From positions 49,917 to 113,916 of the forward strand of contig JAFRCK010000023.1 in assembly GCA_017404385.1 (NCBI GenBank): a DNA stretch of 64,000 nt, given 5' to 3'. Position 1 is the stretch's first letter, and each line of letters opens with the position of its first letter. The notes below the pieces were generated by a model. That model saw only the letters and a program-made list of their open reading frames with translations, was not told the origin of the DNA and ran no database searches. The translations under genes and the position numbers were made by a program. Source of the stretch: Bacilli bacterium. GTDB taxonomy: Bacteria; Bacillota_I; Bacilli_A; RF39; UBA660. Shown in pieces: positions 1-64,000 of this stretch.

Positions 1-2
1 TA

Positions 3-1685
3 AAACATTTATATCCAAATGCTAAATTTTGGGTAGGACCAGTAATTGAAGAAGGTTTCTATTATGATATGGATTTAGGTGATAAAGTTATTACTGAAGA
101 AGATATTCCAGTTATAGAAAAGGAAATGAAAAAATTAGCTAAAGATGGTAAAAGAATAGTAAGACATGAATTATCAAGAAAAGAAGCATTAGAAATGTTT
201 AAAGATGATCCATATAAAGTAGATTTAATTAATAATATGCCAGAAGATGAAATAATATCTGCATATTCACAAGGAGATTTTACTGATTTATGTAGAGGTG
301 GACATGTTGATACATTAAAAGAATGTAAAAATTTTAAATTAGTTAAGTTTTCAGGAGCATATTATAAAGGTGATTCAAATAATAAAATGCTTCAAAGAAT
401 ATATGGTGTTTGTTTACCAACTCCAGAAGAATTAGAAGCACATTTAAAAGAATTAGAGGAAGCTAAAGAAAGAGATCATAGAAAAATAGGTAAGGATCAA
501 AACTTATTCTTTACTCATAAATTAGTAGGAGCAGGACTTCCATTATTTACTCCAAATGGAGCAACTATAAGAAGAGAACTTGAAAGATATATTCAAGATA
601 AAGAAATAAAACAAGGATATAAACATGTTTATTCACCAGTACTTGCTACTACAGAAATGTATAAGATAAGTGGTCACTGGGATCATTATAAAGATGATAT
701 GTTTCCTATTATGAAACTAGATAATGAAGAATTAGTTTTAAGACCAATGAACTGTCCTCATCATGCATTAATATATAAAAATGATTTACACTCATATAGA
801 GATTTACCTTTAAGAATAGGAGAAATCGCTAATGTATTTAGATATGAAGCAAGTGGAGCAGTATGTGGTCTTGAAAGAGTTAGAGAAATATGTCAAAATG
901 ATGCACATTTATTTGTTAGACCTGATCAAATTAAAGATGAAGTAGGGAATGTTATTAAATTAATATTTGAAACTTATATAGATGATTTTGGTTTCTCAAA
1001 AGACTGCTTTAAATTTAGATTATCTAAAAGAGATAAAGATAAGGCTAAATATATAGATAATGATGAAATGTGGGAAACAGCAGAATCTCAGTTAAAAGCA
1101 ATCATGGATGAATTAGAACTTGATTATTATGAACAAGAGGGCGAAGCAGCATTCTATGGACCAAAGATTGATATTCAAATAAAAACTGCTTTAGGACATG
1201 ATATAACAATTCCAACTTGTCAATTAGATTTCTCTTTACCAGAAAGATTTGATTTGACTTATGTAGATGAAAATGGTAATAAAGTAAGACCAGTTGTTAT
1301 TCATAGAGCGATACTTGGTTCATCTGAAAGATTTATGTCATTCTTACTTGAAGAAAAGAAAGGTATACTTCCTTTATGGCTAGCGCCAGTTCAAGTTAAT
1401 ATAGTACCAGTAAATAATGAATATCATTTAAGATACGCAAAAGAAATAGAAGAATTATTACAAAAGAATTTAATAAGAGTAGAACTAGATGATAGAGATG
1501 AAAAATTAGGTTATAGGTTAAGAAAATCTGTTATTAAAAAGATTCCTATTACTTTAATTCTAGGTGATAAAGAAAAAGATAATGAACAAGTGTCATTTAG
1601 AAGATATGGTTCAGAAGAAACAATAACTGTTTCAAAAGATGATTTTGTTACATTAATTAAAAATGAAATAAATAATAAGAAATAA
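3..1685 (+). CDS. thrS: Threonyl-tRNA synthetase (5' end lies outside the window)
   Basis: Frame is open from base 3 (KHLYPNAKFWVGPVIEEGFYYD). Motifs DLCRGGH, RPMNCPHH, GEAAFYGPKID, VIHRAILGS, plus the C-terminal anticodon-binding domain. Confidence 0.98.
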   Translation, partial: KHLYPNAKFWVGPVIEEGFYYDMDLGDKVITEEDIPVIEKEMKKLAKDGKRIVRHELSRKEALEMFKDDPYKVDLINNMPEDEIISAYSQGDFTDLCRGGHVDTLKECKNFKLVKFSGAYYKGDSNNKMLQRIYGVCLPTPEELEAHLKELEEAKERDHRKIGKDQNLFFTHKLVGAGLPLFTPNGATIRRELERYIQDKEIKQGYKHVYSPVLATTEMYKISGHWDHYKDDMFPIMKLDNEELVLRPMNCPHHALIYKNDLHSYRDLPLRIGEIANVFRYEASGAVCGLERVREICQNDAHLFVRPDQIKDEVGNVIKLIFETYIDDFGFSKDCFKFRLSKRDKDKAKYIDNDEMWETAESQLKAIMDELELDYYEQEGEAAFYGPKIDIQIKTALGHDITIPTCQLDFSLPERFDLTYVDENGNKVRPVVIHRAILGSSERFMSFLLEEKKGILPLWLAPVQVNIVPVNNEYHLRYAKEIEELLQKNLIRVELDDRDEKLGYRLRKSVIKKIPITLILGDKEKDNEQVSFRRYGSEETITVSKDDFVTLIKNEINNKK

Positions 1686-1713
1686 AAAAAGAAGCAATTA
1701 TGCTTCTTTTTTT
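1684..1713. terminator. Bidirectional intrinsic terminator between thrS and rpmB
   Basis: AAAAAAAGAAGCA-atta-TGCTTCTTTTTTT between convergent genes; it overlaps the last rpmB codons. Confidence 0.85.
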
Positions 1714-1877
1714 GCATTCTTTTTAAAAGTTCTTGCTTCTCTAGCTGTAGTTACAACAGTAACTCCATCTATAGTAGTTTTTTGATAATTTAATTTTTGA
1801 ACTTTATTTGTTCTTATATGAGAATGTGATACTTTTTTAGCAGCGTTATTTCTTTTACTAGTTATTTTATTAGCCAT
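1698..1877 (-). CDS. rpmB: 50S ribosomal protein L28, 59 aa, not in the ORF track
   Basis: Manual translation MANKITSKRNNAAKKVSHSHIRTNKVQKLNYQKTTIDGVTVVTTAREARTFKKNAKKEA. VSHS..RT.K....N is the L28 motif. AGGAGG RBS upstream. Confidence 0.9.
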   Translation of the reverse strand: MANKITSKRNNAAKKVSHSHIRTNKVQKLNYQKTTIDGVTVVTTAREARTFKKNAKKEA

Positions 1878-1998
1878 ACTTCTTCCTCCTTTAAAACACG
1901 TCTTAATAACTTTAACATATTATTTAACTTTAGTCAATCAAAAAACTAGTAAAAATAAAGAAATCTGTTGTATAATGGGTATATAAGGGAGGGATAAT

Positions 1999-4860
1999 AT
2001 GTATATACCATTATGTGTCAAAACTGATTATTCACTCCTATCGTCTTTAATAAAAATAGAAGATTTAATTGCTAAAGTAAAGGAATATGGTTTTACCGGA
2101 GTAGGAATAGTCGATGATAATTTATCTTATGTGATGGAGTTTTATAATATAGCAATTAAAAATGAAATTAAACCAATAATAGGTTTAGAAGTAGTATTAG
2201 ATAATAAAAAGATATATCTTTATGCGAAGAGTTATATTGGGTATCAGAATCTTTGTTATATTTCTAGTAATGAAAAGACTATTGATAATATTAAGAATAA
2301 TTCTATAGATTTATTATGTATTATTCCGTATGAATCTATATCTCTTTATGATGAATTAAATATACCTGATACTTTTGTAGGTTATGGTAATAAAGACGAA
2401 ATAGATGATAAATATAAGAATATATTTATAAATGAAGCAAGATGTTTTAAGGAAGAAGATAATGAATATTTAAGATATTTGACTTTAATAAAAGAGGGTA
2501 AAACTATAGATGATAAGATAGAAGATTATAAAAATAGTGTTCTTTTAGATAAAGTAGATATAAATGTTAAAGAAAAAGAATATTTTGAAGAAATATATAA
2601 TTTATGTAATGTAAAGATTGAAAAGCAAGATTTACTTCCTAAATATAGTGATGATAAAGAATTTAATGAAAATGAATACTTAGAAAAATTAAGTAAAAAG
2701 GGATTACTTAAAAGATTTAATAATAAAGTTCCAATCAAATATGCAAAAAGGTTAGAAAAAGAATTAGATATTATTAAAAACATGGGATTCTCTAATTATT
2801 TTTTAGTAGTATGGGACTATGTTAAATTTGCCAAAAAGAATGGAATACTAGTAGGACCTGGAAGAGGATCAGCTGCAGGCTCTTTGGTTAGTTATTCTCT
2901 TGGTATTACAGATATAGATCCTATTAAATATGATTTGTATTTTGAAAGGTTTTTAAACCCAGAAAGAGTAACTATGCCTGATATAGATATAGATTTTGAA
3001 TCAACAAGAAGAGATGAAGTAGTGGATTATGTTACCAGTAAATATGGTAGTAAAAGAGTATGTGAAATAATAACATATGGTACTTTAAAAGCAAAAATGG
3101 TTTTAAGAGATATTGCTAGAGTATTTAATATGGATAATAAAATAGATTCTTTTATTAAAATGTTTGATAGTAATTTATCTTTAGAAGATAATTTAAAAAA
3201 TAATAATATAAAAGAAGTAGTAAAAAAAGACACATTATTATCTAGAATATGTAAAATATCATTAAAATTAGAAGGATTAAAAAGATTAACTTCTGTTCAT
3301 GCAGCTGGTGTAGTTATCAGTAATAAAGAATTAGATAGATATATACCTATATATAAAAATGGTGAAAATTATTTATCAGGTTATACAATGAATTATATTG
3401 AATCTTTAGGATTATTAAAGATGGACTTTTTAGCATTAGATAATTTAGTTTTAGTGAGTAATTTATTAAACGAAATAGATGGATTAGATATAAAGAATAT
3501 TCCTTTAGATGATAAAAAGACACTAGATATATTTAGGAATGTAAAAACAGATGGTATATTTCAATTTGAATCTTCTGGTATGAAAAATGTTCTTAGAAAG
3601 TTTCCGTTAAAAGATTTTAGAGATTTATCTGTAATATTAGCATTGTTTAGACCAGGACCAATGGATAGCATTGATACATATATTAAAAGAATGAATGGCA
3701 AAGAGAAGATAGATTATATACATGAAGATTTAAAACCGGTATTAGAAGAGACATATGGAATAATAGTTTATCAAGAACAAATAATGAGAATAGCTAATAT
3801 TATGGCTGGTTTTAGTTTAGGAGAAGCTGATGTATTAAGAAGAGCTATGAGTAAAAAATCAGAAAAACTAATGCAGGAACAAAAAGTAAAATTTATAGAT
3901 GGTGCATTATCAAAAGGATATAAAGAAGATATAGCTAATAAAACATTTGATTATATTTATAAATTTGCTTCATATGGATTTAATAAAGCACACTCAGTTA
4001 GTTACTCACTTATATCATATCAAATGGCTTATTTAAAAGCACATTATAGTAATCATTATATGAAATATTTATTATCAATGGTTATAGGTAGAGAAGAAAA
4101 GACTAAAGAGTATATTAATGAATGTAAATTAAATAAAATAAAGATTTTAAAACCAGATATTAATATAAGTACTGATACATATTTAATAGAACATGAAGAT
4201 ATTAGATTCCCACTTACATGTATTAAAAATGTGGGACAAGTAGCGTGTAAAACTATAATAGAAGAAAGAAAAAAGAAAAAATTTGTTGATTTTCTTGATT
4301 TTATAGGAAGAACTTATAATAAAGGTATTAATAGAAAAATACTAGAACAATTAATTTATTCAGGTGCTTTTGATAGTATTAGTTCTAATAAAAAGACACT
4401 TATTAATAATTTAGATATATCTATTAATTATGCAGAATTAATTAATGATTTAGATCCTTCTTTTGTAGAAAAACCAGAATTTGTTGATTATGAAGAGTTT
4501 ACAAAAGAAGAATTAACTAATATAGAATTTAATACTTTTGGATTTTATTTATCAAATCATCCGGTTCAAAAATATAGACAAAATAATATTACTACTCAAA
4601 ATATAAAACAATATTTTAATAGAGTAATAACTATATATTTATTAGTTGATAGAAAAAATGAAATTGCTACTAAAAAGAAAGATAAAATGGTATTTATAAC
4701 AGCATCTGATGAGTTTTCTAGTATTGAGTTAGTTGTATTTCCAAAAGTATATGAAAGATTCTATAATATATCAAGAGGAGAAGTATATAAATTTATTGCT
4801 AAAGTAGAAAAAAGAGGTAGTGAATACCAATTAATTGTGAATAATATTGAAAAGTTATAG
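1999..4860 (+). CDS. dnaE: DNA polymerase III alpha subunit (DnaE)
   Basis: GPGRGSAAGSLV, FERFLNPERVTMPDIDIDF, HAAGVVI, YGFNKAHS; short N-terminal PHP-like region. Confidence 0.97.
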   Translation: MYIPLCVKTDYSLLSSLIKIEDLIAKVKEYGFTGVGIVDDNLSYVMEFYNIAIKNEIKPIIGLEVVLDNKKIYLYAKSYIGYQNLCYISSNEKTIDNIKNNSIDLLCIIPYESISLYDELNIPDTFVGYGNKDEIDDKYKNIFINEARCFKEEDNEYLRYLTLIKEGKTIDDKIEDYKNSVLLDKVDINVKEKEYFEEIYNLCNVKIEKQDLLPKYSDDKEFNENEYLEKLSKKGLLKRFNNKVPIKYAKRLEKELDIIKNMGFSNYFLVVWDYVKFAKKNGILVGPGRGSAAGSLVSYSLGITDIDPIKYDLYFERFLNPERVTMPDIDIDFESTRRDEVVDYVTSKYGSKRVCEIITYGTLKAKMVLRDIARVFNMDNKIDSFIKMFDSNLSLEDNLKNNNIKEVVKKDTLLSRICKISLKLEGLKRLTSVHAAGVVISNKELDRYIPIYKNGENYLSGYTMNYIESLGLLKMDFLALDNLVLVSNLLNEIDGLDIKNIPLDDKKTLDIFRNVKTDGIFQFESSGMKNVLRKFPLKDFRDLSVILALFRPGPMDSIDTYIKRMNGKEKIDYIHEDLKPVLEETYGIIVYQEQIMRIANIMAGFSLGEADVLRRAMSKKSEKLMQEQKVKFIDGALSKGYKEDIANKTFDYIYKFASYGFNKAHSVSYSLISYQMAYLKAHYSNHYMKYLLSMVIGREEKTKEYINECKLNKIKILKPDINISTDTYLIEHEDIRFPLTCIKNVGQVACKTIIEERKKKKFVDFLDFIGRTYNKGINRKILEQLIYSGAFDSISSNKKTLINNLDISINYAELINDLDPSFVEKPEFVDYEEFTKEELTNIEFNTFGFYLSNHPVQKYRQNNITTQNIKQYFNRVITIYLLVDRKNEIATKKKDKMVFITASDEFSSIELVVFPKVYERFYNISRGEVYKFIAKVEKRGSEYQLIVNNIEKL

Positions 4861-4898
4861 AAATATAACTTTTTTTGTTGTATAATTATACTAGGTGA

Positions 4899-6323
4899 AT
4901 GCGTGTGAATAAGACAAAGATGATTAGTACCATAGGTCCTAACTCTTCGGATTATGCTATAATCAAGAACATGATCGCATCAGGGGTTGACGTTATTAGA
5001 ATTAATATGGCATATGCAAAATTTGATTTTGCTAGAGATGTTATATTAAATGTAAGAAAAATAAATAACGAAGAAAATGTAACAACGGGTATTATGCTTG
5101 ATACAGTTGGTCCTGAACTTAGAATTTGTGGTCTAGAGAAACCAGTTATTTCATTAGAAAGAGGTAAACTAATAAGAATAGTTTCAACAGGTATTATTGG
5201 TAATTCTGATATTATTTCTGTTCCATATAAAGAAATAATTGATCATACTAAAGTAGGAGATTTTATTTATTTGAATAATGCTACTGTAAAATTACAAGTA
5301 ACTGCTAAAAATGATGATACTTTATTATGTCAAATTCATAATACTGGAAAGATTATTTCTGAATCTACAATAAATATCCCAAATGCAGATTTTAATATTA
5401 AATTTTTATCAAAATACGATGAGGAAGTTATAAAATTTGCTTTACAAATGCAGGTAGATTATCTAGCTCTATCTAATGTTAGAGAAGAATCTGATGTACT
5501 TGATGTAAATGATTTACTAATTAATTTAAATGATAATAATATACAATTATTAAGTAAAATAGAAAATAGACACGCACTAGATCAAATAGAAAAAATATTA
5601 AAAGTAAGTGATGGAATAATAATATCAAGAGGAGATTTAGCTCTAGATATGAATATTGAAAAAGTTCCTAATATACAAAAAACATTAACTAAGTTAACAA
5701 AAGAAAAAGAAAAAATAGTAATAATATCGACAGATATATTGGCATCTATGGAAAATAATGATACTCCAACAAGAGCAGAGGTATCTGATATAGCAAATGC
5801 TATTATAGATAATGTTGATGCCTTGATACTGGGCTCAGAAACAGCAATAGGCATTTATCCTGTAACAACAGTTAAAACTATGAACAAGATAATTGATGAA
5901 ATAGAAAATAATATAAATTATAACAATCTATTACATGAAATTACAAGAAACGAAAACATACAAATTTCTAAAGCAATAGCGTATTCTACGGTTGATTCTG
6001 CTAATAGAGTTGGGGCTAAAGCTATTATTTGCTCGACAATGTCTGGTTCTACTGCTAGAGATATTAGTAATTATAGACCCAGTTGCCCAGTAGTGGCAAT
6101 TTCACCAAATTCTAAAGTAGTAAGAGGCTTAACAATTAATTATGGTATTATACCTCATATTGTTGGTATGGCAGAAAATACTGATGAATTGGTTGAATTA
6201 TCTTTACAAGCTGTTAAAAAGATACTAAAACTAGAAGCAGGAGATAAAGTTGTTATAGCTGGATCATTTCCATTAGAATCTGTTAATTATACTAATTTTA
6301 TGAAAATAGAGGAGATTAAGTAA
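4899..6323 (+). CDS. Pyruvate kinase-like protein, divergent paralogue (start may be GTG 4905)
   Basis: KTKMISTIGP, SKIE, SRGDL and PTRAEVSDIANA are retained; several other signature motifs are altered (see findings). Confidence 0.85.
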   Translation: MRVNKTKMISTIGPNSSDYAIIKNMIASGVDVIRINMAYAKFDFARDVILNVRKINNEENVTTGIMLDTVGPELRICGLEKPVISLERGKLIRIVSTGIIGNSDIISVPYKEIIDHTKVGDFIYLNNATVKLQVTAKNDDTLLCQIHNTGKIISESTINIPNADFNIKFLSKYDEEVIKFALQMQVDYLALSNVREESDVLDVNDLLINLNDNNIQLLSKIENRHALDQIEKILKVSDGIIISRGDLALDMNIEKVPNIQKTLTKLTKEKEKIVIISTDILASMENNDTPTRAEVSDIANAIIDNVDALILGSETAIGIYPVTTVKTMNKIIDEIENNINYNNLLHEITRNENIQISKAIAYSTVDSANRVGAKAIICSTMSGSTARDISNYRPSCPVVAISPNSKVVRGLTINYGIIPHIVGMAENTDELVELSLQAVKKILKLEAGDKVVIAGSFPLESVNYTNFMKIEEIK

Positions 6324-6324
6324 T

Positions 6325-6852
6325 ATGAATATGGATGAAGTTATAAAGAATAATCCTAATTTCTTTGATGAATATCCAATATTTGAAATAGAGTATAATA
6401 GAGATGGAACAAGAAAAAACTTTTATACATTAGCAAGTGAAAGAGACATAAAGGAAACACAAATTAAAAGTGATGAAAATGAATTAGACTTTTTATTTAG
6501 TCAAAATAAAATATCTAAAGATGAATATGATTCAAAGAAGAAAGTACTAGAAGAAAAATTAGAAAACCAAAATTATGTATATAATGATATAATTTTTGAC
6601 ATTATATCTAATCAAGAATTAACAGAATTAAAAAAAGAAATAAAAGAAGCTAATTTGAATGATATAGATTTAAAAAGATTAGCTAGTTCATTAGCATCTA
6701 TTGCTGAAGAGAAGATAAGTGATTTTCAACAAAACAACAAGGAGTTTAGAGAACAAAATTTATCTGAATGGAATGAAAAATATAATATAATTGCAAATAG
6801 TTATGCTAAAACGAGGGAATTAGAAAGTTTTATTCTTAGTTTAATAGAATAA
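6325..6852 (+). CDS. Hypothetical protein with SHOCT-like motif
   Basis: 175-aa ORF starting right after the pyk-like stop. LDFLFSQNKISKDEYDSKKKVL resembles SHOCT. Confidence 0.6.
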   Translation: MNMDEVIKNNPNFFDEYPIFEIEYNRDGTRKNFYTLASERDIKETQIKSDENELDFLFSQNKISKDEYDSKKKVLEEKLENQNYVYNDIIFDIISNQELTELKKEIKEANLNDIDLKRLASSLASIAEEKISDFQQNNKEFREQNLSEWNEKYNIIANSYAKTRELESFILSLIE

Positions 6853-6890
6853 TTCTTTTTTTTATGCTATTATAAAAGTGGTGGTTTGTT

Positions 6891-7382
6891 ATGAAAGAAT
6901 TATTGATATTGTATGGAACAAATGTAGTGTCATCGATAATATATAATACGGGCATATATTATAAGTTACATAGAGATGCAAGAAAGAAAACAATGAGAAA
7001 ATTAAAGTATAAAGGTGATATTTCAAAAGCTACAAAAAAAGAACTTAGAACTATTAATAAAGATTTTAGAGAAATTTCATGGGATGGAATAAAGCAATCT
7101 TTTATTCCGTTAATAAATATTTTATATACAATGCAAAACATAGATGCGTATGATGATTTTAAAGAAGAATTTGAAAATGAATATGAAGAGATAGTTGAAA
7201 GAGCAAATGAAAAAGAAGAATTAGCAAGACAAATATATTTAGAAATGTTAAGACAATATAAAGATGATCTTGATATTGATGAAACTATGAAAAATAAAAT
7301 AGATGATGATAATTATAGACCAAGTAAAAAAGAATTTGTTAAAACACTAAAATATTTAAAACCTGAAGCGGAAATAAAGTAA
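6891..7382 (+). CDS. Hypothetical protein
   Basis: 163-aa ORF with its own TG-TATTAT promoter, GGTGG RBS and a downstream terminator. Confidence 0.65.
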   Translation: MKELLILYGTNVVSSIIYNTGIYYKLHRDARKKTMRKLKYKGDISKATKKELRTINKDFREISWDGIKQSFIPLINILYTMQNIDAYDDFKEEFENEYEEIVERANEKEELARQIYLEMLRQYKDDLDIDETMKNKIDDDNYRPSKKEFVKTLKYLKPEAEIK

Positions 7383-7444
7383 CTATTGTTACTTTTTTTA
7401 TTGTAAATAATAACTAATTATTATATAATTATAATGGTGATGGT

Positions 7445-8218
7445 ATGAGAAAAAGGTTAGTTAGCGCATTTATACTGTTATTAGTTTATGCACCTATAAT
7501 TGTAATAGGTGGTAATCTCTTTAAAGTGGGTATTACTTTAACAGCAATTTTATGTTATAGAGAAATCTTTAATTTAATAAAGAAGGACAATAATATTCCA
7601 ATAGCAATTGAAATATTATCCTATGTACTAACTGGCTCAATAGTATTATGTGGGGAATATATAATTCAAGCTATTGCTGCTACATTTATCTTAATGTTCA
7701 TACCATTAATATTATATAAAACTAAAGAATATAGTTATGATACAGCTAGTAAAATGACACTAAGTGTTTTAATGATAGGATTTGCATTTTATGTTTTAAA
7801 CTCGGTTAGAATGGAGTCTTTACATGTTTGTATTTATTTAATATTAATAACTATTTTTACTGATACTTTTGCTTTTTTAGGTGGTAAGTTTTTAGGTAAA
7901 CATAAACTTATTCCTAGAGTTTCACCAAATAAAACAATAGAAGGAACATTATGTGGTTTTGTAATAGGTTCATTAGTTCCAACTGTCTATTATGTGACAA
8001 TGGTTGATCAGAGTGAAGGTTTCTTTGATATTCTGGTTGTTAGTATGATTTATAGTATTTTTGCCGTTATAGGTGATTTAGTGTTTAGTGCTACCAAACG
8101 AAGATTTGATATTAAAGATTTTTCTAATACTATTCCAGGTGTAGGTGGTTTGTTAGATTTATTTGATAGTTTAATATTTACATGTATTACTTATTCAATA
8201 GTTAGTATATTATTATAG
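7445..8218 (+). CDS. cdsA: Phosphatidate cytidylyltransferase (CTP_transf_1 family)
   Basis: Polytopic membrane protein with SPNKTIEG and GDL..S..KR..IKDF; directly upstream of rseP. Confidence 0.9.
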   Translation: MRKRLVSAFILLLVYAPIIVIGGNLFKVGITLTAILCYREIFNLIKKDNNIPIAIEILSYVLTGSIVLCGEYIIQAIAATFILMFIPLILYKTKEYSYDTASKMTLSVLMIGFAFYVLNSVRMESLHVCIYLILITIFTDTFAFLGGKFLGKHKLIPRVSPNKTIEGTLCGFVIGSLVPTVYYVTMVDQSEGFFDILVVSMIYSIFAVIGDLVFSATKRRFDIKDFSNTIPGVGGLLDLFDSLIFTCITYSIVSILL

Positions 8219-8227
8219 GAGGATAAA

Positions 8228-9319
8228 ATGACATTAATTTTATTTATATTGATATTAGGTTTAATAATTTTTATACACGAACTAGGACATTTTATATTTG
8301 CCAAAAAGGCAGGTATATATGTTTATGAGTTTTCGTTAGGTTTTGGGCCAAAATTATTTTCTTTTAGAAGAAAAAATGATGAAACAGAGTATATGATTAG
8401 ACTTATACCACTTGGTGGTTATGTTGCTTTAGCGGGTGAAACATATGAGGAAGAAGAACCTGCTGAAAAAGAAGAAAAAAAAGATAAGAAAAGTAAAAAA
8501 GAAGATACTAAAGAAGAAATTGTAGTGCCAGAAGATAAGAAATTATATAACAAAAGTTTTTTAAGACAGTTTTCAGTAATGGTCGCAGGTGTATTTAATA
8601 ACTTCTTGCTTGGATTATTATTACTATTTATAATTGGTTTAGCATATGGATCATCTTTTAGTACAAATGAATTAATTGGATTAAAAGAAGGGTATCCTTT
8701 ATATGAACTTGGTGCTAGAGATGGAGATAAAATAACTAAGATTAACGGAAAGAGTATATCTGATTTTGATGATGTTTTAACTCAAATAGCTATATCAGGT
8801 GAAGGAAAAGAAATAACAGTTACTTATTCATCAAATGGCAAAGAAAACACTAGTAAATTAAAACCAACATATGATAAAAAAGAAAAAAAATACTTTTATG
8901 GAATTGCCACTAAAACAATTAATGAAACAGGTCCAATTTCTGCATTAAAATATGCATTCTATAAATTTAAGTCTATATTTAAACAATTAATTATAATTAT
9001 TATTAGTTTATTTACTGGTAAACTAGGAATAAATAGCTTATCTGGACCAGTTGGTATATATCAAGTTGTTGGAATAGCTAAATCTAGTATGGAATCATTA
9101 TTATATTTGACAGCTTATTTATCTATAAATGTTGGATTTATGAATATTCTTCCATTCCCAGCATTTGATGGTGGAAGAGCATTCCTTCTTATAATAGAAA
9201 AAATTACTAAGAAGAAAGTACCACTTAAAGTAGAAACCATTATTAATAATATAGGATTTATATTATTAATGGGATTAATGGTATATATAACAATAAAAGA
9301 TGTGTTAAATCTATTTTAA
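8228..9319 (+). CDS. rseP: RIP metalloprotease RseP (M50 family, PDZ domain)
   Basis: HELGH zinc motif, PLGGYV, NILPFPAFDGG. Confidence 0.95.
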   Translation: MTLILFILILGLIIFIHELGHFIFAKKAGIYVYEFSLGFGPKLFSFRRKNDETEYMIRLIPLGGYVALAGETYEEEEPAEKEEKKDKKSKKEDTKEEIVVPEDKKLYNKSFLRQFSVMVAGVFNNFLLGLLLLFIIGLAYGSSFSTNELIGLKEGYPLYELGARDGDKITKINGKSISDFDDVLTQIAISGEGKEITVTYSSNGKENTSKLKPTYDKKEKKYFYGIATKTINETGPISALKYAFYKFKSIFKQLIIIIISLFTGKLGINSLSGPVGIYQVVGIAKSSMESLLYLTAYLSINVGFMNILPFPAFDGGRAFLLIIEKITKKKVPLKVETIINNIGFILLMGLMVYITIKDVLNLF

Positions 9320-9357
9320 TACATCTTTTATTTTGATATAATGAGATTGGTGATATT

Positions 9358-10296
9358 ATGGATAAAATTAAAGTTATATATATGGGAACACCAGAATTTA
9401 GTGTTAAACCACTAGAAGAAATAAATAAATTATGTGATGTATTACTCGTTGTAACACAGCCAGATAAATTAGTGGGTAGAAAACAAGAAATAAAATATTC
9501 TCCAGTAAAGGAATATGCTTTAAAAAATAATATTGAGGTTTTTCAACCAGCTAAAATAAAAGACGATTATCAAAGAATAATAGATTTAAAACCAGAATTA
9601 ATTATTACATGTGCATATGGACAAATAATACCAAAAGCTATATTAGATTTACCAAAGTATAAATGCATTAATATTCATGCATCATTACTTCCTAAATATA
9701 GAGGAGGAGCACCAATTCATCATGCGATTATTAATGGAGATAAAGAAACTGGTGTTACTATTATGTATATGGATGAAAAAATGGATTCTGGTAATATTTT
9801 ATATCAAAAAAATATTCCTATTGAAGAAATTGATAATGTTGGTACAATGTTTGAAAAACTAAGCGTTTTAGGATCTGAAATGATAAAAGAATTCTTGCCT
9901 AGGTTTATTTCAGGTGATTTTAAAAGTATCAAACAAGATGAATCACTTGTTACTTATGCATATAATATATCAAAAGAAGATGAATTAATTAGTTTTAATA
10001 ATACAACTATAAATATTTTTAATAAGATTAGAGGTCTTAATCCTTTTCCAGTTGGATATACATTGTTAGAGGGAAAAAGGGTAAAACTATATAGTTCTAG
10101 AATAGGTACTTTAAATAAAGGATATATTGGTGAAATTATTAATATATATCCTGATGGTTTAGGAGTTAAAACTTGTGATGGAGAAATAATAATTACTGAA
10201 TTACAATTTGAGGGAAAAAAAAGAACTAGTGTTAAAGATTATTTAAATGGAATTCAAAACAAAAATGAACTGTTAGGGAAGAAATTTACAGAATAG
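9358..10296 (+). CDS. fmt: Methionyl-tRNA formyltransferase
   Basis: YMGTPEF, VVTQPD, NIHASLLPKYRGGAPI, MDSG. Confidence 0.97.
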   Translation: MDKIKVIYMGTPEFSVKPLEEINKLCDVLLVVTQPDKLVGRKQEIKYSPVKEYALKNNIEVFQPAKIKDDYQRIIDLKPELIITCAYGQIIPKAILDLPKYKCINIHASLLPKYRGGAPIHHAIINGDKETGVTIMYMDEKMDSGNILYQKNIPIEEIDNVGTMFEKLSVLGSEMIKEFLPRFISGDFKSIKQDESLVTYAYNISKEDELISFNNTTINIFNKIRGLNPFPVGYTLLEGKRVKLYSSRIGTLNKGYIGEIINIYPDGLGVKTCDGEIIITELQFEGKKRTSVKDYLNGIQNKNELLGKKFTE

Positions 10297-10336
10297 TGTA
10301 AACTATTCTTTTTTTTTGAATTTTTTTTCAAGTTTA

Positions 10337-10402
10337 TAGACAAATTTTATTGAATATTATATAATTAAAATAACCAGTGGAGAAAAGTGGTTGATTGTGG
10401 GG
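10337..10402 (+). promoter_or_regulatory. dcw promoter with MraZ autoregulatory boxes
   Basis: TAGACA(10337)-17 nt-TATAAT(10360), then three GTGG repeats at a 10-nt period (10377, 10387, 10397), the known MraZ operator layout. Confidence 0.85.
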
Positions 10403-10410
10403 GATGAAAA

Positions 10411-10836
10411 ATGTTCATGGGAGAGTTTCATCATAGTATTGATGAAAAAGGAAGACTTATTATTCCTTCAAAGTTTCGTAATGAACTTGGTAAAAAGTTT
10501 ATTGTTACTAGAGGAATAGAAGAATGTTTATTTGTTTATTCTCTTGAAGAATGGAATAATATGGTTTCAACTTTAAAAGAACTTCCATTTACAAGAAAAG
10601 ATGCCCGTACATTTATGAGAATGTTTTTATCAGGGGCCACTGAGTGTGAACTTGATAGTAATGGCAGAATTAATATTCCAAGTCCATTAATTAATTATGC
10701 ATCTATGAAAAAAGATTGTGTAGTTATTGGAGTTAATGACAGATTAGAAATATGGTCTAATGACAAATATGAAGAATTCTTTAATACTAATATTGAAAGA
10801 TTTGATGAGATAGCGGAGAACTTATTTAATGAGTGA
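10411..10836 (+). CDS. mraZ: Division/cell wall cluster transcriptional repressor MraZ
   Basis: MFMGEFHHSIDEKGRLIIPSKFR, DSNGRI, IGVNDRLEIW. Confidence 0.97.
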   Translation: MFMGEFHHSIDEKGRLIIPSKFRNELGKKFIVTRGIEECLFVYSLEEWNNMVSTLKELPFTRKDARTFMRMFLSGATECELDSNGRINIPSPLINYASMKKDCVVIGVNDRLEIWSNDKYEEFFNTNIERFDEIAENLFNE

Positions 10837-11752
10837 AAAACACTATAGCGTATTACTAGATGAATCAATAGAAAACTTAAATATTAAAGAAGACGGAATA
10901 TATGTAGACTGTACACTTGGATATGCTGGCCATAGTTCACAAATATTGAAACGAATAACAAGGGGTTGTTTATTCGCCTTTGATCAAGATGGGGAAGCGA
11001 TTACCTATAGTCGTAGGATTCTTGATCAAATCAATGATAATTATGAAATTATTAATTCTAATTTCGTAAATATAAAATCTGAGTTAAATAAACGAAACAT
11101 TAATAAAGTTGATGGAATTTTATTTGACTTAGGAGTTTCATCACCTCAATTAGATGAAACTGAAAGGGGATTTTCCTTTCATAAAGATGCAAAACTGGAT
11201 ATGAGAATGAATCAGAATCAAAAATTAAGTGCATATGAAGTGGTTAATAATTATTCTGAATCTGAATTAACAAGAATTTTTTATGAATATGGAGAAGAAA
11301 AATTTGCTAAAAAAATTGCTTCTGGAATAGTAAAGGCTAGAGAAGAAAAAAAGATTGAAACTACCTTAGAATTAGTTGAACTGATTAAAAATAATGTCCC
11401 TGAAAAATATAGAAGGGAGCATCATCCAGCTAGAAAAGTATTTCAGGCAATTAGAATTGAAGTGAATGATGAACTAAATGTATTTGAGAAAGCACTGAAT
11501 GATTCGATAGACCTACTTGCTACCGGAGGAAGATTATGTGTTATTACTTTTCACTCGCTTGAGGATAGAATTTGTAAAAATACATTTAAAAGATTAAGTG
11601 AAGTAGATAAGGTATATAGAGGATTACCTTTTATACCTGATGAATATAAACCTAAGATTAAGCTAATAGGTAAATATAAACCTAGTAAAAAAGAATTAGA
11701 TGAAAATAATAGATCTAGAAGCGCAATATTAAGAGTTATAGAAAAGGAATGA
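10829..11752 (+). CDS. rsmH: 16S rRNA m4C1402 methyltransferase
   Basis: HYSVLL, DCTLGYAGHS, DLGVSSPQLD, FHSLEDR. Confidence 0.97.
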   Translation: MSEKHYSVLLDESIENLNIKEDGIYVDCTLGYAGHSSQILKRITRGCLFAFDQDGEAITYSRRILDQINDNYEIINSNFVNIKSELNKRNINKVDGILFDLGVSSPQLDETERGFSFHKDAKLDMRMNQNQKLSAYEVVNNYSESELTRIFYEYGEEKFAKKIASGIVKAREEKKIETTLELVELIKNNVPEKYRREHHPARKVFQAIRIEVNDELNVFEKALNDSIDLLATGGRLCVITFHSLEDRICKNTFKRLSEVDKVYRGLPFIPDEYKPKIKLIGKYKPSKKELDENNRSRSAILRVIEKE

Positions 11753-11757
11753 TAAAT

Positions 11758-12060
11758 ATGAAAAAAAAGAATAAAAAGAATATTTCAAGATTAGTAAAAT
11801 TTCAAAGAAAGTTTACAATTATTGGAGCAATTGCTTTGTTTGCCATTTGGGGAATTAGTTTTTTTGCTAAGAATTCATTATCATCTCTTAATATAGAAGT
11901 TGAAAGATTATCTAGAAATGTAAAAGAACAAAAAGAGACAAATCAAAGTCTAACTATGAAAATAAATGAACTTGCATCACTAGAAAATATAAATACAGTT
12001 GCAAGTAAATCAGGATTGGCGTATAATAATGATAATATAAGAATAGTTAATGAAAGATAA
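11758..12060 (+). CDS. ftsL: Cell division protein FtsL-like
   Basis: Basic N-terminus, one TM helix and a coiled coil; lies between rsmH and the PBP gene. Confidence 0.8.
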   Translation: MKKKNKKNISRLVKFQRKFTIIGAIALFAIWGISFFAKNSLSSLNIEVERLSRNVKEQKETNQSLTMKINELASLENINTVASKSGLAYNNDNIRIVNER

Positions 12061-12086
12061 TTATTTGAAGATAAGGGAGTGCAATT

Positions 12087-14258
12087 ATGAAAAAATCTAC
12101 TAGTAAGATACACATAAGTAAATTTGTTTTCATAGGTGGACTTCTTTTATTTTGCGTAATAATAGGAAGATTAATATATTTGAATTTAGCCGATAGTATA
12201 GACGGGGTTAATTTAAAAGAATTTGCTAAGAATAGAAATACTACTAAAGAAACACTGTATGCAACTAGAGGTACTATATTTGATAAGAATAATGAAATAC
12301 TAGCAGAAACAGTTGATTCTTATACTGTTATTGCTTTTTTAGATAGTAGTAGAAGTAAGAATTCAAAAACACCTAAACATGTTGTTGATAAGAGAGAAAC
12401 TGCTAAAGCATTATCTCCTTTAATAAATATGACTGAGGATCAAATATATAATCTATTAAACCAAGATGGATTATACCAAGTAGAACTAGGACCAGGCGGA
12501 AGAGGTTTAACAGAATTACAAAAAGATGCAATTGCTAAATTAAATTTACCTGGTATAGATTTTATAGCATCTAGTAAAAGATATTATCCAAACCAAGATT
12601 TTGCATCGTATATACTTGGTTATGTAACAACAGATGATGAAGGAAATAATGTTGGAGAAATGGGAGTTGAATCTAAGTATAATGATGAATTAAATGGTGT
12701 TAATGGATCAGTAACATATCAAAAAGATGCTAGTGGATATAAATTAGTTAATATACCAGAAATAAGAATTGAAAAAGAAGATGGTTTTGATATATATTTA
12801 ACGATTGATAATAATGTTCAATTGATGGTTGAAAGAGCACTTAAAAATGCAGTGGAAGCATCTCATCCAGAAAATGCTATATTCGTAGTTGCGGATGCTA
12901 CCACAGGTAAAGTTATCGCTAGTGCTACTTATCCAAGTTTTGATCCTAATGAAAAAAATATTTCTAATTATTTAAACCCACTTGTTTCAGTTGCTTTTGA
13001 ACCAGGAAGTACTATGAAGATTTATACATATATGGCAACTATGGAAAAAGGTAATTATGATGGAAATGCTACATATATGTCTGGTAGTATGACAGTAGAT
13101 AAATGGACTATTCGAGATTGGAATGGTTGGGGTTGGGGAGAAGTAACCTACGATTATGGTCTTACTATGAGCTCTAATATAGGTATAGCAAATATAATGA
13201 CTCATTATTTAACAGGTGATGAGTTAAGAGCATATTTACAAAAATTAGGATTTGGCCAAAAGACTGGTATAGAATTAGAAGGAGAAGTACCAGGTACAAT
13301 GGATTTTAAATATGAAATAGAGGTTATTAATGCAGGATTCGGTCAAGGTTTAATAACAACAACTCCAATACAACATATACAAGCTTTAACTTCTATCGCA
13401 AATAATGGTTATTTATTAAAACCAACTATAGTAGAAAAAATAGTTGATCCTAATACTAATGAAGTAATATATGAATCTAAAAAACAAAAGGGTACTAAAG
13501 TAGCATCACAAGAAACTGTTAATCATATAAAAGATTTAATGGATCAAGTTGTTAATGCTGGAGATAGAACAGGTACTGATTTCCATCTTGATGGATATGA
13601 TATTATTGGTAAAACAGGAACAGCTGAAATATATGATGAATCTTCTGGTGATTATTTCGCAACTTCATATAAATCATATAGATCTTTCTCTGGAATATAT
13701 CCAAAGGATAATCCAAAATATGTATTTTATTCAGCTTTTAAAAATATAGAATCAAGTTCTTATATAGGAGATGCTGTTAAAGCTGTTATACAAGATTTAG
13801 AAGCTTATTATAATTTAACAAATGTTAGAACTAACACGAAGGAAACTTATAAAGTAGAAAATTATTTGAATAAAGATACTAATTCAGTTAAAGATATATT
13901 AAATGCTAATGGTGTTAAATATGAGGTTATTGGTGATGGTCAAAAAGTTATAAATCAATATCCAGAAGAAGGGGCATATGTCAATGGTAAAATACTTCTA
14001 TTAACTAATGGAAACTTTACAGAAACTAATCTAATTGGAATGTCTAGTAAAACTATTAAGAATTATTGTGATATGATTAGTATTCCATGTAATATAACTG
14101 GTAACGGTTATGTAGCTAGCTATAATCTTGAAAGAGGAGAAAACAATACTATTACTAAAATAAATATTAATTTATCTCAAAAATATCTTGATGTAATAGG
14201 GGCGAATGCAACTAGTCAACCAGAGCCACCAAAACAAGAAGAAAAAAAGACAGAATAA
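12087..14258 (+). CDS. pbpB: Class B division penicillin-binding protein (PBP2B/2X-like, PASTA domain)
   Basis: N-terminal TM, RGTIFD, EPGSTMK (SxxK), SSN, KTGT, C-terminal PASTA-like region; dcw position. Confidence 0.9.
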   Translation: MKKSTSKIHISKFVFIGGLLLFCVIIGRLIYLNLADSIDGVNLKEFAKNRNTTKETLYATRGTIFDKNNEILAETVDSYTVIAFLDSSRSKNSKTPKHVVDKRETAKALSPLINMTEDQIYNLLNQDGLYQVELGPGGRGLTELQKDAIAKLNLPGIDFIASSKRYYPNQDFASYILGYVTTDDEGNNVGEMGVESKYNDELNGVNGSVTYQKDASGYKLVNIPEIRIEKEDGFDIYLTIDNNVQLMVERALKNAVEASHPENAIFVVADATTGKVIASATYPSFDPNEKNISNYLNPLVSVAFEPGSTMKIYTYMATMEKGNYDGNATYMSGSMTVDKWTIRDWNGWGWGEVTYDYGLTMSSNIGIANIMTHYLTGDELRAYLQKLGFGQKTGIELEGEVPGTMDFKYEIEVINAGFGQGLITTTPIQHIQALTSIANNGYLLKPTIVEKIVDPNTNEVIYESKKQKGTKVASQETVNHIKDLMDQVVNAGDRTGTDFHLDGYDIIGKTGTAEIYDESSGDYFATSYKSYRSFSGIYPKDNPKYVFYSAFKNIESSSYIGDAVKAVIQDLEAYYNLTNVRTNTKETYKVENYLNKDTNSVKDILNANGVKYEVIGDGQKVINQYPEEGAYVNGKILLLTNGNFTETNLIGMSSKTIKNYCDMISIPCNITGNGYVASYNLERGENNTITKININLSQKYLDVIGANATSQPEPPKQEEKKTE

Positions 14259-14358
14259 GGATATAATTTCACGTAAAATTATATCTTTTTTTCTTTAATT
14301 TATTTACAAAAGTATTAATAAGTGTTAAGATTACTTTGTTTAGAAGGAGAGATTGTGT

Positions 14359-15765
14359 ATGGAATTTATGAAAAAAACAAAAATAATAACAAGTTTAGGT
14401 CCATCTAGTTATAATGGAGATACATTTGAACAAATGGTTTTAAATGGAGCTAATATCGCAAGAGTTAATTTTTCTCATGCTACTCCAGAAGAAAAACAAA
14501 TGGATATTGATACAGTTAAAGAAGTTAGAAAAAGAACTGGTTTAACTATTGGTTTATTATATGATACAAAAGGACCAGAATTTAGAAATGGTGTTTTTGA
14601 AAAAGATGAAATTACTTTAGTAGAAGGAAATACTATTAGAATTGTTAAAGATGATGTTGTAGGTAATGAAGAAAGATTTACAGTTAATCATCCAGAAGCT
14701 ATTGATAGTATTGAAGTAGGTAATAGTGTTTTACTTGAAAATGGTCTTATGAGATTAGACGTTATTTCTAAAGAAAAAGATGGAATTACTTGTAAGATTA
14801 TTAATGGTGGTATTTTAGGTAATAAAAAGAGTATGGCTGTACCAGGGGTTAGATTAAATATGCCATTTATATCTGATCAAGATAGAGAAGATATAATATT
14901 TGCATGTGAACATGAAGGTGATTATTTAGCTTTATCATTTGTTTCTTGTGCAGAAGATGTATTAGAAGCTAGAAAAATAATTGATGAACATAAATCAAGT
15001 ATGAAAATAATAGCTAAGATTGAAAGTGTTGCTGGATTTAATAATTTAGCATCAATTTTAGAAGTTGCTGATGGAATAATGGTTGCAAGAGGAGATTTAG
15101 GAAATGAATGTCCACTTGATATGCTTCCAATATATCAAAAAGAAATGATAAGAATGGCAAGAGAAGTTGGTAAACCAGTTGTTGTTGCTACTGAAATGCT
15201 TGAATCAATGAAGAAGAGCATGAGACCAACAAGAGCTGAAGTATCAGACGTTTCTAATGCTGTATTTGATGGAACAGATGCAGTTATGTTATCTGGTGAA
15301 ACTACTATGGGTAAATTCCCAGCAGAAACAGTTAAATACATGGCTGAAATATGTGCGACAGCTGAAAAATATTATGATAAAACATTTAACTATAATAATG
15401 AAGGTCAAATTGGATCAATTGCTAAAGGTGTTGTTGAAACAGCTAAAGCATTAGATGCTAAAGCAATTGTAGTTGCTTCAATTACTGGAGAAAGTGCTAA
15501 ACATATTAGTAATTTAAAACCAAATTGCCCAGTAGTTGCTGTTTGTGTTAGCCAAGAAGTAGCAAATAAATTAACTGTTTGTTATGGTATTAAACCAGTT
15601 GTTGGTAAGTTTATTGATGATATGGATCAAATGACTAAACAAAATGTTGATTTAGCTAAAAAGGCATTAGGTCTTAAAAAAGGAGATAAAGTAATTATTA
15701 CTTCAGGTTTATCTAACAAGAAACAAGGAACTATCACTAATTTCATGAAAGTTGAAGAAATTTAA
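14359..15765 (+). CDS. pyk: Pyruvate kinase (canonical motifs)
   Basis: RVNFSH, DTKGPE, AKIE, MVARGDLG, ATEMLESM, PTRAEVSD, MLSGET; AGGAG RBS before ATG 14359. Confidence 0.95.
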   Translation: MEFMKKTKIITSLGPSSYNGDTFEQMVLNGANIARVNFSHATPEEKQMDIDTVKEVRKRTGLTIGLLYDTKGPEFRNGVFEKDEITLVEGNTIRIVKDDVVGNEERFTVNHPEAIDSIEVGNSVLLENGLMRLDVISKEKDGITCKIINGGILGNKKSMAVPGVRLNMPFISDQDREDIIFACEHEGDYLALSFVSCAEDVLEARKIIDEHKSSMKIIAKIESVAGFNNLASILEVADGIMVARGDLGNECPLDMLPIYQKEMIRMAREVGKPVVVATEMLESMKKSMRPTRAEVSDVSNAVFDGTDAVMLSGETTMGKFPAETVKYMAEICATAEKYYDKTFNYNNEGQIGSIAKGVVETAKALDAKAIVVASITGESAKHISNLKPNCPVVAVCVSQEVANKLTVCYGIKPVVGKFIDDMDQMTKQNVDLAKKALGLKKGDKVIITSGLSNKKQGTITNFMKVEEI

Positions 15766-15855
15766 TCAGAGAGAAATCTCTGATTTTTTGTTAAAACTTG
15801 ACAAAATTTAAAAAAATGATATATTATTTAGGCAATAAAGGGAGGTGTTCGTGCT

Positions 15856-16467
15856 ATGAACATGATTTATAGTAGAGATAACATCTTTAAGAGACTACAA
15901 TCTGCAAAGAATTATTATAAGAAAGTATTAGATGAAGATTATTTTTTAATTGATATTATTTATGCTTTTAATAATCTTACAATGAATGAACAAGATTTTT
16001 ATTTGAGTTACAAAGTTGATTCGTATAATCCTAGTTTTGAGGAAGAAAAAGCAAAATTAAGAGAAATAAATAACAAGATGAGAGAAACAATATTAAATGG
16101 AGATTATAAAGTAAGTGATAAGATTAGTGTTGTTATAAAAAATCCAAAATTTAAATCTAGTAAAAAGAATAATAATGAAAAATTGGATAATAAGATTTCT
16201 GATGTTAAACAAGGGAAGATTTTATTAAATAATGGAGTTATTAAATTAGAAGATATACTTGATGAAAATTTTGGAAAAGATGAAAAAGAATTAATATACT
16301 TAAAATATAGTGAGGTACCACCACTAAGTAATTCAGCAGTTGCTTTAAGAAAAGGTGTAGATACAGATGAAGTAAATGAAACTACAAATAAACTTTATAA
16401 GACAGCGTTTGAAACTCATAAAAAATTGGTATTAATAAGGGAGAATTTTAATGAAAGAAAATGTTAA
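15856..16467 (+). CDS. Hypothetical protein with sigma-70 region-4-like HTH
   Basis: EKELIYLKYSEVPPLSNSAVALRKGVDTDEV pattern; TTGACA promoter and GGAGGTG RBS. Confidence 0.55.
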   Translation: MNMIYSRDNIFKRLQSAKNYYKKVLDEDYFLIDIIYAFNNLTMNEQDFYLSYKVDSYNPSFEEEKAKLREINNKMRETILNGDYKVSDKISVVIKNPKFKSSKKNNNEKLDNKISDVKQGKILLNNGVIKLEDILDENFGKDEKELIYLKYSEVPPLSNSAVALRKGVDTDEVNETTNKLYKTAFETHKKLVLIRENFNERKC

Positions 16468-16864
16468 AAAAGAGTTACTTCGTCAATTTAAAGATTATAT
16501 TGATCTAGGGTTTGTAGAAAAAATAATTGACTTATATTATTCAGATATAGAAAAGTCTGATGATAATGAAGAAATGAATAAAGAATTATATATAATTACT
16601 AAACTTCAATATATAATATATTTAAATATTATTAATAGAATTAAAAATGATGATATAGATTCTGAAATATATTTAAATGATAAATTAAAACCTATATACT
16701 TAATTTATTTAAGAAGAAATGGTTTAGATAGTGATGAAAGAAAATATTCTAAAGCCATTGATAATGTAATAGAAAAATATGATGGAAATAGTTCAATTTC
16801 ATCTTGTTTATATAAATCGTTGACAGAAGTATATTCTGATAATATAAAAAAGAAATTGTTATAA
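16451..16864 (+). CDS. Hypothetical protein
   Basis: 137 aa; overlaps the upstream ORF by 17 nt; AGGGAG RBS. Confidence 0.6.
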   Translation: MKENVKKELLRQFKDYIDLGFVEKIIDLYYSDIEKSDDNEEMNKELYIITKLQYIIYLNIINRIKNDDIDSEIYLNDKLKPIYLIYLRRNGLDSDERKYSKAIDNVIEKYDGNSSISSCLYKSLTEVYSDNIKKKLL

Positions 16865-16915
16865 TATTTAACAATTTTTTTGGTTTTATGATAATATTAT
16901 AATAGGTGATATGAT

Positions 16916-17575
16916 ATGAAAGGTAGAATTATTGTAATAGAAGGCGCGTGTGATGGAATAGGAAAATCTACACAATATAATTTATTAAAAGAAAACTTGA
17001 GTAAAAATGGAAAAGTTGTTACCCACCATTTTCCAACATACAATAAAGATCAAGCTAAAGGTGTAGAAGAGTATTTAAGTGGTAATTTAGGTGAGATAAA
17101 TAGTTTATCTCCATATTTTATTAATAACTTATATGCGTATGATAGAGTAATTACATGGGTAAAAGAATTGAAAGAAGAATATGAAAAAGGCTCAATTATA
17201 TTATTAGATAGATATACAACTTCTAGTATTATATATCAAGCAGCAGTAATAGATGATATAGAGGAAAGAAAGAAATTTATAGATTTTGTTATTGATTATG
17301 AATATAATAAACTAGGAATAGGTGAACCGGATACAGTAATATTTTTACATGCGCCATTTGATTTAGTAACTGAACTTAGAAATGAAAGAAAAGATAATGA
17401 AGGTTTAACAAATGATATTCATGAAAGAAATCTTGATTTTATGAAAAAAGTATATGATAATGCTATGTTCGTTGCTGATTATTTAAAGTGGGATAAAGTT
17501 AATTGTGAATCGGATGGAAGGTTTGAATCAATTGATGATATTCATAATAAGATATTGTCAATAATTAATAAATAA
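16916..17575 (+). CDS. tmk: Thymidylate kinase family protein
   Basis: IVIEGACDGIGKSTQ P-loop, LLDRYTTS, PDTVIFL. Confidence 0.9.
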   Translation: MKGRIIVIEGACDGIGKSTQYNLLKENLSKNGKVVTHHFPTYNKDQAKGVEEYLSGNLGEINSLSPYFINNLYAYDRVITWVKELKEEYEKGSIILLDRYTTSSIIYQAAVIDDIEERKKFIDFVIDYEYNKLGIGEPDTVIFLHAPFDLVTELRNERKDNEGLTNDIHERNLDFMKKVYDNAMFVADYLKWDKVNCESDGRFESIDDIHNKILSIINK

Positions 17576-17641
17576 TTTAATTTTTGAAATAAAATGTATA
17601 CAAATTAAAAAAAATGTGTTATTATTAACTAGTAATTTGAT

Positions 17642-17717
17642 GTCTCCTTAGCTCAGTTGGTAGAGCAACTGACTCTTAATCAGTGGGTCTGGAGTTCGAG
17701 TCTCCAAGGGGACACCA
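17642..17717 (+). tRNA. tRNA-Lys (CTT)
   Basis: Cloverleaf, anticodon loop CT-CTT-AA, TTCGA T-loop, encoded CCA. Confidence 0.97.
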
Positions 17718-17736
17718 TTTTATAGTTAATTTAATC

Positions 17737-17765
17737 TTGACAGTTATAATAAAATAAGGTAAAAT
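17737..17765 (+). promoter_or_regulatory. Sigma-A promoter for tRNA-Ile/tRNA-Glu
   Basis: TTGACA(17737)-17 nt-TAAAAT(17760). Confidence 0.75.
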
Positions 17766-17820
17766 TATAAAGCAATGTGGTTTTCCAGGTAATGGATGGA
17801 CCTAGATTGTAACTGTTTGT

Positions 17821-17897
17821 GGACTTATAGCTCAGTCGGTTAGAGCGTCCGTCTGATAAGCGGGAGGTCGATGGTTCGAGTCCATCTAGGTCCACCA
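17821..17897 (+). tRNA. tRNA-Ile (GAT)
   Basis: Cloverleaf, anticodon loop CT-GAT-AA, encoded CCA. Confidence 0.97.
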
Positions 17898-17906
17898 TTT
17901 ATTATT

Positions 17907-17983
17907 GGCCTATTGGTGAAGTGGCTTAACACACCGCCCTTTCACGGCGGCATTCATGGGTTCGAATCCCGTATAGGTCACCA
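17907..17983 (+). tRNA. tRNA-Glu (TTC)
   Basis: CCGCC-CTTTCAC-GGCGG anticodon arm, TTCGAAT T-loop, encoded CCA. Confidence 0.97.
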
Positions 17984-17992
17984 TTTGAAAAT

Positions 17993-18019
17993 AACTAACT
18001 AGAAATAGTTAGTTTTTTT
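17993..18019 (+). terminator. Intrinsic terminator after the tRNAs
   Basis: AACTAACT-agaaat-AGTTAGTT followed by a T tract. Confidence 0.8.
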
Positions 18020-18071
18020 ATTTATTAAATAATCATTATATGTTATTATATTAATACAGAGGTGTATTAAT

Positions 18072-18431
18072 ATGAATAAGTTATTAAAAGTATTATTAAT
18101 TATAGTCTTACTTGTTGTTAGTGTTTATATGACAAGTAATTTATTATCTGTTTCTAAATCTTTAGATCAATGGGGTTTGACATTTACGTTTTATATAGTT
18201 CCTGTTGGAATGATAAATGGCTTATTATATGGATTAATAATTGCTTTATTGGTTGATATTTTAAAAAAGAATGATAAAAGGTTTCCAATTGTAACTTTAA
18301 TGGTTTCTACTTTTATTATAGGTTTTTTATTGATTGGTATCGTTTTAGTAAAATATAATAATAATAAAAATAAATATTCATTTGATTATAGGTATCAATC
18401 AAGTTTTATAGATATAAAAAGGAAGAGTTAA
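18072..18431 (+). CDS. Small membrane protein (about 3 TM)
   Basis: Three hydrophobic segments; GAGGTG RBS. Confidence 0.65.
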   Translation: MNKLLKVLLIIVLLVVSVYMTSNLLSVSKSLDQWGLTFTFYIVPVGMINGLLYGLIIALLVDILKKNDKRFPIVTLMVSTFIIGFLLIGIVLVKYNNNKNKYSFDYRYQSSFIDIKRKS

Positions 18432-19483
18432 ATCTCTTCCTTTATTTTTGTTTTATCTATGATTTCAGCTCGTTTACGTTTTACATAATGGAATATCATA
18501 TAATATACTAATGATACTATTACTAGGAAATAGAAACTAATATTTCTAAATACTAGTGTAGCTCCTTTAGCTATACTTGTTATTCCTAAAACTTCATTTG
18601 TTTCAATTAATAATGCTTCACTAATAATAACTCCACCAGGAACTGGAATAAAGTCAGCTGCGATTGTTAAGAATGCTTGTATTGTTACAGCATAGAATAG
18701 TGATATACCAGTTACACTAAATGATTTATATATAAAGAAGTTTACTAGTAATAAACTTAATCTTTGCATAAATATAATTCCAAATGATTTAAATAATACT
18801 TTTTTATCACTTTTTATATATCTTGATACTTCTCTATATTCTTCTAGGGAAGCTTCAACTTTCTTTTCACTATTATCATCTTTTTTCTTAATATGTAATT
18901 TCCATAAAATACTATAGCCAAAATTTGCTAATTTAACTATAAATTTTTTAGAGAATATTAATGCCATTAATAACGCTACTAACAATGATGTAATTATTAC
19001 ACCTAATAGAGTAAATCCTCTAAAAGAAGGGGTTAAATCTTGTATTTGATTAAAATAGAATATATAGCCAATTAGTACTATTAATAATAAAGCAACTTTA
19101 TATAATATTGTATTTAATATAACAACTATACTACTTACTCTATATGGTATTTTATCTTTATTCATTTCTATCATTTGAACAGGTTGACCACCAGTTGAAC
19201 TAGGAGTAATAGCACTAAAGTAAGTTTCGGTAAAAACATATCCAATTGCTTGATACCATGATATTTTATAATTTAGTTTTCTAAATATATATTTAAAATA
19301 TAGAGCTTCAAAAAATACCCATGATACAACACACAACATCGCGACTAATAAATACCATCCATTACATTTACTCATAGTTTCTTGGAATTCAGTTAATGAA
19401 TAATCCTTAAATACAAATATATACGCTAATATAAACAAAAGTATAAATACTGATGTAGATATTATTTTCTTTTTTAAATTCAT
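18428..19483 (-). CDS. Lysylphosphatidylglycerol synthase TM / flippase-like (UPF0104) protein
   Basis: Polytopic; FSAITPSSTGGQP and FIPVPGG..ISE family motifs. Confidence 0.85.
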   Translation of the reverse strand: MNLKKKIISTSVFILLFILAYIFVFKDYSLTEFQETMSKCNGWYLLVAMLCVVSWVFFEALYFKYIFRKLNYKISWYQAIGYVFTETYFSAITPSSTGGQPVQMIEMNKDKIPYRVSSIVVILNTILYKVALLLIVLIGYIFYFNQIQDLTPSFRGFTLLGVIITSLLVALLMALIFSKKFIVKLANFGYSILWKLHIKKKDDNSEKKVEASLEEYREVSRYIKSDKKVLFKSFGIIFMQRLSLLLVNFFIYKSFSVTGISLFYAVTIQAFLTIAADFIPVPGGVIISEALLIETNEVLGITSIAKGATLVFRNISFYFLVIVSLVYYMIFHYVKRKRAEIIDKTKIKEEI

Positions 19484-19617
19484 ACTCTCACCACATATCA
19501 ATTATAACACATTTTTATAAAAACTGGACCATCAAAATTTATAATTTTTATACTATAATTTGCATATTTAAATAAATTGTGATATCATACATTTCGTTTG
19601 TGAAAGAGGGTTTTTAT

Positions 19618-20616
19618 ATGATAAAACAATTTAATCAATGTAATTCCGCATCAAGAAAAAAAGATTTTGATATTTTATATAATGTAGTTGAAAATAATCA
19701 AAATCTATCAATTGAAGATTTAATTAGAAAGATAGGCATTTCTTTAAAAGAAGATTGTACTTTATATGATATTGAAAAATTCGTTAGTTTTGTTATAAAG
19801 TATCATTATCCTACAAGAGGAACATTTGTAAAAGAAGTTTTAAATAGTAGAAAAAACGGTGATACTAGAATGATAGATGCTCCAAGTGTTAGAAAAATAG
19901 AAAATATGGATGAAATTATGTCTGAAGCATCACCACTTGTTGAACAAGAAAGAACAAGATTAGCATCAGAAATGATGAAATCATATTTAGAAGCTAAAAA
20001 AGAAGGAAAAAAAGTTGAAAGAGATTATAATGATTACTATAAAATAAAGAAAGATTTATGTAGATTAGACTTTGACTTAGTAGTAGATTATTATATAGCA
20101 GTTAATAATTTAAAGCCTATTTCAGTAGAAGAATTAGAACAAATAAAATTTACTCTTGAATTCTTTATTGAACACTTATCAAAAAACTATGAAATGTTTG
20201 GAAAATTAGATTATTTAAAGGCAGAAGATATAGAAAGAATAAAAGATTTTTATATTGAAGGAGAAAGAACATTAGCGCCTCTATATAAAAATAATATAGG
20301 TAAGTTATATGCTTGGAAATTAGGTAAATTAAGAGAGTCTTTAAATAATTATAAAATGTTATCTGATAATCTAAAAAATATAACTGAAAAACATGAACTA
20401 GGTAAATTAGAACCAATAACTACTAATAGAAAAAATAATATTAATAGTGAATCTCCATTCCTAGTTGAATATTATGATCAAATTAATTCTATTGGTAGAG
20501 TTTATGATGGACAAATAAGAAAAATTAACACAGTTACTGATGATAAAAGAAAAGAATTAGAAAAAATATTTGTAAAGAAATTATTATTAGAAAATAATAA
20601 TGTTGAAAATAAATAA
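19618..20616 (+). CDS. Hypothetical protein (helical orphan)
   Basis: Long ORF with GAAAGAGGG RBS before ATG 19618; no recognisable motif. Confidence 0.65.
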   Translation: MIKQFNQCNSASRKKDFDILYNVVENNQNLSIEDLIRKIGISLKEDCTLYDIEKFVSFVIKYHYPTRGTFVKEVLNSRKNGDTRMIDAPSVRKIENMDEIMSEASPLVEQERTRLASEMMKSYLEAKKEGKKVERDYNDYYKIKKDLCRLDFDLVVDYYIAVNNLKPISVEELEQIKFTLEFFIEHLSKNYEMFGKLDYLKAEDIERIKDFYIEGERTLAPLYKNNIGKLYAWKLGKLRESLNNYKMLSDNLKNITEKHELGKLEPITTNRKNNINSESPFLVEYYDQINSIGRVYDGQIRKINTVTDDKRKELEKIFVKKLLLENNNVENK

Positions 20617-20642
20617 TAGCTGTGATATAATTCACTTAACGA

Positions 20643-20851
20643 CAGAAATGAGAAAATAGTAATATAATAAGTGCTTTTAAGAGAGATAACCATTGGTGAG
20701 AGGTTATTAGGTAACATTATATGAATTCACTCTCTAGGTTCTATAATGAAAGTTATAGCGTGTAATTTGCGTTAAAAATATGAGAGCATAGAATATCTAT
20801 GAAGTAAGGTGGTACCGCGTTGAATCGTCCTTACATCATAGGTATTTTTTT
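20643..20851 (+). promoter_or_regulatory. T-box riboswitch with Phe specifier
   Basis: Stem I AGTA...AGAGA...GGTGAGA, GAA-TTC specifier (TTC at 20726), T-box AAGGTGGTACCGCG (20806-20819) pairing with CGTCCTT; upstream of pheS. Confidence 0.92.
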
Positions 20852-20869
20852 ATTGAAAGGAAGGATAAT

Positions 20870-21916
20870 ATGAAAGAAAAGATTGAAGCATTAAGAAAAG
20901 AAATAGACGCTAAGATTAAAGAAGTAAAAGATATGTCTGCGCTTAATGAATTAAAAAATAATTATTTGAGTAAAAAGGGACCAGTTTCTGAGTTAACTAG
21001 TAAATTAAGAGATTTATCTGTTGAACAAAAGAAAGAATTTGGTAAATTAATTACTGATTTTAGAAATGATATAAGTTCTAAAATAGATACTTTAAAAGAA
21101 AAATATGAAGCTGAAGAGTTAAAGAAAAAATTAGAAAAAGAAAAAATTGATGTTACTTTACCTTCTACTAGAATAAAAAGAGGCAGTAAACATCCAAATA
21201 GCTTGACTATTGAGGCAGTTGAAGATCTTTTTGTATCCATGGGATATGACGTTGTAGAAGGACCAGAACTTGAAACAGATGAATATTGTTTTGAAAGACT
21301 TAATTTACCAAAAGGGCATCCAGCTAGAGATATGCAAGACAGTTTCTACATAAATGATGAATATTTACTAAGAACTCAAACATCTTCTGTGCAAGCAAGA
21401 TATATGGAAAGTAAAGTTAATGAACCAATAAGAATAATAGTTCCAGGAAAGACATATAGAAGAGAAGAAGATGCTACCCATGCGGCACAATTTAGTCAAA
21501 TAGAAGGTTTAGTTATTGATAAAAAAGAAAACAATGTTTCATTAGCAGATTTAAAAGGAACACTAGAAATATTTGCTAGAAAAATGTTAGGTAATAACTT
21601 AGATTTAAGATTTAGACCTAGTTACTTCCCATTTACTGAACCATCTTATGAAGTAGATGTAACATGTTTTAAATGTGGTGGTAAAGGATGTAATTTATGT
21701 AAATCTACTGGATGGATAGAAGTATTTGCTGCAGGGATAGTTCATCCAAATGTTTTAAAAGCAAATGGTTATGATCCTGATGTATGGGGTGGATTTGCTT
21801 TTGGCCCTGGATGGGATAGAATTACTATGTTTAGATATGGTATTCCTGATATTAGATATTTATATCAAAATGATATAAGGTTATTAAAACAATTTGATAG
21901 AAAGGATGATGAATAA
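20870..21916 (+). CDS. pheS: Phenylalanyl-tRNA synthetase alpha subunit
   Basis: HPARDMQDSFY, LRTQTS, RFRPSYFPFTEPS. Confidence 0.98.
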   Translation: MKEKIEALRKEIDAKIKEVKDMSALNELKNNYLSKKGPVSELTSKLRDLSVEQKKEFGKLITDFRNDISSKIDTLKEKYEAEELKKKLEKEKIDVTLPSTRIKRGSKHPNSLTIEAVEDLFVSMGYDVVEGPELETDEYCFERLNLPKGHPARDMQDSFYINDEYLLRTQTSSVQARYMESKVNEPIRIIVPGKTYRREEDATHAAQFSQIEGLVIDKKENNVSLADLKGTLEIFARKMLGNNLDLRFRPSYFPFTEPSYEVDVTCFKCGGKGCNLCKSTGWIEVFAAGIVHPNVLKANGYDPDVWGGFAFGPGWDRITMFRYGIPDIRYLYQNDIRLLKQFDRKDDE

Positions 21917-24285
21917 TGATACTATCTAGAAACTTTGTTAAAGACTATATTGATTTAGATGATAAATTAGATATAATAACAATTGCTGAAGAAATGACTA
22001 GAGTAGGTAATGAATACGATTTTGCTGGTAAATTTGTAGAAGCAACTAATTTAGTTATTGGAGAAATAGTTAAATGTGAAGACCATCCTGATTCAGATCA
22101 TTTACATGTATGCAATGTTAATGTAGGAAAAGAAATACTACAAATAGTATGTGGTGCACCAAATGCGAGAGAAGGATTAAAAGTAATAGTTGCCTTAGCA
22201 GGAGCTAAATTACCTGGTGGTGAAATAAAAAAGGGTAGTATAAGAGGAGTAGAATCTAATGGTATGATGTGTTCTATTGCTGAACTTGGTTTAGATAATA
22301 AATTCTTATCTGATAAAGATAGAGATGGAATAGCAGAATTATCTAAAGATGCACCTGTTGGTGAAGATGCTCTTAAATATTTAGGATTTGATGATGAAAT
22401 AGTAGATTTTGAGTTAACTGCTAATAGAGGAGATCTTTTAAGTATAATTGGTATGGCATATGAATTAGGTGCAATATATGATAAAAAAGTAAAAGATATT
22501 GAAATAGAATATGATGAAATAAAAGATAATATTAAAGATGAATTTAATATTGATATAAAAACTGATAATTGTTCTTTATTTTTAGCTAAGAAAGTGAAGA
22601 ATGTTGTTATTAAAGATAGTCCTGATTTTATTAAGAATAGATTGATGGCTTCTGGTATAAGACCTATTAATAATGTTGTTGATATTTCTAACTATGTTAT
22701 GCTTGAAACTGGTCAACCACTTCATTTTTATGATGCTGATAAACTAGGAAAAGACTTAGTAGTTAGAATGGCAACTAAAGATGAAAAACTAACTACTTTA
22801 GATAATATTGAAAGAGTATTAGATGAAAATATGATTGTTATAGCAAATAAAAATGAAGCAGTTGGACTTGCTGGTGTTATGGGTGGTCTTACAACAGAAG
22901 TAGAATCTGATACTAAAAATGTAATAATAGAATCTGCTATATTTGATAATGTATTGGTAAGAAAGGCAAGTAAAGTAGTTGTTAGAAGTGAAGCTAGTAA
23001 TAGATTTGAAAAGGGTTTAGATCCAAAAAGAACTTATATGGCTATTGAAAGAGCTTGTACCTTACTTCAAAAATATGCATCAGGTGAAGTGTTAAGTGGA
23101 ACTTTAGAATATGATAAGACTAATAAAAAAGAAAAAATAATAGAAATTACAGTTGAGAATATTAATAATGTATTAGGTACTGATTTAGATTCTAAAACAA
23201 TAATTAATGTATTTGATAGATTAGGATTTATTTCTAAAGAAAAAGATAATAAGATTACAGTGTCTGTACCAACTAGAAGATTAGATATTAATATAAAAGA
23301 AGATTTAATTGAGGAAGTTGGTAGAATATATGGGATTAATAATATAGAAGGTAAATTACCTAAATTAAATGTTAAAGAAGGTAGTTATGATAAGACTAAT
23401 AGATTAATTAGAAACAAATTAGTTGATTTAGGTTTAAATGAAGTATTAACACCTATATTTATGTCAGATAATATATCTGATATGTATAAAGAAAAAGATA
23501 CAGAATCTATATATTTATTAGATCCATTATTCAATGATAGAAATACAATTAGAACATCTTTAATACCATCTTTATTAAGCGTATATGAATATAATAATGC
23601 ACGTAATTTAAAAGATGTATCTATATTCGAAATAGCTAAATCTTTTTATAAAAAAGAAGAAAAGTATTTTGAAAACAAAAAACTATGTATATTAATGACA
23701 GGAGACTATTATTATCAATTAGGTAATAATAATAAAGTTGATTTCTATATAATAAAAGGTATAGTAGAAGAACTATTAATATATTTAGGATATGCAAATA
23801 GATATAGTTTATTAACTGATAATATACCTAGTTATATGCACCCAGGACAAAGTGCAATAATTAATTTAAACGGAAAAGATGTAGGTATAATTGGTAAAAT
23901 GCATCCAAATGTAGCAAAAGATGTATTTATATGTGAAATCAATTTAGATAGATTATTAGAAAATAGAGTATCTAAATTAAAATATAAAGAAATAAATAAA
24001 TACCCAAGCATTCAAAAAGATATGGCTTTTGTAATGGATAAAGATATTACAGCTGAAGCAGTAATTAAACTTATTAAAAAATCAGGTGGTAAGCTAGTAA
24101 CTGACATAAATGTATTTGATGTTTATGAAGGAGAGAATGTTGCTAAAAATAAAAAGTCTATAGCTTTTAATTTAACTTTTGAAGATTCATCTAGAACATT
24201 AACAGATGAAGAAGTAATGAAAGTATTTAATAATATAATAAAAGAAGTAGAAACTAAATTAAATATTAAATTAAGAAATATGTAA
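21916..24285 (+). CDS. pheT: Phenylalanyl-tRNA synthetase beta subunit
   Basis: QIVCGAPN, ELTANRGD, RPINNVVDISNYVMLETGQPLH, FDX-ACB C-terminus. Confidence 0.98.
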   Translation: MILSRNFVKDYIDLDDKLDIITIAEEMTRVGNEYDFAGKFVEATNLVIGEIVKCEDHPDSDHLHVCNVNVGKEILQIVCGAPNAREGLKVIVALAGAKLPGGEIKKGSIRGVESNGMMCSIAELGLDNKFLSDKDRDGIAELSKDAPVGEDALKYLGFDDEIVDFELTANRGDLLSIIGMAYELGAIYDKKVKDIEIEYDEIKDNIKDEFNIDIKTDNCSLFLAKKVKNVVIKDSPDFIKNRLMASGIRPINNVVDISNYVMLETGQPLHFYDADKLGKDLVVRMATKDEKLTTLDNIERVLDENMIVIANKNEAVGLAGVMGGLTTEVESDTKNVIIESAIFDNVLVRKASKVVVRSEASNRFEKGLDPKRTYMAIERACTLLQKYASGEVLSGTLEYDKTNKKEKIIEITVENINNVLGTDLDSKTIINVFDRLGFISKEKDNKITVSVPTRRLDINIKEDLIEEVGRIYGINNIEGKLPKLNVKEGSYDKTNRLIRNKLVDLGLNEVLTPIFMSDNISDMYKEKDTESIYLLDPLFNDRNTIRTSLIPSLLSVYEYNNARNLKDVSIFEIAKSFYKKEEKYFENKKLCILMTGDYYYQLGNNNKVDFYIIKGIVEELLIYLGYANRYSLLTDNIPSYMHPGQSAIINLNGKDVGIIGKMHPNVAKDVFICEINLDRLLENRVSKLKYKEINKYPSIQKDMAFVMDKDITAEAVIKLIKKSGGKLVTDINVFDVYEGENVAKNKKSIAFNLTFEDSSRTLTDEEVMKVFNNIIKEVETKLNIKLRNM

Positions 24286-24370
24286 AACGGATTATCGAAA
24301 TAATTCGTTTTTTTATTGATTATTGAGCCTAAAAATGATAAAATTAACATGAATAGGATAGGAGTAATAT

Positions 24371-25297
24371 ATGAAAAAGAAAAAAAGAGTCATAATAATA
24401 ATTGTTGTATTTTTTCTTGTAGGCTTATTACTATTTTTAGTACTAAATAAGACAAATCTACTTAAATTAAGATCAAGCATAATAGATGTAAAACATGGTA
24501 TATTGAAAACATATGAAATAGGTGATATTGTTATTTTTAATCCTATAAATTATGAAATATGTGAAGATACTTCTACTAGTGAAACATGTTATAAATGGCT
24601 TGTAATTGCTAGGGGTAATAATGATTATGATTTATATGGTGTTGATAGTAGATTATCATTTAAATGGGACAAACAAAATCCTATAGATTCTATTAAAGAA
24701 AATACTAAGAATTGGAATAATAATTTAGCTTTAAAGAAGTATAGTGATATTAATATTAATGAAAATAATAAATTAACATATAAGGGATTAAATTCAAAGA
24801 TGATAACAAATGAAGAAATTGATGTGTTATCAAATGAATATAAGTCTAAACTTTTTATTGATGAAAAAGATAAACCTTTAAGATTTGTAGTTGTCAATAA
24901 TGATAATTTAAGTTTTGATTATTATTTTTATAATGATATTAATAAGTTAGTAACATCAGAAAAACTATTTGATTTTTCAAATTATAGTAATCAACCAAAC
25001 CAAGATATATTTATTAAACCATTAATTAATCTAGAATTAAGTGAAAAAGTAAAGAATTCACTTATATATGAATTTGATATATATTTTATTGTTGATGGTA
25101 GTGAATATTACAAAGATGAACGTGTAGAACATTATGGCTCTATTACAAAACCAAGTGATCCCACAAAAGATGGATATACATTTAAGTATTGGAGTTTAGA
25201 AGTAGATGGGGAAGAGTATGATTTAGATACTCCTGTAGAAAATAGTTTAGAATTATTTGCAGTTTTTGAAAAAAATGAAGATAATAAAACTCAATAA
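24371..25297 (+). CDS. Membrane-anchored surface protein with C-terminal InlB B-repeat (Flg_new-like)
   Basis: N-terminal anchor; PSDPTKDGYTFKYW...YDLDTPVENSLELFAVF. Confidence 0.75.
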   Translation: MKKKKRVIIIIVVFFLVGLLLFLVLNKTNLLKLRSSIIDVKHGILKTYEIGDIVIFNPINYEICEDTSTSETCYKWLVIARGNNDYDLYGVDSRLSFKWDKQNPIDSIKENTKNWNNNLALKKYSDININENNKLTYKGLNSKMITNEEIDVLSNEYKSKLFIDEKDKPLRFVVVNNDNLSFDYYFYNDINKLVTSEKLFDFSNYSNQPNQDIFIKPLINLELSEKVKNSLIYEFDIYFIVDGSEYYKDERVEHYGSITKPSDPTKDGYTFKYWSLEVDGEEYDLDTPVENSLELFAVFEKNEDNKTQ

Positions 25298-25328
25298 AAA
25301 AGGATTGTTTAAAACAATCCTTTTTTTT
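25296..25328. terminator. Bidirectional terminator
   Basis: AAAAAAGGATTGTTT-AAAACAATCCTTTTTT between convergent genes. Confidence 0.85.
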
Positions 25329-26082
25329 GACTATCTAATATATATCTTTTTTCATAATTCTTTTTAGTTAACATATCATTAATTAATTCATGATTTTCTT
25401 TAGTATTAAATCTATGAGGTATTCCATCTTCTTGTATACTAAGTAATAGTCTTGGCATTATTACTCTTGAATAGAAAGATAAAGTATATAGATTGAACAT
25501 ATAATTATCTACATTATTAATTTTTTTATTACGTTCAAAATAATTATCTATATATGGATTAGATAAATCAAAATCTAAACCATGTACATTAAAATTATCT
25601 ATATCAAGAAATTTTATTTCACCATTATCATCTACTAAAAAATTGTCATCAGAATAAAAATCTCCAATATATATACCATTACGATTTAATTCTTCAACTC
25701 TTTCTCTTAGTTTTTTTAGAAGTATAAGTTTTTTTCTTTTTGAATCCCATCTACAATCTTCTAAAGTAGGTAAATCAGAATATTCCATTGTATATCCAAC
25801 TAAACCTAGATTTTCATCATACAATAAATCAAATGGTTTTGGATCATCCATCATGCATATATCTTTATCTAATAGTTTTAATTTTTCTTCCTTGTTCTTT
25901 TGCATTTTTTCATCAAAATCTATTATTTTAGGAATACCACAATTACATACTTTAATTTTTCTTTTAAAAAATTTTAAAGCAACTTCATATCCTTTATCAT
26001 CAGTATACATAAATACATCTGAAGTAAAGCCTTTACCAATTCTTTTACCAACATTTTCATAGTTAATTTCTTTTTTTTCCAT
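25309..26082 (-). CDS. Protein kinase-like (PKL fold) protein
   Basis: IGKGFTSDVF glycine loop, VALK lysine, YTMEY hinge, IGDF...DNFLV catalytic loop, FLDIDN. Confidence 0.8.
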   Translation of the reverse strand: MEKKEINYENVGKRIGKGFTSDVFMYTDDKGYEVALKFFKRKIKVCNCGIPKIIDFDEKMQKNKEEKLKLLDKDICMMDDPKPFDLLYDENLGLVGYTMEYSDLPTLEDCRWDSKRKKLILLKKLRERVEELNRNGIYIGDFYSDDNFLVDDNGEIKFLDIDNFNVHGLDFDLSNPYIDNYFERNKKINNVDNYMFNLYTLSFYSRVIMPRLLLSIQEDGIPHRFNTKENHELINDMLTKKNYEKRYILDSQKKGLF

Positions 26083-26164
26083 TTTTTCACATCCAATAAT
26101 TATTATTTTATAATTAAATGGAAAAAAGTCAATTATTTTGGTACAATATTTATAGGTGATTAGA

Positions 26165-28744
26165 ATGAAAAAAGTAATATTAGTAGATGGCAACAATTTA
26201 TTATTTAGAAGTTATTACGCAACTGCGTATTCAGGAAATTTAATGAAAAATAGTAAAGGATTTCCAACAAACGCATTATTTGGTTTAACTAATATGTTAA
26301 ATAAGATAATAAAAGAAGAAAACCCAGAGTATATGCTTGTAGCATTTGATAAAGGTAAAACATTTAGACATGAAAAATATAAAGATTATAAAGCTGGAAG
26401 AATTAAAACACCAGATGATTTAGTAGTTCAATTTAAACCATCAAGAGAACTAACAAGAGCGCTTGGTATCAAATGCTTTGAAATAGATAATTATGAAGCA
26501 GATGATATTATTGGTACTTATTCTAAATTAATTGATGAAGATCCTGATTATGAAGGAATAATTGTAAGTAGTGATAAAGATTTACTTCAATTAATTAGTC
26601 CTAAAGTAAAAGTCAAATTATTAAAAACTAAAGATTACATTATGATGGATGAAGATGAATTTAAAAATACCTATGGACTTGAACCAATTAAAATGATAGA
26701 TTTAAAAGGATTAATGGGTGATTCTTCAGATAATATTCCAGGTGTTAAAGGAATAGGTGAAAAAACGGCGATTAAATTACTTCAAGAATATGGATCGCTA
26801 GAAAACTTATATGATCATATAGATGAATTAAAGGGTGCGACTAAAGATAAATTAGTTCAAGGTAAAGCAGATGCATTTATGTCAAAAGAAATGGCAACCA
26901 TTTTTAGAGAAGTACCAGTTGAATATAAATTATCTGAATTAAAATTAGATGAAACAAAAGATGAATTAAAAACTATATATGAAGATCTTGAATTCTATAG
27001 TTTTCTAAAGAATATAAGAAAAAATACTGTTTTAGAGAAAAATGAATCTAGTGATATAAAAATAGTTTCTAGTTTAAATGAAATTAAATTAGATAAAACT
27101 ATTAGTGTATTTATTGAAACTGATAATACTAATTATCATGATGCGAATGTATTAGGTATTACTATGTATGATGGAAAAAGTGCTTATTTTTTACCAATAG
27201 ATTTAGTAGTTAATAATAAAGAATTCTTTAATTTATTTAATATATATACATACGATAATAAAAAGAATATAGTAGTATTAAATAAATATGGAATCAGTTT
27301 TAAAACATGTGAATTTGATACTATGATCGCAGCATATATTTTAAATTATAATGTTAAAGATGATGCAGCATATCTTGCGAGTAACTTTAATTATGATGTA
27401 ATGTTTTATAATGAATTAATGAAAAGTGATAAAAGTCCTGAAATTTTATCTAGTGAAGGACTTAAAAAAGCTAAGTTTATATTTGAAACTAAATCTAAAT
27501 TAGAACAAGATATGAAAGATGAAAAGTCTTATGATTTATTTAAGAATATTGAAATGAAATTATCGTTTGTACTAGCGTCTATGGAAATAGAGGGTATTAG
27601 AGTAGATAGAGAAGTACTAAAGAATATGGGAGAAGAAATTAATAAAAAGATGCTTTCTTTAGAAAAGGAAATATATGATTTAGCTGGTCTTGAATTTAAT
27701 ATTCAGTCTCCAAAACAATTAGGTGAAGTACTATTTGATAAAATGGGTATTCCATATCCTAAAAAGAAGAAAACATCTTATTCAACATCTAGAGAAATAT
27801 TAGATAAGATTAGAGATGATAATCCAATTGTTGATAAAATTATAGATTATAGAACACTTGCGAAGTTATATAGTACATATATTGTTGGAATAGATTCATC
27901 TATTAAAGAAGATTCTAAGTTACATACTATATACACTCAAACATTAACAAGAACAGGTAGACTATCTTCAATAGAACCTAATTTACAAAATATACCTATT
28001 AGATATGAAGAGGGTAAACTAATAAGAAAAGCATTTGTTCCAGAAGAAGATTCAGTGTTTATATCATCAGATTATTCTCAAATAGAACTTAGAATATTTG
28101 CTCATATGTCTAATGAAGAAAATATGATAAATGCATTTAATAGTAATCTAGATATTCATACTAAGACCGCAATGGATATATTTCATGTAAAAAAGGAAGA
28201 AGTTACTAAATTAATGAGAAGACAAGCTAAAGCAGTTAATTTTGGTATTTTATATGGAATTAGTAGTTTTGGTCTTGCTGAAGACATAGGAACTGATTTT
28301 GGTACTGCTAAAAAGTTTATGGATAATTATTTAGATGCTTTTCCTAAAATAAGAGAATATAATCAAAAGGTAATTGAGGATGCATATAAAAATGGGTATG
28401 TTTTAACTATTATGAATAGAAAAAGAAAAATAGAAGAATTAGATAATACAAACTATATAATTAGACAGCAGGGAGAAAGAATTGCGCAAAATACACCTAT
28501 TCAAGGTAGTGCTGCTGATATTCTTAAACTTGCTATGATAAATATATATGATGAATTTAGTAAACAAAATTTAAAAAGTAAAATGATATTACAAATACAC
28601 GATGAGTTAATATTTAATGTATTAAATAATGAAAAAGAAAAAGTTAAAAAGATAATTAAAGATAAAATGGAAAATGTATATAAATTAAATGTACCTTTAG
28701 TAGTAGATATAGAAGAGGGTACTAATTGGTATGATACTAAATAA
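26165..28744 (+). CDS. polA: DNA polymerase I
   Basis: LVDGNNL, YEADDIIG, GDSSDNIPGV, TGRLSS, DYSQIELR, QIHDEL. Confidence 0.98.
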   Translation: MKKVILVDGNNLLFRSYYATAYSGNLMKNSKGFPTNALFGLTNMLNKIIKEENPEYMLVAFDKGKTFRHEKYKDYKAGRIKTPDDLVVQFKPSRELTRALGIKCFEIDNYEADDIIGTYSKLIDEDPDYEGIIVSSDKDLLQLISPKVKVKLLKTKDYIMMDEDEFKNTYGLEPIKMIDLKGLMGDSSDNIPGVKGIGEKTAIKLLQEYGSLENLYDHIDELKGATKDKLVQGKADAFMSKEMATIFREVPVEYKLSELKLDETKDELKTIYEDLEFYSFLKNIRKNTVLEKNESSDIKIVSSLNEIKLDKTISVFIETDNTNYHDANVLGITMYDGKSAYFLPIDLVVNNKEFFNLFNIYTYDNKKNIVVLNKYGISFKTCEFDTMIAAYILNYNVKDDAAYLASNFNYDVMFYNELMKSDKSPEILSSEGLKKAKFIFETKSKLEQDMKDEKSYDLFKNIEMKLSFVLASMEIEGIRVDREVLKNMGEEINKKMLSLEKEIYDLAGLEFNIQSPKQLGEVLFDKMGIPYPKKKKTSYSTSREILDKIRDDNPIVDKIIDYRTLAKLYSTYIVGIDSSIKEDSKLHTIYTQTLTRTGRLSSIEPNLQNIPIRYEEGKLIRKAFVPEEDSVFISSDYSQIELRIFAHMSNEENMINAFNSNLDIHTKTAMDIFHVKKEEVTKLMRRQAKAVNFGILYGISSFGLAEDIGTDFGTAKKFMDNYLDAFPKIREYNQKVIEDAYKNGYVLTIMNRKRKIEELDNTNYIIRQQGERIAQNTPIQGSAADILKLAMINIYDEFSKQNLKSKMILQIHDELIFNVLNNEKEKVKKIIKDKMENVYKLNVPLVVDIEEGTNWYDTK

Positions 28745-28911
28745 TGTAAAAATTATTGTAAATTACATAATTTGTTGTTAATTATCCCATAATTTGATGT
28801 TATAATTTAATTGTAAACTACATAAAATAGTATTAAAGTATTGACTTTACACTTTCTTTATGTTATATTGTTTACGCTTAAAGAAATAAAGTTAAGAAAT
28901 GGAGGGATAAT

Positions 28912-29337
28912 ATGAGAGATGTTTATATTTTTGAATACTTAAATGAAGCAGAATTCAAAAAGAGAGAGAGATCTGTAAAAAAGTATAATATGTTTGCGTT
29001 CAAGAAATTAATCTTTGATTTTTATCCTGAAATGAAGGAAGGTAACTTTTTAGGAAATAAAGTAGGAGAAGATAAAGAAATGAATACTATATCATATGAA
29101 TTATCATTACCTACAGATGATTTATTTGTAAAAGTTCATGGAGAAATAGTATTACATTATGATGTTTATACTAATAAAAATATTATTTTATTGAAGACTA
29201 TAACACCTGAAGATTTATTAATAGAAGGTCATAATACAGAACTTGGAGCTTATAAAGGGGTTATGATTAGTAAAGAAAATGCTGAAAAGGATATGTTTAA
29301 AATAAATTTATTAAATATGTTGAATGGAAAAAAATAG
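28912..29337 (+). CDS. Hypothetical protein
   Basis: 141 aa with GGAGG RBS, tandem promoter-like elements upstream and a terminator downstream. Confidence 0.7.
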   Translation: MRDVYIFEYLNEAEFKKRERSVKKYNMFAFKKLIFDFYPEMKEGNFLGNKVGEDKEMNTISYELSLPTDDLFVKVHGEIVLHYDVYTNKNIILLKTITPEDLLIEGHNTELGAYKGVMISKENAEKDMFKINLLNMLNGKK

Positions 29338-29422
29338 GACTTAGTCCTTTTTTTTTATGTAAAGTATTAAAAAATAATACATAGTATATTTAAAATATGT
29401 TATAATTTACATAGAGTGAGGG

Positions 29423-30556
29423 ATGTTTATGACATGGATAAGAGATAATCTTTTAAAGATAGCAATTATACTAGGAGTATTGATAATAATAATTATTATT
29501 GTTTCATTATTTGCGCCAGGAGGTAAAAAAACAGATGCTGTAGAAGCAAGTGGGTATGAAGAAATAGAAAATAAAATGCAGTCAGCTGCGATTAATTTTT
29601 TGAATGATAATAAGAACTTTTTGCCTTCTTCATCTGATAAAAGTACAACTATTAAACTAGAAACTTTAGAAAAAAACAGATATATTGGTTCAGTTTACGC
29701 TATTGAAGATTCTAGTGTTAAGTGTAAAGGGGAAGTTGTTATTAATAAAACTAGTGATGATACTAAAGATTATAGGATAGTTCCATATATTTCATGTGGG
29801 AAATATTATACGACTAGAAAAATTAAAGACTATATACTAGATAATGAAAAAATAGTAACATCTGATGATGGATTATATAAAGAAGGAGATATTTATAGAT
29901 TTAAAGGTGAATATCCTAATAATTATATTTTACTTGGTGAAAGAAAATATAGAATTATTTCTATACAACCAGATGGATCCTTAAAATTGATGAGAATTTT
30001 GAAAACAAATTCATATTATATTTGGGATGACAGATATAATTCTGAAGTTAAAAAATCTATAGGTATAAATAATTATGAAAAAAGTAGAATGAAAGATAAT
30101 TTATATTTTATATTAAATAATAATGATCCAGAAAAAGGTTCAGTAGAATTAAGTAATGAAGAAAAAACATATTTTTTAAATCACGAATTTTGTAATGGAG
30201 CTTTAGATGTACACTCAAATGAAATAAGTGTAGCTAATGAATGTAAAACTACAATTACACAAAGAATAGGTTTAGCAAATCCAAGTGATTATTATTTGGC
30301 AAGTGTTGATTCTGCATGTACAAAAATGAAGATGCCTGAATGTACAAATTACAATTACATGAATAAATACGATCGATTAGTTTTAATGAATTTACCAACA
30401 AATTATAGCTACAGATATTTATATTTGGAGAATTCATCACTATTCTCTATTGATGCGAATAGGGGTAATAAATTAACTATTTTTGTTTATATAGATGGTG
30501 ATAATGTATATAAATCAGGAAATGGAACAAATGATAATCCATATGTTATAAGGTAA
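29423..30556 (+). CDS. Pilin-like membrane-anchored surface protein with C-terminal DUF6273-like domain
   Basis: N-terminal hydrophobic helix and a Cys-pair head; YRFKGEYPNNY...YRIISIQPDGSLKL; C-terminal SGNGTNDNPY. Confidence 0.6.
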   Translation: MFMTWIRDNLLKIAIILGVLIIIIIIVSLFAPGGKKTDAVEASGYEEIENKMQSAAINFLNDNKNFLPSSSDKSTTIKLETLEKNRYIGSVYAIEDSSVKCKGEVVINKTSDDTKDYRIVPYISCGKYYTTRKIKDYILDNEKIVTSDDGLYKEGDIYRFKGEYPNNYILLGERKYRIISIQPDGSLKLMRILKTNSYYIWDDRYNSEVKKSIGINNYEKSRMKDNLYFILNNNDPEKGSVELSNEEKTYFLNHEFCNGALDVHSNEISVANECKTTITQRIGLANPSDYYLASVDSACTKMKMPECTNYNYMNKYDRLVLMNLPTNYSYRYLYLENSSLFSIDANRGNKLTIFVYIDGDNVYKSGNGTNDNPYVIR

Positions 30557-30559
30557 TTT

Positions 30560-31321
30560 ATGTTTATAATAAATTTAGTAGATAAAGATGATAAAAGAAT
30601 TGAGTTGCTAAAAACTAAGTCTCAAATTGATATAGATAGATTTACAACTTGCTTTGAAGGACCAGAATATCTTTTAAGGGAATTAGGATTAGATGATACT
30701 TATAAAATTGAAGTATTAGAATATTTAAAAAAAGATGCTGAACCTAAAATACTAAATTTTACTGGTTCAAAATATAGAAACGTTATTTATAATTATAATA
30801 ATATGGATTATTTTAAAGGAATATCAAGTTTAGAAAGAAGTATTTATAAAACTTATTTTAATAATGAATTATTATTTCAAGATACTAAAAAAGATAAATA
30901 TAGTGATAAAAAGAAGGCTGAAATATATAAGATATTTGATATATTAAAATCTAATTCTAGTGATTATAGAGAAAAATTATCTAATGCAGTTTTTAACTAT
31001 TTTAAAGATTATTATTCTGCTTTTAAAAACTTTTATAAATACATTATTGAATTTTCAAAGAAAGAAAAGTTGATTTATCCTCCAGGGACACTAGAATCTA
31101 TAAATTCACTTATAATTCGTATGCAAGATAAAATATCTGGTAAAGCTAATGAAACAAATATAGATTTAAGTTTAGAAGATAATGTGGATAGTATTTTAGC
31201 AAATCCATTATCAGAAATAGATGATCAAGTAAGTGAATTAGATATGTTTTTAGATGAACATGGCATTTCTGAAGAAGAAAAGAAAAGAGTGCTAGATAAT
31301 AAAATAAAAAAAATTAATTAG
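30560..31321 (+). CDS. Hypothetical protein
   Basis: 253-aa ORF, 3 nt after the upstream stop. Confidence 0.65.
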   Translation: MFIINLVDKDDKRIELLKTKSQIDIDRFTTCFEGPEYLLRELGLDDTYKIEVLEYLKKDAEPKILNFTGSKYRNVIYNYNNMDYFKGISSLERSIYKTYFNNELLFQDTKKDKYSDKKKAEIYKIFDILKSNSSDYREKLSNAVFNYFKDYYSAFKNFYKYIIEFSKKEKLIYPPGTLESINSLIIRMQDKISGKANETNIDLSLEDNVDSILANPLSEIDDQVSELDMFLDEHGISEEEKKRVLDNKIKKIN

Positions 31322-31351
31322 GGATATTTCCCTTTTTTTGGTGGTGAAAGT

Positions 31352-32245
31352 ATGGAAAAAATTATTAAGTTTTTAGATTATTTGGATAATCAAAAGAATT
31401 ATTCTGATTATACTATATTAAATTATAAAAAAGATATTGAAGAATACTATGAATTTTTGAAAGAAAAAAAATATTCATTTGATAATATGGACTATAAAAA
31501 ATGTGTTGATTATTTATTATTTTTAGAAAAAAAAGATTTAAAGAAAACTAGTGTTTCTAGAAGACTAAGTTCTCTTAGAACTTTTTACAAGTTTTTAGTA
31601 TTAAATAATTATGTAGATTCTAATCCTTTTTTATTAGTTTCTTCACCAAAAAAAGAAAAGAGAATACCCAAATTTATTAATTATCAAGGAATAGATGAAA
31701 TTTTTAATATTCCTAATTTAAATACACCGGATGGGCAACGAGAAAGAGTAATTCTAGAAGTATTATATGGATCAGGTGTACGTGTATCAGAACTAGTTAG
31801 TATTAAAATTAAGGATATAGATTTTAATAATAGAACTATATTAATATTTGGAAAAGGTAGTAAAGAGAGATTAGTTTCTTTTGGAGAACCAGCTTTAGAT
31901 GCTATCAAAAACTATTTGGAAGATGGAAGAAAAGTATTATTAGGCGAAATAAATAGTGATTATTTAATAGTAGGTAAAGAAAAAGAAAACTTAACAACAA
32001 GAAGAATAGAACAAATTATTAATGATTTAATAAAAGAAACCAGTATAAAAATGAATATAACACCTCATATGTTTAGACATACTTTCGCAACTCATCTATT
32101 AGATCAAGGCTGTGATCTAATCGCAGTTCAAGAATTGCTAGGGCATGAATCATTATCATCTACTGAAATCTATACTCATGTATCAAATGAACATTTAAGA
32201 GAAGTATATATGAAATGTCATCCTAGAAATTTTGACAAAAAATAA
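31352..32245 (+). CDS. xerC: Tyrosine recombinase, XerC/CodV-like
   Basis: GSGVRVSEL, GKGSKER, TPHMFRHTFATHLL, LGH, TEIYTH: complete R-H-R-Y set; no cargo context. Confidence 0.88.
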   Translation: MEKIIKFLDYLDNQKNYSDYTILNYKKDIEEYYEFLKEKKYSFDNMDYKKCVDYLLFLEKKDLKKTSVSRRLSSLRTFYKFLVLNNYVDSNPFLLVSSPKKEKRIPKFINYQGIDEIFNIPNLNTPDGQRERVILEVLYGSGVRVSELVSIKIKDIDFNNRTILIFGKGSKERLVSFGEPALDAIKNYLEDGRKVLLGEINSDYLIVGKEKENLTTRRIEQIINDLIKETSIKMNITPHMFRHTFATHLLDQGCDLIAVQELLGHESLSSTEIYTHVSNEHLREVYMKCHPRNFDKK

Positions 32246-32284
32246 TTGTTACTGTATTATATTTGCTTATCAAAGGGGATTATT

Positions 32285-32995
32285 ATGGATATTATAGATA
32301 TTAGTAGAGAAAAGCTAGACTCGTTTCGTACAATAAAAAAAGATATTGTATGGGTAGATAATAATTATGTATATAAAAAAGATTTTACTTTTGAAAGAAA
32401 AAAGGATTTGTTCGAAATATTAAGAACGTTTGAAGAAACAAAAGACTGTATTTTGCCAGAGAAAAATTTATATCTTAATGGTAATCCATTTGGTTATATA
32501 ACCAAGTATGATAAAGAAAAAGATAAATTAACAAAAAGAATAATAAAAGGAGATTTATTACATAAGGAAAAACTATTAATAATTAGAGAATTAATTCGTA
32601 TAATAAAAGAAATACATAGTGTTGGTTTTACCCATGGAGATTTTCATACAGATAACATATTATATTCAAAAAATGGAGTTAAATTAATAGATTTTGATAA
32701 TTCTACTTTAAGTGGTGAATCTACTGAGATTTATCATAATGGTAAGATAAAAGCAGACATGGCTTTATTAAATATAGATATATTAAATATACTTGGTGAT
32801 AAAGTAATAACTGTTGAATCTCAGTTAATACCATTTATTAAATGTTTGGATATTAGTGAAGATTATAAATCATATTTAATCGCATCTATATCATATAAAG
32901 ATAGTGTTAAAGAAATATATCCAGATAAGTATTTAGAAGAAATAAACGGAAAGTTAGAAACACAAGTAAGAAAACTAATTAGGAGTATAAAATGA
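32285..32995 (+). CDS. Protein kinase-like (RIO/Kdo/PKL-type) protein
   Basis: HGDFHTDNIL catalytic loop and LIDFDN; short N-lobe. Confidence 0.78.
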   Translation: MDIIDISREKLDSFRTIKKDIVWVDNNYVYKKDFTFERKKDLFEILRTFEETKDCILPEKNLYLNGNPFGYITKYDKEKDKLTKRIIKGDLLHKEKLLIIRELIRIIKEIHSVGFTHGDFHTDNILYSKNGVKLIDFDNSTLSGESTEIYHNGKIKADMALLNIDILNILGDKVITVESQLIPFIKCLDISEDYKSYLIASISYKDSVKEIYPDKYLEEINGKLETQVRKLIRSIK

Positions 32996-33252
32996 TAGAT
33001 ATTTTTACAAATAATTTACCTCATATGGATTTACATGGGGAAGATAGAATAAACTCAATAATAAAAGTAGATGAGTTTATAAATGATAATATAAAATTAA
33101 GAAATAAAAAAATAGTTATTATTCATGGTATTGGAGAAGGAATTCTTAAAAAAGCAGTACATGATTATTTAAAAAAAGATAAAAGAGTATTAGATTATAA
33201 TTTAGGAATAAATAATGGTGAAACTATTGTCTCTCTTAAATTTGACAAATAA
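32992..33252 (+). CDS. Stand-alone Smr domain protein
   Basis: MDLHG, IIHGIGEGILK, NNGETIV. Confidence 0.9.
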   Translation: MIDIFTNNLPHMDLHGEDRINSIIKVDEFINDNIKLRNKKIVIIHGIGEGILKKAVHDYLKKDKRVLDYNLGINNGETIVSLKFDK

Positions 33253-33396
33253 TTATATCTATATATAATAGATGTCAATTCAAAAGGGGGACTTTTCTTA
33301 TATTTAAAATATAAAAAAATACCCAATTTATTTGACAAAATATGAGGTTTGTGTTAGTATAAAACACGTTTCATTTAAAAAGAAGGGGGACTTTTT

Positions 33397-35640
33397 ATGA
33401 AAAACTCAACTTTTATAAGGGATTTATTAGTAAAAGTATTATTAATTGTTATTTTTATATTTTTATTAATGTATTTATTCCCAATGCCAAATTTATCACC
33501 ATTTTATAGTTCTATATTTAATGATAATGTACAAACTATGAAAGATGCGGCTGAAGATTACTATACTACTGAAAGAATGCCTAAAGATGAAGGTAAATCA
33601 ACTAAGATGACTTTAAAAGAAATGGAGGAAAAGAAGTTAGTTCTTCCATTCGTAGATAAAGATAATAAATCTTGTGATAAGAATAAGTCTTATGTTGAAG
33701 TTACTAAGTTAAAAGATGAATATGAATTAAAGGTATCTTTAACTTGTGGTAAAGAATCAAATTATATTATCGAAAAGATTGGTTGTTATAATTTCTGTCC
33801 AACTGGTACTTGTACATTAGCGGATATTAAGAATCAAGAACCAGAAGCTAAACCAGTAACAACAAATACTGATAAGGATGGTAACGTTACTGTTAATGTT
33901 CCAAGTGGAAGATATGTTTATGAATATGAATATGTTAAAAATCATTACAATGAAAATTGGACATTAGGTTCATGGAGAAATACAAAAGTATCTGAAAATG
34001 ATAATGTTAAATTGAATGATACTAGAACTCAATATACAGGTCAAAAGAAAGTTACTTCAGGAACAAAATTATATGAACAAATATCATACGGATATAAAGA
34101 TAATTGGACATATGATAATGATTGGACTACAGAAGTTAAAACACAAACAGATAATTTAAAGTTATGGAAAGAAAGAACTTTATATACTGGTGATAAAAAA
34201 GTAGAAAAGAAAACTACTGAATATGAACATGTTAAATATGGATATAAAGATAACTGGACATATGATAATGATTGGACTACAGAAGTTAAAACACAAACAG
34301 ATAAATTAAAATTATGGAAAGAAAGAACTTTATATACAGGTCAAAAGAGAATAGCTAACAATACTACTGAATATAGACATGTTAAATATAAAACAACTGA
34401 AAAGTGGAATGAAACTGGATGGTCTACTAAAAAAAGAACAGAAACAACTGATACTAAGTTAGTTGGAACAAGATATACAGTTTCTAAGGATATAACTACT
34501 ACAACTAATACATGTACTGGTTATACTACTGATTCTAATTGGTATACAAGTAAACCAGCTGATACTAGTTCAAGAAAATATGATTCAACTCCAGTTAATA
34601 GTAAAACTGAAAGTGGAGATTGGAAGTTAATAGATGGATCATATGCATCTAGATATAGTATGTCAACATATGTTGGTAATAGATGGTATGAATTCTTATA
34701 TTCTCAAATGGAAACTTGTACTGTTGCTTGTAATGGTCAATCTAGAATAAGAATGTATTATTATAGAGTTTATGAAAAAGGTGCAGGTAAAACATTATAT
34801 CAATATAGATATTGTACACCTAAGTCAAGTTCTACAACTAAAACAGATACACAAGTTGTAACTGATTTAAAGACTTGGCAAGATAAAGGTTATAAGTTAA
34901 TTAAGACTGAATATAACTATAAAGTAAGAACAGTTACTAAAGAAGCAATAGGTGATATATGGACAAACAGTAAAACTAGTCCAAGTGGATATGAGTATAC
35001 TGGTGAAACTAGAACAAAGACTACATATACTTATGAACAATTAAATAAATGGGTAACTAATAAAGATTTATTAGGAGAATATACATATAATATTAATACA
35101 ACTAAACAATATAAATATGCATATAATAACCCAACAAGATATATAGAAGACACTAAATGGACAAATAGTAAAACTAGTCCAAGTGGATATGTATATACTG
35201 GTAATAGTAAGACTACTACTACTGTATCATTTGAACCATTAAATAAGTGGGTTACAAGTACTAGTGAATTAGGAGAATATACTTATAACACTAAAACAAC
35301 AAAACAATATAAGTATAAATATAATAATCCTGAAAAGTATGTTAAAGATACTATCTGGACTACAGAAAATGTAGCAAGACAAGGATATGAATTAACTGGT
35401 AGAACTAAAGATACTTCTAAGACTACTTACATAGATTTAGGTATCTGGGTAAATAGTAAAAGTGAACTTGGTGAATATACTTATAATGTTCAATCAAGAA
35501 CTCAATATAGATATAGATATAGAGAAGTTACAAATAATAAAGAATATAAATGGGCAACTAAGAATCCAGGTGATGGTTGGGAACCAACTGGTAATTCAAG
35601 AAAAAAATATATAGCTGATACAGCTAATAGACAAAAATAA
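33397..35640 (+). CDS. Large pilin-like surface protein with nested repeat stalk
   Basis: N-terminal TM and Cys-containing head, then W/Y/T/K-rich repeats of about 50 aa and about 66 aa. Confidence 0.8.
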   Translation: MKNSTFIRDLLVKVLLIVIFIFLLMYLFPMPNLSPFYSSIFNDNVQTMKDAAEDYYTTERMPKDEGKSTKMTLKEMEEKKLVLPFVDKDNKSCDKNKSYVEVTKLKDEYELKVSLTCGKESNYIIEKIGCYNFCPTGTCTLADIKNQEPEAKPVTTNTDKDGNVTVNVPSGRYVYEYEYVKNHYNENWTLGSWRNTKVSENDNVKLNDTRTQYTGQKKVTSGTKLYEQISYGYKDNWTYDNDWTTEVKTQTDNLKLWKERTLYTGDKKVEKKTTEYEHVKYGYKDNWTYDNDWTTEVKTQTDKLKLWKERTLYTGQKRIANNTTEYRHVKYKTTEKWNETGWSTKKRTETTDTKLVGTRYTVSKDITTTTNTCTGYTTDSNWYTSKPADTSSRKYDSTPVNSKTESGDWKLIDGSYASRYSMSTYVGNRWYEFLYSQMETCTVACNGQSRIRMYYYRVYEKGAGKTLYQYRYCTPKSSSTTKTDTQVVTDLKTWQDKGYKLIKTEYNYKVRTVTKEAIGDIWTNSKTSPSGYEYTGETRTKTTYTYEQLNKWVTNKDLLGEYTYNINTTKQYKYAYNNPTRYIEDTKWTNSKTSPSGYVYTGNSKTTTTVSFEPLNKWVTSTSELGEYTYNTKTTKQYKYKYNNPEKYVKDTIWTTENVARQGYELTGRTKDTSKTTYIDLGIWVNSKSELGEYTYNVQSRTQYRYRYREVTNNKEYKWATKNPGDGWEPTGNSRKKYIADTANRQK
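33958..34470 (+). repeat. Intragenic tandem repeat, 147-150 nt period (4 units; units 2 and 3 nearly identical)
   Basis: GATATAAAGATAA(T/C)TGGACATATGATAATGATTGG at 34091 and 34241; anchor Trp codons at 33958, 34105, 34255, 34405. Confidence 0.9.
34960..35605 (+). repeat. Intragenic tandem repeat, 195-198 nt period
   Basis: WTNSKTSPSGY at 34960 and 35158; related WTTE at 35356 and WATK at 35551; LGEYTYN occurs three times. Confidence 0.88.
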
Positions 35641-35699
35641 GCGAAAATTATTCGCTTATTTTTTTTCTTGTGTTAAAATGAGTTAAAGGAGGTATTAAT

Positions 35700-37862
35700 A
35701 TGACAATTGATGTTTTAGTTGAAATAAATATAAATAAGAAAGATAAAACTTTCTCTTATAATGTTCCTGAGACTATGATTAATGAAATATATTTAGGTAA
35801 AAGAGTATTAGTACCTTTTGGTAAACAAACTTTAGAAGGCTTTATATTAGGTATACATGATAAACAAGATACTGATTTAAAAGATATAATTAAAGTAATA
35901 GATAAAGACTCTATTTTAAATAAAGAATTATTGGAACTTGGAAAACGAATTAGTGAAGATAGTGTTACAAACTTAGTGTCTGTTTATCAATCTATGCTAC
36001 CTAAAGGTTATAAAGCATCTATTAAAAATACTGTTAAAGAAAAAACAGTTTTATATGTGAAATTAAATAATATAAATAATGTAAAAGAATATTTAACTAA
36101 AACAAAATCTAAGAATCAAATAGAAGTATTAAATAAACTATTAATAAATGATTTACCATTAAGAGATTTAAATACAAGTTCAGTTAATACTTTGGTAGAA
36201 AAAGGATTAGTTACTAAATACAGTAAAGAAGAATATAGACTTAATAATGAAAGTGTGGATAAGGTTGTTACAAAGTTAAATACTGATCAAGAAAATGCTT
36301 ATAATAAGATAATTAATAGTGATAAAGATGTAATTTTATTAAATGGAGTAACTGGTAGTGGTAAAACAGAAATATATATGTCTTTAATAGATAAAGTTCT
36401 TAGTGAAGGAAAAGAAGCAATAGTATTAGTGCCTGAAATTAGTTTGACACCTCAAATAATACAAAGATTTAGATCTCATTTTAAAGAAGAAATAGCTGTT
36501 TTACATAGTGCATTATCTGATGGTGAAAGATATGATGAATATAGAAAGATTATCAGAAAAGAAGTTAAAATAGTTATAGGAGCAAGATCTGCTATTTTCG
36601 CACCATTTACTAATATAGGAATAATAATTATAGATGAAGAACATTCTAATACATATAAACAAGATCATAATCCTAGATATAATGCTATAGAAGTAGCCTT
36701 TTTAAGAGGAAAAACATATAATGCTAAAGTAGTACTAGGTTCAGCAACACCAACAATAGAAAGTTATGCAAGAGCTAAAAAGGGGTATTATGAGCTAGTA
36801 GAATTAAAAACAAGAGCAAATAATGCAGTACTTCCATTAGTTAATATAATAGATATGACTAAAGAAATTAGAAAAGGTAATAAGATGTTTTCTAAAGAAT
36901 TATTATTATCTATAGAAGATAGATTAAATAAACAAGAACAAATATTATTATTAATTAATAAAAGAGGTTATTCTAATTATTTGATGTGTGAATTTTGTGG
37001 AAGTGTAAGAAAATGTCCTAATTGTGATATTACTCTTACTTATCATAAAACAAGTGATATGAATAGATGTCATTATTGTGGTTATGCAGAGAATAATACT
37101 AAAATATGTTCTGATTGTAAAAAGGATAGTTTAAGACAAATGGGATATGGTACTGAAAAAGTAGAAGAGGAATTGATAAAATTATTTCCAAATATAAGAA
37201 CACTTAGAATGGATATCGATACAACTACTAAAAAAGGATCTCATGAAGAAATAATAAAATCATTTATGAATCATGAAGCAGATGCTTTAATTGGTACACA
37301 AATGATAGCTAAAGGTCTTGATTTTCCATTAGTAACATTAGTAGGAGTAATAAACGCTGATACTATACTTAATTTACCTGATTTTAGATCGTGTGAAAGA
37401 ACTTATGATTTACTTTCTCAAGTATCAGGTAGAGCTGGCAGAAGTTCATTACCAGGGAAAGTAATTATACAAACATATAATCCAGATAATTATTCTATAA
37501 AATTATCTAAAACTCATAATTATGAAGAATTCTATAATGAAGAAATAAAAATAAGAAAGAAATTATATTATCCTCCATATTCATTTATTGCATTAATAAA
37601 GATAGGTGGTAAAGATTTTAAAGAAACTATTAATGAATCAAATAAAATAGGTGATTATTTAAGAAATAAAGTTGAAAAAGAAATAGTATTAGGACCATCA
37701 GTAGGATCAGTATCTAGAATTAATAATATATACTACTTTGAAATAATTATTAAATATAGGGATAAACAAAAGATTATAGATCTATTAAATGAAATAAAAT
37801 CATTAACTGAAAATAATAGAAAAATAAAAGTAGAATTTGACATAAATCCTAATAGTTTATAA
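35700..37862 (+). CDS. priA: Primosomal protein N'
   Basis: GVTGSGKTE, VPEISLTPQ, DEEH, two Cys-rich zinc sites, GTQMIAKGLDF, QVSGRAGR. Confidence 0.98.
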   Translation: MTIDVLVEININKKDKTFSYNVPETMINEIYLGKRVLVPFGKQTLEGFILGIHDKQDTDLKDIIKVIDKDSILNKELLELGKRISEDSVTNLVSVYQSMLPKGYKASIKNTVKEKTVLYVKLNNINNVKEYLTKTKSKNQIEVLNKLLINDLPLRDLNTSSVNTLVEKGLVTKYSKEEYRLNNESVDKVVTKLNTDQENAYNKIINSDKDVILLNGVTGSGKTEIYMSLIDKVLSEGKEAIVLVPEISLTPQIIQRFRSHFKEEIAVLHSALSDGERYDEYRKIIRKEVKIVIGARSAIFAPFTNIGIIIIDEEHSNTYKQDHNPRYNAIEVAFLRGKTYNAKVVLGSATPTIESYARAKKGYYELVELKTRANNAVLPLVNIIDMTKEIRKGNKMFSKELLLSIEDRLNKQEQILLLINKRGYSNYLMCEFCGSVRKCPNCDITLTYHKTSDMNRCHYCGYAENNTKICSDCKKDSLRQMGYGTEKVEEELIKLFPNIRTLRMDIDTTTKKGSHEEIIKSFMNHEADALIGTQMIAKGLDFPLVTLVGVINADTILNLPDFRSCERTYDLLSQVSGRAGRSSLPGKVIIQTYNPDNYSIKLSKTHNYEEFYNEEIKIRKKLYYPPYSFIALIKIGGKDFKETINESNKIGDYLRNKVEKEIVLGPSVGSVSRINNIYYFEIIIKYRDKQKIIDLLNEIKSLTENNRKIKVEFDINPNSL

Positions 37863-38713
37863 ATTAAGACTTGCTTTAGTAGTATTATTTCTATATAATT
37901 TTAATAGGAGGTATAGTATGAGCGAAACAAAAGATAAATATTATCTTAGAGAAGAGTTTAAAAATGATTATTTAAATGAAGATAGGATATTTTTTCACTC
38001 GGGTTATGATGATCATGATCAAATAGGCAATTTTAATGATATTGAAGAAAATGAATTTATAGGAATTCTTGTTAATCCAAAAAGTTTTGGTATGATTATC
38101 CCAAAAGTTTTAGAGGGAGATCTTTTTATGATGTATGAACCAGAAGATTCTTCAAGGAGTTTTCCAGATTCAATAAATACAGCTTTGAAAAGTTTGGTTG
38201 TTGATGATTCACTAGGGATTCCATTAATTGTAAAAAAAATAAGAGACAATAAAGTTCAAGAAATTTTATCGGGAGAAGAATTTTTAATTAGAACTACTGG
38301 TCCTGATTCTATATATGGTGATATAGATTGGACTGAACTTCCTGAAAAAGAAATATCTTTTCAAAATGAAGTATATAGAACAATAAAGGATAATAATGCA
38401 TATGTTGATTGTATGTGTTCAGAGCATAGATGGGGATATGTTAAAATAGATGATTATTTTAAAAGTCTATATGCGGATACAACATTAGAAAAAAAAGAAG
38501 ACTTAGTAACAGTATTAAAAGCAATAAAGGATGTATCTAAAAAGAAATTTGATGAAGAAGAAAAGAAAGCACTAGATAGATTACATAAAGTTGCTGAGGT
38601 TGATAACTTATTATATGATGAAAAAAAATCAGGTAAGAAAAATATGTAAAATCATTAATTAAAATAATAAAAAGTTAAAAGTAGAATTTGACATAAAACC
38701 TAATAATTTTTAG
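37795..38713 (+). repeat. Imperfect direct repeat of about 68 bp (priA 3' end at 37795-37862; second copy at 38647-38713) flanking an orphan gene
   Basis: Shared core TAAAAGTAGAATTTGACATAAA; 9 differences in 68 positions by manual alignment. Confidence 0.85.
37918..38649 (+). CDS. Hypothetical acidic protein (inserted orphan)
   Basis: 243 aa, TTGCTT/TATAAT promoter, AGGAGG RBS. Confidence 0.75.
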   Translation: MSETKDKYYLREEFKNDYLNEDRIFFHSGYDDHDQIGNFNDIEENEFIGILVNPKSFGMIIPKVLEGDLFMMYEPEDSSRSFPDSINTALKSLVVDDSLGIPLIVKKIRDNKVQEILSGEEFLIRTTGPDSIYGDIDWTELPEKEISFQNEVYRTIKDNNAYVDCMCSEHRWGYVKIDDYFKSLYADTTLEKKEDLVTVLKAIKDVSKKKFDEEEKKALDRLHKVAEVDNLLYDEKKSGKKNM

Positions 38714-38771
38714 TAAAAATGCCTTGTAAAAGGCTTTTTCTTATGCTATAATATGGGTGCTTTTTATAAAA

Positions 38772-38860
38772 AAATGCACAAATATTGATTTATGAACCGA
38801 GTGCTAGTAATAGTGGGGATTAAAGAAGAGATATTTGGAAGTGAAACAAAAGGAGGAATT
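38772..38860 (+). promoter_or_regulatory. Probable rpsB (S2) autoregulatory leader RNA (t44-like)
   Basis: Long 5' UTR after TG-CTATAAT, with CACA...GTG and CAAATAT/ATATTTG pairings and an internal GTGC; position matches the known S2 leader. Confidence 0.5.
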
Positions 38861-38864
38861 TTTT

Positions 38865-39923
38865 ATGTCAGTAGTTTCAATGAGCTATTTATTAGAAGCA
38901 GGTGTTCATTTTGGTCATCAAACAAAAAGATGGAATCCAAAAATGAAAGAGTATATTTATACATCTAGAGAAGATATTTACATTATCGATTTACAAAAAA
39001 CAGTTGTAAAAATCGAAGAAGCATATGCAGCTTTAAAAGAAATCGCAGAAAAGGGTGGAAAGGTATTATTTGTTGGTACTAAGAAACAAGCCCAAGAAGC
39101 AACAGAGGAAGAAGCAAAAAGAACAGATAGTTACTATGTAACTGAAAGATGGTTAGGTGGAACATTAACTAACTTCAGAACAATTAGAAAGAGAATTAAT
39201 AGACTTGATCAAATTGAAAAGATGGAAGAAAATGGTACATTTGACGTATTACCTAAAAAAGAAGTATTAAAGATTAAGAAAGAATATGAAAAATTATTAA
39301 CATACTTTGCTGGTGTTAGAAATATGAAAAAAATACCAGATGCTATGGTAATTGTTGATCCTAAGAAAGAATATAATGCAATTAGAGAAGCACATAAGTT
39401 AGGCATTCCAGTATTTGGTATCGTAGATACTAATTGTGATCCTGATGATTTAGATTATCCAATTCCAGGAAATGATGATGCAGTTAGAGCTATCAAAGTA
39501 GTTTTAGGAGTACTTGCTAATTCTATTGCTGAAGCAACAGGTAAAGAAATGGTAGATTATATTACTGAAGAAGATAAAGAAGTTGCTGAAAAAGAAGTTA
39601 AGGAAACTAAGAAAGAATTAAAATCAGAAGCTGAACCAGTAGTAGAAGAAAAGAAAGCTACTAAAAAAGCAGCTAAAGAAGAAAAAGTAGAAGAAGTAAA
39701 AGAAGAAAAAACAGCAAAGAAAACTACAAAAAAGGTAGAAAAAGAAGTTAAGGAAGAAAAGAAGGAAACTAAAAAGGAAACAAAAAAAGCAACTAAGAAA
39801 GAAGAAAAAGTAGATTTATCTAAATTAACAGTAGCTGAATTAAAAGAAATGGCTAAAGAAAAGGGAATTGAAGGTTACACTAAATTAAAGAAAGCTGAAT
39901 TAGTAGAAGTATTAAATAAATAA
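38865..39923 (+). CDS. rpsB: 30S ribosomal protein S2 with K/E-rich tail and Rho_N-like domain
   Basis: [28 protein letters not shown]; C-terminus [31 protein letters not shown]. Confidence 0.97.
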
Positions 39924-39937
39924 GGAGATTGTTAATT

Positions 39938-40807
39938 ATGGATGCAAGTTTAATTAAAAAATTAAAAGATATGACTAATGCTGGTTTAATGGATTGTAAA
40001 AAAGCATTAGAAGCTAGTAATGAAAATATAGATGAAGCAGTTAAATGGTTGAGAGAAAAAGGAATCAGTAAAGCTGCTAAAAAAGCTGATAGAATAGCTG
40101 CTGAAGGATCATCTAGAGTTTTAGTTGAAGGAAATAATGCAGTTATACTTGAAGTAAACTGTGAAACAGATTTTGTTTCAGCTAATGAAAAATTCACTTC
40201 ATTAATTGATAGAATTGCTAAAGCTATTATCAATAGTGATGCTAAAACAGTTGAGGAAGTTTTAGAATTACCATCTGAAGAAGGAACAGTTAATGATGAT
40301 ATTATCAATGTTACTGCAACTATGGGAGAAAAGATTAGTTTTAGAAGATTTGTTAAAATGACTAAGGCTGATAATGAAGTATTTGGTAAATATATTCATA
40401 TGGGTGGAAAGATTTCTACATTAGTATTAGTAGAAGGAGATAAAGAAGAAGTTGCTAATGATGTTGCAATGCATTTAGCTGCTATGAATCCTAAATACAT
40501 TAGTAGAGATGTAGTTCCAGCATCTGAAATAGAAGAAGAAGCAAAAGTTTTAAAAGAACAAGCTATTAATGAAGGAAAAGCTCCAGAAATAGCTGAAAAA
40601 ATGGTTCAAGGTAGAATTAATAAGTTCTATAAAGATATAGTTATAACTGAACAAGAATTTGTTAAGAATCCTGAATTAACAGTTGGAACTTATTTAAAGA
40701 ACAATTCTTGTACTTTAAAAGATATGATAAGATTTGAAGTAGGAGAAGGAATCGAAAAGAAAGAAGAAAACTTTGCTGAAGAAGTTGCTAAACAAATAAA
40801 CGGATAA
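39938..40807 (+). CDS. tsf: Elongation factor Ts
   Basis: AGLMDCKKAL, EVNCETDFV, RFEVGEGIEK. Confidence 0.98.
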   Translation: MDASLIKKLKDMTNAGLMDCKKALEASNENIDEAVKWLREKGISKAAKKADRIAAEGSSRVLVEGNNAVILEVNCETDFVSANEKFTSLIDRIAKAIINSDAKTVEEVLELPSEEGTVNDDIINVTATMGEKISFRRFVKMTKADNEVFGKYIHMGGKISTLVLVEGDKEEVANDVAMHLAAMNPKYISRDVVPASEIEEEAKVLKEQAINEGKAPEIAEKMVQGRINKFYKDIVITEQEFVKNPELTVGTYLKNNSCTLKDMIRFEVGEGIEKKEENFAEEVAKQING

Positions 40808-40852
40808 GATAGTTCTTATCTGTTTTTTTATAATTAGTATAGAGGTGAAATT

Positions 40853-41326
40853 ATGAATAATAAAATAAAAATACTTATAGGAGTGCTTTTAGTTGCGATA
40901 ATAACTATATTAGTAATAGTTTTAATACCAAAAAATAAAGAATATGGTGATATAGAATCATTTACATATAATTTTGGTTCAGGTGAAGGATCATATTATG
41001 AATTTAATATAAATATTGAAGATGATAAATATATATTTACTGGTAAAGGATATAGCTCTTCAGATTTAAATATAAAGAAGGAATTAAGTACTTCTGATAT
41101 GAAAGAATTATCAAATATTATTAAGGATAATAATATAACTAGTTGGGATGGGTTTGATAGAGAAAAAAAAGATATCTTAGATGGTGATAGTTTTAAACTT
41201 ATTGTTAAATATAAAAATGGAGAAAAAATAGTAGCTAATGGTTATATGTTATATCCAGATAATTATAGAGAAGCATCTAAAAAACTAGAAGAGTTTTTAT
41301 TCAAAATTAGTGAAATTGAAGAGTAG
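40853..41326 (+). CDS. Membrane-anchored hypothetical protein
   Basis: N-terminal TM; WDGF....ILDGDSF motif. Confidence 0.7.
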   Translation: MNNKIKILIGVLLVAIITILVIVLIPKNKEYGDIESFTYNFGSGEGSYYEFNINIEDDKYIFTGKGYSSSDLNIKKELSTSDMKELSNIIKDNNITSWDGFDREKKDILDGDSFKLIVKYKNGEKIVANGYMLYPDNYREASKKLEEFLFKISEIEE

Positions 41327-41374
41327 ATAAGTGCAAACTTATCTATTTTTTGTTATAATTAAGTAGGTGATTAT

Positions 41375-42016
41375 ATGAAAAAGAGATTATTGTTATTAAT
41401 AGGTTTTATCTTTTTATTAACAGGTTGTTTTGATAATCCAGAAGTAGAACCTACATCTGAATCTTTAAAAGATAATATTGAAGTAAAAAAAGAAAAGTAT
41501 TTTGATAAAGAATTATTATTCTTAAAGAATAACAATAAGAAAAATGTATCAATAAATATTGAAATAGATTATTTAAATGATGAAGATACAATAATATATA
41601 ATGAAGCTAAGAATATATTATCTGTTGGAGAAAAAAATGAAATTGTATTAAAAGTAAATAATGTACCTAGTGAATATAAAGAATCTAGAATAAGTTATGA
41701 TGTTACTATTTCGACTTATATAAAGGATTATACAAAAAATATAGAAATAGAACATAAAAGAGGAAATAAAGTTATAGCTAGTGTAAAAAATACAAGTGAT
41801 GTAACGATCAATAATCTTTCGTTAGCAGTTGTTTTTTATAATAATAAAAAAATAGTTGGATATGATGAAGAGATAATTCTTGATTTAAAATCAAATGAAA
41901 AAGGTACGTTAGAATTCTTTAATCCAATGGATAAAGATCATAATTATGTAAAATATGATGATTATAAAATATATACAAATTATGCTTATTCATTTGATTA
42001 TGAGAATAAATCTTGA
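41375..42016 (+). CDS. Lipoprotein, FxLYD-like Ig fold
   Basis: LLTGC lipobox; VKNTSD...AVVFYNN.KIVG pattern. Confidence 0.7.
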   Translation: MKKRLLLLIGFIFLLTGCFDNPEVEPTSESLKDNIEVKKEKYFDKELLFLKNNNKKNVSINIEIDYLNDEDTIIYNEAKNILSVGEKNEIVLKVNNVPSEYKESRISYDVTISTYIKDYTKNIEIEHKRGNKVIASVKNTSDVTINNLSLAVVFYNNKKIVGYDEEIILDLKSNEKGTLEFFNPMDKDHNYVKYDDYKIYTNYAYSFDYENKS

Positions 42017-42067
42017 AATAGAAATATTTGTGTAGTAAAATATATTTAGATTGAAAGGATGAAAAAT

Positions 42068-42610
42068 ATGGATGATATTTTATTAATTGCAGAAGAAGAA
42101 ATGGAGAAAGCTATAAATACTTATAAAGATAGATTAGCAAATATAAGGGCAGGAAGAGCAAACCCTTCTATGTTAGATAGTGTTAAAGTTGAATATTATG
42201 GAGTTCCAACTCCATTAAATCAATTAGCAAATGTATCTGTTCCTGAAGCTAGAAAATTACAAATAAAACCTTTTGATAAAAGTTGTTTATCAGATATAGA
42301 GAAAGGTATTTATGAAGCTAATTTAGGTTTAACACCAAATAATACTGGAGAAGTTATATTTATAACTATTCCAGAACTTACTGAAGATAGAAGAAAAGAA
42401 TTAGTTAAACAAGCAAAAGGAATTTCTGAAGATGCAAGAATTGCGCTTAGAAAAGTAAGACAAGAAGCAAATGATGATATTAAAAAATTAGAATTGAATG
42501 AAGATGAAGAAAAAAGATCATTAAATGAAGTTCAAGATTTAATTAATAAATATAATAAAACAGTAGATGATATTGCTGCTGATAAAGAAAAAGAATTAAT
42601 GACTATATAA
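42068..42610 (+). CDS. frr: Ribosome recycling factor
   Basis: IRAGRANP, YYGVPTPL, PELTEDRRKELVK. Confidence 0.98.
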   Translation: MDDILLIAEEEMEKAINTYKDRLANIRAGRANPSMLDSVKVEYYGVPTPLNQLANVSVPEARKLQIKPFDKSCLSDIEKGIYEANLGLTPNNTGEVIFITIPELTEDRRKELVKQAKGISEDARIALRKVRQEANDDIKKLELNEDEEKRSLNEVQDLINKYNKTVDDIAADKEKELMTI

Positions 42611-42667
42611 GTGCTTTTAGGCACTTTTTTTATTTTTATGCATACATTATTACTAAGGAGTGATAAT

Positions 42668-43198
42668 ATGTCTACATATAAAGAAATAGTTACTAAAGCT
42701 GTAATAGGTAAGGGGAAAAAATATTTTAAAAATAAATATTCATTAGAAGCTAATGCTAAACCATCTACAGTTTTGGGATGCTGGATAGTTAATAATAGAT
42801 TTAATGGAAAATTAGATAATAATGATGCACTAATAAATGGTTCTTTTGATATAAATATTTGGTATTCAACTGATAATAATACTAAAACTAATGTTTTAAA
42901 TGAAACCATTAATTATAATGAAATAATTAATATTAAATCAAAAATAGATGCTGATTTAAATGATGCTGAAATCATTGTTAAAGCTCTAAAACAACCTGAA
43001 TGTACTAATGTTAATATAGAAGGTAACACTATAAACTTTGAAATAGAAAAAGAAATTGGAATTGAAGTAGTAGGTGATACTAAAGTTAAAATATTAACTG
43101 AAGATGAAGAAGATGAATGGGAGATATTTGATGATAAATTGGATGAAGATATATCAAAAAAAATAGATAAAGAAGTAAAAGAAGATTTTATTAATTAA
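42668..43198 (+). CDS. cotE: Outer spore coat morphogenetic protein CotE
   Basis: MSTYKEIVTKAVIGKGKK...PSTVLGCWIVN...FDINIWYS, closely matching Bacillus CotE; acidic tail. Confidence 0.9.
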   Translation: MSTYKEIVTKAVIGKGKKYFKNKYSLEANAKPSTVLGCWIVNNRFNGKLDNNDALINGSFDINIWYSTDNNTKTNVLNETINYNEIINIKSKIDADLNDAEIIVKALKQPECTNVNIEGNTINFEIEKEIGIEVVGDTKVKILTEDEEDEWEIFDDKLDEDISKKIDKEVKEDFIN

Positions 43199-43274
43199 AA
43201 ATAGTCAAATAGACTATTTTTAATTGAAAAAAAAGTCATATTTTGGTATTATAATACTTGAGGAGGTAAACAAA

Positions 43275-43688
43275 ATGAAGAAGAGATTAATGGGAGCAGC
43301 ACTTTTCTTGTGTGGAGTTTTATGTTTAACTGGTTGTGGCGGAGGTTCTAGTAAATTAACTTGTACTATTTCACAATCAGGAGTTGATATTACTTTAAAT
43401 GCTGGATTTGATGGAAATAAGGTTAAAGACATGTCATTAAGATATGATATGGATTTATCTAGTTATTCAGATACACAAATTTCTTTATTAGAAAAACAAG
43501 ATTATTGTAAGTCAATTAAAGCATCAATGTCTCAATTTGAATTAAAGAACTGTCAACAAAATATTTCAAATAAAGCTCTTAAAGTTACTTCAGATATAGA
43601 TGTATCTAAGATGTCTGATTCAGATTTAACTGGTTCACCTGAAGAAACTAAAAAAGCTCTTGAAAAAATGGGATTCAGTTGTAAGTAA
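43275..43688 (+). CDS. Lipoprotein (YehR/DUF1307-like)
   Basis: CLTGC lipobox, KLTCT, C-terminal KKALEKMGFSCK. Confidence 0.7.
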   Translation: MKKRLMGAALFLCGVLCLTGCGGGSSKLTCTISQSGVDITLNAGFDGNKVKDMSLRYDMDLSSYSDTQISLLEKQDYCKSIKASMSQFELKNCQQNISNKALKVTSDIDVSKMSDSDLTGSPEETKKALEKMGFSCK

Positions 43689-43739
43689 TAATAAATGTCA
43701 ACTAAAAAGGTTGACATTTATTATTTTTTGGTGTAATAT
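43687..43739 (+). terminator. Perfect 16-bp hairpin terminator whose 3' arm carries the -35 of the rpsP promoter
   Basis: AATAATAAATGTCAAC/GTTGACATTTATTATT; TTGACA(43711)-17 nt-TAATAT(43734). Confidence 0.8.
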
Positions 43740-43765
43740 TATATGTAATTAAAGGAGGGAATTAC

Positions 43766-44038
43766 ATGGCTGTTAAAATTAGATTAAAGAGAATGGGTGC
43801 TAAAAAGAAACCATTCTATAGAGTTGTTGCTGCTGATTCAAGAAGTCCTAGAGATGGAAAATTTATTGAAAATTTAGGTACTTATGATCCAATCGCAGGA
43901 AAAATTGATATTAAAGAAGAAGAAGTTATGAAATGGTTAGGAAATGGAGCTATTCCTACTGACACTGCTAGAAATATTTTATCTCAAGCTGGTGTTATGA
44001 CAAAATTTGCTGAATCAAAAGCAAAGAAAGGTAACTAA
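43766..44038 (+). CDS. rpsP: 30S ribosomal protein S16
   Basis: [31 protein letters not shown]. Confidence 0.99.
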
Positions 44039-44040
44039 TT

Positions 44041-44286
44041 ATGACTTTAGTAGAATTAACTGAAATGATTGTTAAATCATTAGTAAAAGATGCAGATTCT
44101 GTTAGTGTTAAGCAATTTGATACTGAAGAAGATGAGATTTCTATTGAAGTAGTTGTTAATGAAGAAGAAGCTGGTTCATTAATAGGAAAGAATGGTAAGA
44201 CTATTAACTCTATTAGAACTATACTTCAAGCTAGTTCATATATGAAAGATAATAAAAAAGTAAAAATAAACATTACATCAATTTAA
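44041..44286 (+). CDS. khpA: KH-domain RNA-binding protein KhpA (YlqC)
   Basis: LIGKNGKTINSIR GxxG loop; follows rpsP. Confidence 0.9.
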   Translation: MTLVELTEMIVKSLVKDADSVSVKQFDTEEDEISIEVVVNEEEAGSLIGKNGKTINSIRTILQASSYMKDNKKVKINITSI

Positions 44287-44351
44287 TGTTTAAATTTGCT
44301 TTTTTTTTTGATTTATGATATTATATAGGACTAATTTGAGGGGTGTATTGG

Positions 44352-45203
44352 ATGGATAAGAAAAAACTATGGAAGTTTATTATATTTGTACCTTTTGCAC
44401 TAGCTATAGGTGCATTTACATTATATCTTAGATACTATTTTGAATTAAAGTCTAAAGCTGGTACAAAAGTAACTGATATTATTGAAGTATCTTTAGTTAG
44501 ATATAGAAATATTGGTATATTTTGTTTAGCTGTAGGAGTTATACTATTATTTATTAAAACTTTAATTGACTACTTTAAAGTTGAAGATAATAATGTTACT
44601 GAAACTAAAAAGGTTAGTGTACTTGATAGAATTTCTAGTAGAAAAGAAGTTACAGATACTAAGTATACTTTTAGTGAAAATAAAATTATTAGTGATTTAT
44701 TAAAAGGAAAAGTTTTAAAAGGTGTATTTATTAATGAAAATAAAACGATTAAAAATATCCAATTTAAAAATTATGATTCAGATAAAGCAACAATAGAGTT
44801 CTATGATTTAGATCCTGTTAAGGAAGAAAAGACTGTTGTAGCTCCAGTAGTTATGCCAGTTCAAGTAAAAGAAACAATTGCTGAACCAGTAAAAAAAGAC
44901 GTAGTTGTTATTAAAAATGAACCTGAATTTGATTCAAAATTATTTAAAAAATGTAAGAAATGTAATAAGGTTATAGCAAAAGATTCAATAATGTGTGTTC
45001 ATTGTGGAACAGTTATTAAAGAAAAAGAAGTAGTAGAAGAAAAGAAAGAATCTAGATTTAATCCAGTTATTTTCGCCGTTAATATGATAGTTATATTATT
45101 ATGTATTATATTAACATTATTAGTTATAAATAAAATTAATCATAAAGTAGATACTAATAAAGAAAACTTAAATATTTCTTATGTATCTAATTTAGAACAA
45201 TAA
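44352..45203 (+). CDS. Membrane protein with zinc-ribbon domain
   Basis: Two N-terminal TMs, CKKC-x10-CVHCG, C-terminal TM. Confidence 0.75.
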   Translation: MDKKKLWKFIIFVPFALAIGAFTLYLRYYFELKSKAGTKVTDIIEVSLVRYRNIGIFCLAVGVILLFIKTLIDYFKVEDNNVTETKKVSVLDRISSRKEVTDTKYTFSENKIISDLLKGKVLKGVFINENKTIKNIQFKNYDSDKATIEFYDLDPVKEEKTVVAPVVMPVQVKETIAEPVKKDVVVIKNEPEFDSKLFKKCKKCNKVIAKDSIMCVHCGTVIKEKEVVEEKKESRFNPVIFAVNMIVILLCIILTLLVINKINHKVDTNKENLNISYVSNLEQ

Positions 45204-45211
45204 AAAAAGTA

Positions 45212-45868
45212 TTAACGTTTGTTAATACTTTTTATTGTATTTGCATAAGCTTTGTAATCTAAATCATAATTACCATCTTTAAGTTCAAAATTTTTGTCTT
45301 TACTTTTTATTAATTCTGATACTAATAATTTACATAAATCTGGATTTCTAACTAGTAGAGGACCAATTATATATGTTCCGATAAAATTATCTATTCTAAA
45401 TACTCCATCATATGTAAGTATTTTCCCAGGATGATTTTCAAATCCAATTATAGGACTATCTACCAAATCTGAATCTATTTTAATGTCATTAACAATTCTG
45501 TTTTGATGCATAGCCACATAATCATATACACCTAAAGCTTTAATTTTTTTATTAATTATAATATAATTACCAAATATTTCTACAGAATTACCTGTTGCTA
45601 AAATAAATTTTTTATCATTAATAAATTTTTCTATTTCTTTTACATCTTTTTTTAAATCTGATAGGGCAGTAAGAATGTTCTCTTCAGTACCACTACCTAT
45701 ATATAATAAATCTATGCTTTTAAAATCTTTTTTATCTTCTAAAGATATATTTTTAACTTCAACATCAATACCTTGTTCTTTTAAATGATATACAAGTGTC
45801 TTTACATTACCAGAGTCACCATATAAGTTTAATAAATCATTATAAAGGTATCCAATTATTATTTTCAT
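45212..45868 (-). CDS. gatD: GatD/CobQ-like glutamine amidotransferase subunit (catalytic residues absent)
   Basis: YNDLLNLYGDSGN, GFENH, GTY..GPLL.RNP; overlaps murT. Confidence 0.85.
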   Translation of the reverse strand: MKIIIGYLYNDLLNLYGDSGNVKTLVYHLKEQGIDVEVKNISLEDKKDFKSIDLLYIGSGTEENILTALSDLKKDVKEIEKFINDKKFILATGNSVEIFGNYIIINKKIKALGVYDYVAMHQNRIVNDIKIDSDLVDSPIIGFENHPGKILTYDGVFRIDNFIGTYIIGPLLVRNPDLCKLLVSELIKSKDKNFELKDGNYDLDYKAYANTIKSINKR

Positions 45869-47190
45869 TTCTTTTCAACCTCCTTAATTTTATTTTTAAA
45901 TGGTTCTATGTAATCAAAGTTAAGAATTGCATATACATTTCCTTTTGTTTCTTTTTCGATTACCTCTTTTATATTATCTAATTTTTCAAGTATTATAATA
46001 TCCTTTTCATCAATACCTGCATATTTTATTCTTGTTGCGATATCATATGCATCTGGTCCAGTAGATATAACTTTATCAACATTAGCTTCTTTTAATAATT
46101 CAAAATTTATATCATATAACCAAGATAAATCAAAATGTTTATATCTTCTACTAATTTCTTTATGTCCTAAAACAATAGTCTTTTTTTCTTTATCCATTGC
46201 TGCATAAATTAAATTTAAGTTATATGTTGTATTATTTTCAGCTTTACAATTAAGCATAGTATAGTTTTTTTTATTAACTGTAAATTCATCAAATATTTTA
46301 TTATTAATTTTACTTTCTTCTAGAGCATTAATGATTATTTTACTATCTATTTTTAATATATCTGATATAGAGTAGGCAGCAAGAGTATTATATAAATTAA
46401 ATAGTATATTATTATTTATATTAATTTTATATTCATCATTAATAGTAATAATATTTTTAGAATAATCTACTTTTGTTATTTCATATTTAATATTATCTCT
46501 TTTAAAACTACATTTAGGGCATTCATATGATCCAATGCTTCCATAATGATAATAGTCATAGTGTAATTTAGTCTTGCATTTAGGACAATATTCATAATCT
46601 TTAATATCTTGCATTAAATCATAACTATATTTTGTTTTACTTATACCATAATAAGTAATATTCCCTTTATGAAATAAAGAAAACTTTCTAAGTATAGGAT
46701 CATCTCCATTAACTACTAAATGTATATCTTTATTAAGTCCCTTTAATATTTCATTGAATACTATATCAAATGTTCCTTGTCTTGGTGGTTGATCTCTAGT
46801 TATATTATTTACAAGTACATATTTTGGCTTAATATATTTAGTTATTATTTTGATAAATCTTTCATCAACTTCTAATACTAACGCATCTTTATTTAGTTTT
46901 TTACCTTTAACTGATCTAATTATTGCTGTTGTAATACCATTTAATAAATTAGAACCCTCTACATTAGTGCAAACAGTCATATTATTCTTTTCTAGTACTT
47001 CAGTAATTAACTTAGTCGTTGATCCTTTTCCAGATGAACCAGTAACCATAATAATATTTTCTGGATATTTAATTTTTGTTAAGTATTTAGGAAATAGTTT
47101 TAAAACAACCGCACCTGGAAGATTACTGCCACTTCTTCTAAATAGTCTTAAAGTTTTATATATTGTTTTTCCAACAAAAGTTCCTAGCAT
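45865..47190 (-). CDS. murT: Lipid II isoglutaminyl synthase subunit MurT
   Basis: GSNLPG, VTGSSGK, LEVDE, two CPKC zinc pairs, DUF1727 DLSWLYD motif. Confidence 0.9.
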   Translation of the reverse strand: MLGTFVGKTIYKTLRLFRRSGSNLPGAVVLKLFPKYLTKIKYPENIIMVTGSSGKGSTTKLITEVLEKNNMTVCTNVEGSNLLNGITTAIIRSVKGKKLNKDALVLEVDERFIKIITKYIKPKYVLVNNITRDQPPRQGTFDIVFNEILKGLNKDIHLVVNGDDPILRKFSLFHKGNITYYGISKTKYSYDLMQDIKDYEYCPKCKTKLHYDYYHYGSIGSYECPKCSFKRDNIKYEITKVDYSKNIITINDEYKININNNILFNLYNTLAAYSISDILKIDSKIIINALEESKINNKIFDEFTVNKKNYTMLNCKAENNTTYNLNLIYAAMDKEKKTIVLGHKEISRRYKHFDLSWLYDINFELLKEANVDKVISTGPDAYDIATRIKYAGIDEKDIIILEKLDNIKEVIEKETKGNVYAILNFDYIEPFKNKIKEVEKK

Positions 47191-47292
47191 TTATATCACC
47201 AATCTAATTATACTACAATATTAAATTTATTTAAAGTGTTGTATTTTTTTGTTCAATATAGTAAAATAATACACATAAAAGGGTGATTAATT

Positions 47293-48003
47293 ATGGGAAG
47301 AGCTTATGAAGTAAGAAAAGCTGCGATTCAAAAAAATGGTGCGGCTAAAGCTAAAGTATATTCTAACTTTGCAAAAGAAATATATATAGCTGCGAAATCA
47401 GGAGGAACTAGTTTAGAGGCTAACGATAAATTAAAACAATTAGTTGAAAAAGCTAAAAGAAATCAAGTTCCAAGTGATATTATTAATAGAGCAATCGATA
47501 AAGTAAATAGTGGTGTCGATGAAAATTATCAATCTTTAAGATATGAAGGTTTTGGACCAGGTGCTAGTACATTAATAGTTGATTGTTTAACAGATAATGT
47601 TAATAGAACTGTAGGTTTTGTAAGACCAGCATTTACTAAATGTAATGGTAAACTAGGTGTAACTAATTCAGTAACTCATTTTTATGAAAATTTAGCTATA
47701 TTTAGTGTTAAAGGAGTTACAGAAGATGAAGTATTTGAAACTGTATTAAATGAAGGCGCAGATGTTAAAGATATTGAAACAGATGGTGATGAAGTAGTTA
47801 TAACAGCGGATGCTAAAGAATATAATAATATAAAGAAAGCACTAACTAATGCTAATTATGAAATAACTTTAGATGAAGTTAGTATGGTAGCACTTGATAA
47901 GGTTACATTAACAGGTGAAGATTTAGAATTATTTAATAAATTATTAAATATGTTAGATGAAATTGAAGATGTACAAAATGTATATCACAATGTAGAATTA
48001 TAG
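47293..48003 (+). CDS. yebC: YebC/PmpR family protein
   Basis: MGRAYE, YEGFGPG, LTDNVNRT, EDVQNVYHN. Confidence 0.95.
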   Translation: MGRAYEVRKAAIQKNGAAKAKVYSNFAKEIYIAAKSGGTSLEANDKLKQLVEKAKRNQVPSDIINRAIDKVNSGVDENYQSLRYEGFGPGASTLIVDCLTDNVNRTVGFVRPAFTKCNGKLGVTNSVTHFYENLAIFSVKGVTEDEVFETVLNEGADVKDIETDGDEVVITADAKEYNNIKKALTNANYEITLDEVSMVALDKVTLTGEDLELFNKLLNMLDEIEDVQNVYHNVEL

Positions 48004-48068
48004 AAGATTATTAAATCTTCTTTTTATTTTTTATAAAATATGGTAATATTATTAATAGAGGAATGCTT

Positions 48069-49460
48069 ATGAGAGTTAAGAGAAGAAGATTAAGGGTAGA
48101 TAGAATAGTCATTGTTTTAGTTTTATTTATTGGCCTAATTTATCTTATAAAATTTGGTATATATACTATTAAAAATTATAGAATATATAATTCTGCCAAA
48201 AATTCTAGTACTATTTATGTTTCTGATGACAAACTTAATATTTGGAATAAGACAATAGATTATTTAAAAGAAAATAAACAGAAAATATCTATTAATTATA
48301 AAGGTGACTCAGTAACAATAGATACTAAAGATCTAAAAAATGGTATGAATGTAAAATTAGATGGATATAATAAAACTATTGATGAACCATTATTTAATGA
48401 AGTAGATTCTTATTATATTAAAAGCAATGATATATTAAATCTGTCAAGTAGATTAGAAATAAGCCTTCCTAGTTATTTATCTAAATATGATATAGTTGAT
48501 GTTTATAAGGTTAAGAAAAATAAAATAACTCTTCATAGAGCATCAGTTGATGTGGTAGATGGAACTGCTAGTTTTAATGTAGAAAAAGATACTGATTATT
48601 TTATTACATATATAGATGTTAAGAGTATAAAATCATCATCAATAACGTTAGATCAAGGCAAAGAAGAAAAAATTAAAGTACAATATAATCCTAGTAATGC
48701 AACTAATTTAGGGCTAACATATAAAGTTGAAAACGAAAAGATAGCTAAAGTTACTGGTGGAAGAGTTAAAGCACTTTCTCCAGGGGAGACAACTGTTACT
48801 ATTAAATCAAAAAGTAGTGGTGTTACTAAAGATATTAAAATAACAATTAATAAAGTTGAAGAAGTTGTTAAAGAAGATACTAAGAAAGTAGAAAATACTG
48901 GAAGAAAAACATCTAAGGGATATGATATAGTAGAGAAAGATGGAATTACTTACATAGATAATTTAATGATTGTTAATAAAACATATTCTTTACCATCAAC
49001 ATATAATCCAGGTGGACTTACTGATGAATTTAATAATGCATTTGAAGAGATGAGAGCAGCCGCAGCTTTAGATGGAATAGAATTGTTTGTTGCATCAGGC
49101 TTTAGAGATTATGAATATCAAGTTGATTTATATAATAAATATGTTAATATTGATGGACCAGAACTTGCGGATACTTATTCAGCAAGACCAGGTCATTCAG
49201 AACATCAAACTGGTTTAACAGCTGATATAAATTCAGCAGATGAGTCATTTGAAGGTACAGCAGAAGCTATATGGCTAGATAAAAATTGTTACAAGTATGG
49301 ATTTATTGTTAGATATCCAAAAGGTAAAGATCAGTATACAGGTTATGAATATGAGCCATGGCATTTAAGATATGTAGGAAAAGAGAAAGCTAAAAAATTA
49401 TATGAATCTGGTTTATCTATGGAAGAATATTATGGATTTACATCTGAATATATAGATTAA
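48069..49460 (+). CDS. M15B (VanY/LdcB-like) carboxypeptidase with Big_2 Ig domain
   Basis: N-terminal anchor; SGFR, SARPGHSEHQTGLTAD, YEPWHLRYVG. Confidence 0.9.
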   Translation: MRVKRRRLRVDRIVIVLVLFIGLIYLIKFGIYTIKNYRIYNSAKNSSTIYVSDDKLNIWNKTIDYLKENKQKISINYKGDSVTIDTKDLKNGMNVKLDGYNKTIDEPLFNEVDSYYIKSNDILNLSSRLEISLPSYLSKYDIVDVYKVKKNKITLHRASVDVVDGTASFNVEKDTDYFITYIDVKSIKSSSITLDQGKEEKIKVQYNPSNATNLGLTYKVENEKIAKVTGGRVKALSPGETTVTIKSKSSGVTKDIKITINKVEEVVKEDTKKVENTGRKTSKGYDIVEKDGITYIDNLMIVNKTYSLPSTYNPGGLTDEFNNAFEEMRAAAALDGIELFVASGFRDYEYQVDLYNKYVNIDGPELADTYSARPGHSEHQTGLTADINSADESFEGTAEAIWLDKNCYKYGFIVRYPKGKDQYTGYEYEPWHLRYVGKEKAKKLYESGLSMEEYYGFTSEYID

Positions 49461-49539
49461 AAAAATGCAAAAAATTTGCATTTTTTTTATATCTGTGGTA
49501 TGATACTCAGGCGTCAATTTGAAAGGGGTATATTAAAAT

Positions 49540-49905
49540 ATGACAGAAAAAAAGGCAATATTTACAAATGAAGAATTACAAGAAGCTTTTATTAATATAA
49601 GTGATTTATTTAGTAATAGAATTTCTGTAGAAACAATAGAAAGAATATATGACGTTATATCTTCTTATCCATGTTTCGAAAGAGAAAATGGAATTCTATG
49701 TTTAGGAATAGCTTGTGATATTAGAGAAGAACAATTTTCAAAAATTGGTCATATGCTTTATGAAGGATCTATATCACCATCTGATGTTCCTTCACTTATT
49801 AAAACAAGAGATTTTTCAGAAGAAAAAGTAATTGAAATAGCTTTAAAAGATGTTTATGGTTATGATATTAAACAATCAAAAGTAAATAAAATGAATAAGC
49901 AATAA
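49540..49905 (+). CDS. Hypothetical protein
   Basis: 121 aa with its own promoter, GAAAGGGG RBS and terminator. Confidence 0.65.
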   Translation: MTEKKAIFTNEELQEAFINISDLFSNRISVETIERIYDVISSYPCFERENGILCLGIACDIREEQFSKIGHMLYEGSISPSDVPSLIKTRDFSEEKVIEIALKDVYGYDIKQSKVNKMNKQ

Positions 49906-49962
49906 AAAAATAAGTCTATTGACTTATTTTTTTGGTGATGTTATATTATATTTGAAGGAGGA

Positions 49963-50125
49963 ATGACTTATGTTTAGTTATTTTGACAGAAATATCATGT
50001 ATATAAATATAAGTCATATCTGCTAATGCTAATTTAAATTTTTAAAATAGTATGCAGGTATGACATTTTCGTAGTGCCTGCATCCTTTATTTGACATGGG
50101 ATGCTTATTCTCATGTTTTTATTTT
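49963..50125 (+). promoter_or_regulatory. Ribosome-dependent transcription attenuator
   Basis: Five overlapping helices ending in a terminator ACATGGGA/TCTCATGT plus a T tract. Confidence 0.8.
49970..50026 (+). CDS. Leader peptide MFSYFDRNIMYINISHIC of the ABC-F attenuator
   Basis: AGGAGG 8 nt upstream of the ATG; embedded in alternating hairpins. Confidence 0.75.
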   Translation: MFSYFDRNIMYINISHIC

Positions 50126-50141
50126 GTAGAGGAGTGATACT

Positions 50142-51695
50142 ATGTTAGAAATTAATTTTAATAATGTAAGAATAAACTATGGATTTGAAAATGTTTTAAA
50201 TAGTATTAGTTGTGATATCTATACTAATGATAAAATTGCTTTAGTAGGTGATAATGGCTCTGGGAAAAGTACTATTTTAAAACTTATTTCAGGTGATGAA
50301 AAATCAAATGATGGAACTATATCAATTAGAAATAATTCAAAAATAGGATATTTAAAACAAGAACTAGAAAAAGAAAATATAATTGTTAAAGATTATTTAT
50401 ATAAAAGTTTTAAAGAAATAAATATATTAAAAGGAGAATTATCTAAATTAGAAAAAAGGATGCAGGAACAAGCAAACGAAAAAACTATTCAAAGATATTG
50501 TGATTTGCAAGAAAAATATACCTCTTTAGGAGGATATGAATTAGATGAAAAGATAAATAAAATAGTTAATTATTTTGAAGTAGAGGATTTACTTCAAAAA
50601 AATATTAATGCACTATCCGGAGGAGAAAACAAGATAATAATGCTTATATCTATTCTCCTTGATAATCCGACTATTTTATTACTTGATGAGCCCACTAATC
50701 ATTTAGATCTAGATATGATTCAAAAACTAGAAGATTATTTAAAAAAAATAGATGTAACAATAGTATTTGTGTCACATGACAGATATTTCATAAATAAAAT
50801 ATCGTCTAAAGTAATATTAATTGAAAATACTCATATATATGAGTTTATTGGTAATTATGATAACTTTATATCTCAAAATGAGCAAAGAATAATAAAACAA
50901 GAAGAAGCATATAAAAACGAACAAAAGAAAATACATAAGATGGAAGAACAAATTAAACAATTAAAGTTTTGGGGTAATTTTGGTTCTGGTAATGAAATAT
51001 TTTCTAAAAGAGCTTTTTCTATAGAAAAAAGATTAAATAAAATGGAAAAACTAGAAAGACCAAAAGAAAAGACTAAAATTCCAGTTAAATTTAATATGGA
51101 AGATAGATCAGGCAAGGATGTAATTGTTTTAAAAGATTATTCAATTGATAATTTAATACTATCTAGTAATTTAGAAATATATTTTAAAGAAAAAGTGTGT
51201 TTAATGGGACCAAATGGAACAGGGAAAAGTACTATATTAAAAGATATTATTAATAATAATAGATTTGGATCTAATGTAGTATTTGGATATATTCCTCAAA
51301 ATATTATTTTTGAAGATGAAGAAATGACTATAATAGAATTACTTAGAAAAAAGAGTAATGATGAAGAACACATTTTAAGAAGTAAATTAACTAAATTTAA
51401 ATTTTATAAAGATAATATTAATAAAAAATTAAAACTTCTTTCTGGAGGGGAAAGAATAAGATTAAAACTATTCTTATTACTTCAAAATAATATTAATCTT
51501 ATTATCATGGATGAACCTACTAACCATATAGATATCGAAACAAAAGAAATACTTGAAGATGCTTTAATTAATTTTTCTGGGACGGTTTTATTCGTATCAC
51601 ATGATAGATATTTTATTAATAAAGTTGCTGATAAAATTATAAGTATTGAAAATAAAAAATTAGTTACTTATATAGGTAATTATGATAAAATATAA
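50142..51695 (+). CDS. ABC-F ATPase, ribosomal-protection-like
   Basis: Two NBDs (GDNGSGKS and GPNGTGKS; LSGGE twice; DEPTNH twice), no TM, inter-domain linker. Confidence 0.92.
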   Translation: MLEINFNNVRINYGFENVLNSISCDIYTNDKIALVGDNGSGKSTILKLISGDEKSNDGTISIRNNSKIGYLKQELEKENIIVKDYLYKSFKEINILKGELSKLEKRMQEQANEKTIQRYCDLQEKYTSLGGYELDEKINKIVNYFEVEDLLQKNINALSGGENKIIMLISILLDNPTILLLDEPTNHLDLDMIQKLEDYLKKIDVTIVFVSHDRYFINKISSKVILIENTHIYEFIGNYDNFISQNEQRIIKQEEAYKNEQKKIHKMEEQIKQLKFWGNFGSGNEIFSKRAFSIEKRLNKMEKLERPKEKTKIPVKFNMEDRSGKDVIVLKDYSIDNLILSSNLEIYFKEKVCLMGPNGTGKSTILKDIINNNRFGSNVVFGYIPQNIIFEDEEMTIIELLRKKSNDEEHILRSKLTKFKFYKDNINKKLKLLSGGERIRLKLFLLLQNNINLIIMDEPTNHIDIETKEILEDALINFSGTVLFVSHDRYFINKVADKIISIENKKLVTYIGNYDKI

Positions 51696-51707
51696 TTGGT
51701 GATATAA

Positions 51708-52193
51708 ATGATAGTTGATTATGAAGATAAATATCTTGAGAATGTTAAAGATTTACTTCTTGAACTTGAAGAATATATTGTATCAATTGATGAAGATCAT
51801 TTAGATAGAGTTCATCCTGATTATAGAGAAAGGATGGCTATAGTAGATTTAGAAGAAGTTAAAAATAATAATGGTAAATGTTATTTAGCTTTAGATAATG
51901 ATAAAGTAATAGGTCTTATTATGGGAATTGTTATTAAGTTTGATGAATATGACTATTTAGATTATAAATGTCCTAAAGAGGGAGAAATAACTGAGCTAAT
52001 AGTATCTAAGAATGCTAGATCTAAAGGAGTAGGAAATCTACTTATGAAAAAGATGGAAGAGTATTTTAAATCTATAGGATGTAAATATATTTTAGTAGAT
52101 GTATTTGCGTATAATGAAAATGCTATTAAGTTTTATGATAAAGAAGGATATCATAATAGAATGCATAGAGCAATCAAGAAACTAGGTGATTAG
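51708..52193 (+). CDS. GNAT acetyltransferase
   Basis: LIVSKNARSKGVG motif A; NENAIKFY..GY. Confidence 0.9.
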   Translation: MIVDYEDKYLENVKDLLLELEEYIVSIDEDHLDRVHPDYRERMAIVDLEEVKNNNGKCYLALDNDKVIGLIMGIVIKFDEYDYLDYKCPKEGEITELIVSKNARSKGVGNLLMKKMEEYFKSIGCKYILVDVFAYNENAIKFYDKEGYHNRMHRAIKKLGD

Positions 52194-52194
52194 A

Positions 52195-52740
52195 ATGATT
52201 AAAAGAAAAAGATTAAATGATGTTTATATGAGAGAGGTTACTAAAAGTAAAATAAAAACAGTTTTTAATAAAGAATTAAATTCATATATTACATATAAAC
52301 ATAGTATAGAAACTTCTAGTTCAGTTGGAATATACGTTAATGGTGAAAGAAAAATAATATTTGATAAAGGGTATTCAATAATTGAGTATTCACCATTAGA
52401 TGAAGAATATAATGTAAGAGTATATATAGATGATAAAGGTAATATATTACAATACTATTTTGATGTAATAGAAGGTATAGAATATACAGATGGAGAAGTT
52501 TATTATAACGATTTATATTTGGATATTTTATATCATGTTCCTTATTTTGCAGGTGTTTATTATATAGAACTTGCGGATGAAGGGGAATTTATTGATGCAC
52601 ACAATAAAGGTGAAATATCAGATGATTTATTTAATCACTGTTATGAAGTCGCTGAAAATATAATGAAAAGTATAAAAGAAAAAACAAATAAGTTTATTAA
52701 TAGAGGAACAAAAGACTATTTAGAAATGAAGGAGGAATAA
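52195..52740 (+). CDS. DUF402 family (nucleoside di/triphosphatase-like) protein
   Basis: QYYFDV, DLYLDI, LADEGEF. Confidence 0.8.
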   Translation: MIKRKRLNDVYMREVTKSKIKTVFNKELNSYITYKHSIETSSSVGIYVNGERKIIFDKGYSIIEYSPLDEEYNVRVYIDDKGNILQYYFDVIEGIEYTDGEVYYNDLYLDILYHVPYFAGVYYIELADEGEFIDAHNKGEISDDLFNHCYEVAENIMKSIKEKTNKFINRGTKDYLEMKEE

Positions 52741-52742
52741 AT

Positions 52743-52988
52743 ATGGATTTTGAAAAGGAAATTAATGAAATTAAAGCAAGAAATAAAAGAGTTGAAACAG
52801 ACAAAGCATGGGAAACAAGCTGGACTAGAAGAATATGTATTATGATATTAACTTATATAGTAGTTGTTATATATTCTTATGTTATTAAAGAATTTGATAA
52901 TATATATTTAAGTTCATTAGTACCCGTATTAGGTTTCACTCTATCAACTTTATCAATAAGAATAATTAGAAATATTTGGAAGAAATAG
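52743..52988 (+). CDS. Small two-TM hypothetical protein
   Basis: RNKRVETDKAWETSWTRR followed by two hydrophobic segments; AGGAGG RBS. Confidence 0.75.
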   Translation: MDFEKEINEIKARNKRVETDKAWETSWTRRICIMILTYIVVVIYSYVIKEFDNIYLSSLVPVLGFTLSTLSIRIIRNIWKK

Positions 52989-53007
52989 TATCGCTTGGAG
53001 GTATAAA

Positions 53008-53601
53008 ATGAAAGAAATAGAAGTATTAGTAGATTTTGATGATAGTAAAGAAAATGCATTAGATGTATTATCAAAGTTTGAATTTATAAAAGAAGTAGAT
53101 TTATATGATACATACTATGAAGATCCATTAAGAGATAATTTAAAACCAGAAAGTAATTTAAGAATTAATGAATTATTTAGAGTTAGAAGAATAGGTGATA
53201 AATGTCTAATAACTTATAAAAAAAATAATTTTGAAGGAAAAAGATGGGTTTATTCTGATGAATATGAAACTATGGCAGATGATTATAAAACAATTGAAAG
53301 AATTGTTAGTATGCTTGGATTAGAAGAACAAATAGTTGTTAATAATCAAAGAAGATATTATAAATATAATGATTATGAAATAACTCTAGATTGCGTAGAA
53401 GATTATGGTTGTTTCATAGAAGTTGAAAAAATGAGTGATGAAGAAGTTGATGTTAATAAGATAAAAGATGAAATAAGAGATTTTATTAATACACTTGGAC
53501 TAACTAATGTAAGAGAATTAAATGTTGGAAAAAATCAATTAATGCTTGCGAAGAAACTTGGTAGAACTGATATAAATTTATATGTTAAGGATGTTAAATA
53601 G
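53008..53601 (+). CDS. CYTH (class IV adenylate cyclase / triphosphate tunnel) protein
   Basis: KEIEV, DTYY, FRVR, ITYK, EYET, FIEVE. Confidence 0.85.
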   Translation: MKEIEVLVDFDDSKENALDVLSKFEFIKEVDLYDTYYEDPLRDNLKPESNLRINELFRVRRIGDKCLITYKKNNFEGKRWVYSDEYETMADDYKTIERIVSMLGLEEQIVVNNQRRYYKYNDYEITLDCVEDYGCFIEVEKMSDEEVDVNKIKDEIRDFINTLGLTNVRELNVGKNQLMLAKKLGRTDINLYVKDVK

Positions 53602-53762
53602 TGTTAATATTAAGTGAATTTTTAATTGTTAATCTTTTTGTTAAATTATTTGATTAAAATTATATTCAAAATAATAATTAAACATGTTCTTTACTAAGAT
53701 GTGTTGAAAAATAGGAGCAAAATCCTATTTTTTATTATAATTTATGTTAAAATGTTAATAGA

Positions 53763-53818
53763 GGTTGACAATTTTCCAAGTCAACTAGGTTGAACGCAAC
53801 CACTATTTTTTATAGAAT
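53763..53818 (+). promoter_or_regulatory. Promoter with inverted-repeat operator for the XRE/DUF4097 pair
   Basis: GGTTGAC-n10-GTCAACT and GGTTG-n4-CAACC overlapping TTGAAC(53790)-17 nt-TAGAAT(53813). Confidence 0.6.
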
Positions 53819-53841
53819 TGTAGTTGAAAGAGGTGATAATT

Positions 53842-54474
53842 ATGACAATCAATGAAAGATTGTATAATTTAAGAAAAGAAAAAGGTTTATCTCAAGAACA
53901 ATTAGCAAATGAACTAAATGTTTCAAGACAAACTGTGTCAAAATGGGAGACAGGAGAATCCACTCCAGATTTTGATAAAATAATTCCATTATGTGAATTT
54001 TATGGAATAACATCAGATGAATTATTATCAGGTAAAAAGGATATTGTAGAGGCAAAGAAAGAACAAGTGCATAATAATTTTGCTAGAAACATTGCTATTT
54101 CTGTAGGACTATATATATGTTCTTTAATAGCAATTATATTATTTGCAGCTGCATTTAATCAACCAATTATTGGAGTATGTTTATTCTTCTTTATAATAGC
54201 AATAGCAACTACAATTATTGTTTATTCTTCGATTACTTATTCTAAAAAGAAAAAAGAAACAGCTGTAAAAGAAGGAAAAAATACTAAAGATGAATCTATT
54301 AAATTAGTAACAGATATTATTGGAATAGTAGGATTAGTTGCTTATTTCATTATAAGTTTTGCTACTGGTGCTTGGTATATAACTTGGGTCATTTTCTTAA
54401 TCATAGGGCTATGTGATACCATAGCTAAGTTAGTTTATAGTATGAAGAACAAGGTGGAGGATAAAAATGAATAA
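53842..54474 (+). CDS. XRE-family HTH regulator with C-terminal TM helices
   Basis: LRKEKGLSQEQLANELNVSRQTVSKWETGESTP followed by 4 TMs. Confidence 0.92.
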   Translation: MTINERLYNLRKEKGLSQEQLANELNVSRQTVSKWETGESTPDFDKIIPLCEFYGITSDELLSGKKDIVEAKKEQVHNNFARNIAISVGLYICSLIAIILFAAAFNQPIIGVCLFFFIIAIATTIIVYSSITYSKKKKETAVKEGKNTKDESIKLVTDIIGIVGLVAYFIISFATGAWYITWVIFLIIGLCDTIAKLVYSMKNKVEDKNE

Positions 54475-55285
54475 TGCTTTAAAAATAATATTAATAATTT
54501 TTCTTTCTTTATTAGTTTTAGGATTAAGTATTTTCTTATTTTTGTTTATAAAGAATGGATATAGTTTTGACTTTTTAACTGCTGAAGCAAAATTGGTAGA
54601 ATCTAAAGAATTTGATAGTGTAAATAATCTTTATATAGAATCTAATACAGCTGATATATATTTAAAGAAAAGTGAAACTGGTAAAGTAAAAGTTGAATTA
54701 TTCTCAAATGATGTTAAAGAAAAGAAAATAGAAAATACATCTAATTCATTAAATGTTAAATTAAAAGATGGGTGCTGGTTATTTTGTTTCTTTAATAGAG
54801 ATAAAATTGTTGTATATTTACCTGAAAACTATGATAAGAATATAACAATTGATTCAAGTACTAGTGATGTGTTTTTTGAAGAAAACTATGATAATTCTGA
54901 TATTAATATTAAACTATCTACAGGTGATATAAATACTAAAAGAATAAATAATGCCAAAGTATCACTATCTACAGGAGATGTTAATATTGAATCTGTAAAT
55001 AGTATTGAATCTTCATCATCAACAGGAGATGTTAATATAAATAAAGTAAATAGTTATATGGATATAGAAACTTCCACAGGTGATATTTATATTAAAGAAG
55101 CTAATATAAATAAGAATTCAAATTTAAAAGCATCAACAGGTGATGTTGAAGTTAAAAAATTAAATAATGTATATATAGATGCTGATACATCAACAGGAGA
55201 TGTTAATGTTAAGAATAATAATAGAAAAAGTGATGTAGAATTAAAAGTAAGAACATCAACAGGTGATATAGATATTAATTATTAA
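54467..55285 (+). CDS. DUF4097 beta-strand repeat protein
   Basis: N-terminal anchor; seven STGD(I/V) repeats. Confidence 0.88.
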   Translation: MNNALKIILIIFLSLLVLGLSIFLFLFIKNGYSFDFLTAEAKLVESKEFDSVNNLYIESNTADIYLKKSETGKVKVELFSNDVKEKKIENTSNSLNVKLKDGCWLFCFFNRDKIVVYLPENYDKNITIDSSTSDVFFEENYDNSDINIKLSTGDINTKRINNAKVSLSTGDVNIESVNSIESSSSTGDVNINKVNSYMDIETSTGDIYIKEANINKNSNLKASTGDVEVKKLNNVYIDADTSTGDVNVKNNNRKSDVELKVRTSTGDIDINY

Positions 55286-55340
55286 GGGGTTACATTTGTA
55301 ATCTCTTTTTTTTATTATCATATAATTTAATGGTGATACT

Positions 55341-57248
55341 ATGTTTTTTAAAGATATACATTTTAGAATAAAGTTATTCTTTATAATAGTAGTATTTTGT
55401 TTTTTTATAATAATAGCTAGAATATTTTATTTACAGGTTTTTAAATATGATATTTTAAAGAAATTAGCTGATAATTTGTGGAGTAGAGAATTACCTATAG
55501 AAGGATCAAGAGGTATTATTTATGATAGAAATATGGATATATTAGCAAATAATCTAACAACAACTTCATTAGTTTTAATTCCAAATCAAATAAAAGATAA
55601 AGAATTAGCTACTAAAGAATTATCTAAAATATTAAATGTAAAAGAAGATGAAATGAAGAAACATGTTTATAAAAAAACTTCTATTGAAAGAGTTCATCCT
55701 GAAGGTAGAAAACTATCAAATGAAGTGGCTGATAAGATATCTAGTTTAAATATTGATGGTGTATATCTTGTTAAAGAAGCTAAAAGAACATATCCATATA
55801 ATGAGAATCTATCACATGTTCTTGGATATGTTGGAATTGATAATCAGGGTTTATCTGGCATCGAATTAAAATATGATAAATATTTAACTGGTAAAAGTGG
55901 TTCTATAAAGTATTTTAGTGACGCTAAGGGTAATAAATTAGATATGAGTGAAATATATCAGCAACCTACTGATGGTATGAATATAATGCTTACTATTAAT
56001 AATGACATACAAAAGTCTATTGAAAGAGAATTAGATAACGCTGTTAGTAAGTATAATCCAGAACACGCAATTGCTATAGCTATGGACCCTAATTCTGGTG
56101 AAATATTAGGAATGAGTTCTAGACCTAATTTTGATCCAAATAATTATAAAAATTATAGCACTGAAGAAATAAATAGAAATTTACCTATATGGATGAATTA
56201 TGAACCAGGGAGTACTTTTAAGATAATAACTCTAGCTGCTTCATTACAGGAAAAGACTATAGATTTATATAAAGATACTTTTTATGATGGAGGTTCTATA
56301 AGAGTAGAAGGTGCAAAAATAAAGTGTTGGAAAGATGGGGGACATGGTGCTGAAACATTTCTTCAAGTAGTAGAAAACTCTTGTAATCCAGGTTTCGTTG
56401 TTATGGGACAAAAACTTGGAAAAGAAAGGTTGTTTAAATACATAAATAATTTTGGTTTTGGTAAGACTACAGGTATAGATTTAAATGGAGAAGCAACAGG
56501 TATATTATTTTCACTTGATAAAGTTGGACCAGTAGAACTAGCGACAACTGCATTTGGGCAAGGAGTATCAGTTACACCAATACAACAAATAACAGCTGTT
56601 TCAGCCGCTATTAATGGAGGTAAATTATATAAACCATATATAGTAAAAAGTATATTAGAACCAGAAACTAATTCTACAATTAAGAATTATGGCCCAGTTT
56701 TAGTCAGAAAAGTTATAGATAATGAAACAAGTAAAGAAGTTAGAAATGCTTTAGAAAGTGTTGTTACAAATGGTACAGGTAGAAATGCATTTATTGATGG
56801 ATATAGAGTAGGAGGAAAAACAGGAACTGCACAAAAAGTAGATAATGGTGTGTATATGTCTGGTAATTATATTGTTTCATTTATTGGCTTTTTACCAGCA
56901 AATAATCCAAAAGTAGTTGTATATGTTGCTATAGATAATCCAAAAGGTGTTATTCAATATGGTGGTACTGTTGCTGCTCCTATAGCTAGAAATATATTAA
57001 TGGATACTATAGATGCATTAAATATACCTAAACCAGATGGAGCTAGTGAAAAAAATTATCAACCATGGGATGTTAGATATATAACAGTCCCAGATTTAGT
57101 CGGTAAAAACTATAATGATATTAGGTTCAGTTTAGAAGGTTTAACAATTGAATATAGTGGTTCTGGTAAAAAGATAATTTATCAATCACCAAGTGCTAAT
57201 ACAAGGGTAGTAGAGGGTAGTAAGATAAGGTTATTATTAGGGGAATAA
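55341..57248 (+). CDS. spoVD: Stage V sporulation protein D (cortex PBP)
   Basis: WSRELP..SRGIIYDRN, HPEGRK, EPGSTFK, NSCNPGF, VELATTAFGQG, GKTGTAQK, PASTA domain. Confidence 0.9.
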   Translation: MFFKDIHFRIKLFFIIVVFCFFIIIARIFYLQVFKYDILKKLADNLWSRELPIEGSRGIIYDRNMDILANNLTTTSLVLIPNQIKDKELATKELSKILNVKEDEMKKHVYKKTSIERVHPEGRKLSNEVADKISSLNIDGVYLVKEAKRTYPYNENLSHVLGYVGIDNQGLSGIELKYDKYLTGKSGSIKYFSDAKGNKLDMSEIYQQPTDGMNIMLTINNDIQKSIERELDNAVSKYNPEHAIAIAMDPNSGEILGMSSRPNFDPNNYKNYSTEEINRNLPIWMNYEPGSTFKIITLAASLQEKTIDLYKDTFYDGGSIRVEGAKIKCWKDGGHGAETFLQVVENSCNPGFVVMGQKLGKERLFKYINNFGFGKTTGIDLNGEATGILFSLDKVGPVELATTAFGQGVSVTPIQQITAVSAAINGGKLYKPYIVKSILEPETNSTIKNYGPVLVRKVIDNETSKEVRNALESVVTNGTGRNAFIDGYRVGGKTGTAQKVDNGVYMSGNYIVSFIGFLPANNPKVVVYVAIDNPKGVIQYGGTVAAPIARNILMDTIDALNIPKPDGASEKNYQPWDVRYITVPDLVGKNYNDIRFSLEGLTIEYSGSGKKIIYQSPSANTRVVEGSKIRLLLGE

Positions 57249-57266
57249 AAAAGTTGCTTACGCAAC

Positions 57267-58682
57267 TTATTTTATCCAATAGTTTGTTAAATTTCCATCT
57301 TCACCATAAAATTCATTCATGTCTACTTGCCAGTAAAAATATCTTAATAAATCTTTAGTACTATATTTTCTTATTACTGCACCAACATATCCAGTACCCC
57401 ACCATAGTTCCTCAGAAACATAAATATCATCACCATTTATTCCAGCAACCATAGCTATATGACCACCATTTATTGGCTCTATATCTGGTACACCATCACC
57501 GCTCAATAAATCTCCAGGTTTAAGTGTATTTTTAACAACATCTTCTGTTAAATGTATTTTTTCACCTAGATCGGTCATATCTTCTACTCCAGGGGAAACT
57601 CCAGCACCTAAATCTCCAGGGGAGTAACCAGCTTGTTTAATAATCCAAGTAATAAATCCACTACAATCTAATCCATTTCTTATTTCCTTTTCAGCAGGTA
57701 CTGAATGTATATAGCATCCCCAAACCCCAGGTCCATGCATAGAATTTGTTAATACGCTATATCTTGATTTATTTAAATATAGACCTTCATGATAATATCT
57801 TCCTTCACCATCTACCCCAGGGTAGCGTCCGTTTTCAGAAAAATAGTTTATTATATAAGGAAATTCTAATCCTATGAATCTAGCAGCCGCTACTGCGCCA
57901 GCTCTTGTCTTATAACCTGCTTCAGTAACTCTAAATTTTAAAATTTCATCTAATTCATCATTTTCTTCTTTTGAATATATATCACAAGTCAAATAATCTT
58001 TATCAAAATTAAAATCAGGAGCAACAGGTATTATTAAATTACTAACTTTAACATTAATTTTTTCTTCTTTATCTTTAAATTTTACATGAATAGTTGTTTC
58101 ACCAGCACTTATTCCTGTCACAGTACCATCTTCAGATACAGTAGCTATATCATTATTATCAGATATAAATTCAACTTGAGTTTCCATTTTCCCTTTAATA
58201 ACTAGTCCATAATCAATTTTATCTTGGGCATTAACAGCTAAAATCATCTTTTCTTTATTAACTTTAAACTCTTCTATATAACTATAATCAACTTTTAAAT
58301 CTTTCTCAATAATATTGTCATTTATATCTTTTAAATAAATTTTGTCTAATATATAAGTATCAACAAATTCACATATATTTTTATTACTATTAATCCAATC
58401 TACTTTATCAAGAGAGCAAGAACCCTTTTGATTTAGTTTGACTATAATATTATTTGAATTTTCTTTCTTCTTAATTTCTACTATATTTATTTCTTCTTTA
58501 TTTTTAGTAAAATCTTTATCTGTAAAAATTAAAATTAATAACATAAATATTATTGAAAGTAAGAATAAAAGAGTGAATGAATATAAGATCCTTTTAATTC
58601 TTAATTTTCTTTTATTTGCTTTTATATGAGCTTTCTTAGTTGCTGCAGTATTTGTTTTTTTCTTTACTTCATTCTTTGGCAT
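57267..58682 (-). CDS. Membrane-anchored NlpC/P60-like peptidoglycan hydrolase with Big_2 domain
   Basis: GLDCSGFITW, LKPGDLL, GHIAM; Ig-like ATVSEDGTVTGISAGETTI. Confidence 0.8.
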   Translation of the reverse strand: MPKNEVKKKTNTAATKKAHIKANKRKLRIKRILYSFTLLFLLSIIFMLLILIFTDKDFTKNKEEINIVEIKKKENSNNIIVKLNQKGSCSLDKVDWINSNKNICEFVDTYILDKIYLKDINDNIIEKDLKVDYSYIEEFKVNKEKMILAVNAQDKIDYGLVIKGKMETQVEFISDNNDIATVSEDGTVTGISAGETTIHVKFKDKEEKINVKVSNLIIPVAPDFNFDKDYLTCDIYSKEENDELDEILKFRVTEAGYKTRAGAVAAARFIGLEFPYIINYFSENGRYPGVDGEGRYYHEGLYLNKSRYSVLTNSMHGPGVWGCYIHSVPAEKEIRNGLDCSGFITWIIKQAGYSPGDLGAGVSPGVEDMTDLGEKIHLTEDVVKNTLKPGDLLSGDGVPDIEPINGGHIAMVAGINGDDIYVSEELWWGTGYVGAVIRKYSTKDLLRYFYWQVDMNEFYGEDGNLTNYWIK

Positions 58683-58885
58683 ATAATCACCTTCGCATCT
58701 ATACTAATTTCATTATAACATATTATAAAAAAAGAATATTAAAAAATTTAATTTTGAATATATTTTAATATAAAAAAGGTAAAAAGGTGATACATATGTT
58801 AAAATTTGTAAATTTTTGTAATTTTTTATATGTAAACAAAAATAGGTATGATATAATTGTTAGTAGCGTGAAGGATGTGACATTA

Positions 58886-59878
58886 ATGTATGTATTAGCA
58901 AAATCAGCTTTAGCTATAATGATAGGGTTTATAGTTGCTACTGTTTTTGGTGTATTCTTCGTTCCTTTTATGAAAAAAATGAAAGCTAAACAAGTTACAA
59001 GTAAGTATGTGGAGGCTCATAAAAGTAAAAGTGGAACACCAACTATGGGAGGATTAATTTTCTATATTTCTACAATAATTACAATAGTAGCTCTAGTTCT
59101 AACTAAAAAAATGGTGATATCAAATAATTTACTTATACTATTATTTGTATTCTTTGGATATGGAGTTATCGGTATTATAGATGATATAATGAAAATCAAA
59201 TATAAATCTAATGAAAAAGGATTAACAAGATTACAAAAATTGGTTGGTCAAATAATTATTGCCATTATATTTTTCTATTTATATATTAAGGATGGTTCAT
59301 CACCAACTATTGAAATAGCAGCATTAAATATTAAATTTGATCTAGGATTTGCATATGGCTTCTTTATCTTATTTATGTTAGTAGGTACAAGTAATGCGGT
59401 TAATTTAACTGATGGCTTAGATGGATTAGCAGGAGGATTATCTTTAATTGCATTCTTAGTTTATGGTATGATTGCTTGGAATTCACCATACTTAACAGGA
59501 AGCACTGATATAGCATTATTCTGCTTTATTTTAGTTGGTGGATTACTTGGATTCTTAGTATTTAATGCACACCCAGCAAAAATATTTATGGGTGATACAG
59601 GTTCATTGGCATTAGGGGGAGCGTTAGCTACAGTTGCTATATTAACACATAGAGAATTATCATTAGTTGTTATTGGTGGAGTATTTGTAATTGAAACATT
59701 GTCTGTTATTTTGCAAGTTCTATCAGTTAAATTAAGAGGAAAAAGATTATTTCCAATGACACCAATACATCATACATTTGAAAAAATAGGTTGGTCAGAA
59801 ACTGATATAGTTAGATTATTCTATGTAGTTGGCTTTATATTAGGTGCTGGTGCCATAGTATATGGAGTGTGGGTATAA
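58886..59878 (+). CDS. mraY: Phospho-N-acetylmuramoyl-pentapeptide transferase
   Basis: KSGTPTMGG, NAVNLTDGLDGL, FMGDTGS, PIHHTFE. Confidence 0.97.
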   Translation: MYVLAKSALAIMIGFIVATVFGVFFVPFMKKMKAKQVTSKYVEAHKSKSGTPTMGGLIFYISTIITIVALVLTKKMVISNNLLILLFVFFGYGVIGIIDDIMKIKYKSNEKGLTRLQKLVGQIIIAIIFFYLYIKDGSSPTIEIAALNIKFDLGFAYGFFILFMLVGTSNAVNLTDGLDGLAGGLSLIAFLVYGMIAWNSPYLTGSTDIALFCFILVGGLLGFLVFNAHPAKIFMGDTGSLALGGALATVAILTHRELSLVVIGGVFVIETLSVILQVLSVKLRGKRLFPMTPIHHTFEKIGWSETDIVRLFYVVGFILGAGAIVYGVWV

Positions 59879-59935
59879 AGTAAATAGAAATATTTACTTT
59901 TTTGTTTTTTATGATATAATTTTTGTAAGGTAGGG

Positions 59936-61033
59936 ATGAGAGTGAAAAAAAAGTTAAAAATAGGAAGCTTATTTAAAGTATTATTATTTTTAATACTTGT
60001 AGGATTAATAGTATTTTTAGTTTACAAAATAGTAACAGGTGATAATACTAAAAAAAATGCTTCAAAAGAAGATAATAAAAAGACTGAAGAAAAAAAGGAT
60101 TTTAAAACAAAGGCACCAGAGATTAAACTGTTAGGTAGAGAAGATTATATAATTGTTAAAAATGGTGTATATGAAGAATATGGAGCAACAGCTACTGATG
60201 ATGTTGATGGAGATATATCAAAGAATATTAAAATTGACTCAAAAGTAAAAATTGATACCCCAGGGGAATATAAGGTAACATATACTATTGAAGACTCAGA
60301 AGGACAAAAAGCATCTGTTGATCGAAAAGTAACTATTATTAATGTTACTGATCCAGATACTGATGGTATACCTGTTTTAATGTATCATTATTTTTATGAT
60401 GATGAAAATGGTGAAACTGGAGAAGATGCTAACTACTTGGCCATTTCTATGTTTAAAAAACAATTAGATTACTTTAAAGAAAATAATTATTACTTTCCAT
60501 CAATGAAAGAATTAAGTTTATATTTAGATGGTAAAATTGAATTACCTTCAAAAAGTGTAATTATTACTATGGATGATGGAGCTGAATCAAACTATAGATT
60601 AGCTTATCCTTTAGCTGTTCAATATAAAATACCAATGGTTATGTTCGTTGTAACAAGTTGGACAGATATTTCACAACCATTACAACAAGAAATGAAAAAC
60701 ACAGGTTATATAATATTTCAATCACATACTCACGATATGCACCAAGGAGGATGTTCTGGAATGAAACATGGTGCTTTAATACAATGTATTAATTATGAAC
60801 AAGGAGTTGCTGATATGAGCAAATCTAAAGAATTATTAGGTAGTGGAGATTCTATGGCATATCCATGTGGTGATTATAATGATCAAGCTTTAAATATATT
60901 AAAAGAAGCAGGTTTTGAATTAGCGTTTACTGTAGATTTTGGAAAAGCTAAAAGAGGAGATAATAAACTTGCACTACCAAGAGTAAGAGTTAGTGATGGA
61001 AATAGTTTAGATTATTTCATAGGTTGCTTATAA
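59936..61033 (+). CDS. Polysaccharide deacetylase (CE4) with DUF5011-like Ig domain
   Basis: N-terminal anchor, GATATDDVDGD, PVLMYH, TMDDG, QSHTHDMH, AYPCG, LPRVRV. Confidence 0.9.
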   Translation: MRVKKKLKIGSLFKVLLFLILVGLIVFLVYKIVTGDNTKKNASKEDNKKTEEKKDFKTKAPEIKLLGREDYIIVKNGVYEEYGATATDDVDGDISKNIKIDSKVKIDTPGEYKVTYTIEDSEGQKASVDRKVTIINVTDPDTDGIPVLMYHYFYDDENGETGEDANYLAISMFKKQLDYFKENNYYFPSMKELSLYLDGKIELPSKSVIITMDDGAESNYRLAYPLAVQYKIPMVMFVVTSWTDISQPLQQEMKNTGYIIFQSHTHDMHQGGCSGMKHGALIQCINYEQGVADMSKSKELLGSGDSMAYPCGDYNDQALNILKEAGFELAFTVDFGKAKRGDNKLALPRVRVSDGNSLDYFIGCL

Positions 61034-61082
61034 GGAAATATTATATTTCCTTTTTTTGTGCATATAATTTAATGGTGATAAT

Positions 61083-62165
61083 ATGAGTAGAATAGATTAT
61101 AAATTATTGATTTCAATTATATTAATATCTCTATTTGGAATTCTTATGATTTATTCTTCTTCTAATATTTGGGCTGAATATAAATATTCTGATTCTCTAA
61201 GATTTTTAAAACAACAATCTATTTTTTTTGTTATTGGGTTAGTGCTAATGCTATATATTTCTAAAATTGATTATAGTTTTTATTTTAAACACTCTAATAA
61301 AATATTTTTTATATCATTAGCTTTATTAATTCTTGTACTTATACCTGGAGTTGGTCAAATTAGAAATGGTTCTAGAAGTTGGTTTGGTATAGGAGGTTTC
61401 GGTATTCAACCAAGTGAATTTATGAAACTATCTTTAATAATTTTTGTTAGTAAATATCTTTGTAAAAATGAAAAAGAAATTAAAAGTATTAAAAAAGGGG
61501 TTTTACCAGTATTAGGTTTATCAATAATATCTTTCTTTTTAATTATGTTAGAACCTGATTTAGGTACAGGTGTAATTCTACTTATAAGTATAATCGGTTT
61601 ATTATTTATTTCGGGTGTACCTATTTCTTTTTTTGTAAAGATAGGTATTATGGGTTTAATAGGTTTGAGTGGCTTAATTATTGCAGCCCCATATAGAATT
61701 CAAAGAATAACATCCTTTCTAAATCCATGGTCTGACCCATTAGGAACTGGATTTCAATCTATTCAATCTATGTACGCGATAGGACCAGGGGGATTATTTG
61801 GTATGGGTTTATTTAATAGTATTCAAAAACATTTTTATTTACCTGAACCTCAAACAGATTTTATTTTTTCTATTATTTCAGAAGAATTTGGAATAGTTGG
61901 CATAATAATTGTTTCATCACTTTTTATTTTTATTATATACAGATGTATAAATATATCATTAAATGCTAATCATTTGTTTTCAAAATATTTATCTTTTGGT
62001 ATAACTTTTCAATTGACATTTCAAATACTTCTAAATTTAGGAGTAGTAAGTGGGCTATTACCGGTTACTGGTGTTACATTGCCTTTTTTAAGCTATGGGG
62101 GATCAAGCTTAATAATAACAATGATTTCAATGGGAATAATATTAAATGTTTCAAGAAATAAATAA
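61083..62165 (+). CDS. spoVE: SEDS protein SpoVE/FtsW
   Basis: IQPSEFMK, EPDLG, FLNPWSDPLGTGFQ, YLPEPQTDFIF, LPFLSYGGSS; CATA-type promoter shared with spoVD. Confidence 0.85.
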   Translation: MSRIDYKLLISIILISLFGILMIYSSSNIWAEYKYSDSLRFLKQQSIFFVIGLVLMLYISKIDYSFYFKHSNKIFFISLALLILVLIPGVGQIRNGSRSWFGIGGFGIQPSEFMKLSLIIFVSKYLCKNEKEIKSIKKGVLPVLGLSIISFFLIMLEPDLGTGVILLISIIGLLFISGVPISFFVKIGIMGLIGLSGLIIAAPYRIQRITSFLNPWSDPLGTGFQSIQSMYAIGPGGLFGMGLFNSIQKHFYLPEPQTDFIFSIISEEFGIVGIIIVSSLFIFIIYRCINISLNANHLFSKYLSFGITFQLTFQILLNLGVVSGLLPVTGVTLPFLSYGGSSLIITMISMGIILNVSRNK

Positions 62166-62272
62166 TATAGGTATATATAAATAAAACTGTAAAGAAATAC
62201 AAAAATGTAATAATTAAAAATTGTTTTCTTTAATAAGTTATGCTATATTATTTTATAGAAAGGGTGTAAAGT

Positions 62273-62653
62273 ATGGCACAAACTAAGAAAACAAAAAATG
62301 AATTAAAAGAAACTGAATTGAAAACATATACTGGTTTCTCATTTATGACTGAGGTAATTTTGGTTTATTTAATTCCAATATTAGGCTTTATATTTTCTTT
62401 TATGGATATAAAAAAGTATTCTGAAAGAGTTAAATTTTTATATAATCAATCAGGAGCTATTTTTCTTATTGAAATTGTATTAATTGGTTTAGAGTTTATT
62501 CCAATAGTTAGATGGTTTTTTTATATGATTCATTTAGTTCTATTTGTAATAGTAATAATAACTATTATCAAGGCTAAAGATGGTGAAGATTATAAAATCC
62601 CTGGTATTTATGATTTAGCTAATTTAATTTGGGGAAAAAAGGAAGAAAAATAG
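62273..62653 (+). CDS. Small membrane protein (DUF4870-like)
   Basis: Three TMs, VKFLYNQS, KAKDGEDYKIP. Confidence 0.65.
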   Translation: MAQTKKTKNELKETELKTYTGFSFMTEVILVYLIPILGFIFSFMDIKKYSERVKFLYNQSGAIFLIEIVLIGLEFIPIVRWFFYMIHLVLFVIVIITIIKAKDGEDYKIPGIYDLANLIWGKKEEK

Positions 62654-62697
62654 TTCTTCTTTTTTTCTCTATATGATATAATTAAGTAGGTGAGATT

Positions 62698-63813
62698 ATG
62701 AAAGTTATTATAGCGGCTGCCGGTACTGGTGGACATATTAATCCTGGTATCGCAATAGCAAATAAAATAAAAAAAGAAAATAAGAATTCAGACATTAGAT
62801 TTATCGCAACTGGTAAGAAATTAGAAGAAGATTTGATTTCTAATGCTGGATATAAATCTTACGCTATAGATGCATATGGTTTTTCTAAATCATTAAAACT
62901 AAGTAATATTAAAAAAACTTTTAAAACTTTAAAGGGATTTGGTCAAGCAAAAAAAATATTAAAGGATTTTAAACCAGATATTGTAATAGGTACTGGTGGA
63001 TACATATGTGGGGCTGTAATTTCATCTGCTAAAAAGTTAGGTATTCCAACGTTATTACATGAAAGTAATGCTTATCCAGGGTTAGCAATTAGAATGTTAT
63101 CTAAAAAGGCAGATACTATTTTAGTTGGGATAGAAGAAGCTAAGGATTGTTTACCAAAGGCTAAAAGAGTTATTTATACTGGAACTCCGACAAAAGTTGA
63201 ACCAATTGAAATGACAAAAACTAAAAAAAATAAACTTTTAAAAGAATTATGTCTTAATGATAAATTACCAATTGTTTTGATTTTTGGTGGTAGTCAAGGT
63301 GCTAAGAAGATTAATGATTGTGTTACCGAACTATTAATCAATAAAATGAATCCAAATTATCAAATAATTTGGGCTACAGGTCAAGGTCAATATGATGAAA
63401 TAAAAAAGACTTTAAGGGATAATAATATTAATATTGATAAAGTAGATAATACTGTTATATTACCATATATTTATAATATGTCAGAAGTAATGAGTATTTC
63501 TGATTTAGTTGTTGCTAGAAGTGGTGCTATGACATTGACTGAATTAGCTTTATTAAGTAAACCAGCAGTATTTATTCCTTTACCAAGTTCTAAAGCAAAT
63601 AGACAAGAAGATAATGCAAGAGTATTTGAAAAAAGAGGGGCAGCTAGTATAATACTTAATAATGAAGTAAATAAAGATAATTTAAATGAAGAAATACAAA
63701 AAATAATTAGTAGTAAATCAAAGTTAAGAGAAATGTCTTTAGCTTCAAAAAAGATGGCAGTTTATAATGTAGAAGATAAGATTTATGATGAAATTAAAAG
63801 ATTGGTGGGTTAA
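62698..63813 (+). CDS. murG: Lipid I N-acetylglucosaminyltransferase MurG
   Basis: GTGGHINP, GTGGY, HESN..PG, GGSQGA, RSGAMT. Confidence 0.97.
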   Translation: MKVIIAAAGTGGHINPGIAIANKIKKENKNSDIRFIATGKKLEEDLISNAGYKSYAIDAYGFSKSLKLSNIKKTFKTLKGFGQAKKILKDFKPDIVIGTGGYICGAVISSAKKLGIPTLLHESNAYPGLAIRMLSKKADTILVGIEEAKDCLPKAKRVIYTGTPTKVEPIEMTKTKKNKLLKELCLNDKLPIVLIFGGSQGAKKINDCVTELLINKMNPNYQIIWATGQGQYDEIKKTLRDNNINIDKVDNTVILPYIYNMSEVMSISDLVVARSGAMTLTELALLSKPAVFIPLPSSKANRQEDNARVFEKRGAASIILNNEVNKDNLNEEIQKIISSKSKLREMSLASKKMAVYNVEDKIYDEIKRLVG

Positions 63814-63814
63814 T

Positions 63815-64000
63815 ATGAAACTAAAGAGTGTACTTCAAGAAATGAACATAGGTGATATTAAAGAAAATGAAGAAATGTCTAAACATACAACTTATAAAGT
63901 TGGTGGTGAATGTTCTTTATTTGTTACACCTAGTTCAATTGATAATTTGATTTGTTTATTAAAAAAATTAAAAGAATTAAATATTAAATATAAAATATTA
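63815..64000 (+). CDS. murB: UDP-N-acetylenolpyruvoylglucosamine reductase (5' part, runs out of the window)
   Basis: Manual translation MKLKSVLQEMNIGDIKENEEMSKHTTYKVGGECSLFVTPSS; follows murG. Confidence 0.9.
   Translation, partial: MKLKSVLQEMNIGDIKENEEMSKHTTYKVGGECSLFVTPSSIDNLICLLKKLKELNIKYKIL

Follow-up and report, generated by a model that had tools for sequence, protein, structure and literature searches.

The streptococcal antigen I/II stalk, for which structural papers (Larson 2010, Brady 2010) are cited in PMC3178794, is the closest known analogue of the surface protein that we analysed in a 64,000-nucleotide stretch of DNA (the window). In antigen I/II proteins such as SpaP, SspB and AspA, as far as these are described in PMC3178794, two repeat regions flank a head and associate into a stalk that projects it, and the window protein resembles them in having two differing repeat regions, predicted to associate, around a presumed binding head (the tip). 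The antigen I/II stalk combines an Ala-rich alpha helix with a Pro-rich polyproline helix, whereas Tyr/Trp/Thr-rich beta strands are predicted here, and it has a C-terminal cell-wall anchor and a free N terminus, whereas the window protein has an N-terminal pilin-like helix and a free C terminus. Antigen I/II proteins also contain a V region, and our Pfam search found no sequence or family relation between the two. An earlier note on this DNA did not recognise the architecture from described adhesins; this needs some qualification, as the antigen I/II stalk runs out and back from two repeat regions, although not as beta strands.

Two further groups of proteins invite comparison. In type IV pilins of the modular kind (PilB and PilC of S. 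sanguinis, ComZ of Thermus, CofB of ETEC), a linker connects a small N-terminal pilin module with a large functional one, an arrangement that the window protein would share if its head is a pilin module; such pilins are said to be widespread in the relevant sections of PMC8179133. Unlike theirs, the module grafted here is, on our reading, a two-array hairpin stalk and contains no known domain. Periscope proteins (SasG, Aap, Rib, Sgo_0707) are single-chain surface proteins whose stalk lengthens or shortens between close strains as tandem repeats are gained or lost, as outlined in PMC9704523 and PMC8201768; the window protein is also a single chain, and its family varies in repeat number between close relatives, as seen in short-read metagenome assemblies. 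Periscope repeats, in the account given in PMC9704523, are highly identical, lie in one array and fold as individual domains. In the window protein, by contrast, the module would be split over two arrays 150-400 aa apart, a change of length would take two matched events, the core units are 87% and 75% identical in nucleotides, and folding is predicted to depend on the partner. Our literature search, which was not exhaustive, found these analogues and no description of the stalk-protein family itself.

The protein has 747 aa and is encoded by a single ORF. As first proposed, it begins with a membrane helix and a Cys-containing head, in which we count five Cys. The features of the gene and its product are as follows:

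33242..33269, + strand, promoter-like site TTGACA-16-TATAAT (12/12; consensus match only)
33332-33360, + strand, second promoter-like site with an extended -10 (consensus match)
33382..33390, + strand, putative ribosome-binding site GAAGGGGGA, 6 nt upstream of the ATG, read from the sequence
33397..35640, + strand, coding sequence of the stalk protein (747 aa) with its stop codon
33397..33480, + strand, aa 1-28, short leader of polar residues (MKNS), T-F-I-R-D and the hydrophobic helix (AlphaFold2 helix 4-27), similar to a class III signal peptide except that Ser replaces the Gly of prepilins
33487..33801, + strand, aa 31-135, pilin-like head with a helix (34-55), a beta sheet and five conserved Cys
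33802..33906, + strand, aa 136-170, low-confidence linker (pLDDT <50 at 129-158 and 160-170)
33907..34071, + strand, aa 171-225, opening strand YVYEYEY and first-type unit A1
34072..34371, + strand, aa 226-325, the two 50-aa core units, A2 and A3
34372..34521, + strand, aa 326-375, last-type unit A4, with C373 at its end
34522..34860, + strand, aa 376-488, tip region of unique sequence, containing C441-x3-C445 and C473 (no match by fold or family)
34861..34959, + strand, aa 489-521, short and degenerate B-like unit, named B0
34960..35355, + strand, aa 522-653, the two 66-aa core units, B1 and B2
35356..35550, + strand, aa 654-718, last-type unit B3, which contains YRYRY
35551..35637, + strand, aa 719-747, C-terminal partial B unit of 29 aa
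35633..35673, + strand, terminator-like hairpin and T run, overlapping the stop codon

Trp residues mark the units of both arrays, at W188, W237, W287 and W337 in A (49/50/50 aa apart) and at W522, W588, W654 and W719 in B (66/66/65 aa apart). All eight were found where the earlier note had placed them, as were the YEYEY that opens the repeat region (within YVYEYEY, aa 174-180), the YRYRY that closes it (aa 702-706) and a Cys-bearing middle (C373, C441-TVA-C445 and C473, besides the five Cys of the head). Its count of four units in each array is right for A, while B consists of three full units and the partial fourth. It had also described near-identical neighbours in both arrays, and we measured nucleotide identities of 87% between A2 and A3 and 75% between B1 and B2, with exact shared runs of 50 nt and 25 nt, respectively. 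Tandem Repeats Finder, with a score of 496 in each case, reported a period of 150 nt in the A array (34086-34389, 89% matches) and of 198 nt in the B array (34959-35327, 80% matches). In each array, the units at the two ends are distinct from the core units between them. Because the same units recur in all of the best 120 of 189 homologues, the repeats are not due to chance. Both arrays are rich in Thr/Ser/Asn and Tyr/Trp and low in the aliphatic residues I/L/V/M/A (12.7% and 13.9%). The sequence carries no C-terminal sorting signal.

We consider it probable that the protein as a whole is a membrane-anchored stalk in which the A units run antiparallel with the B units and project the tip. Its host is an uncultured low-GC bacterium of the Bacilli, with a reduced genome, that lives in the ruminant gut. 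A pilin-like module, consisting of the hydrophobic helix and the small head, which would be stapled by its Cys residues, would hold the protein in the membrane. From there the chain would run outward through a flexible linker and the 50-aa A units to a Cys-containing tip of ~110 aa and return by way of the B units (66 aa each). Every A unit would lie antiparallel with one B unit, so that a module of the stalk would be built from two distant pieces of the sequence. The outbound part is arranged as A-first, m core A units and A-last; the tip follows, and then B0, m core B units, B-last and the B-terminal piece, with m 1, 2 or 3 among relatives and 2 in the window protein. If modules are paired in this way, stalk length would step in whole modules, both arrays gaining or losing one unit. 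Unmatched intermediates, in which modelling suggests that the unpaired unit bulges out, exist but are rare, and they would allow a two-step, compensated route. The architecture alone suggests a function, in which the tip would be a binding head held at a tunable distance from the cell.

One competing view of the protein concerns its N terminus. It holds that the protein is a true minor type IV pilin, cleaved by the prepilin peptidase, that caps a pilus or a competence pseudopilus and displays the stalk as its module. In favor of this, the best six of 48,161 chains in a fold search with the head were pilins, with Z-scores of 6.2-5.1 over 74-88 residues, although a Z below 8 may mean merely a common arrangement and the head at Z 5-6 is under the clear level. 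The best matches were the GspI / EpsI / XcpV minor pseudopilins (2ret_A, Z 6.2, rmsd 3.8, 79 aa; 3ci0_I, 5.7; 5bw0_B, 5.5), which are proteins of ~120 aa from Gram-negative type II secretion and have no C-terminal extension. They were followed by PilA (7o5y_B, 5.3), PilB (7b7p_A, 5.1), 5g2f_A (5.1) and ComZ (6qvi_A, 4.2). The N-terminal module is common to 855 proteins at E<=0.001, and only 7 of 149 cluster representatives with this module have A/B units. In this wider family the motif reads [KR]-G, then F/L/I, an acidic residue at +5 and ~21 hydrophobic residues; among the 48 anchored N-termini (of 149), 21 carry the Gly and 27 an Asp/Glu. The window protein has both the acidic +5 residue and the ~21 mostly hydrophobic residues; R8 and D9 are invariant, and D9 is followed by a hydrophobic tract up to P29. 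The same genome encodes a prepilin peptidase (PF01478, 59.6 bits), as do 13 of the 14 genomes examined in the genus, and the T2SSE ATPase was found in three of the four tested genomes of genus g77 that carry the stalk protein.

Several results argue against a minor pilin, which we regard as rather unlikely. A class III signal peptide is defined, in the passages of PMC8179133 devoted to it, as a hydrophilic leader ending in Gly (or Ala). Here M-K-N-S precedes T-F-I-R-D, with Ser instead of the canonical Gly, and of the 101 N-termini matched in our 121 aligned sequences, 79 had Ser at -1, 12 had Thr and only 6 had Gly. No N_methyl match (PF07963 / IPR012902) was obtained for the stalk protein at E<=1, and the sole weak match in the genome is an unrelated polytopic membrane protein. 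A T2SSE ATPase scored above the cut-off in 0/14 genomes of the window's genus, its own included, versus 11/11 tested genomes from other genera of the family, and the T2SSF platform protein was not found in the window's genome (93.5% complete). The Ser residue, the lack of an N_methyl match and the failure to find an assembly ATPase in the genus also set the protein apart from the modular pilins, and its gene lies between smr and priA rather than in a pilus operon. The term 'pilin-like' used in the earlier note is supported only by the fold of the head (Z 5-6), and the canonical Gly of prepilins is absent. An orphan prepilin peptidase alongside a lone pilin-like protein bears on the roles that pilin modules may keep after the loss of the pilus machinery.

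Returning to the antiparallel stalk, we compared the numbers of A and B units among relatives. At E<=0.001 there are 189 homologues, of which the best 120 together with the query (121 sequences) were counted with HMMs; array spans were measured with HMM anchors. Without correction, the (A,B) classes (3,2), (4,3) and (5,4) held 30, 65 and 11 sequences, giving A = B+1 in 106/121. Two corrections were made by hand: eight sequences of one subfamily have, by alignment, an extra truncated last A unit without the Trp loop and a shortened B0, and in P0021 one A unit is split by an insert. With these, A = B+1 in 114/121 (the query and the best 120 of 189). The seven unmatched sequences are (4,2) in four cases and (3,3), (4,4) and (2,3) in one each, so matching of A and B is not obligatory. 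The conforming share was 67/70 among sequences whose cluster has at least two members, 1109/1119 when weighted by member sequences and 10/10 among species-representative genomes, one of which has a fourth B unit cut by the end of the locus.

The co-variation arose many times. On a tree built from head and middle only, with the repeats left out, the minimum number of changes was 21 for A, 22 for B and 25 for the two jointly, but 6 for A-B (12, 13, 14 and 3, respectively, for the 70 sequences above). Across the boundary between three and four A units, 11 independent pairs showed B changing the same way in a mean of 9.1, the opposite way in 0.1 and not at all in 1.8 (median p 0.004); across that between four and five, B changed the same way in 5.7 of six independent pairs (p 0.03). 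Close relatives illustrate the double event: P0015 and P0028 are identical at 629/630 residues and their sole gaps are of 50 aa and 66 aa, while P0091 and P0107 match at 622/624 with gaps of 50 and 65 aa. A (4,2) sequence, P0101, and a (3,2) sequence, P0100, share a common junction of the B deletion, as expected of a stepwise path. The copy-number check that the earlier note had proposed thus came out in its favor, A and B co-varying 1:1 in the great majority of relatives whether corrected or not.

Further support for pairing is provided by structure prediction, where each array depended on the other in two predictors. When the A array (aa 171-375) and the B array (aa 489-747) were co-folded as separate chains, ipSAE was 0.57, 0.57 and 0.55 versus 0.03 for the best of three controls, which the tool rates as 'weak support'. 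The mark is passed by 116/157 solved complexes and 2/215 mismatched pairs; passes at ipSAE <=0.60 comprise only 18/157 solved complexes plus both of the passing mismatches, and these counts apply only roughly here as a custom alignment was used. The runs shared at least 97% of contacts, with partner pLDDT of at least 84. Model confidence followed the partner: the A array had a pLDDT of 85 with B versus 36 or 51 with unrelated partners, and the B array 85 with A versus 41 with an unrelated chain. Together with the copy numbers, this second proposed check supports the out-and-back stalk of paired half-modules that had been suggested.

Evidence on the register comes from P0085, which has four A and two B units and lacks a piece at the B2/B3 junction relative to its 94%-identical sister P0046. 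AlphaFold2 gave pLDDT <50 at 216-246 and 252-268 of P0085, corresponding to unit A2. The 10-residue blocks over 211-270 scored 51, 42, 40, 49, 44 and 43 in P0085, with 80-91 in the remaining stalk, and 89, 86, 80, 85, 85 and 85 in the window protein; alignment depth at the low-confidence unit was unchanged. About one A unit is thus left unstructured in the model, and its position fits an antiparallel register. In a scan for the missing unit over 20 related pairs, six could be decided (margin of at least 0.03 on both arrays) and 14 could not, and five of the six fit A_i with B_(n-i) while one contradicts it. In the alignment, one subfamily has a shortened B0 along with a shortened last A unit, the two members of the tip-proximal pair. 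We infer from the placement of indels and from the unit that loses confidence in the models that A_i probably pairs with B_(n-i). No cross-array disulfides that would fix the register were seen; the extra Cys found in 12 proteins are local pairs in the loop of one unit, in the A array of 11 proteins and in unit B3 of P0089. C373 and C473 are gained or lost together, yet in one event only on the tree, and the Cys of the protein presumably form disulfides.

The stalk fold has no solved counterpart, so the models cannot be cross-checked: a Foldseek search of the PDB with the whole model gave 0 matches at E<=0.001, and the lowest E in a profile search of the PDB was 0.49. Pfam returned two chance-level matches (E 0.2 and 0.37), NCBIfam and PHROGs no match to the stalk protein, and ESM Atlas no usable named match to the tip region. 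Two Foldseek matches below 0.001 in BFVD (TM 0.05, rmsd >54 Å) were read as a likeness of long strands only, and the fold of aa 406-467 in the tip region matched small beta proteins that are unrelated (Z <=4.6).

The A and B arrays might instead pair between chains, in a dimer or higher oligomer that forms a fibre as in phage tail fibres. Matched copy numbers and the co-folding of two chains would fit this equally well, and the faint structural matches are to fibrous and long-hairpin proteins. Both AlphaFold2 monomer runs nevertheless contain a confident stalk without a second copy, and the joint shortening of the last A unit and B0 is what a hairpin closed at the tip would be expected to show. 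Pairing between chains thus seems unlikely, and pairing within one chain the better reading.

Alternatively, each array could be an independent string of small tandem domains, whose numbers track one another through selection on total length or through equal slippage. Consistent with this are the unmatched forms, the co-folding score of 0.57 in the tool's weak band and the low global confidence of the models (AlphaFold2 pTM only 0.28-0.29 for the window protein and P0085). Independence is difficult to reconcile, however, with A-B changing only six times against more than 20 changes in A and as many in B, with the fall in model confidence of each array without the other, or with the loss of one B unit lowering confidence in one specific A unit at unchanged alignment depth. 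Arrays so poor in aliphatic residues and so rich in Thr/Ser/Asn and Tyr/Trp are also atypical of self-contained domains, and we consider this explanation quite unlikely.

All relatives come from short-read metagenome assemblies, and assemblers can collapse tandem repeats, which short reads resolve poorly according to the portion of the Periscope review (PMC9704523) that treats them. Many deviant or near-identical variant sequences are singleton clusters, among them several members of the near-identical pairs that differ in copy number, and the exact 50-nt repeat in the A array is a point at which Logan contigs break. That the matched differences merely reflect collapse of both arrays in some samples is nonetheless very improbable, as deep, diverged clades are uniformly (3,2) or (5,4) over many independent assemblies, collapse cannot yield an expansion to (5,4), independent collapse should give mostly unmatched forms, 67/70 sequences still conform with at least 12 changes once singletons are removed, and contigs from two other studies (X5 record 7, X7 record 16) span the entire B array with 0 gaps. 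No in-register skips of 150 or 198 nt were seen in Logan contigs of four runs from four studies; four joints in these contigs have low depth, short sides and a type that is often spurious, and the contigs speak neither for nor against mixed copy numbers in one sample.

More tentatively, and with some doubt, we propose that the paired arrays form a new type of length-adjustable fibril, in which split modules zip up as an antiparallel beta hairpin, length changes only by compensated double events through bulged intermediates, and a pilin repurposed as a stand-alone membrane anchor is the last client left to the orphan prepilin peptidase. If the pairing is real, it would be a natural case of structural coupling between two separated tandem-repeat arrays that is visible in copy-number statistics, and length change could be tested in repeat proteins whose module is not encoded in one piece. 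It would also stand as an all-beta equivalent of the antigen I/II stalk and would extend the pilin-like surface proteins at smr – gene – priA by an ectodomain that is new and unannotated.

This gene order is conserved in the family of genome-reduced gut Bacilli to which the window belongs. Promoter-like sites number 22 in the region versus 20.7 expected from shuffles, and at most 0.06 of the sampled words were present in RNA runs. Two terminator-like hairpins were found versus 0.2 expected.

The stalk protein comprises a head, an array of 50-aa Trp-anchored repeats (A units), a tip and a second array of 66-aa repeats (B units).

33397..35640, + strand: coding sequence of the stalk protein, a single open reading frame of 747 aa
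aa 489-521: B0, a short, degenerate B-like unit ahead of B1

The earlier note had located the repeat units from the sequence alone, and its positions were all correct, including the Trp anchors (W188, W237, W287 and W337 in the A array; W522, W588, W654 and W719 in the B array), the array-end motifs (YVYEYEY at aa 174-180 and YRYRY at aa 702-706) and the tip cysteines (C373, C441-x3-C445 and C473); five further Cys lie in the head. Its count of four units per array needs refining in B, where the fourth unit is a mere 29-aa C-terminal piece. The order is A-first, two core A units, A-last, tip, B0, two core B units, B-last and the B-terminal piece; core units within either array resemble each other at 0.5-0.8 identity, and the end units are distinct. 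Tandem Repeats Finder reported a DNA period of 150 nt for the A array (89% matches, score 496) and 198 nt for the B array (80% matches, score 496), with nucleotide identity between neighbours of 87% for A2/A3 and 75% for B1/B2. Both arrays contain 13-14% aliphatic, 31-32% Thr/Ser/Asn and 14-15% aromatic residues, a composition that, judged from sequence, is more in keeping with thin beta ribbons than with globular domains.

The earlier note had proposed that the chain runs out and back, and that A and B copy numbers should vary 1:1 among homologues. A word-indexed search returned 189 homologues, and units were counted in the best 120 of the 189 plus the query (121 rows). Among the matches listed, lengths fall into classes ~116 aa apart, the sum of 50 and 66. 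Unit-HMM counts (A,B) were (3,2) in 30 rows, (4,3) in 65 and (5,4) in 11, such that A = B+1 (matched) in 106/121. Alignment revealed one 8-row subfamily with an additional last A unit without its Trp loop (~25 aa). Counting this truncated unit and repairing a unit of homologue P0021 split by an insert, the only two hand corrections, gave 114/121 matched rows; the remaining seven were (4,2) in four cases and (3,3), (4,4) and (2,3) in one each. On a quick tree of the 121 rows built from head and middle only, with the repeats excluded, A−B needed a minimum of only 6 changes, compared with 21 for A, 22 for B and 25 for the joint state. Across 11 phylogenetically independent pairs at the 3-to-4 boundary, B moved the same way in a mean of 9.1, the opposite way in 0.1 and was unchanged in 1.8 (median p 0.004); at the 4-to-5 boundary 5.7 of 6 independent pairs moved the same way (p 0.03). 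The predicted 1:1 co-variation was thus borne out, with 114/121 homologues matched and a minimum of six tree changes in A−B.

Repeats can be collapsed by metagenome assemblers, and the analysis was therefore rerun on the 70 rows with at least 2 member sequences in their 90% cluster. Here 67/70 were matched, minimum changes were 12 (A), 13 (B), 14 (joint) and 3 (A−B), and pairs moved the same way in 5/6 (3-to-4) and ~5/5 (4-to-5) cases. Weighting by member sequences gave 1109/1119 matched, and all 10 species-representative genomes carrying the stalk protein were matched (10/10), with counts varying inside each of two genera. Near-identical alleles differ by one unit of each array: P0015 and P0028 are identical at 629/630 aligned residues and differ by one 50-aa and one 66-aa gap, P0091 and P0107 at 622/624 (gaps of 50 and 65 aa) and P0086 and P0100 at 614/630 (50 and 66 aa). 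P0101 (4,2) has the B deletion of P0100 (3,2) and not its A deletion, and from its sequence looks like an intermediate. Several of these proteins stand alone in their clusters, and misassembly could account for some of them; it cannot account for the deep, diverged (3,2) and (5,4) clades. P0116 (646 aa, a singleton cluster) is (2,3), one A unit short of the 97%-identical P0100 (3,2) and with an extra B unit; either it is real and strongly mismatched or its assembly is a chimera.

We next consider structure prediction. AlphaFold2 with 61 aligned sequences gave the window protein a mean pLDDT of 75.8 (75-89 across most stalk blocks) and a pTM of 0.28, with very long predicted strands in both arrays (e.g. 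254-284, 304-343, 500-523 and 696-720). Modelled as two chains, residues 171-375 (A array) and 489-747 (B array) gave ipSAE values of 0.57, 0.57 and 0.55, where the best of three controls reached 0.03; the predictor classes this result as 'weak support'. Its mark is reached by 116/157 solved complexes and 2/215 mismatches; passing scores at or below 0.60 comprise only 18 of the 157 solved complexes and both passing mismatches, and this calibration holds only roughly here since the run used a custom alignment. Contact agreement between runs was at least 97% and partner pLDDT at least 84. In the same runs, pLDDT of the A array was 85 next to B but 36 or 51 next to unrelated proteins; for the B array it fell from 85 next to A to 41 next to an unrelated chain. 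In these models the A-B pairing proposed earlier is supported: the arrays co-fold as two chains, and each is less confident without the other.

A naturally unmatched homologue, P0085 (4 A and 2 B units), is informative here. It is without the B2/B3 junction piece present in its 94%-identical sister P0046. In its AlphaFold2 model pLDDT fell below 50 at 216-246 and 252-268, that is, in unit A2 (223-271), and was 80-91 in the rest of the stalk at equal alignment depth; the corresponding blocks of the matched window protein have pLDDT 80-89. Loss of a B unit thus removes the predicted structure of one specific A unit, which sits across the tip from the missing piece. Three observations suggest, short of proof, a register in which A_i pairs antiparallel with B_(n−i). 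First, the orphan A2 is the expected partner of B2. Second, in the 8-row subfamily with the truncated, tip-flanking last A unit, B0 is also shorter, by ~10 aa. Third, a missing-unit scan of 20 related pairs decided 6 (those where A and B both showed a margin of 0.03 or more) and left 14 ambiguous; five of the six fit the antiparallel register, and P0086/P0098 was contrary.

Overall, copy numbers, co-folding and the P0085 mismatch model support the hairpin stalk that the earlier note had envisaged. The protein would be held in the membrane by a pilin-like helix and head. Its ectodomain would form a hairpin, every outbound A unit pairing with a single returning B unit, so that the Cys-containing tip lies distally and the C terminus comes back to the base. 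The acidic-aromatic opening strand (YEYEY) would then lie beside the basic-aromatic closing strand (YRYRY). Stalk length would step by whole modules (m = 1, 2 or 3 core units per array), each adding, as a rough estimate, ~10 nm if the modelled strands of 31-40 residues are straight. The rare unmatched forms, together with the modelled loss of structure in an unpaired unit, suggest that length changes in two steps via a tolerated bulged intermediate. From the architecture, we infer that the protein displays a binding tip at an adjustable distance, in the manner of fibrillar adhesins. Tip Cys number 2 or 4, never odd, in 116/121 rows (0 in four, 5 in one). Extra Cys, always paired, occur in the A-unit Trp loops of P0005, P0006, P0008, P0011, P0014, P0017, P0020, P0021, P0023, P0025 and P0029, as C-x3-4-C or as a pair flanking a 15-20-aa insert. 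These pairs and inserts mark the loops as insertion sites, and in some relatives the loops probably form local disulfides.

The stalk protein is a member of an unannotated family with an unusual architecture. A Pfam search gave chance-level matches only, NCBIfam, PHROGs and PDB-sequence profile searches gave nothing, and a non-exhaustive literature search found no description of the family; the closest named homologues among the matches listed are MAG proteins labelled only 'Bacilli bacterium'. The nearest analogue in principle is antigen I/II, whose V head is flanked by A and P repeat regions that jointly form the stalk; there, an alpha helix pairs with a polyproline helix and the anchor is at the opposite end (PMC3178794). 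Periscope proteins share strain-level variation in stalk length (PMC9704523, PMC8201768), but by definition they have a single array, whose highly identical repeats each fold on their own (PMC9704523). Modular pilins, in which a functional module is grafted onto a pilin module, are described as widespread (PMC8179133), but the stalk protein lacks several of the defining pilin features. It is best classed as a fibrillar surface protein in which a pilin-like anchor carries a hairpin stalk.

To examine the anchor, the window protein was compared by fold with 48,161 representative PDB chains. Residues 31-150 drew the top six hits, each of them a pilin, with modest Z values.

Best PDB-chain matches of the window protein
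2ret_A, EpsI: Z 6.2 (rmsd 3.8 Å, 79 aa)
3ci0_I, GspI: Z 5.7
5bw0_B, XcpV: Z 5.5
7o5y_B, S. sanguinis PilA: Z 5.3
7b7p_A, S. sanguinis PilB: Z 5.1
5g2f_A, Thermus competence pilin: Z 5.1

The N-terminal ~150-aa module recurs in 855 proteins (E<=0.001) with many different C-terminal regions, and in 192/301 genomes of the order at E<=1e-20. Among 41 other members scanned, 33 had no Pfam domain and the rest carried extracellular types (Flg_new, cEGF, HYR, EGF_MSP1 and CC). N-termini of the module family are similar to a class III signal peptide, with [KR]-G, F/L/I, acidic +5 and ~21 hydrophobic residues. In the wider family, 48 of 149 N-termini were anchored (Gly in 21, Asp/Glu in 27). Of 101 matched stalk-subfamily N-termini, 79 have Ser at −1, 12 have Thr and 6 have Gly. 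Prepilin peptidases are not known to accept much other than Gly at −1.

The source genome does encode such a peptidase (59.6 bits):

contig C7:244583-244945 (locus L002, 1381-2187), - strand: full-length A24 prepilin peptidase

Its open reading frame carries a GGGD motif together with a cluster of Cys near the N terminus, which we take to be functional motifs of the family. The peptidase is kept in 13/14 genomes of the window's genus and a T2SSE ATPase scored above cut-off in 0/14, compared with 11/11 tested genomes of the family's other genera. T2SSF was not found in the source genome (93.5% complete), and a loose motif scan of all its ORFs found no other pilin-like N-terminus. With no ATPase above cut-off and no other pilin-like N-terminus found, the peptidase is an orphan with the stalk protein as its sole candidate client. 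Genus g77 likewise carries the stalk protein, and there 3/4 genomes tested have the T2SSE ATPase. The genome's only N_methyl-like match (window 18428-19501, - strand, 18.4 bits, below cut-off) falls within a 357-aa polytopic membrane protein and was taken as spurious.

Gene order was compared between window 31352-37862 and loci L003-L011, L014, L018, L022, L027 and L030. Three genera share the order xerC-like, kinase-like, smr, pilin-like surface protein, priA, and the stalk gene lies between smr and priA in all loci reaching far enough (8/8, three genera). In five more distant loci smr is also upstream of a surface-protein gene, and in the more distant genera that protein has an entirely different C-terminal region, indicating a fixed locus with a hypervariable ectodomain. 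The kinase-like 249-aa ORF (32246-32995, + strand) has protein-kinase/APH-like matches called sub-threshold (Pkinase 26.7 bits, cut-off 31.7; APH 25.9, cut-off 23.2), adjoins the xerC-like stop, overlaps the smr start by 4 nt and is only 34% identical in a same-genus relative. Two nearby ORFs, 37918-38649 (+, 243 aa) and 30560-31321 (+, 253 aa), had no Pfam family above threshold.

The stalk gene is single-copy in its genome (~25% G+C, 1.30 Mb, 43 contigs), and its DNA is present in sequencing runs from sheep, bovine, goat and unspecified gut metagenomes. It has a promoter-like site (TTGACA-16-TATAAT, 12/12 consensus positions), a strong ribosome-binding site upstream and a terminator-like hairpin spanning its stop codon. 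Within the 144-nt leader, GGGGGACTTTT occurs twice after an A-rich run (window 33283-33297 and 33383-33396); the first copy is without an ATG downstream, and the second is the ribosome-binding site.
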